From IMG/VR virus record IMGVR_UViG_3300016472_000848, positions 108,873 to 128,872 of that record: a DNA stretch of 20,000 nucleotides. One strand, written 5' to 3'. This stretch comes from an uncultured virus (IMG/VR IMGVR_UViG_3300016472_000848). Lineage: Duplodnaviria > Heunggongvirae > Uroviricota > Caudoviricetes. Positions 1 to 20,000 of this stretch are shown piece by piece. Both the position numbers and the translations under genes were made by a program. Below the pieces are notes generated by a model. The model did no database searches and was not told the origin of the DNA. It worked only from the letters and a program-made list of their open reading frames with translations. How positions within the stretch are numbered: position 1 is the first letter of the stretch; every line of letters starts with the position of its first letter.

Positions 1-813
1 GGCGGCATTCTAAAGGGATTTACTCAAACCGAAATATTTGTTAATGATTATTGGTCAGGTAAAGTTGCTCGTTGGTTCCAGCATCCAGAAGTTGTAATGG
101 CTGCTACAACTATGGCTTCTTTTGAAACCATCCACACTCAAGCCTATTCCCTACTTGACGAAACTCTTGGATTTGCCGATTATGAAGCTTTTCTTGCAGA
201 GCCAACCATTAAGGCAAAGATTGATCGTCTTGTAGAAACTGGTAATATTGATACAACGGATATGACCACAGAAAAGAAGATGACGATGGCTAAGTCTCTT
301 GCCGTATTCTCTGCTTTTACAGAAGGCGTTTCTCTTTTCTCTTCATTTGCTGTTCTCCTGCATTTCTCTCGTTATAATAAGATGAAAGGCATGAGCCAAA
401 TTGTTACATGGAGCATAAAGGATGAAACCTTACATTCGGAGTTTGGTTGTTATTTGTTTAGAACATTTGTTGAAGAAAATCCGGAAATCTGGACCGACGA
501 GTTCAAAAAAGAAATCTATCAAGCAGCAAGAGATACTGTGGCTTTAGAAGATAACTTTATTGATAGAGTTTTTGAACATGGTAATATTGAAGGTCTTACC
601 AAGGAAGATTTAAAAGATTTCATTCGTCACCGTGCAAATATGCAACTTGGAAAACTCGGTTTAAAACAAAACTGGAAGAATGTAGATAAGGAAGCATTGA
701 AGCGTATGGAATGGTTTGATGCTATCGGCGCTGGAGTTAGACTTGATGATTTCTTCGCCATTAAACCAACTGATTATAGCCGTGGCGTTGTAAATTTTGA
801 TGATATGTTCTGA
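1..813 (+). CDS. nrdB: Class I ribonucleotide reductase beta subunit (5'-truncated by window edge)
   Basis: Frame 1 is open from base 1 (GGILKGFTQTEIFVNDYWS...), so the track start at 97 is internal. Ferritin-like dimetal motifs are present: ETIH followed by TQAY (radical-site Tyr), FTEGVSLFSSF, DETLH, and a C-terminal DFFAIKPTDYS tail. Lies directly upstream of nrdA. Confidence 0.95.
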   Translation, partial: GGILKGFTQTEIFVNDYWSGKVARWFQHPEVVMAATTMASFETIHTQAYSLLDETLGFADYEAFLAEPTIKAKIDRLVETGNIDTTDMTTEKKMTMAKSLAVFSAFTEGVSLFSSFAVLLHFSRYNKMKGMSQIVTWSIKDETLHSEFGCYLFRTFVEENPEIWTDEFKKEIYQAARDTVALEDNFIDRVFEHGNIEGLTKEDLKDFIRHRANMQLGKLGLKQNWKNVDKEALKRMEWFDAIGAGVRLDDFFAIKPTDYSRGVVNFDDMF

Positions 814-885
814 TCTAACAAGTTTAATCAATTTTTTTCAACTGTTAAGATATGTAATAGAATAAACAGGATATTAAAGTAATAT

Positions 886-3800
886 ATGAAGACATTAGAA
901 GAATTAAAAGCAGAAGGCGAAGCACCGGAATGGTTGTCAAATGATGCATTTCAAATGTTGCAAGGCGGTTATTTGTGGAATGACGAAACTCCTAAACAGA
1001 TGTATCGTCGTGTAGCAGCTTCTGTTGCCCAATCTCTAAAGAAGCCAGAATTAGAAGATAAGTTCTTTAACATTATGTGGAAGAACTGGTTGTGCCCTTC
1101 TACTCCAGTATTATGCAACACTGGAACAACTCGTGGTTTACCCATAAGCTGTTTAACTGGCGATTCTTGGGTTAATACAAAATCTGGCGGAAAACAAATT
1201 AAAGATATTCAAATTGGAGATCAGGTTCTTACTCACAAAGGTCGTTGGCGTAATGTTATCTCAAAAACATCACAACAGTCCAAAGATCCAATTTATATCC
1301 TAAAAGTTCGAACAAGAATGACTCCAGTTAAGATAACTGGTAATCACTTGGTCCTAACTAATTTAGGATGGGTCCGTGTTGATGAACTCGACATTAGCAA
1401 ACATTGGATTGCCGTTAATAAAGATATAGAATACGAAGAGAAAGACTACGCCATTTCATTGAAAGAATATTGTCCATATGCTCACATAGAGCATGATGGA
1501 AAAATATGCAAAATTCAAGAAACAAAATCAAATAAAAAGCGAGATATGAGAAAAGATCAAATCTTGTCATATTATTCGCAACCATATGCAACTATACCTG
1601 TTGATGAAGAGGTAGCTTGGGCTCTTGGGTTATGGTTCGCAGAAGGTAGCAGAAGTCAAAATCATAAAAAATTAGCAAATGGTATACGTATTACAATAGG
1701 ATCACATGAAGAACACTATGCAAAACGTTTTCTTCATATAATGAAAGAAAAATTTAATTTAAATGGAAATTATTACTTTTCTGAAAGTCCAAATCCAAAT
1801 AAATCTGGATATATGAATTCTTGGATCTCAGTAAATGTAAATGGAAGATTAATAGGAGAATTCTTTGATAAAGAATTTGGAATTGGTTGCAAAAATAAAA
1901 AAATTCCTCAATGGATCATTGATTTACCAAGACCAATATTAAAATCCTTTATTCAAGGAGTATTGGATGGAGATGGAAGCCGAAGTGCATCAGGAACCGA
2001 TAAAATTACATTAACAAATGGACCAATGATTTTGGGAATGTATAATTCTTTATTAAAACTCAAGGTTCCATGCTCTTTGCAAATGCAGACTAAAGCATCT
2101 AAGTTATCTAAAGATTCCTTTGTATATACGATTGACATGTATGATGGATACGACATGTCAAAAGCAAGAAAAAGACCAGCCGTAGGTATTCAATTTGAAA
2201 ATAATCTTTATGCCCCAATAGCAAGTTTAATAAAAACTGATATGAAAGAAGAGGTTTTTGATATCGGAGTTGAAGAAGATCATTCTTTTTCGGTTAGCGG
2301 AGTTGTTGTACATAACTGTTTCTCTTCCTATATGGCCGATGATACTTATGAAATTTTAGAAACCCTACAGGAAGTAGCAATGCTATCCAAGTATGGTGGT
2401 GGAACAGCTATCCACGTTAATGATGTTCGTGCTAAAGGAACACCAATCTCCAAAGGTGGACACTCAGATGGTGTAGTTCCATTCCTTAAAATGGCAGATA
2501 GCGTTATTCTTGGTATCTCTCAGGGTTCTACTCGTCGTGGTGCTTGTGCCGCCTACATTGATATTGAACATGGTGATTTTGACGAGTTCCTTCAGTCTCG
2601 CAGACCAACCGGCGATACCAATCGTCAATGCCTTAATCTTCATCATGGTGTTTGCGTCTCAAATGCCTTTATAGACAAGGTAAAAGCTGGTGACACAGAA
2701 GCCCGTAGACGCTGGAAAGAGCTGATTAAGAGCCGCGTAGAGACAGGAGAGCCCTATGTTTTCTTTACGGACAACGCTAATGATCAAGCGCCGCCTGTTT
2801 TAAAAGAAACTGGTATTAAACTTAAAGGCTCAAACCTTTGCGTAACCGGAGATCAGATGGTTGTAACTTCAAAAGGATTACGTAATGTCATTGATCTTGT
2901 TTCTTCTGGCGAGGAATTGACTTTATTTGATGGAAGTAAAAAAGTAAATGCTTCTCCAATGAAGCTAATAGAAAAAAATGCTCCTGTATATCGTATTACT
3001 ACAAAATCTGGACGAACACATGACGTTACATCATATCATAAAGTAAAAACAATTCGTGGAATGATTGCTTGCGAGGAGCTTAAAGCTGGAGATAAAATCT
3101 TTGTTCAACGCAATGAAGGTTTGTTTGGCAATATACACAAGCCGGAAATGGCATTCTTATTAGGTCTTTATCATGCAGATGGCACACAGACCGACAAATA
3201 TGTTTATATTGACATTTGGGAAAATGATTTTGAACTTCGTTCAGAGATAGAAAATTCAATACAGAAAGTTTATTCTGAAGAGAATTGGCTTGAATATGAT
3301 ATTAAAAATCAAACTGGCGTAAGTGTTGGTAAAAGAAAAACAAAAATTCCAACTTTTATTAAACAAAATACTGGATCATCATCTGTTCAAAAAATCCGTC
3401 TTGGATCACATAAGTTAAAACAATTTGGTTTTAAAAAAGGTGTAATACCAGACTGGATTTATCAAGGTGATAAAGAAACTATTTCTCAATATCTAAGAGG
3501 GCTTTATATCGCAGATGGAACAATAAACATCAGCAAATCACATGGAAATCCTCTATATCTTTCACTAGCTTCAATTGATCGTGATTTTCTTGGAAAGATA
3601 CAGATAATTCTTTCTAATCTCGGAATTGAATCAAAAATATATATGATGAGAAAAGCGGGTAAAAGTTTATTGCCTGACGGAAAGGGCGGTAGTAAATATT
3701 ATGATACGAAAGACTGCTGGCGGTTAAATATTAGCAATAAAACTGATGCAATAAAGTTTGATAAACTTACAGGATTTCTTGCATATAAAGGAAAATCTCT

Positions 3801-4866
3801 TCAAGAAAGAAAGTATAGAGATAATACAAAAAAATATGACGAAGTGAAGTCAGTAACTTACTTAAACAATCAAGATGTATATTGCACAACGGTTGATTCA
3901 AAAGAACATGTTTGGGTTTGTAATTCTTTTATAACTTCAAATTGTTCAGAAATTTTTCTTCCAACAGATAAGGATCATACCTTTGTTTGCTGCCTTTCTT
4001 CCCTTAATCTTGCAAGATGGGATGAATGGAAAGACACGGATACGGTTCAACTATCTGTATGGTTCCTTGATGGTATTATGGAGGAGTTTATTCAAAAGGC
4101 GGCTAACTTGAGAGGATTTGAAAGAGCACTAAATTTTGCTCGTAAATCCCGTGCTCTCGGTCTTGGTGTCCTCGGTCTACACTCATACTTCCAAAAGAAT
4201 ATGATTGCATTTGACAGCCTACAGGCTTATCTCCAGAATAAGATCATATTCAAGAAGATTAGAGAAGAAGCTGAGTTGGCTACAACGGCTCTTGCTGCTG
4301 AATATGGTGAGCCAGAGTGGTGTCGGGGTCATGGTAGAAGAAATGCTACTCTTATGGCTATAGCTCCAACTGTATCAAACTCCCTTATTGCTTCTAACGT
4401 ATCTCAGGGTATTGAACCATGGATTGCCAATGCATTTGCTCAAAAGAGTGCAAAGGGAACATTCGTAAGAAGAAATCCAGAATTTGAGAAGCTTCTCAAG
4501 AGCATTGGACAGGATACCGATGAAGTTTGGGGCTCTATTCTTAAGCATGATGGAAGTGTTCAGCATTTAGAATGTTTAACCGCTGAACAGAAAGAAGTGT
4601 TTCTTACTGCAAGAGAGCTAAATCAATTTGCTATTGTTAAGTTAGCCGCCGAAAGACAGAAGTTTATTGATCAAGGTCAGAGCATCAATATTTTCTTCCC
4701 AGCTAACAGCGATCCAAAGTATATCAATCAAGTTCATTTGGAAGCAGCCAATAGCGGTCTTAAGAGCCTTTATTATCTTCGTTCTACATCTGTTCTTAAG
4801 GCAGAACAAAATAGTAATGCGGTATATAAGAGAGAGTTAACAGAATGCACATGGTGCGAAGGATGA
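886..4866 (+). CDS. nrdA: Class I ribonucleotide reductase alpha subunit precursor with two inteins; spliced product about 569 aa, no ATP cone
   Basis: Motifs PSTPVLCN, GLPIS|CF, SKYGGGTA, SQGSTRRGA, TGEPY, GSNL|CSEI, RALGLGVLG, MAIAPT, DQGQSIN, GLKSLYYLR and C-terminal CTWCEG. 1326 aa minus 389 and 368 aa of intein leaves 569 aa. Confidence 0.97.
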   Translation: MKTLEELKAEGEAPEWLSNDAFQMLQGGYLWNDETPKQMYRRVAASVAQSLKKPELEDKFFNIMWKNWLCPSTPVLCNTGTTRGLPISCLTGDSWVNTKSGGKQIKDIQIGDQVLTHKGRWRNVISKTSQQSKDPIYILKVRTRMTPVKITGNHLVLTNLGWVRVDELDISKHWIAVNKDIEYEEKDYAISLKEYCPYAHIEHDGKICKIQETKSNKKRDMRKDQILSYYSQPYATIPVDEEVAWALGLWFAEGSRSQNHKKLANGIRITIGSHEEHYAKRFLHIMKEKFNLNGNYYFSESPNPNKSGYMNSWISVNVNGRLIGEFFDKEFGIGCKNKKIPQWIIDLPRPILKSFIQGVLDGDGSRSASGTDKITLTNGPMILGMYNSLLKLKVPCSLQMQTKASKLSKDSFVYTIDMYDGYDMSKARKRPAVGIQFENNLYAPIASLIKTDMKEEVFDIGVEEDHSFSVSGVVVHNCFSSYMADDTYEILETLQEVAMLSKYGGGTAIHVNDVRAKGTPISKGGHSDGVVPFLKMADSVILGISQGSTRRGACAAYIDIEHGDFDEFLQSRRPTGDTNRQCLNLHHGVCVSNAFIDKVKAGDTEARRRWKELIKSRVETGEPYVFFTDNANDQAPPVLKETGIKLKGSNLCVTGDQMVVTSKGLRNVIDLVSSGEELTLFDGSKKVNASPMKLIEKNAPVYRITTKSGRTHDVTSYHKVKTIRGMIACEELKAGDKIFVQRNEGLFGNIHKPEMAFLLGLYHADGTQTDKYVYIDIWENDFELRSEIENSIQKVYSEENWLEYDIKNQTGVSVGKRKTKIPTFIKQNTGSSSVQKIRLGSHKLKQFGFKKGVIPDWIYQGDKETISQYLRGLYIADGTINISKSHGNPLYLSLASIDRDFLGKIQIILSNLGIESKIYMMRKAGKSLLPDGKGGSKYYDTKDCWRLNISNKTDAIKFDKLTGFLAYKGKSLQERKYRDNTKKYDEVKSVTYLNNQDVYCTTVDSKEHVWVCNSFITSNCSEIFLPTDKDHTFVCCLSSLNLARWDEWKDTDTVQLSVWFLDGIMEEFIQKAANLRGFERALNFARKSRALGLGVLGLHSYFQKNMIAFDSLQAYLQNKIIFKKIREEAELATTALAAEYGEPEWCRGHGRRNATLMAIAPTVSNSLIASNVSQGIEPWIANAFAQKSAKGTFVRRNPEFEKLLKSIGQDTDEVWGSILKHDGSVQHLECLTAEQKEVFLTARELNQFAIVKLAAERQKFIDQGQSINIFFPANSDPKYINQVHLEAANSGLKSLYYLRSTSVLKAEQNSNAVYKRELTECTWCEG
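1150..2316 (+). mobile_element. Intein 1 in NrdA with LAGLIDADG homing endonuclease (389 aa)
   Basis: Starts CLTGDSWV and has block B ITGNHLV. LAGLIDADG-like helices ALGLWFAEGS and FIQGVLDGDGS. Ends VFDIGVEEDHSFSVSGVVVHN, followed by +1 Cys. Removal restores GLPISCFSSY. Confidence 0.95.
2839..3942 (+). mobile_element. Intein 2 in NrdA with LAGLIDADG homing endonuclease (368 aa)
   Basis: Starts CVTGDQMV and has block B VTSYHKV. Helices LLGLYHADGT and YLRGLYIADGT. Ends DVYCTTVDSKEHVWVCNSFITSN, followed by +1 Cys. Removal restores the active-site GSNLCSEIF. Confidence 0.95.
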
Positions 4867-4870
4867 ACAT

Positions 4871-5560
4871 ATGACAATAAGATTAATAGATTTAAGAGCA
4901 CAACAAACAAATCCATTTCCAAGAAAGAAAAGCTCGGATGGTAAAATCATTAACACTTCAAAAGTTGTTAAAGGTAAGACAGTAGCAAGAGATCCTAAAT
5001 CTGTAACTGGAATAGGAATACATCAGACCGCCTGTGTATTCGGTCCTCTTGATGACAGAGAAAAGGCATATCGTAGAGCAGCAGGAATACCAGCTCATGT
5101 TACTGCATTTAGAGATGGTGTATATGTTGCAGCAGCACCATTAGATTGGTTTCTCTATCATGGTAATGAACTAAACTCTTTCTCTCTTGGTTTAGAGTGT
5201 GAAGGTCATTACTCTGGTTTATTAGATGATCCAAGAACACCCATTAGAGAAGATATTAAAACAACCTGGGGTGGTAAAGAACCAACTCCATTGGATGATA
5301 AGGCTATAGAGACGTTTAGAGCCGCCCTCAAATGGCTTGTAGATAATGGTAGAGCCGCTGGTATGCCAATAGAGTTTATCTGGGCACATAGACAGTCTAA
5401 TGGTCAGAAACCATCAGATCCAGGTATGGGTATTTGGAAACACGTTGTATTGGAATATGGTGTTCCGGTATTAGGTCTTAAAACCCAGACAGATAAATGC
5501 TGGAGAGATGGTAAGAAGATACCAGTTGAATGGGATCCAGCCGGTGTCGGCAAATATTGA
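4871..5560 (+). CDS. N-acetylmuramoyl-L-alanine amidase (Amidase_2/T7-lysozyme-like), probable endolysin
   Basis: Zn-amidase pattern IGIHQTA...PAHV...YHGNELNSFSLGLECEG...IWAHRQS...SDPG. Confidence 0.8.
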   Translation: MTIRLIDLRAQQTNPFPRKKSSDGKIINTSKVVKGKTVARDPKSVTGIGIHQTACVFGPLDDREKAYRRAAGIPAHVTAFRDGVYVAAAPLDWFLYHGNELNSFSLGLECEGHYSGLLDDPRTPIREDIKTTWGGKEPTPLDDKAIETFRAALKWLVDNGRAAGMPIEFIWAHRQSNGQKPSDPGMGIWKHVVLEYGVPVLGLKTQTDKCWRDGKKIPVEWDPAGVGKY

Positions 5561-5583
5561 TGCTTAAATAAAGTATAAAATAT

Positions 5584-6084
5584 ATGTTATTTAATATAAA
5601 AAGATTACAAAAATTATCTGGAATTCTGTCTGAGACAGAGCAAGAGAATGAAAAAAAATTAAGTAATATATCATATACTGGTATTGTTTTGACTGAAGCT
5701 TCACACAATGAATTGATTGAGAAAATCCGCAATAAGATACCAAAAAATTGGAAAATTGTTGCTCATCATGTTACGGTTAATTTAGGACCATATAAAGGCG
5801 ATATAAATTTACTAAATTCCGTACAGAAATTAAATGTAAATTCTTTTGCAATCAATAATAGAATATGTGCTGTTGGAGTTATTATGCCGCTTGGAATTCC
5901 AAGTAAAAATATCAACCCTCACATAACAATTGCTTTGAATTTAAATCCAGAATCTGAAGTTGAAGTAACTGCTAAAGAATCAAATAATTTACAATGGGAA
6001 ACAGCGGAAGCTCTTGAGCCATTTCCAATTAGTGGAAAATTGATTGAAGTTGTTAAGGATGACAATTCATTTGCATCTGCTTAG
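5584..6084 (+). CDS. 2H phosphoesterase (2',3'-cyclic phosphodiesterase-like) with an N-terminal leader
   Basis: Two HxT motifs (AHHVTVNLG and NPHITIA) about 50 aa apart. The ISYTGIVL start and KESN tail resemble RNA-repair CPDase domains. Confidence 0.75.
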   Translation: MLFNIKRLQKLSGILSETEQENEKKLSNISYTGIVLTEASHNELIEKIRNKIPKNWKIVAHHVTVNLGPYKGDINLLNSVQKLNVNSFAINNRICAVGVIMPLGIPSKNINPHITIALNLNPESEVEVTAKESNNLQWETAEALEPFPISGKLIEVVKDDNSFASA

Positions 6085-6125
6085 TCAAAGCATCAAACTA
6101 TTGATAATATATAAACTGTAATATA

Positions 6126-6458
6126 ATGGAACCAATATATTTTTTAGTAATTGCTAGCTATTTTGTAGTTTTTTCTATGGGATTTATTATAGCTCGTTTA
6201 AGCGGCACCGCTGTAACTAATTCTATTCCACAAATTCAGCATGAAAATCCAATCAGTCAAACAACAAAAGCAGTTATCGAAGAAAAAAAAGCAAATAAAA
6301 AAATAGAGATTGATGAAAAAAAGTTTATAACTGAAATACAAACTGATACCCTAGAAAAAAAGTTTAATGATTTAGGTAAGAAAACTGTTGCACAAGATGA
6401 GTCTTTAGGTGCGAATGTATCAAAACTTGCTTCATTAAAAAAAAATAAAGAGGGCTAA
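6126..6458 (+). CDS. Small protein with one N-terminal transmembrane helix and a charged soluble tail
   Basis: Hydrophobic segment IYFLVIASYFVVFSMGFIIA followed by a K/E-rich region. Function unknown. Confidence 0.7.
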   Translation: MEPIYFLVIASYFVVFSMGFIIARLSGTAVTNSIPQIQHENPISQTTKAVIEEKKANKKIEIDEKKFITEIQTDTLEKKFNDLGKKTVAQDESLGANVSKLASLKKNKEG

Positions 6459-6514
6459 TCGTGGGTTTTAAAATACCAGAAACAGAAGAAAAAAAACAAA
6501 AGAGGAGTAAGAAG

Positions 6515-8638
6515 ATGGCTAAATTAGGAAAAGGTTTAGATGTAGGTACATCTTTCATTGTACTAGCGTCTGAACATGATAAAGGTGCAGTTGAGTATAA
6601 AGATTTTCGTGATGCATTCTATGTAATAAAACCAGCAACACCAATTGCTGCAAAGATGATTGAAAAGGGTTTGACAGGTAAAACCTTCGTTAAAGATACG
6701 GATGGTTCATTCATCCTACTTGGTAAGGATGCTATTGAAAAAGCCATAGAACGCAATGATAGCGCCAAGCGTCCTATGTATCGTGGTGTTGTTTCCTCCA
6801 AAGAAAAGGATGCACGCAGAGTTTTGTCATATATTCTTAAAGAGGTAGCAGGAGAGCCAGCGGAAAAGGGAGAAAAGCTTGTATTCTGTATTCCTGCTCA
6901 ACCAATTGATCAGGAAGATGATGAATTTGACGTTGGTTATCATGAAGACGTTGTAAAGAAGGTTCTATCTGATGTTGGTTATGCTCCCCGAGCTATCAAC
7001 GAGGCAGAAGCCCTGTGCTATTCAGAGCTTGAAAATGATGATTATACGGGAATTTCGCTATCTTGCTTAATTCCAGGTACTAAAGTATATACTAAAAATG
7101 GCATTGTCAATATAGAAAATGTAAAGATTGGGGATTTGGTTTTTACTCATAAGGGTCGATGGCGTCCTGTAACAAATGTAATAACAAAACATTTTGAGGG
7201 AACGGCTACAAAATTGCAATTGCAAGGTTATTCGAATACATGCGAAGATTACAAATTTGTTGACAATCACGAATTATATGTGTGCCGCAATAATAAATGG
7301 CAATGGATCGGTTGCGAAGAAATTGAGGTTGGTGACATTGTAGGTGAACCCATACAGCAGCAAGATCGTTTTGGAAAAGGAGAGCCTGGAATTACTATAT
7401 GTGAGCGCACAACAAGCTCAAATACATATTCAAAAACTAGGATTGCAGCAACTCCAAATGTTCAAAGATTAGTTGGATATTTTCTTGGAGATGGAAGCGT
7501 TAATGAAGCAGAAGGTTGTATTCAATTTGATTTTTCAAAAAATGAAGAAAACAACATTAAAGATGTTCAGGATATCTTGTTGCGAAATTTTAATAAAAAT
7601 TCCTCAGTTGTTTCAAAAGATGAAAACTGTGTAAGAGTCAAATGTTATTCTAGAGGAATTTTAAATTGGTTTAAGAACCATTTGTATGATGCCGCTGGAA
7701 ATAAATGTTATCCATGGGATTTGGATCGCATTTCAAAAAATGACTGTATAAATCTTCTTACCGGTCTAATAAGATCAGATGGTACATGGAATGAAAATGT
7801 ATTTTCATTTTCAAATACAAATACTCATCTTATCTGGTTAGCAAAACAATTGTGCGCTAGATTAGGCTTGGCTGCTTCTATACATTATCGAGAACCAAGA
7901 ATCGGTGGTACAATTGATAATCGTACAATTGTTGGCAAAAAACAAGAATGGACCATATCGGTTGGTGCAAAACTAGGTTCACTTTCTGTTAAAGATTACA
8001 TAGAAAATGTAAACTGTGAAAATAGTAAATTTATTGAAAAAATGTACATTGATAATAATTTTATTTGTACTCATGTTCAAAAAATTGAAAATGAAGAATA
8101 TTCTGGAATTGTATATGATCTACAGGTAGAAGAAGATCATTCATTTACTGGGCCATTTTTAACAATACATAATTGCGGCGCGGGAATGGTGAACATTTGT
8201 GTAATGCTTAATGGTGAGCCTGTATTAACTTTCTCCACCACAAAGAGTGGTGACTGGATTGATCGTATGGCAGCGGTTGCTACTGGTCAAACAGATAGCA
8301 TTGTCCAGGCTGAGAAAGAAGGTGGAGATTTCACCATTGGAGAGCCTAATGATAATCAAATTCTTGCTGCTGTTTCTTCTTATTATGAACGTCTTATTGA
8401 TTATACCACCAAGCAACTTGCTGCTGCTTTAGCTGATCACAAGGATCTTCCAAAGTTTAAGGATCCTTTGCCGGTTGTAGTGGGTGGCGGAACAACGCAG
8501 GCTAAGGGTTTCGTAGCTACATTTGCAAAGAAGCTTGAAGCTAATGGTTTCCCTGTTGCAGTTAAGGAAGTAAGACACGCCGCAGATCCTCTTCATGCTG
8601 TTGCTAGAGGATGTTTAATTGCGAGTCAAATACTTTGA
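6515..8638 (+). CDS. Actin-fold ATPase, volactin-like, intein-containing precursor (707 aa; spliced about 337 aa)
   Basis: ATG 6515 has AGGAG at 6503-6507, so it is preferred to the GTG at 6461. Actin motifs: phosphate-1 GLDVGTS, connect-1 AINEAEA, phosphate-2 GISLS|CGAGM, SGDWID, adenosine VVGGGTT, connect-2 DPLHAVARG. Confidence 0.9.
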   Translation: MAKLGKGLDVGTSFIVLASEHDKGAVEYKDFRDAFYVIKPATPIAAKMIEKGLTGKTFVKDTDGSFILLGKDAIEKAIERNDSAKRPMYRGVVSSKEKDARRVLSYILKEVAGEPAEKGEKLVFCIPAQPIDQEDDEFDVGYHEDVVKKVLSDVGYAPRAINEAEALCYSELENDDYTGISLSCLIPGTKVYTKNGIVNIENVKIGDLVFTHKGRWRPVTNVITKHFEGTATKLQLQGYSNTCEDYKFVDNHELYVCRNNKWQWIGCEEIEVGDIVGEPIQQQDRFGKGEPGITICERTTSSNTYSKTRIAATPNVQRLVGYFLGDGSVNEAEGCIQFDFSKNEENNIKDVQDILLRNFNKNSSVVSKDENCVRVKCYSRGILNWFKNHLYDAAGNKCYPWDLDRISKNDCINLLTGLIRSDGTWNENVFSFSNTNTHLIWLAKQLCARLGLAASIHYREPRIGGTIDNRTIVGKKQEWTISVGAKLGSLSVKDYIENVNCENSKFIEKMYIDNNFICTHVQKIENEEYSGIVYDLQVEEDHSFTGPFLTIHNCGAGMVNICVMLNGEPVLTFSTTKSGDWIDRMAAVATGQTDSIVQAEKEGGDFTIGEPNDNQILAAVSSYYERLIDYTTKQLAAALADHKDLPKFKDPLPVVVGGGTTQAKGFVATFAKKLEANGFPVAVKEVRHAADPLHAVARGCLIASQIL
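7064..8173 (+). mobile_element. Intein 3 in the actin-like protein, with LAGLIDADG homing endonuclease (370 aa)
   Basis: Starts CLIPGTKV. Block B region FVDNHEL. Helices LVGYFLGDGS and LLTGLIRSDGT. Ends VYDLQVEEDHSFTGPFLTIHN, followed by +1 Cys of CGAGM. Confidence 0.93.
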
Positions 8639-8658
8639 TTTAAACTAGAATTTGAAAT

Positions 8659-8684
8659 AAAGGACCGCGAAAGCGGTCCTTTTT
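8659..8684 (+). terminator. Rho-independent terminator
   Basis: AAAGGACCGC-GAAA-GCGGTCCTTT is a perfect 10-bp stem with a GNRA loop running into a T tract, 20 nt after the stop codon of the actin gene. Confidence 0.9.
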
Positions 8685-8709
8685 CATTTGTAGAAAATAT
8701 TTATTGAAC

Positions 8710-9780
8710 ATGAATAATGATTCTTTAAAAGAAATTATTAAAGAAATAATTGTCAAAGAATTCATGGCAATTAGTTTAGGTGCCGGGAGCATGATACCTT
8801 CGGGTCAAATTGCTGGAGGACCGGCATTGCCATTGGGTGTGCCAAATAAAATTCCATCTGATATAGCATCGCCCGCCGGTAGGAAAAAAAGAAAAAGGAA
8901 AAAGAGAAAAAGCGGATTAAATGAAGCAAACTCTGTAATTGGCATGAATTTGGCTGCGTGGGGGGTAGATACACCTGAACAATTATTTGGAAGCAATTAT
9001 CTAACTGATACAGATACGGAAATGTATACAGATGGAGATGAAACAAATATTCCGAATAATAAAAATACAAAAACAAGTAAATATAAAAGCAATGCACATA
9101 AAGTAAATCCATCAAAAGATAGATTTTCTTCTAAAAAACAAAATTTCTCTTCTGGTAGAGATAGTAAAATATTAAAAACTAGTTCGCAAAAAGCTTTACA
9201 CTTGAAAAGTAAAAATCCATTTCATGAATTAATGTGGGCAGGAGATGCCTCTGTTCCAAACATCTTAAAAGTAAGATACGTTATTTTAGAAGAATATTTG
9301 AAAGAAAATTCTGGATATGTAAAAATATCAAACGAAGGACATCCTTATGTTTCTACAGCAATCATTCATCTAGACAAAGATATAACAGAAGAAACAAAAG
9401 ATGCACTAACTAATTTTTTGCAATTCTGTCAAGCAATGTTAGGAATTCAAGTTTTTCCAGAGATATATATCGTATCTGAACGTATGCCAGGGATGACTAC
9501 CGGAGCATATCTTCCAAGCCGAAAAATTGTTCTTGCATTATCTGAAAATAGATTGATGATAGATGTATTCAGAACAATTGCTCATGAATTAACTCATTGC
9601 AAGCAACATGAGCGCGGCGAGCTTGACAATCTCCCAGAACGAAAAGGCGAAGACGATATGGGCGACGTTAATACGCCATATGAAAATGAAGCCTATATGA
9701 ATTCAGGAAATTTTTCAAAAGCTTGGGCAAGGCTATATAAAGGCATGACAAGAGATGAAATCTTTTCAGCAACAATGTGA
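8710..9780 (+). CDS. Multi-segment protein with a C-terminal HEXXH zincin-like metallopeptidase domain
   Basis: ATG 8710 (the track uses TTG 8704). Contains RTIAHELTHCKQ with a downstream YENEAY. The N-terminus has an LKEIIKEII leader and a basic RKKRKRKKRK patch. Confidence 0.7.
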   Translation: MNNDSLKEIIKEIIVKEFMAISLGAGSMIPSGQIAGGPALPLGVPNKIPSDIASPAGRKKRKRKKRKSGLNEANSVIGMNLAAWGVDTPEQLFGSNYLTDTDTEMYTDGDETNIPNNKNTKTSKYKSNAHKVNPSKDRFSSKKQNFSSGRDSKILKTSSQKALHLKSKNPFHELMWAGDASVPNILKVRYVILEEYLKENSGYVKISNEGHPYVSTAIIHLDKDITEETKDALTNFLQFCQAMLGIQVFPEIYIVSERMPGMTTGAYLPSRKIVLALSENRLMIDVFRTIAHELTHCKQHERGELDNLPERKGEDDMGDVNTPYENEAYMNSGNFSKAWARLYKGMTRDEIFSATM

Positions 9781-9838
9781 ATTGTAAAACAATAAATCTT
9801 TATCCATATATTTATGAATATGGAGTAAAAAAATATAA

Positions 9839-10615
9839 ATGAGATTTATTATTGATTTATCATTGAAATTATTAACACTCGTTTACATTACGTTTTTAGC
9901 CTCCTGCAATCAAAATCAAAGAACCTTAAATCGAATCGGTAGTTCTGAATTAAATCTTGCTCTAGATTCTACAATAGCTTTTATTTCAGAAAGAAACTCC
10001 ACAGAAATAAGTCGAGCAGTAGATATTACTTGTTCTGGATTTTTCATTGAGGATCGACTTATTTTAAGTGCTCTACACTGTTTTCAAAGTACAAGAGTTT
10101 TTGTTTTACCTACAGGGGAAATGGTACAAATACCCACAGTACTAGATCCTACAGGAATAGAATTCCAGTTCGTATATCGCAATCAAATTGATCAAAGCTC
10201 TCTCATTCTTCTTAGAGAAGAAATAAATATTGCATCTGTAGTTGCAGTTGATTTAGATATGGATTTAGCAATATTATCTCTTACAGAGGATACAAATTCT
10301 AGCAATGCATATCTATCTATCTCTGATTTTGAGCCACAAATAATAGACACAGTATATACAATAGGACATCCGGTTGAATTAGCTTGGTCTATCTCTGATG
10401 GAATTATCTCTAGAATTTTATTAGATAGAAATGTAATGCAAACAAATATTACAATTGTTGGCGGATATTCTGGTGGTCCTTTACTAAATATTAGAGGTGA
10501 AGTTATTGGAGTTGCAGATTCATACATAAGAAATGTTTCGCAAGTCTCTTTCTTTGTCGGTAGACAAAGAATTCAAAATTTCTTAAGAACCTATCGTTCA
10601 CATGACTCAAGATAA
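9839..10615 (+). CDS. Trypsin-like (S1/HtrA-like) serine protease, predicted lipoprotein, no PDZ domain
   Basis: Catalytic triad motifs SALHC, DLAIL and GGYSGGPL, plus CSGF and IGHP. Lipobox LAS-C23 follows a hydrophobic stretch. GGAG lies upstream. Confidence 0.85.
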   Translation: MRFIIDLSLKLLTLVYITFLASCNQNQRTLNRIGSSELNLALDSTIAFISERNSTEISRAVDITCSGFFIEDRLILSALHCFQSTRVFVLPTGEMVQIPTVLDPTGIEFQFVYRNQIDQSSLILLREEINIASVVAVDLDMDLAILSLTEDTNSSNAYLSISDFEPQIIDTVYTIGHPVELAWSISDGIISRILLDRNVMQTNITIVGGYSGGPLLNIRGEVIGVADSYIRNVSQVSFFVGRQRIQNFLRTYRSHDSR

Positions 10616-12197
10616 ACAAATATTAAAAGAATTTATTAAATTGATTATAGAGAATGTTTTGGACAAGATGGGTGCCCAGCATGTTAGTACCTCTATTCGT
10701 GGCTCCTGGTTCCCTGTATACGCCTACAGAGGGGATCCTGGAATTGCTCGTCACAGAGAAGTTATGGGAAAAGTAAGAAAAAATTTACAGAGAAAAGCTT
10801 ATTCTCATGATCCTCCAAGGATGGGGCTTGGAGAAGGAATTATTAAACTTCTTGAAAGTAAAATTGAAGATACAATCAATCAATATGCAGGAAAAGATCC
10901 GCAGATATTGCAATATCTTGAATATCTTAAAAAAAATAAAATAAACTCAAAGTATGTTCCATGGGCTACTAAAATTGGAAAAGAATTTATAGAAAAAAAT
11001 AAAGAATCAATAGATGGAGATGTCCTATGGAATCTTTCTGGCATTGTAGTCAATGTAACTTCTAGATTTGAAGATTTATCTAAAAAAAATTTAATTCCAG
11101 CAGATAAAAAAGATCATACAAAATATAAAACATTAAAAGATTTAGAAGATAGTGTACTTGACACTGAAGATACTGCTAGAGAAAAGAAAACAAAAAATAT
11201 AGCTAAAAAAAATGTCAAAAAAATTTATGAAAATGATACATATATCATTTTAGAACCAGCCTCCCAAGAGGCTTCTTGTGTATATGGAAAAGGAACTAAG
11301 TGGTGCATATCATCTACTGATGATCGGAATTATTTTGATGACTACGTGAAACGAGACGTTAGATTTTTATTTATTATCAATAAAAAAACTGAAGATAAAG
11401 ATGCAATTTCATTTTCTGGAGATATTCCTACAATAGAAATACATTCCGCTAATGATTATTCGCAAGATATAAATTATATTGAAGAAAAATATGATGAAAA
11501 TATTCTCAAAGCTCTCAATAAATTCCTAACTCCAATTATTGACACAACTCCATTTTTCACCCTTACAGAAAATGATATAAAAGAAGATCCATATTCTATT
11601 GTAAATGATTGGCAATTATTCGAAAGAATAATGAAAGAAAAACCGAAGTTTGGATATAGCATAATCCAAGCATTATCTACTGATGGGGCTTTTAAAGAAT
11701 TATTGATAAATGAAAAAAAACCTATAAAAATTGCAAATCGAATCACTAAAGGTATAGAAAGTTTATTTTATACAGATATTGTTAACGATACTGAAAAAGT
11801 ACGCAATTTATTAAAATTTATTGAAAATAATAAATTACAGATATCTGAACGAATTCTGCAAATGATGATTGCGAAAATAATATCCGATAAAGAAAAAATT
11901 AAATTTGCCTTGATTCTTCTTATTGTGGCAGGGCAGTCTATTGCAAAAAGTACTATAGAAAGTTATTTAAAAAATTCAAATTTAAAAGAAAAGTTCGAAG
12001 AACTTCAAAAACTTCAAAATTTTTTTATGAGGATACATTTTTTCCTTCCCGAACGATTAAAGCGTTCCGTGGAAGACGACTGGGAATCTTTTATGAACAA
12101 AAAAGAAAATCTTAATCAAGGACTAGAAACCTTATTAAAAATCGGTGATAAATATAAATGGAATTTTACAGGCGCAGTAAAAGAGCTAGTAAAGTAA
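10602..12197 (+). CDS. Large-phage hypothetical protein with a YGxGTKWC domain
   Basis: 531-aa ORF containing IYENDTYIILEPASQEASCVYGKGTKWCIS...YFDDY, a motif I recognise as recurrent in large-phage proteins. Has an LKEFIKLIIE leader. Function unknown. Confidence 0.65.
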   Translation: MTQDKQILKEFIKLIIENVLDKMGAQHVSTSIRGSWFPVYAYRGDPGIARHREVMGKVRKNLQRKAYSHDPPRMGLGEGIIKLLESKIEDTINQYAGKDPQILQYLEYLKKNKINSKYVPWATKIGKEFIEKNKESIDGDVLWNLSGIVVNVTSRFEDLSKKNLIPADKKDHTKYKTLKDLEDSVLDTEDTAREKKTKNIAKKNVKKIYENDTYIILEPASQEASCVYGKGTKWCISSTDDRNYFDDYVKRDVRFLFIINKKTEDKDAISFSGDIPTIEIHSANDYSQDINYIEEKYDENILKALNKFLTPIIDTTPFFTLTENDIKEDPYSIVNDWQLFERIMKEKPKFGYSIIQALSTDGAFKELLINEKKPIKIANRITKGIESLFYTDIVNDTEKVRNLLKFIENNKLQISERILQMMIAKIISDKEKIKFALILLIVAGQSIAKSTIESYLKNSNLKEKFEELQKLQNFFMRIHFFLPERLKRSVEDDWESFMNKKENLNQGLETLLKIGDKYKWNFTGAVKELVK

Positions 12198-12250
12198 TTG
12201 ATACAAACCAACAGATATAAAAGAATAATTTCATGTGCTACTCTTAACAG

Positions 12251-12610
12251 ATGCTAAATTGGTTTAAAAGTCTGTTTGATAAACAAGATTCTAAAAAAGA
12301 TAAAAATTTAAAATCAATTCAAAAAATTGCTAGCGAATTAGTTGTTGGCGATGAAGTTCTTGTATCTTTCAAAGATCCTAATAAAATATTTTCTCCGCAT
12401 CCACCTTCTAGATGGAATTTGAGCGAAGAAGAAAATAATAGGGGTTCTTTAAAAGGCACTATAACATTAATTTTAGAAGAATCTAATAGTATAACCGGGT
12501 TAGAGTTATCTTGTATTTGTCTAGGAAATGGACAAAACAAGTGGAGAAGTACAATTTTTTTCCTAGATGAAATCCGGGATATAAAACTGTTGAAATTTGA
12601 TAAGGAATGA
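12251..12610 (+). CDS. Hypothetical protein
   Basis: 119-aa ORF co-oriented with and packed against its neighbours. No motif recognised. Confidence 0.6.
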   Translation: MLNWFKSLFDKQDSKKDKNLKSIQKIASELVVGDEVLVSFKDPNKIFSPHPPSRWNLSEEENNRGSLKGTITLILEESNSITGLELSCICLGNGQNKWRSTIFFLDEIRDIKLLKFDKE

Positions 12611-12611
12611 T

Positions 12612-12881
12612 ATGAAAAAATTACACATTTATTCTCAATATCAACAGCATGATGATGCAGTAATAATCGGAACAAGAGAAGCTTTAGAAGCTCTGCAAAA
12701 GGCGCTTAATCAACTTATTTCTTCTGGCAAATCAGAAAAAGATGTTAAAGTTGAATTCGAATGCCATGATGGAGAAAGTTATGATTTGTTTATTCAAATG
12801 AAGCCAGATCTTGGAGATGATAATCTTCCTTATATTTCTTGGAAAAATGGGATGGAGAAAGTGTATGAAAAAAGAATTTGA
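12612..12881 (+). CDS. Hypothetical phage protein
   Basis: ATG 12612 with AAGGA at 12602-12606, starting 1 nt after the previous stop. Sequence MKKLHIYSQ...IIGTREALEAL...DGESYDL. Confidence 0.65.
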   Translation: MKKLHIYSQYQQHDDAVIIGTREALEALQKALNQLISSGKSEKDVKVEFECHDGESYDLFIQMKPDLGDDNLPYISWKNGMEKVYEKRI

Positions 12882-13602
12882 TATCAAACAATTATTTCGT
12901 AAAGAAACAGTTTTAGACAAAGGACATGTTGAATTAATGGATGGCATGATAACGCATCCTATGTTGAAAGTTGTTAATTCTGCAAGAGTTTCTTTCTTGA
13001 AAGAAGCAAAAGAATTAACAGAACGTGATGCTAAACTTATAAAATTTTTAATTGATCATGAACATTTTTCAACTTTGCGTCATTCTTATTTTTCTTTTAG
13101 AATAAAAGCACCTCTCTGTGTTTTCCGTCAATGGTGGAAATATCAGATAGGTTCTCAATGGCTTGAAAATGAAAATGTTGGTTCAATTGAAATTCAAGAT
13201 ACTTCATGGAATGAAGCCTCCGGAAGATATGTGGAATTTGAACCAGAATTTTATATTCCAGAAATAATTCGAATTCAATCCAAAGACAATAAGCAGGGCA
13301 GTCATGGCAAGCTTGAAGCTTTGGAAAGCGGTGTTGATCCAGTAGATTTCTTTAGAAATGTTTGTGATTTTCAATATCAAAACTATAAAGCAATCGTGAG
13401 TGCTGGCGGAGCAAAAGAACAAGCAAGAATGCTTCTTCCGCAAAATATTTATTCCGAATGTATCTGGACTTGTTCTTTGCAAACAATTCTATTTTTTCTT
13501 CATCAACGTCTTAAAGAAGATGCTCAATGGGAAATTAGAGAATATGCAAAAGCTATTAAAAATTTAGTACAACCAATTCTTATTGATGATATCATTAAGT
13601 GA
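12865..13602 (+). CDS. thyX: Flavin-dependent thymidylate synthase
   Basis: Likely start ATG 12865 with GGAG at 12854-12857. Motifs VVNSARVSF, HEHFSTLRH, APLCVFRQW, SWNEASGRY, AKEQARMLLP and AQWEIREYA. Confidence 0.92.
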   Translation: MKKEFDIKQLFRKETVLDKGHVELMDGMITHPMLKVVNSARVSFLKEAKELTERDAKLIKFLIDHEHFSTLRHSYFSFRIKAPLCVFRQWWKYQIGSQWLENENVGSIEIQDTSWNEASGRYVEFEPEFYIPEIIRIQSKDNKQGSHGKLEALESGVDPVDFFRNVCDFQYQNYKAIVSAGGAKEQARMLLPQNIYSECIWTCSLQTILFFLHQRLKEDAQWEIREYAKAIKNLVQPILIDDIIK

Positions 13603-13646
13603 TATAACCGTAGATGTTCGCTTATGATTGAAGCTGATTATATTGA

Positions 13647-15329
13647 TCAGAATATTTCACGCCAAGATAGGGAACCATAGTAATCCCTTGTGCCGGAACC
13701 AAGATGCATAACAGCCAATACAAGCTGATCTGAAATATTATTTATATCTGTACCAATCAAAAGAGAACTTCTTATATCTCCTATTGTAGCAGCATTAACC
13801 GATACACCTTGTCCAGAAACATGCCCGCTCTTAATAACTGTTCCACCTGTTAAGGTGTTGCTTATGGTTCTTGATATATCATATTCTATTGCGGAATTTG
13901 TGATAGGAACCCATGATGCTGCATCTAATCCAGCAACAGTTGGATTTAATATAAGCGCCCAAAGAAAGGTATCTGCTGATGTAGGAACCATTGATATGTC
14001 GATGGGATATATTGTTGCACCAATATAAGTATTTTTAAGTCTAATACTGATTAAAGGACAGAAAACACCGTTTGGTGCGTTTAATAATCTACTTGTTCCA
14101 CGATTGGCTGAATGCAGAGTTCCTAATATTTCTAAACCACCCTCAGAAAGAACGGTAGAGCATATTTCTGTAAGTGAACCTACCGATCCTGCTGCTGAAC
14201 TTCTTATTTCATATCTTACAGGAAGATTTGGCGTTGACATATATACGCCAGTTAGAGTATTTGCCCTATTGAACTCATGAACGTATACTGGCAATCCATT
14301 TAAAACAAATCCAGTTCTAACCCTTCCAACGCCAAGCCATTCAAGATCAATAAAACAAATTTGTGCTTTTGTTATATCAAGTGCTATTCCACTTGAGCCG
14401 CTACCATCTAATTTATCTAAATTCCACGCACTTTGACTAACTTGTGTTGTGGCCGGAGTGCTTGTGTAGTTGGAACGTAAGCAGAAATTTAAATTGCTCC
14501 CGCTTTGCTCAAAGAATATACCATTTTTATCATCATAATACCCGGTTCTCCTAATGATGTTTGAAACCGGCGAACCAAAGACAAATGATGATATAAAAAC
14601 TAAAGACTTTCCTGGTTGATAATTTATTCTTTGTTTAGATTGTTTAATAGCTAATGCACCGGCTGTACCACTAACTGACATAAGGGTGGCAGCTTGATTT
14701 TGATTATAATTTAATTGTCCATTTGATGCGCTTGTAGACCAAAACAAGTCTTGGTTATCAAATATTTGTTTACTTTCAAAAAGAGTAACTGGATTGCTAA
14801 CTCTTAGCCGACCAAATGCATCAAGCCCTGGATTATCTCTAAACCCTGCGATTGTTACGCTGCCAGACATAGCTACTGTCCAAGGATTTGTTCCTTGAGC
14901 AGCGGTTACGCTATCAGAGCCGGAATTTAAATTACGTATGTCTACGTCGCCAGAATTTAATTCATTGAATATGGCAGCAAGACTATTTGATAAAACATTT
15001 TGAGAAGCAACTATTGAACTGGAAACGTCACTATCTGCAACAATAAGCTTATTATTTACATCTTGCTGTAGTGCAATTCCATTGTCGCCATAAACTGTTA
15101 CATCATCAGTAGTATAATCTAAATCTCTGATATCAAGATTAACAGCACTAACACTTTGAGTTAATGGAAAGTTTGTTATTCCGACAGAACCGGTGACAAA
15201 TAAATCTCTTGAAGGGGCTTGTCTTAATACACCAACATCACCACTTGAAGTTACAGCAGCCGGGATATTAATCGTTGACCCTGATATTACTACGTTAACA
15301 TCACTTTGAATTGGTATATTAAATGGCAT
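13647..15329 (-). CDS. Probable virion structural protein (DAFGRLR family), S/G/T/V/N-rich and beta-rich
   Basis: 560 aa, the only long ORF on the - strand. Motifs LDAFGRLRVSNPVTLF, YQPGKS, DLEWLGVGRVRTGF, PNLPVRYEI and terminal LSWRE resemble a family I associate with large-virus structural proteins. The function is inferred. Confidence 0.65.
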   Translation of the reverse strand: MPFNIPIQSDVNVVISGSTINIPAAVTSSGDVGVLRQAPSRDLFVTGSVGITNFPLTQSVSAVNLDIRDLDYTTDDVTVYGDNGIALQQDVNNKLIVADSDVSSSIVASQNVLSNSLAAIFNELNSGDVDIRNLNSGSDSVTAAQGTNPWTVAMSGSVTIAGFRDNPGLDAFGRLRVSNPVTLFESKQIFDNQDLFWSTSASNGQLNYNQNQAATLMSVSGTAGALAIKQSKQRINYQPGKSLVFISSFVFGSPVSNIIRRTGYYDDKNGIFFEQSGSNLNFCLRSNYTSTPATTQVSQSAWNLDKLDGSGSSGIALDITKAQICFIDLEWLGVGRVRTGFVLNGLPVYVHEFNRANTLTGVYMSTPNLPVRYEIRSSAAGSVGSLTEICSTVLSEGGLEILGTLHSANRGTSRLLNAPNGVFCPLISIRLKNTYIGATIYPIDISMVPTSADTFLWALILNPTVAGLDAASWVPITNSAIEYDISRTISNTLTGGTVIKSGHVSGQGVSVNAATIGDIRSSLLIGTDINNISDQLVLAVMHLGSGTRDYYGSLSWREIF

Positions 15330-15403
15330 ATGAATCTCTCTTATATCCTATAAATATATAATGATTTGAGATAAGCTAACAGCTTGCATTACAAGAGGAA
15401 CGA

Positions 15404-15700
15404 ATGGGAAAATATAAAGAACTTGCAGAACAAATCGGAAATTTAGTTGATCAGAAAAATGCTGCTTACGGCTCAAGTTTTGATCAAGCTGGAGATTTTT
15501 TAAAACTATTATATCCAGATGGTATTCCGGTAGATTCGTATACAGATGCACTATGCATAGTTCGTATTTTTGACAAACTTAAACGATTAGGAAATGCTAG
15601 TAATTTACCTGCAAATGAAGGAAAAATTGATGCATGGAAAGACATAATTGGCTATGGCTTACTTGGTCTTTATAAAGACACGGCAACAAAAAAAGAATAA
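15404..15700 (+). CDS. DUF1599 / nucleotide-modification-associated domain 1-like protein
   Basis: Pattern KNAAYGSSF...VRIFDKLKRL...DAWKDIIGYGLL. GAGGA lies upstream of the ATG. Confidence 0.75.
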   Translation: MGKYKELAEQIGNLVDQKNAAYGSSFDQAGDFLKLLYPDGIPVDSYTDALCIVRIFDKLKRLGNASNLPANEGKIDAWKDIIGYGLLGLYKDTATKKE

Positions 15701-15757
15701 CTATATTTTAATACTAAAATATGCTATTGTAAGTTATTCTCTAACGAAAGATATAAA

Positions 15758-16681
15758 ATGCTAGGCTTATGTTGTCAAATCATTGAACCTGTTCACAAGA
15801 GAACAGGTAATATTACCTATGTCAATATTTTAGAAGAAAAAACTTTACAGTTAGGTGCTTTCCAGAGTGGAAAGTATACGAGAGAAAAAATATCTCAAAC
15901 CTATCATCATAATGTTGATCAACACATTAAGACGTTTCCCTATCTCATTAGGAACAAAATTAATTCTTTTCGTTTAACATCTGGATTATTTCCACTTTGG
16001 GAATTTAATCATGAAATGGTTAAGGCTGATGAAATTTTGCTTTCTAAATTGAAAACTCTAGGTAAATTGTTTACCGATAATAACATTCGTGTTACTTGTC
16101 ATCCTGGACAATTTACCGTGCTGTCTAGTGATAGCGTCAATGTAGTAAACAATTCTATTCGCGAGCTTGAATATCATGCATGGGTTTTTGATGTTATGGG
16201 TCTACCCCTTTCAAGCTATGCAGCTATAAATATTCATGGCGGTAAAGCGGATCGATCATCGAATATCATAAATGTATATCGTTCTCTTCCAGATAATATT
16301 CGTTTGCGTCTTACTCTAGAGAATGATGAACGATGCTATAATGTCGGTCAGCTATTGGATATCCATGATCGTTGTGGTGTTTCTGTAGTGTTTGATAGTC
16401 ACCATTTTACTTTCAATACCGGCAATATGTCATTTGCTGAAGCTTTTGATGATACTCGTGCTACCTGGGGTTCTATCAAACCATTGCAGCATATCAGCAA
16501 TACCGAGCCTGGTATGGAGGATGCTCCATTCAATCAACGGCGGGCTCATTCGCAATATATTCACTATATTCCGGATATGCAGCTAGAAGCCATGCGGGAT
16601 GATACGATTGATGTAGATGTTGAAGCTAAACACAAAAATCTTGCCATTTTTGCTTTACGAGAAAGATATAATCTTATATAA
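15758..16681 (+). CDS. uvsE: UV-damage endonuclease (UVDE)
   Basis: Motifs MLGLCC, FRLTSGLFP, HPGQFTVLSS, INIHGG, RLTLENDE, VFDSHH, HIS, RAHS and VEAKHKNLA. Confidence 0.93.
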   Translation: MLGLCCQIIEPVHKRTGNITYVNILEEKTLQLGAFQSGKYTREKISQTYHHNVDQHIKTFPYLIRNKINSFRLTSGLFPLWEFNHEMVKADEILLSKLKTLGKLFTDNNIRVTCHPGQFTVLSSDSVNVVNNSIRELEYHAWVFDVMGLPLSSYAAINIHGGKADRSSNIINVYRSLPDNIRLRLTLENDERCYNVGQLLDIHDRCGVSVVFDSHHFTFNTGNMSFAEAFDDTRATWGSIKPLQHISNTEPGMEDAPFNQRRAHSQYIHYIPDMQLEAMRDDTIDVDVEAKHKNLAIFALRERYNLI

Positions 16682-16722
16682 AAGATAAGAAAATCTATTT
16701 TCTTGAATTATGCTTTCCGTAT

Positions 16723-17070
16723 ATGAAAGCAAAAAGAAAAGCTGGTCAAAATAAGTTAGTCAAAGATAAATGTGAGATATGTGGTTTTAATAAGAGTGCC
16801 GCATTAAATCTCCATCACATTATTCCTCGATGCGATCCAAGATGCACAAATGACAATCACAATCTTGCTGTAGTATGTCATTCATGTCATGATCTTGTAC
16901 ACGCTTCGCCGCCAGAGATAACAATTGTAGGAGTATACAGTTCTACTGCTGGCAGAAAATTATTTTTCTATTATGGAGATAGCCCACCTCCAGATTTTCT
17001 TCCACGAGAATTTTGGAAGATTAAACCAGAAGAAAATCTATTGCTTGCTCGTGGTAAGCGTAACATTTGA
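16723..17070 (+). CDS. HNH endonuclease-family protein
   Basis: CEICG...LNLHHIIPR...NDNHNLAVVCHSCHDLVH. Confidence 0.85.
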   Translation: MKAKRKAGQNKLVKDKCEICGFNKSAALNLHHIIPRCDPRCTNDNHNLAVVCHSCHDLVHASPPEITIVGVYSSTAGRKLFFYYGDSPPPDFLPREFWKIKPEENLLLARGKRNI

Positions 17071-17094
17071 CATACACGACTACTAGTTTAAATT
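17067..17094 (+). promoter_or_regulatory. Possible sigma70-type promoter
   Basis: Perfect TTGACA at 17067-17072, a 16-nt spacer, then TAAATT (4/6 match to TATAAT). Weak evidence given the AT-rich background. Confidence 0.3.
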
Positions 17095-17191
17095 GCCATA
17101 ATATTTATCATCATGGAACAAAATAAAAAAGACAAAGTTTGTAAAGTCTGTCTACAAAAAAAGTCATTTAATTTATTTTCATAGGTTGGTT

Positions 17192-17698
17192 ATGGAAATA
17201 TTGTTATTTTGTATTTTATTCTTATTAGAATTACCGGCAGTTTGGTTTCTGTGGACACTTGCACATGAAGCTTCACATGTAATCGTTGCCAACATAGTAG
17301 CCGAAATAACAGACGTTAAATGGTGGCTCTATCCACATAAGGATGAAGCTGGAAACTTTTATTTTGCAAAAGTTCAATGGTTATGGGATCCAAATGAAGT
17401 CAAACCAAATGAACTGGCTTTAATATACTTAGCTCCAAGACTAATGAATATTGTAGCCGCATTAGCTTTGCCTTTTGCGGCTTTATTTCCATTACCTTGG
17501 ATGATTGCATGGATAATTTTTTGGGGAGCAGGTATTGTAGATTTCTTTGTTGGTTCTATGGGAATTAATGAATATTCTGATTTAAAAAGAGCTGCCGCAG
17601 CTTTGAATATAGAACCTAATATTATACGTATAACAGGATTCTCTGTTATTGGGTTATCCGTAATATTGTGCTTTCTTTTAATTGGATTAAGTTATTGA
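17192..17698 (+). CDS. Membrane-embedded zinc metallopeptidase, M50-like
   Basis: ATG 17192. TLAHEASH follows a hydrophobic helix, with YLAP and YSD motifs and several predicted TM segments. Confidence 0.7.
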   Translation: MEILLFCILFLLELPAVWFLWTLAHEASHVIVANIVAEITDVKWWLYPHKDEAGNFYFAKVQWLWDPNEVKPNELALIYLAPRLMNIVAALALPFAALFPLPWMIAWIIFWGAGIVDFFVGSMGINEYSDLKRAAAALNIEPNIIRITGFSVIGLSVILCFLLIGLSY

Positions 17699-17764
17699 AC
17701 ATGAACATTTGTTCAATAAACTATTTATAATTTGATATTTAAACTTGCAATTAAGTAAAATTTT

Positions 17765-19219
17765 ATGAATAAAGAACAACACGTTAATCAGATTACAGAA
17801 AATGTCCTTAGAGATTTAATATCTTCAACAAGAAAAAAACATAAAGAATTAACTTCACAAGAAACTGTGGAAGAAATAAAGTATAAAGATACTGACATTT
17901 CTCATTGGCATATTTCTGTTGAAAACGTTACAAAAAAAGGATTAAAATTTTTACAATCAAATACTGATAAAATTTTATCTGAAGAAATAAGAATAAATTT
18001 TGATATAAAGTTGCCAACTGATTTAGAAGTATTATCAAATATTTTTAAAAATTCGGGAAAAGAATTCTATCTAGTAGGTGGTTCCGTAAGAGATGCCTTG
18101 CTAGGAAAAACTCCAAAAGATTTTGACGTAACTACAAACGCTACTCCAGAAGAAATAGAAACTATTTTAAGTCGTTATCCAGAATATAAAATTCTGGAAT
18201 TAGGTCGTGCCTTCGGTATTATAAAAATAATAACCCCAGAGAGAAATGAATATGAAATTGCTACTTTTAGAACCGATATAGGAAAAGGCAGAAGACCTGA
18301 ACGTGTTGAATTTGCAACGATTGAAAAAGATGTTGCCCGTCGTGATTTAACGATGAATGCTCTTTTTTATGATATCTCAAATAAAGAGATTGTTGACTAT
18401 GTAGGCGGTATACAAGACATAGAAAATAAAGTTGTAAAAACCGTAGGTAATGCAAAAGAAAGATTTGATGAAGATAGATTAAGAATATTAAGAGCATTAA
18501 GATTTGCTGCTCGTTTTGGGACTAAATTAGATAAAGAAGCAGATAAAGCAATATCCGATGATAATTCTTTAGAAGGAGTATCAGGCGAAAGAATAAGAGA
18601 TGAATTCTTAAAAGGAATAAAATCTGCAATTAGTCCTATTAGTTTTTATCAACTGATAGAACGTTACAATCTATGGGAGCAAATATTCCCAGGACTGGTT
18701 GTTAACAAAGAATATTCAGAAACAAACGATATCCCAGTAGCTTTAGCACTTTTATTACAAAACAATGATGCAAAAGCTGTGGCGATAAAACTAAATAAAG
18801 CAAAATATACTGTAGATGAAATCAGACAGGTTCAATTTTTACTCGACTTCAAAAACATTTCTCCAGAAACAGCTTTAAAATTGAAAAAAATATATAAGAT
18901 TAGTGGATTAAAAGATTCTTCTCTTGAAGAATTTTCAGATGCAATAGGATTACCAAGCAAAATTACAAATGCATTTATAAATTATAATCCTAGTGTTTCT
19001 AGAGAAGATTTCCCAGAATTATCAGGAAAAGAATTAGGTCTTGCAATAATAAAAAAAGAAAAAGAAAATTTCGAAAAATTAATTTCTGAAAATAAAAGAA
19101 ATTTAGAAAAAATTTTAGAAAATATAAGCATAGTTGATGAAATGGCAATTAGCAGTTTAAAACTGTCGGAAATTGGAACCGTAGATCTTCTTTTGGAGAT
19201 ATTGATAGAAGATTATTGA
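17765..19219 (+). CDS. cca: Class II tRNA nucleotidyltransferase (CCA-adding type) with N- and C-terminal extensions
   Basis: Motifs YLVGGSVRD...KDFDVTT, EIATFRTD, GRRPERV loop, RRDLTMNAL and RFDEDRLRILRALRFAARF. No HD domain and no poly(A)-polymerase GRRF signature. Confidence 0.85.
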   Translation: MNKEQHVNQITENVLRDLISSTRKKHKELTSQETVEEIKYKDTDISHWHISVENVTKKGLKFLQSNTDKILSEEIRINFDIKLPTDLEVLSNIFKNSGKEFYLVGGSVRDALLGKTPKDFDVTTNATPEEIETILSRYPEYKILELGRAFGIIKIITPERNEYEIATFRTDIGKGRRPERVEFATIEKDVARRDLTMNALFYDISNKEIVDYVGGIQDIENKVVKTVGNAKERFDEDRLRILRALRFAARFGTKLDKEADKAISDDNSLEGVSGERIRDEFLKGIKSAISPISFYQLIERYNLWEQIFPGLVVNKEYSETNDIPVALALLLQNNDAKAVAIKLNKAKYTVDEIRQVQFLLDFKNISPETALKLKKIYKISGLKDSSLEEFSDAIGLPSKITNAFINYNPSVSREDFPELSGKELGLAIIKKEKENFEKLISENKRNLEKILENISIVDEMAISSLKLSEIGTVDLLLEILIEDY

Positions 19220-19956
19220 CTTCTCCACGGGCAATAGAAAAGATCAAACGTCAATGGGAAAAAACTCCATTTGATTTTGACATATATCTTGTTAACGATC
19301 CAAGAGTCAATAAGTCTAAATTTAGAGAAATTGGTCTAGTCAACATGGACTTTGGAAGAAAAAAAATGAAACTTACTCCCGAAGAAATTCCGGATCCTGA
19401 TGGCAATACAATAACGATTATATACACCAGCAACACGGGCGCAGAGCGTTATATGGCATCTGGTTGGATACTTGCACATCGTTTGGGACATGCATTTGCA
19501 AGAAACGGTGGAATCCCAGCGGAAAAATGGAATGTTTTTCGTGAAAGTTTACGTAATCGTTTTGCTGCTATTTTAAAAGAAGTTTATGGAATTGATGTTT
19601 ATAGTAAAACATATGATTTTGCAGGAAATGCCGAAAAAGATAAAATATTAAAATATGTAGCTCAAGAGCTTGGCACGATGAAAAGTGCTCGTGATAAAAA
19701 AATGCGTAGTTGGTATGAGTTTGCTTATGAATTATTGGCTCAATATCTTTTAACTGGTAAGATTAAGTTTAATCCATTGCCACAGTCTATCATTACTGGA
19801 ATTGCAGGATGGGGTCGCAAAAAAACAAGATATAGCCAAAACGAAGAAGCCCGACAAGCAATTAACTTAGAAGAATTAGATTCTATTGCTTCAGAAATAG
19901 AAGCAGATTTAGAAATCGTTCTTGGCTCATCTGTTGGTAAAGTTTTTGTGATGTGA
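19153..19956 (+). CDS. Zincin-like hypothetical domain (HRLGH), probably the -1 frame continuation of the cca ORF
   Basis: The frame is open from 19153, 63 nt upstream of the annotated TTG 19216, reading QFKTVGNWNRRSSFGDIDRRLLTSPRAIEK. Contains WILAHRLGHAF and YEFAYELLAQY. Confidence 0.6.
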   Translation, partial: QFKTVGNWNRRSSFGDIDRRLLTSPRAIEKIKRQWEKTPFDFDIYLVNDPRVNKSKFREIGLVNMDFGRKKMKLTPEEIPDPDGNTITIIYTSNTGAERYMASGWILAHRLGHAFARNGGIPAEKWNVFRESLRNRFAAILKEVYGIDVYSKTYDFAGNAEKDKILKYVAQELGTMKSARDKKMRSWYEFAYELLAQYLLTGKIKFNPLPQSIITGIAGWGRKKTRYSQNEEARQAINLEELDSIASEIEADLEIVLGSSVGKVFVM

Positions 19957-20000
19957 TTATTTTATTTTTTCTTCTTTGAGATAAAAATTTATATCTTCAA

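Follow-up and report, generated by a model that had tools for sequence, protein, structure and literature searches.

A probable class-1 homing intein in the phosphate-2 hairpin of a Volactin-family actin from a huge phage

Inteins are found preferentially in ATPases of replication and repair, within their nucleotide-binding loops. The window, the whole 20,000-nucleotide stretch of uncultured phage DNA analysed here, contains a gene for an actin-like protein that is interrupted in frame at a predicted nucleotide-binding motif, which raises the question of what the insert is, how it came to lie in a filament protein and whether it serves the phage or only itself. The gene occupies one uninterrupted frame on the plus strand (6461..8638), encoding 725 residues from a GTG start at 6461 or 707 from an ATG at 6515; the extension that begins at the GTG start (MGFKIP...) is kept in the related proteins P0001, P0003, P0004, P0005 and P0007. 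The frame and its 3' end are organized as follows.

6461..7063, plus strand: N-extein of the Volactin-family actin-like gene (PF25216 3e-26, profile positions 3-171 of 321)
7064..8173, plus strand: intein (370 aa) whose Hint splicing domain is interrupted by a LAGLIDADG endonuclease domain (Pfam, AlphaFold2 and Foldseek)
8174..8638, plus strand: C-extein, 154 aa plus stop (PF25216 6e-29, profile positions 174-320)
8659..8686, plus strand: terminator-like hairpin of the intrinsic type at the gene end (10-bp stem with 6 GC pairs, T run)

The precursor scores 189.5 bits against PF25216, the N-extein 93.1 and the C-extein 102, each above the cut-off of 35, and the genome record gives the same picture. 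The profile is contiguous over the insert (171 on one side, 174 on the other), which places the insert between about positions 171 and 174 with no host residues replaced. The N-extein contains the phosphate-1 motif LDVGTS and ends in ...DDYTGISLS, and the C-extein supplies the remainder of the phosphate-2 motif (GAGMVN), SGDWID and the adenosine motif VVGGGTTQAKGF. All three motifs are thereby accounted for.

We modelled the host fold on P0006, an intein-less protein 90% identical to the window's that stands in for the joined exteins. Its AlphaFold2 model (pLDDT 96.7) has MamK (5ljv), BeeR (8r2n) and MreB as best folds in Foldseek. A profile comparison with MamK (2.1e-16) aligns iSfGaGmvN to vDIGAGTTD and puts the insertion point between the D and I of the MamK phosphate-2 motif DIGAGTTD; in the P0006 model, a strand stops at residue 184, just ahead of the GAGM turn. 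Columns D9, G11, G185, G187, D210, D213, G288 and G289 are invariant in the family alignment, and the conserved phosphate-2 Asp is replaced in the phage actin family by a nearly invariant Ser183. As judged from profile and model, the host gene is a member of the Volactin family (PF25216) with a predicted actin fold. A sequence-only reading of this DNA had proposed that the flanks are actin-fold and that the site falls within the phosphate-2 motif, and both proposals are borne out by the PF25216 matches in each half, the MamK alignment and the model. With volactin itself (VolA, Haloferax volcanii), the gene shares a family profile above cut-off in both exteins and all three motifs; it differs in being phage-encoded, in being interrupted by an intein and in having Ser183 for the phosphate-2 Asp. 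The words intein, phage and virus are absent from the main text of the volactin paper (PMC10869688).

The insert measures 1110 nt and is in frame, with the 5' junction ...GISLS/CLIPGTKVY... and the 3' junction ...FLTIHN/CGAGMVN.... Searched alone against Pfam, it matches LAGLIDADG_3 (7.3e-12, 45.8 bits, cut-off 22.5), Intein_splicing (2.7e-9, 37.5 bits, cut-off 35.8) and Hint_2 (1.1e-6, 29.6 bits, cut-off 28.4). Residue conservation was scored over 17 aligned site-a inteins with 27-99% identity, and the predicted functional positions are listed below.

7064-7066, plus strand: Cys1 (TGC), N-terminal splicing nucleophile, block A (17/17 site-a inteins)
7259..7270, plus strand: block B, V66-D-N-H69 (His69 in 17/17 aligned inteins)
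7469..7501, plus strand: LAGLIDADG motif 1, LVGYFLGDGSV (catalytic Asp143 at 7490-7492, Asp in 16/17)
7754..7789, plus strand: LAGLIDADG motif 2, LLTGLIRSDGTW (catalytic Asp239 at 7778-7780, Asp in 17/17)
8099..8173, plus strand: blocks F and G, YSGIVYDLQVEEDHSFTGPFLTIHN (D352 in 17/17, H359 in 16/17, H369 in 17/17, N370 in 17/17)
8174..8176, plus strand: +1 Cys (TGC), first residue of the C-extein and second splicing nucleophile (Cys in 16/16 other site-a alleles)

The intein ends in CAT AAT at 8168-8173, with the terminal Asn370 at 8171-8173. Its AlphaFold2 model (pLDDT 88.3) has TliVMA (7qsu, 3.3e-16), PI-SceI (1vde, 4.9e-16), PI-TkoII (2cw7) and PI-PfuI (1dq3) as top Foldseek matches, the endonuclease core matches I-DmoI and WhiA, and the secondary-structure order is the alpha-beta-beta-alpha-beta-beta-alpha pair of a two-motif LAGLIDADG endonuclease. 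The solved inteins PI-SceI (VMA1), TliVMA/PhoVMA, PI-PfuI and PI-TkoII have in common with the window's intein the Hint plus two-motif LAGLIDADG architecture, Cys1, the block B His, the block F Asp/His, the His-Asn end, the +1 nucleophile and a site at a conserved ATPase nucleotide-binding motif. By contrast, the window's intein is only 12-17% identical to any solved intein, has Val at the block B Thr position and sits in an actin-fold protein, whereas the hosts of the solved class-1 comparators are V-ATPase, polymerase and RNR. The earlier proposal of a full-length 370-aa intein at 7064..8173 with two intact-looking LAGLIDADG motifs thus stands, its coordinates exact and its identity backed by Pfam, the model and the conserved residues.

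The Val in block B could slow the first splicing step, and it is what would speak for a decaying or non-splicing insert, either a pseudogene or a tolerated element that no longer splices or no longer works as an endonuclease. Val is found at this position in the window's own subfamily (10/17) and Thr in the distant one (7/17); the presence of Val66 in many subfamily alleles marks it as a lineage trait and no lesion. The frame is open over all 725 codons, every catalytic residue is present and conserved, and, as set out below, the exteins are under strong purifying selection and a near-identical copy of the intein lies in a diverged genome. We consider decay very improbable. The GC content of the intein (0.323, against 0.399 and 0.442 in the exteins) fits a mobile element and proves nothing about activity.

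The site is empty in 79 of 80 close IMG/VR relatives, an absence that confirms the insert as real, far beyond chance. P0006, P0001 and the locus L009 are colinear over the site without an insert, and L009 has the same gene order as the window, with exteins 92% and 95% identical. Against deposited phages, megablast with the whole window gave no match, and the sole tblastn matches of the C-extein lay in two huge uncultured phages (37% identity), both intein-less. P0006 also matched five loci on short MAG contigs in a genome collection, which we rejected as evidence of a host: their labels (Chitinophagia, Flavobacteriales, Alphaproteobacteria and Saccharibacteria) are discordant, and we read them as mis-binned phage DNA.

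The empty alleles bear on how the +1 residue arose. Among the 79 empty IMG/VR alleles, it is Cys in 51, Trp in 26, Tyr in one and Ala in one; among the best 120 database matches, it is Trp in 109, Cys in 10 and Phe in one. The sequence-only reading had suggested that a Phe-to-Cys change may have created the site, an idea that finds no support in that form, with empty alleles carrying mostly Cys or Trp at +1 and Phe appearing in a single one of the best 120 matches. Both tallies (Cys in 51/79 and 10/120) indicate that Cys is a common native residue in the phage actin family. The window's closest empty alleles have Trp (TGG) at +1, and within this Trp clade the Cys would have come in with the intein by co-conversion. 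Empty alleles that bear Cys may be footprints of intein loss or may carry a native Cys, and the same ambiguity applies to P0006, with its ISLS flank and Phe at +1.

Comparison with a second phage, G001, suggests when the intein arrived. The intein DNA of the two phages is 98.7% identical (1096/1110), whereas the extein DNA is 83.6% identical on the N side (459/549) and 83.4% on the C side (388/465). Identity in the flanks reaches only 12 nt upstream and 8 nt downstream of the intein, and the upstream portion defines a putative tract.

7052..7063, plus strand: upstream co-conversion tract, codons Ile-Ser-Leu-Ser (12 nt identical to G001; last upstream difference at 7051)

The G001 extein differs from the intein-less protein P0003 at one residue, apart from GISLS/C in place of GVALS/W; an intein-less DNA twin of G001 was sought among IMG/VR loci, and none was closer than 84.5%. 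Site-a intein DNA was compared at four loci (the window, G001, L089 and L090), with one informative pair and the protein P0003 bearing on co-conversion. A near-identical intein in diverged exteins with short identical flanks points to recent homing with co-conversion, and at the level of DNA alignment we take it to show recent lateral transfer of the intein with a short apparent co-conversion tract. Elsewhere, too, intein identity exceeds extein identity, at 58% versus 45% and 42% for P0152 and 58% versus 39% and 46% for L090.

Codon differences between the window and G001 separate host from insert. The exteins differ by 60 synonymous and 19 nonsynonymous codons of 183 (N) and by 53 and 13 of 154 (C), and this mostly synonymous pattern indicates strong purifying selection, in keeping with the prior view of the host gene as conserved. 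The intein differs by eight synonymous and six nonsynonymous codons of 370, and six nonsynonymous among 14 differences appear too few to show purifying selection over so short a time.

Transfer of this kind could also be read as warfare between phages, in which the main selected effect would come from the endonuclease cutting the essential actin gene of co-infecting intein-less relatives (marker exclusion), to the gain of the whole carrier genome and not of the intein alone. The recent move between phages whose host genes are about 16% apart in DNA agrees with such a weapon, as do the conserved endonuclease residues and a phage rich in homing elements, with at least six intein signatures and an HNH gene. 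Against it, co-conversion covered only a very short stretch (12 and 8 nt), so that little flanking carrier DNA came along. We think this role unlikely, although it is compatible with the selfish-element reading that we prefer.

The intein is not an isolated arrival in this gene family. Of its best 120 relatives, 115 lie in Volactin-type proteins (PF25216), and in all 108 newly fetched relatives the host is interrupted at one and the same HMM position; outside actins, the closest inteins found are those of RNR, with no more than 25-27% identity. By these matches, the lineage is a large one that appears specific to Volactin-type hosts. Insertion sites mapped from per-domain hmmsearch coordinates further place inteins of actin family members at about six positions within 27 residues, all in the same phosphate-2 hairpin; positions 190 and 191 are probably one site, with a one-residue difference in length (MTNC versus MVNVC). 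The 115 of 120 best relatives, the several further positions and the fresh homing together offer independent evidence that the phage actin is important and conserved among phages that share host cells.

The genomic setting is that of a phage with many such elements. The source contig (129 kb) represents part of a huge-phage genome, and besides the actin intein at least five intein signatures occur on it, in PolIII-alpha, PIN-PhoH and RNR (two). Table 1 of PMC4760082 includes RNR, PolIII-alpha, PhoH, DnaB and terminase among classical intein hosts, and inteins in these proteins share with the window's both the genomic setting and a preference for catalytic or nucleotide-binding loops.

Taken together, we favour, with a probability of roughly 0.8, a canonical class-1 intein with an active-looking LAGLIDADG homing endonuclease, a selfish element lodged in the phosphate-2 hairpin of a huge-phage Volactin-family actin. 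Translation would give a precursor of about 707-725 aa, in which the 370 residues that separate the end of the strand from the GAG turn would leave no nucleotide site. Self-excision would then proceed by an N-S acyl shift at Cys1, trans-thioesterification to Cys+1, cyclisation of Asn370 and an S-N shift, yielding a mature actin of about 337-355 aa in which Cys occupies the position of Trp in close relatives. During mixed infection, the endonuclease of the free intein would cut intein-less alleles of related phages, and repair would copy the intein along with a few flanking codons, the Cys codon among them. Splicing is most likely constitutive and fast, since the same would be required of the inteins in PolIII-alpha, RNR and PhoH of this phage.

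An inactive precursor could instead be put to use. In a domesticated conditional switch, a cue such as the redox state of Cys1 and Cys+1, temperature, metal or infection stage would time filament assembly. Because the site interrupts the nucleotide-binding hairpin, an inactive precursor is to be expected; both nucleophiles are Cys; and the lineage has kept to one host gene across deep divergence. Yet the function does not need the intein, given that 79 of 80 close relatives lack it, and a conserved endonuclease active site together with a recent move is the behaviour of a parasite, in a phage that also carries inteins in classical hosts. The clustering of family inteins at about six positions in one hairpin might likewise suggest a switch, but passages of PMC4760082 describe conserved nucleotide-binding motifs as the places where inteins usually concentrate, and conservation of the target plus the cost of imprecise loss would suffice to explain it. 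The sequence-only reading had put forward such a switch; nothing in the analysis points to it, and we regard it as improbable. We are scarcely more inclined to a broader co-option of an intein hotspot in this hairpin (about six positions, more than a hundred site-a alleles), in which inteins would hold the phage actin inert until a cue (for example, redox) while the endonucleases would act on the actin gene of competing co-infecting phages, converting or crippling it; if true, this would be the first case of a natural post-translational 'fuse' acting on a cytoskeletal polymer.

Under the selfish-element reading, the locus would extend the intein preference for nucleotide-binding loops to a structurally unrelated ATPase fold, that of actin, and also to a filament protein of the cytoskeleton. 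As regards the suggestion of a new insertion site, a literature search found no paper on a natural intein in such a host; in public sequence data, however, the allele is abundant (the 115 relatives above), and the wording 'intein/homing endonuclease/actin-like ATPase' is already among the names assigned automatically by JGI. That cytoskeletal hosts are atypical agrees with the relevant passages of PMC4760082 and PMC10710043. The latter describes inteins in Anaeramoeba dynein and kinesin and states that a 'cytoskeleton' category was previously unreported for intein hosts. As presented there, the Anaeramoeba inteins resemble the phage actin case in cytoskeletal category and location in conserved regions, whereas their hosts are eukaryotic P-loop/AAA+ motors and the window's is a phage actin-fold filament protein. 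In practical terms, changing Cys1 or Asn370 would give a splice-dead precursor, a clean inactive control for phage actin function, and the endonuclease would represent a new specificity against a conserved actin motif.

Immediately upstream of the actin gene lies a further reading frame.

6126..6458, plus strand: ORF of 110 aa, hydrophobic at the N-terminus (MEPIYFLVIASYFVVFSMGFIIARL...) and charged in its tail, with the stop 2 nt before GTG 6461

This ORF has no Pfam or PHROG match. In 23 of 84 loci, tblastn places a relative directly 5' of the actin gene, and we consider the ORF a candidate membrane partner of the actin, separate from the intein. Farther along the same DNA, a free-standing HNH gene is present at 16723-17070.

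Direct reading of the sequence delimits an intein inside an actin-like open reading frame (ORF).

6461..8638, + strand: intein-bearing actin-like ORF, 725 codons from GTG 6461 or 707 from ATG 6515
7064..8173, + strand: intein, 1110 nt (CLIPGTKVYT ... SFTGPFLTIHN), starting with TGC (Cys) at 7064

The N-terminal part stops at 7063, reading ...ENDDYTGISLS, and the C-extein resumes with TGC (Cys) at 8174, reading CGAGMVNICVMLNGEP.... In Pfam searches, the intein alone matches LAGLIDADG_3 (7.3e-12, 45.8 bits, cut-off 22.5), Intein_splicing (2.7e-9, 37.5 bits, cut-off 35.8) and Hint_2 (1.1e-6, 29.6 bits, cut-off 28.4), and both flanks match Volactin PF25216, the N-extein over profile positions 3-171 (3e-26) and the C-extein over 174-320 (6e-29). 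Because the ORF reading and the Pfam matches of the insert and both flanks agree, the coordinates, length and junctions proposed in the sequence-only reading are exact. The start of the actin gene is ambiguous (6461-6514, +): a start at GTG 6461, which follows AAAGAGGG, would lengthen the product by MGFKIPETEEKKQKRSKK. The extra stretch is kept in frame, with whole-codon indels, in the homologues P0001, P0003, P0004, P0005 and P0007 and in G001, a second phage contig with the same intein; remoter relatives begin at the equivalent of ATG 6515.

To place the insertion in the host fold, we used P0006, the closest full-length intein-less homologue (337 aa, 90% identity to the window's exteins), whose structure was modeled from an 82-sequence alignment (pLDDT 96.7, pTM 0.93). 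The top Foldseek matches of this model are the MamK filament 5ljv, BeeR 8r2n and MreB, and a profile search of PDB sequences also matched MamK, at 2.1e-16, aligning the family's i-S-f-G-a-G-m-v-N with the phosphate-2 motif v-D-I-G-A-G-T-T-D. Because the P0006 model has a strand at 179-184, a GAGM turn and a second strand at 189-195, the intein sits between Ser183 and residue 184, within the phosphate-2 hairpin. In actin-fold ATPases this hairpin touches the nucleotide phosphates, and we infer that the unspliced precursor would be inactive. Many remote Volactin-family representatives (P0142, P0159, P0160, P0164, P0180 and others) have N-terminal extensions of 110-580 aa before the actin domain, and P0160 carries an additional partial actin segment ahead of the full domain.

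Judged on titles, abstracts and selected passages, the literature covered describes no natural intein in an actin-fold protein, although the supplementary host tables of PMC4760082 might list one. PMC4760082 lists DnaB, RNR, PolIII-alpha, RecA, PhoH and others as hosts in Table 1, and the words MreB, cytoskelet, Hsp70 and FtsA are absent from its main text. PMC10710043 states that a cytoskeleton category had not previously been reported for intein hosts and reports dynein and kinesin; PMC12363816 names nrdD and polymerase among Jug phage inteins; PMC13282480 mentions inteins once; and intein, phage and virus do not occur in the main text of the volactin paper PMC10869688. The intein is canonical, whereas its host is unusual and apparently undescribed.

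We aligned 17 inteins at the window's site (27-99% identity to the window's intein) and scored the residues expected for splicing and cleavage.

Residue conservation among inteins at the window's site
Cys1, N-terminal nucleophile: 17/17 aligned inteins
His69, block B: 17/17
Asp352, block F: 17/17
His359, block F: 16/17
His369 and Asn370, block G: 17/17
+1 Cys, second nucleophile: 16/16 other alleles
Asp143, LAGLIDADG motif 1: 16/17
Asp239, LAGLIDADG motif 2: 17/17

In the subfamily of the window's intein, Val takes the place of Thr in block B. In an AF2 model of the intein (pLDDT 88.3), a beta-rich splicing domain surrounds two alpha-beta-beta-alpha-beta-beta-alpha units. The structures most like this model are those of the TliVMA intein, PI-SceI, PI-TkoII, PhoVMA and PI-PfuI, and its endonuclease core is matched by I-DmoI.

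In G001 (55 kb, viral) this site holds the same intein, broken only by a 10-N scaffold gap.

DNA identity and differing codons, window versus G001
N-extein: 83.6% (459/549); 60 synonymous and 19 nonsynonymous of 183
Intein: 98.7% (1096/1110); 8 synonymous and 6 nonsynonymous of 370
C-extein: 83.4% (388/465); 53 synonymous and 13 nonsynonymous of 154

The DNA differences nearest the intein lie at 7051 upstream and 8182 downstream. At the protein level the G001 exteins equal those of the intein-less P0003, bar one residue and the junction stretch, which reads GISLS|C in G001, as in the window, and GVALS|W in P0003. Homing in which a short co-conversion tract carries the Cys codon along would be expected to leave such a footprint, and the pattern points to a clear, recent event. 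Intein and extein identities to the window are also discordant in P0152 (intein 58%, exteins 45% and 42%), in locus L090 (58%; 39% and 46%) and in P0123, P0126 and P0127 (57-62%; 66-75%). The G001 gap (L008 2544-2553) lies inside the intein, flanked by duplicated AACAACA, at the equivalent of window position ~7550, and in P0002 an unrelated MKLCILGDTHFG... N-terminus gives way to intein sequence at exactly this position. Both appear to be assembly breaks or chimeras that fall on one spot.

Alleles lacking the intein are the rule. N-extein relatives are encoded by 215 IMG/VR stretches, and the site is empty in 79 of the 80 loci kept, the exception being G001; at +1 the empty loci have Cys (51), Trp (26), Tyr (1) or Ala (1). 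A protein search with the C-extein returned 1802 relatives at E <= 1e-5, and the best 120, mostly 334 aa long, have Trp (109), Cys (10, one being the intein-bearing fragment P0002) or Phe (1) at +1. Cys is thus a common native +1 residue across the family. In the window's own clade (N-exteins 86-92% identical), empty alleles all have Trp; L009, an empty allele with the window's gene order, has exteins 92% and 95% identical. The proposal that an F-to-C change may have created the site does not fit these residues, and the sequence-only interpretation as a whole is partly supported. The intein-less P0006 has the ISLS flank of intein-bearing alleles, yet Phe at +1, and in empty alleles reading VALS|CGAGMVNCC (L035-L038, L058, L075) the downstream DNA nearly matches the window's flank (TGCGGCGC.GG.ATGGTG). 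Such alleles may be favored targets, may descend from intein loss or may be ancestral to the donors.

A protein search with the intein alone, confined to lengths of 649-2000 aa, gave 168 matches at E <= 1e-5. PF25216 is present in 115 of the best 120 (intein identity 37-63%), and the remaining 5 are RNR inteins at 25-27% identity. The profile is split at the same position, S|C, in all 108 newly fetched Volactin-type matches; some of these relatives lie on contigs of 217-473 kb, and a few were auto-named 'intein/homing endonuclease/actin-like ATPase involved in cell morphogenesis' by JGI. The window's intein is part of a large host-specific lineage. When all of 1.84 billion cluster representatives were scanned with HMMER using P0006 as the query, 965 clusters matched at E <= 1e-3, and 291 matched at E <= 1e-30; we counted inteins in 17 of the 150 top-ranked representatives. 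Junctions mapped in 33 intein-bearing proteins fall at about six positions within 27 residues.

Insertion positions in P0006 numbering
183|184: 14 proteins, the window's site
181|182: 1 protein (P0136)
185|186: 1 protein (P0230, +1 Ser)
188|189: 2 proteins (P0243, P0248)
just ahead of conserved Cys192: 3 proteins (P0187, P0283, P0251)
207|208: 12 proteins, ahead of SGDWID

The 207|208 inteins belong to a different lineage from the window's. Five loci encoding actin relatives at 71-80% identity (L091-L095) are probably mis-binned phage DNA, because they lie on short contigs (2.9-9.5 kb) with MAG labels of Chitinophagia, Flavobacteriales, Alphaproteobacteria and Saccharibacteria; L095 matches residues 3-207 only and corresponds to the 207|208-intein allele P0122.

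The window forms the final 20 kb of an IMG/VR virus record of 128,872 bp. CheckV scores the record as 28% complete, which points to a huge phage. Genes near the actin gene encode RNR small and large subunits, an amidase, ThyX, UvdE, an HNH endonuclease, a CCA-adding enzyme and a virion protein, and six or more intein signatures are spread over the 129-kb record (PolIII-alpha, PIN-PhoH, RNR, actin).

886-4866, + strand: RNR large subunit, 1326 aa, two inteins (Intein_splicing/Hint at residues ~88-477; second Hint and LAGLIDADG_3 at ~720-1010)
16723-17070, + strand: free-standing HNH endonuclease gene between the UvdE and CCA-adding enzyme genes, another homing-type element within the window
G000:C1:3-3518 (L096), same phage record: PolIII-alpha gene with an Intein_splicing domain
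G000:C1:22385-25891 (L097), same phage record: PIN-PhoH gene with Intein_splicing and two LAGLIDADG regions, possibly two inteins

On sequence grounds, the best reading is of a selfish intein that would be splicing-competent and endonuclease-active and would splice constitutively. It is favored because nearly all close relatives lack the intein, because the intein moved recently, because the endonuclease residues are retained and because the same phage tolerates inteins in PolIII-alpha, RNR and PhoH, which need prompt splicing within the infection cycle. That the intein acts as a regulatory 'fuse' on the phage actin, or has a role in phage-phage competition, is possible and draws no support from these data.

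Two ORFs flank the actin gene.

6126-6458, + strand: 110-aa ORF with a hydrophobic N-terminus and Lys/Glu-rich tail, its stop 2 nt before GTG 6461
8704-9780, + strand: 358-aa ORF with a Lys-rich stretch and a HELTH (HExxH-like) motif, downstream of the actin gene

A relative of the 110-aa ORF immediately precedes the actin gene in 23 of 84 loci, and the product of this ORF is a candidate membrane adaptor. The 358-aa ORF, for which Pfam and PHROG gave no match, is also found downstream of actin in L009 and L089, at 77-78% identity.
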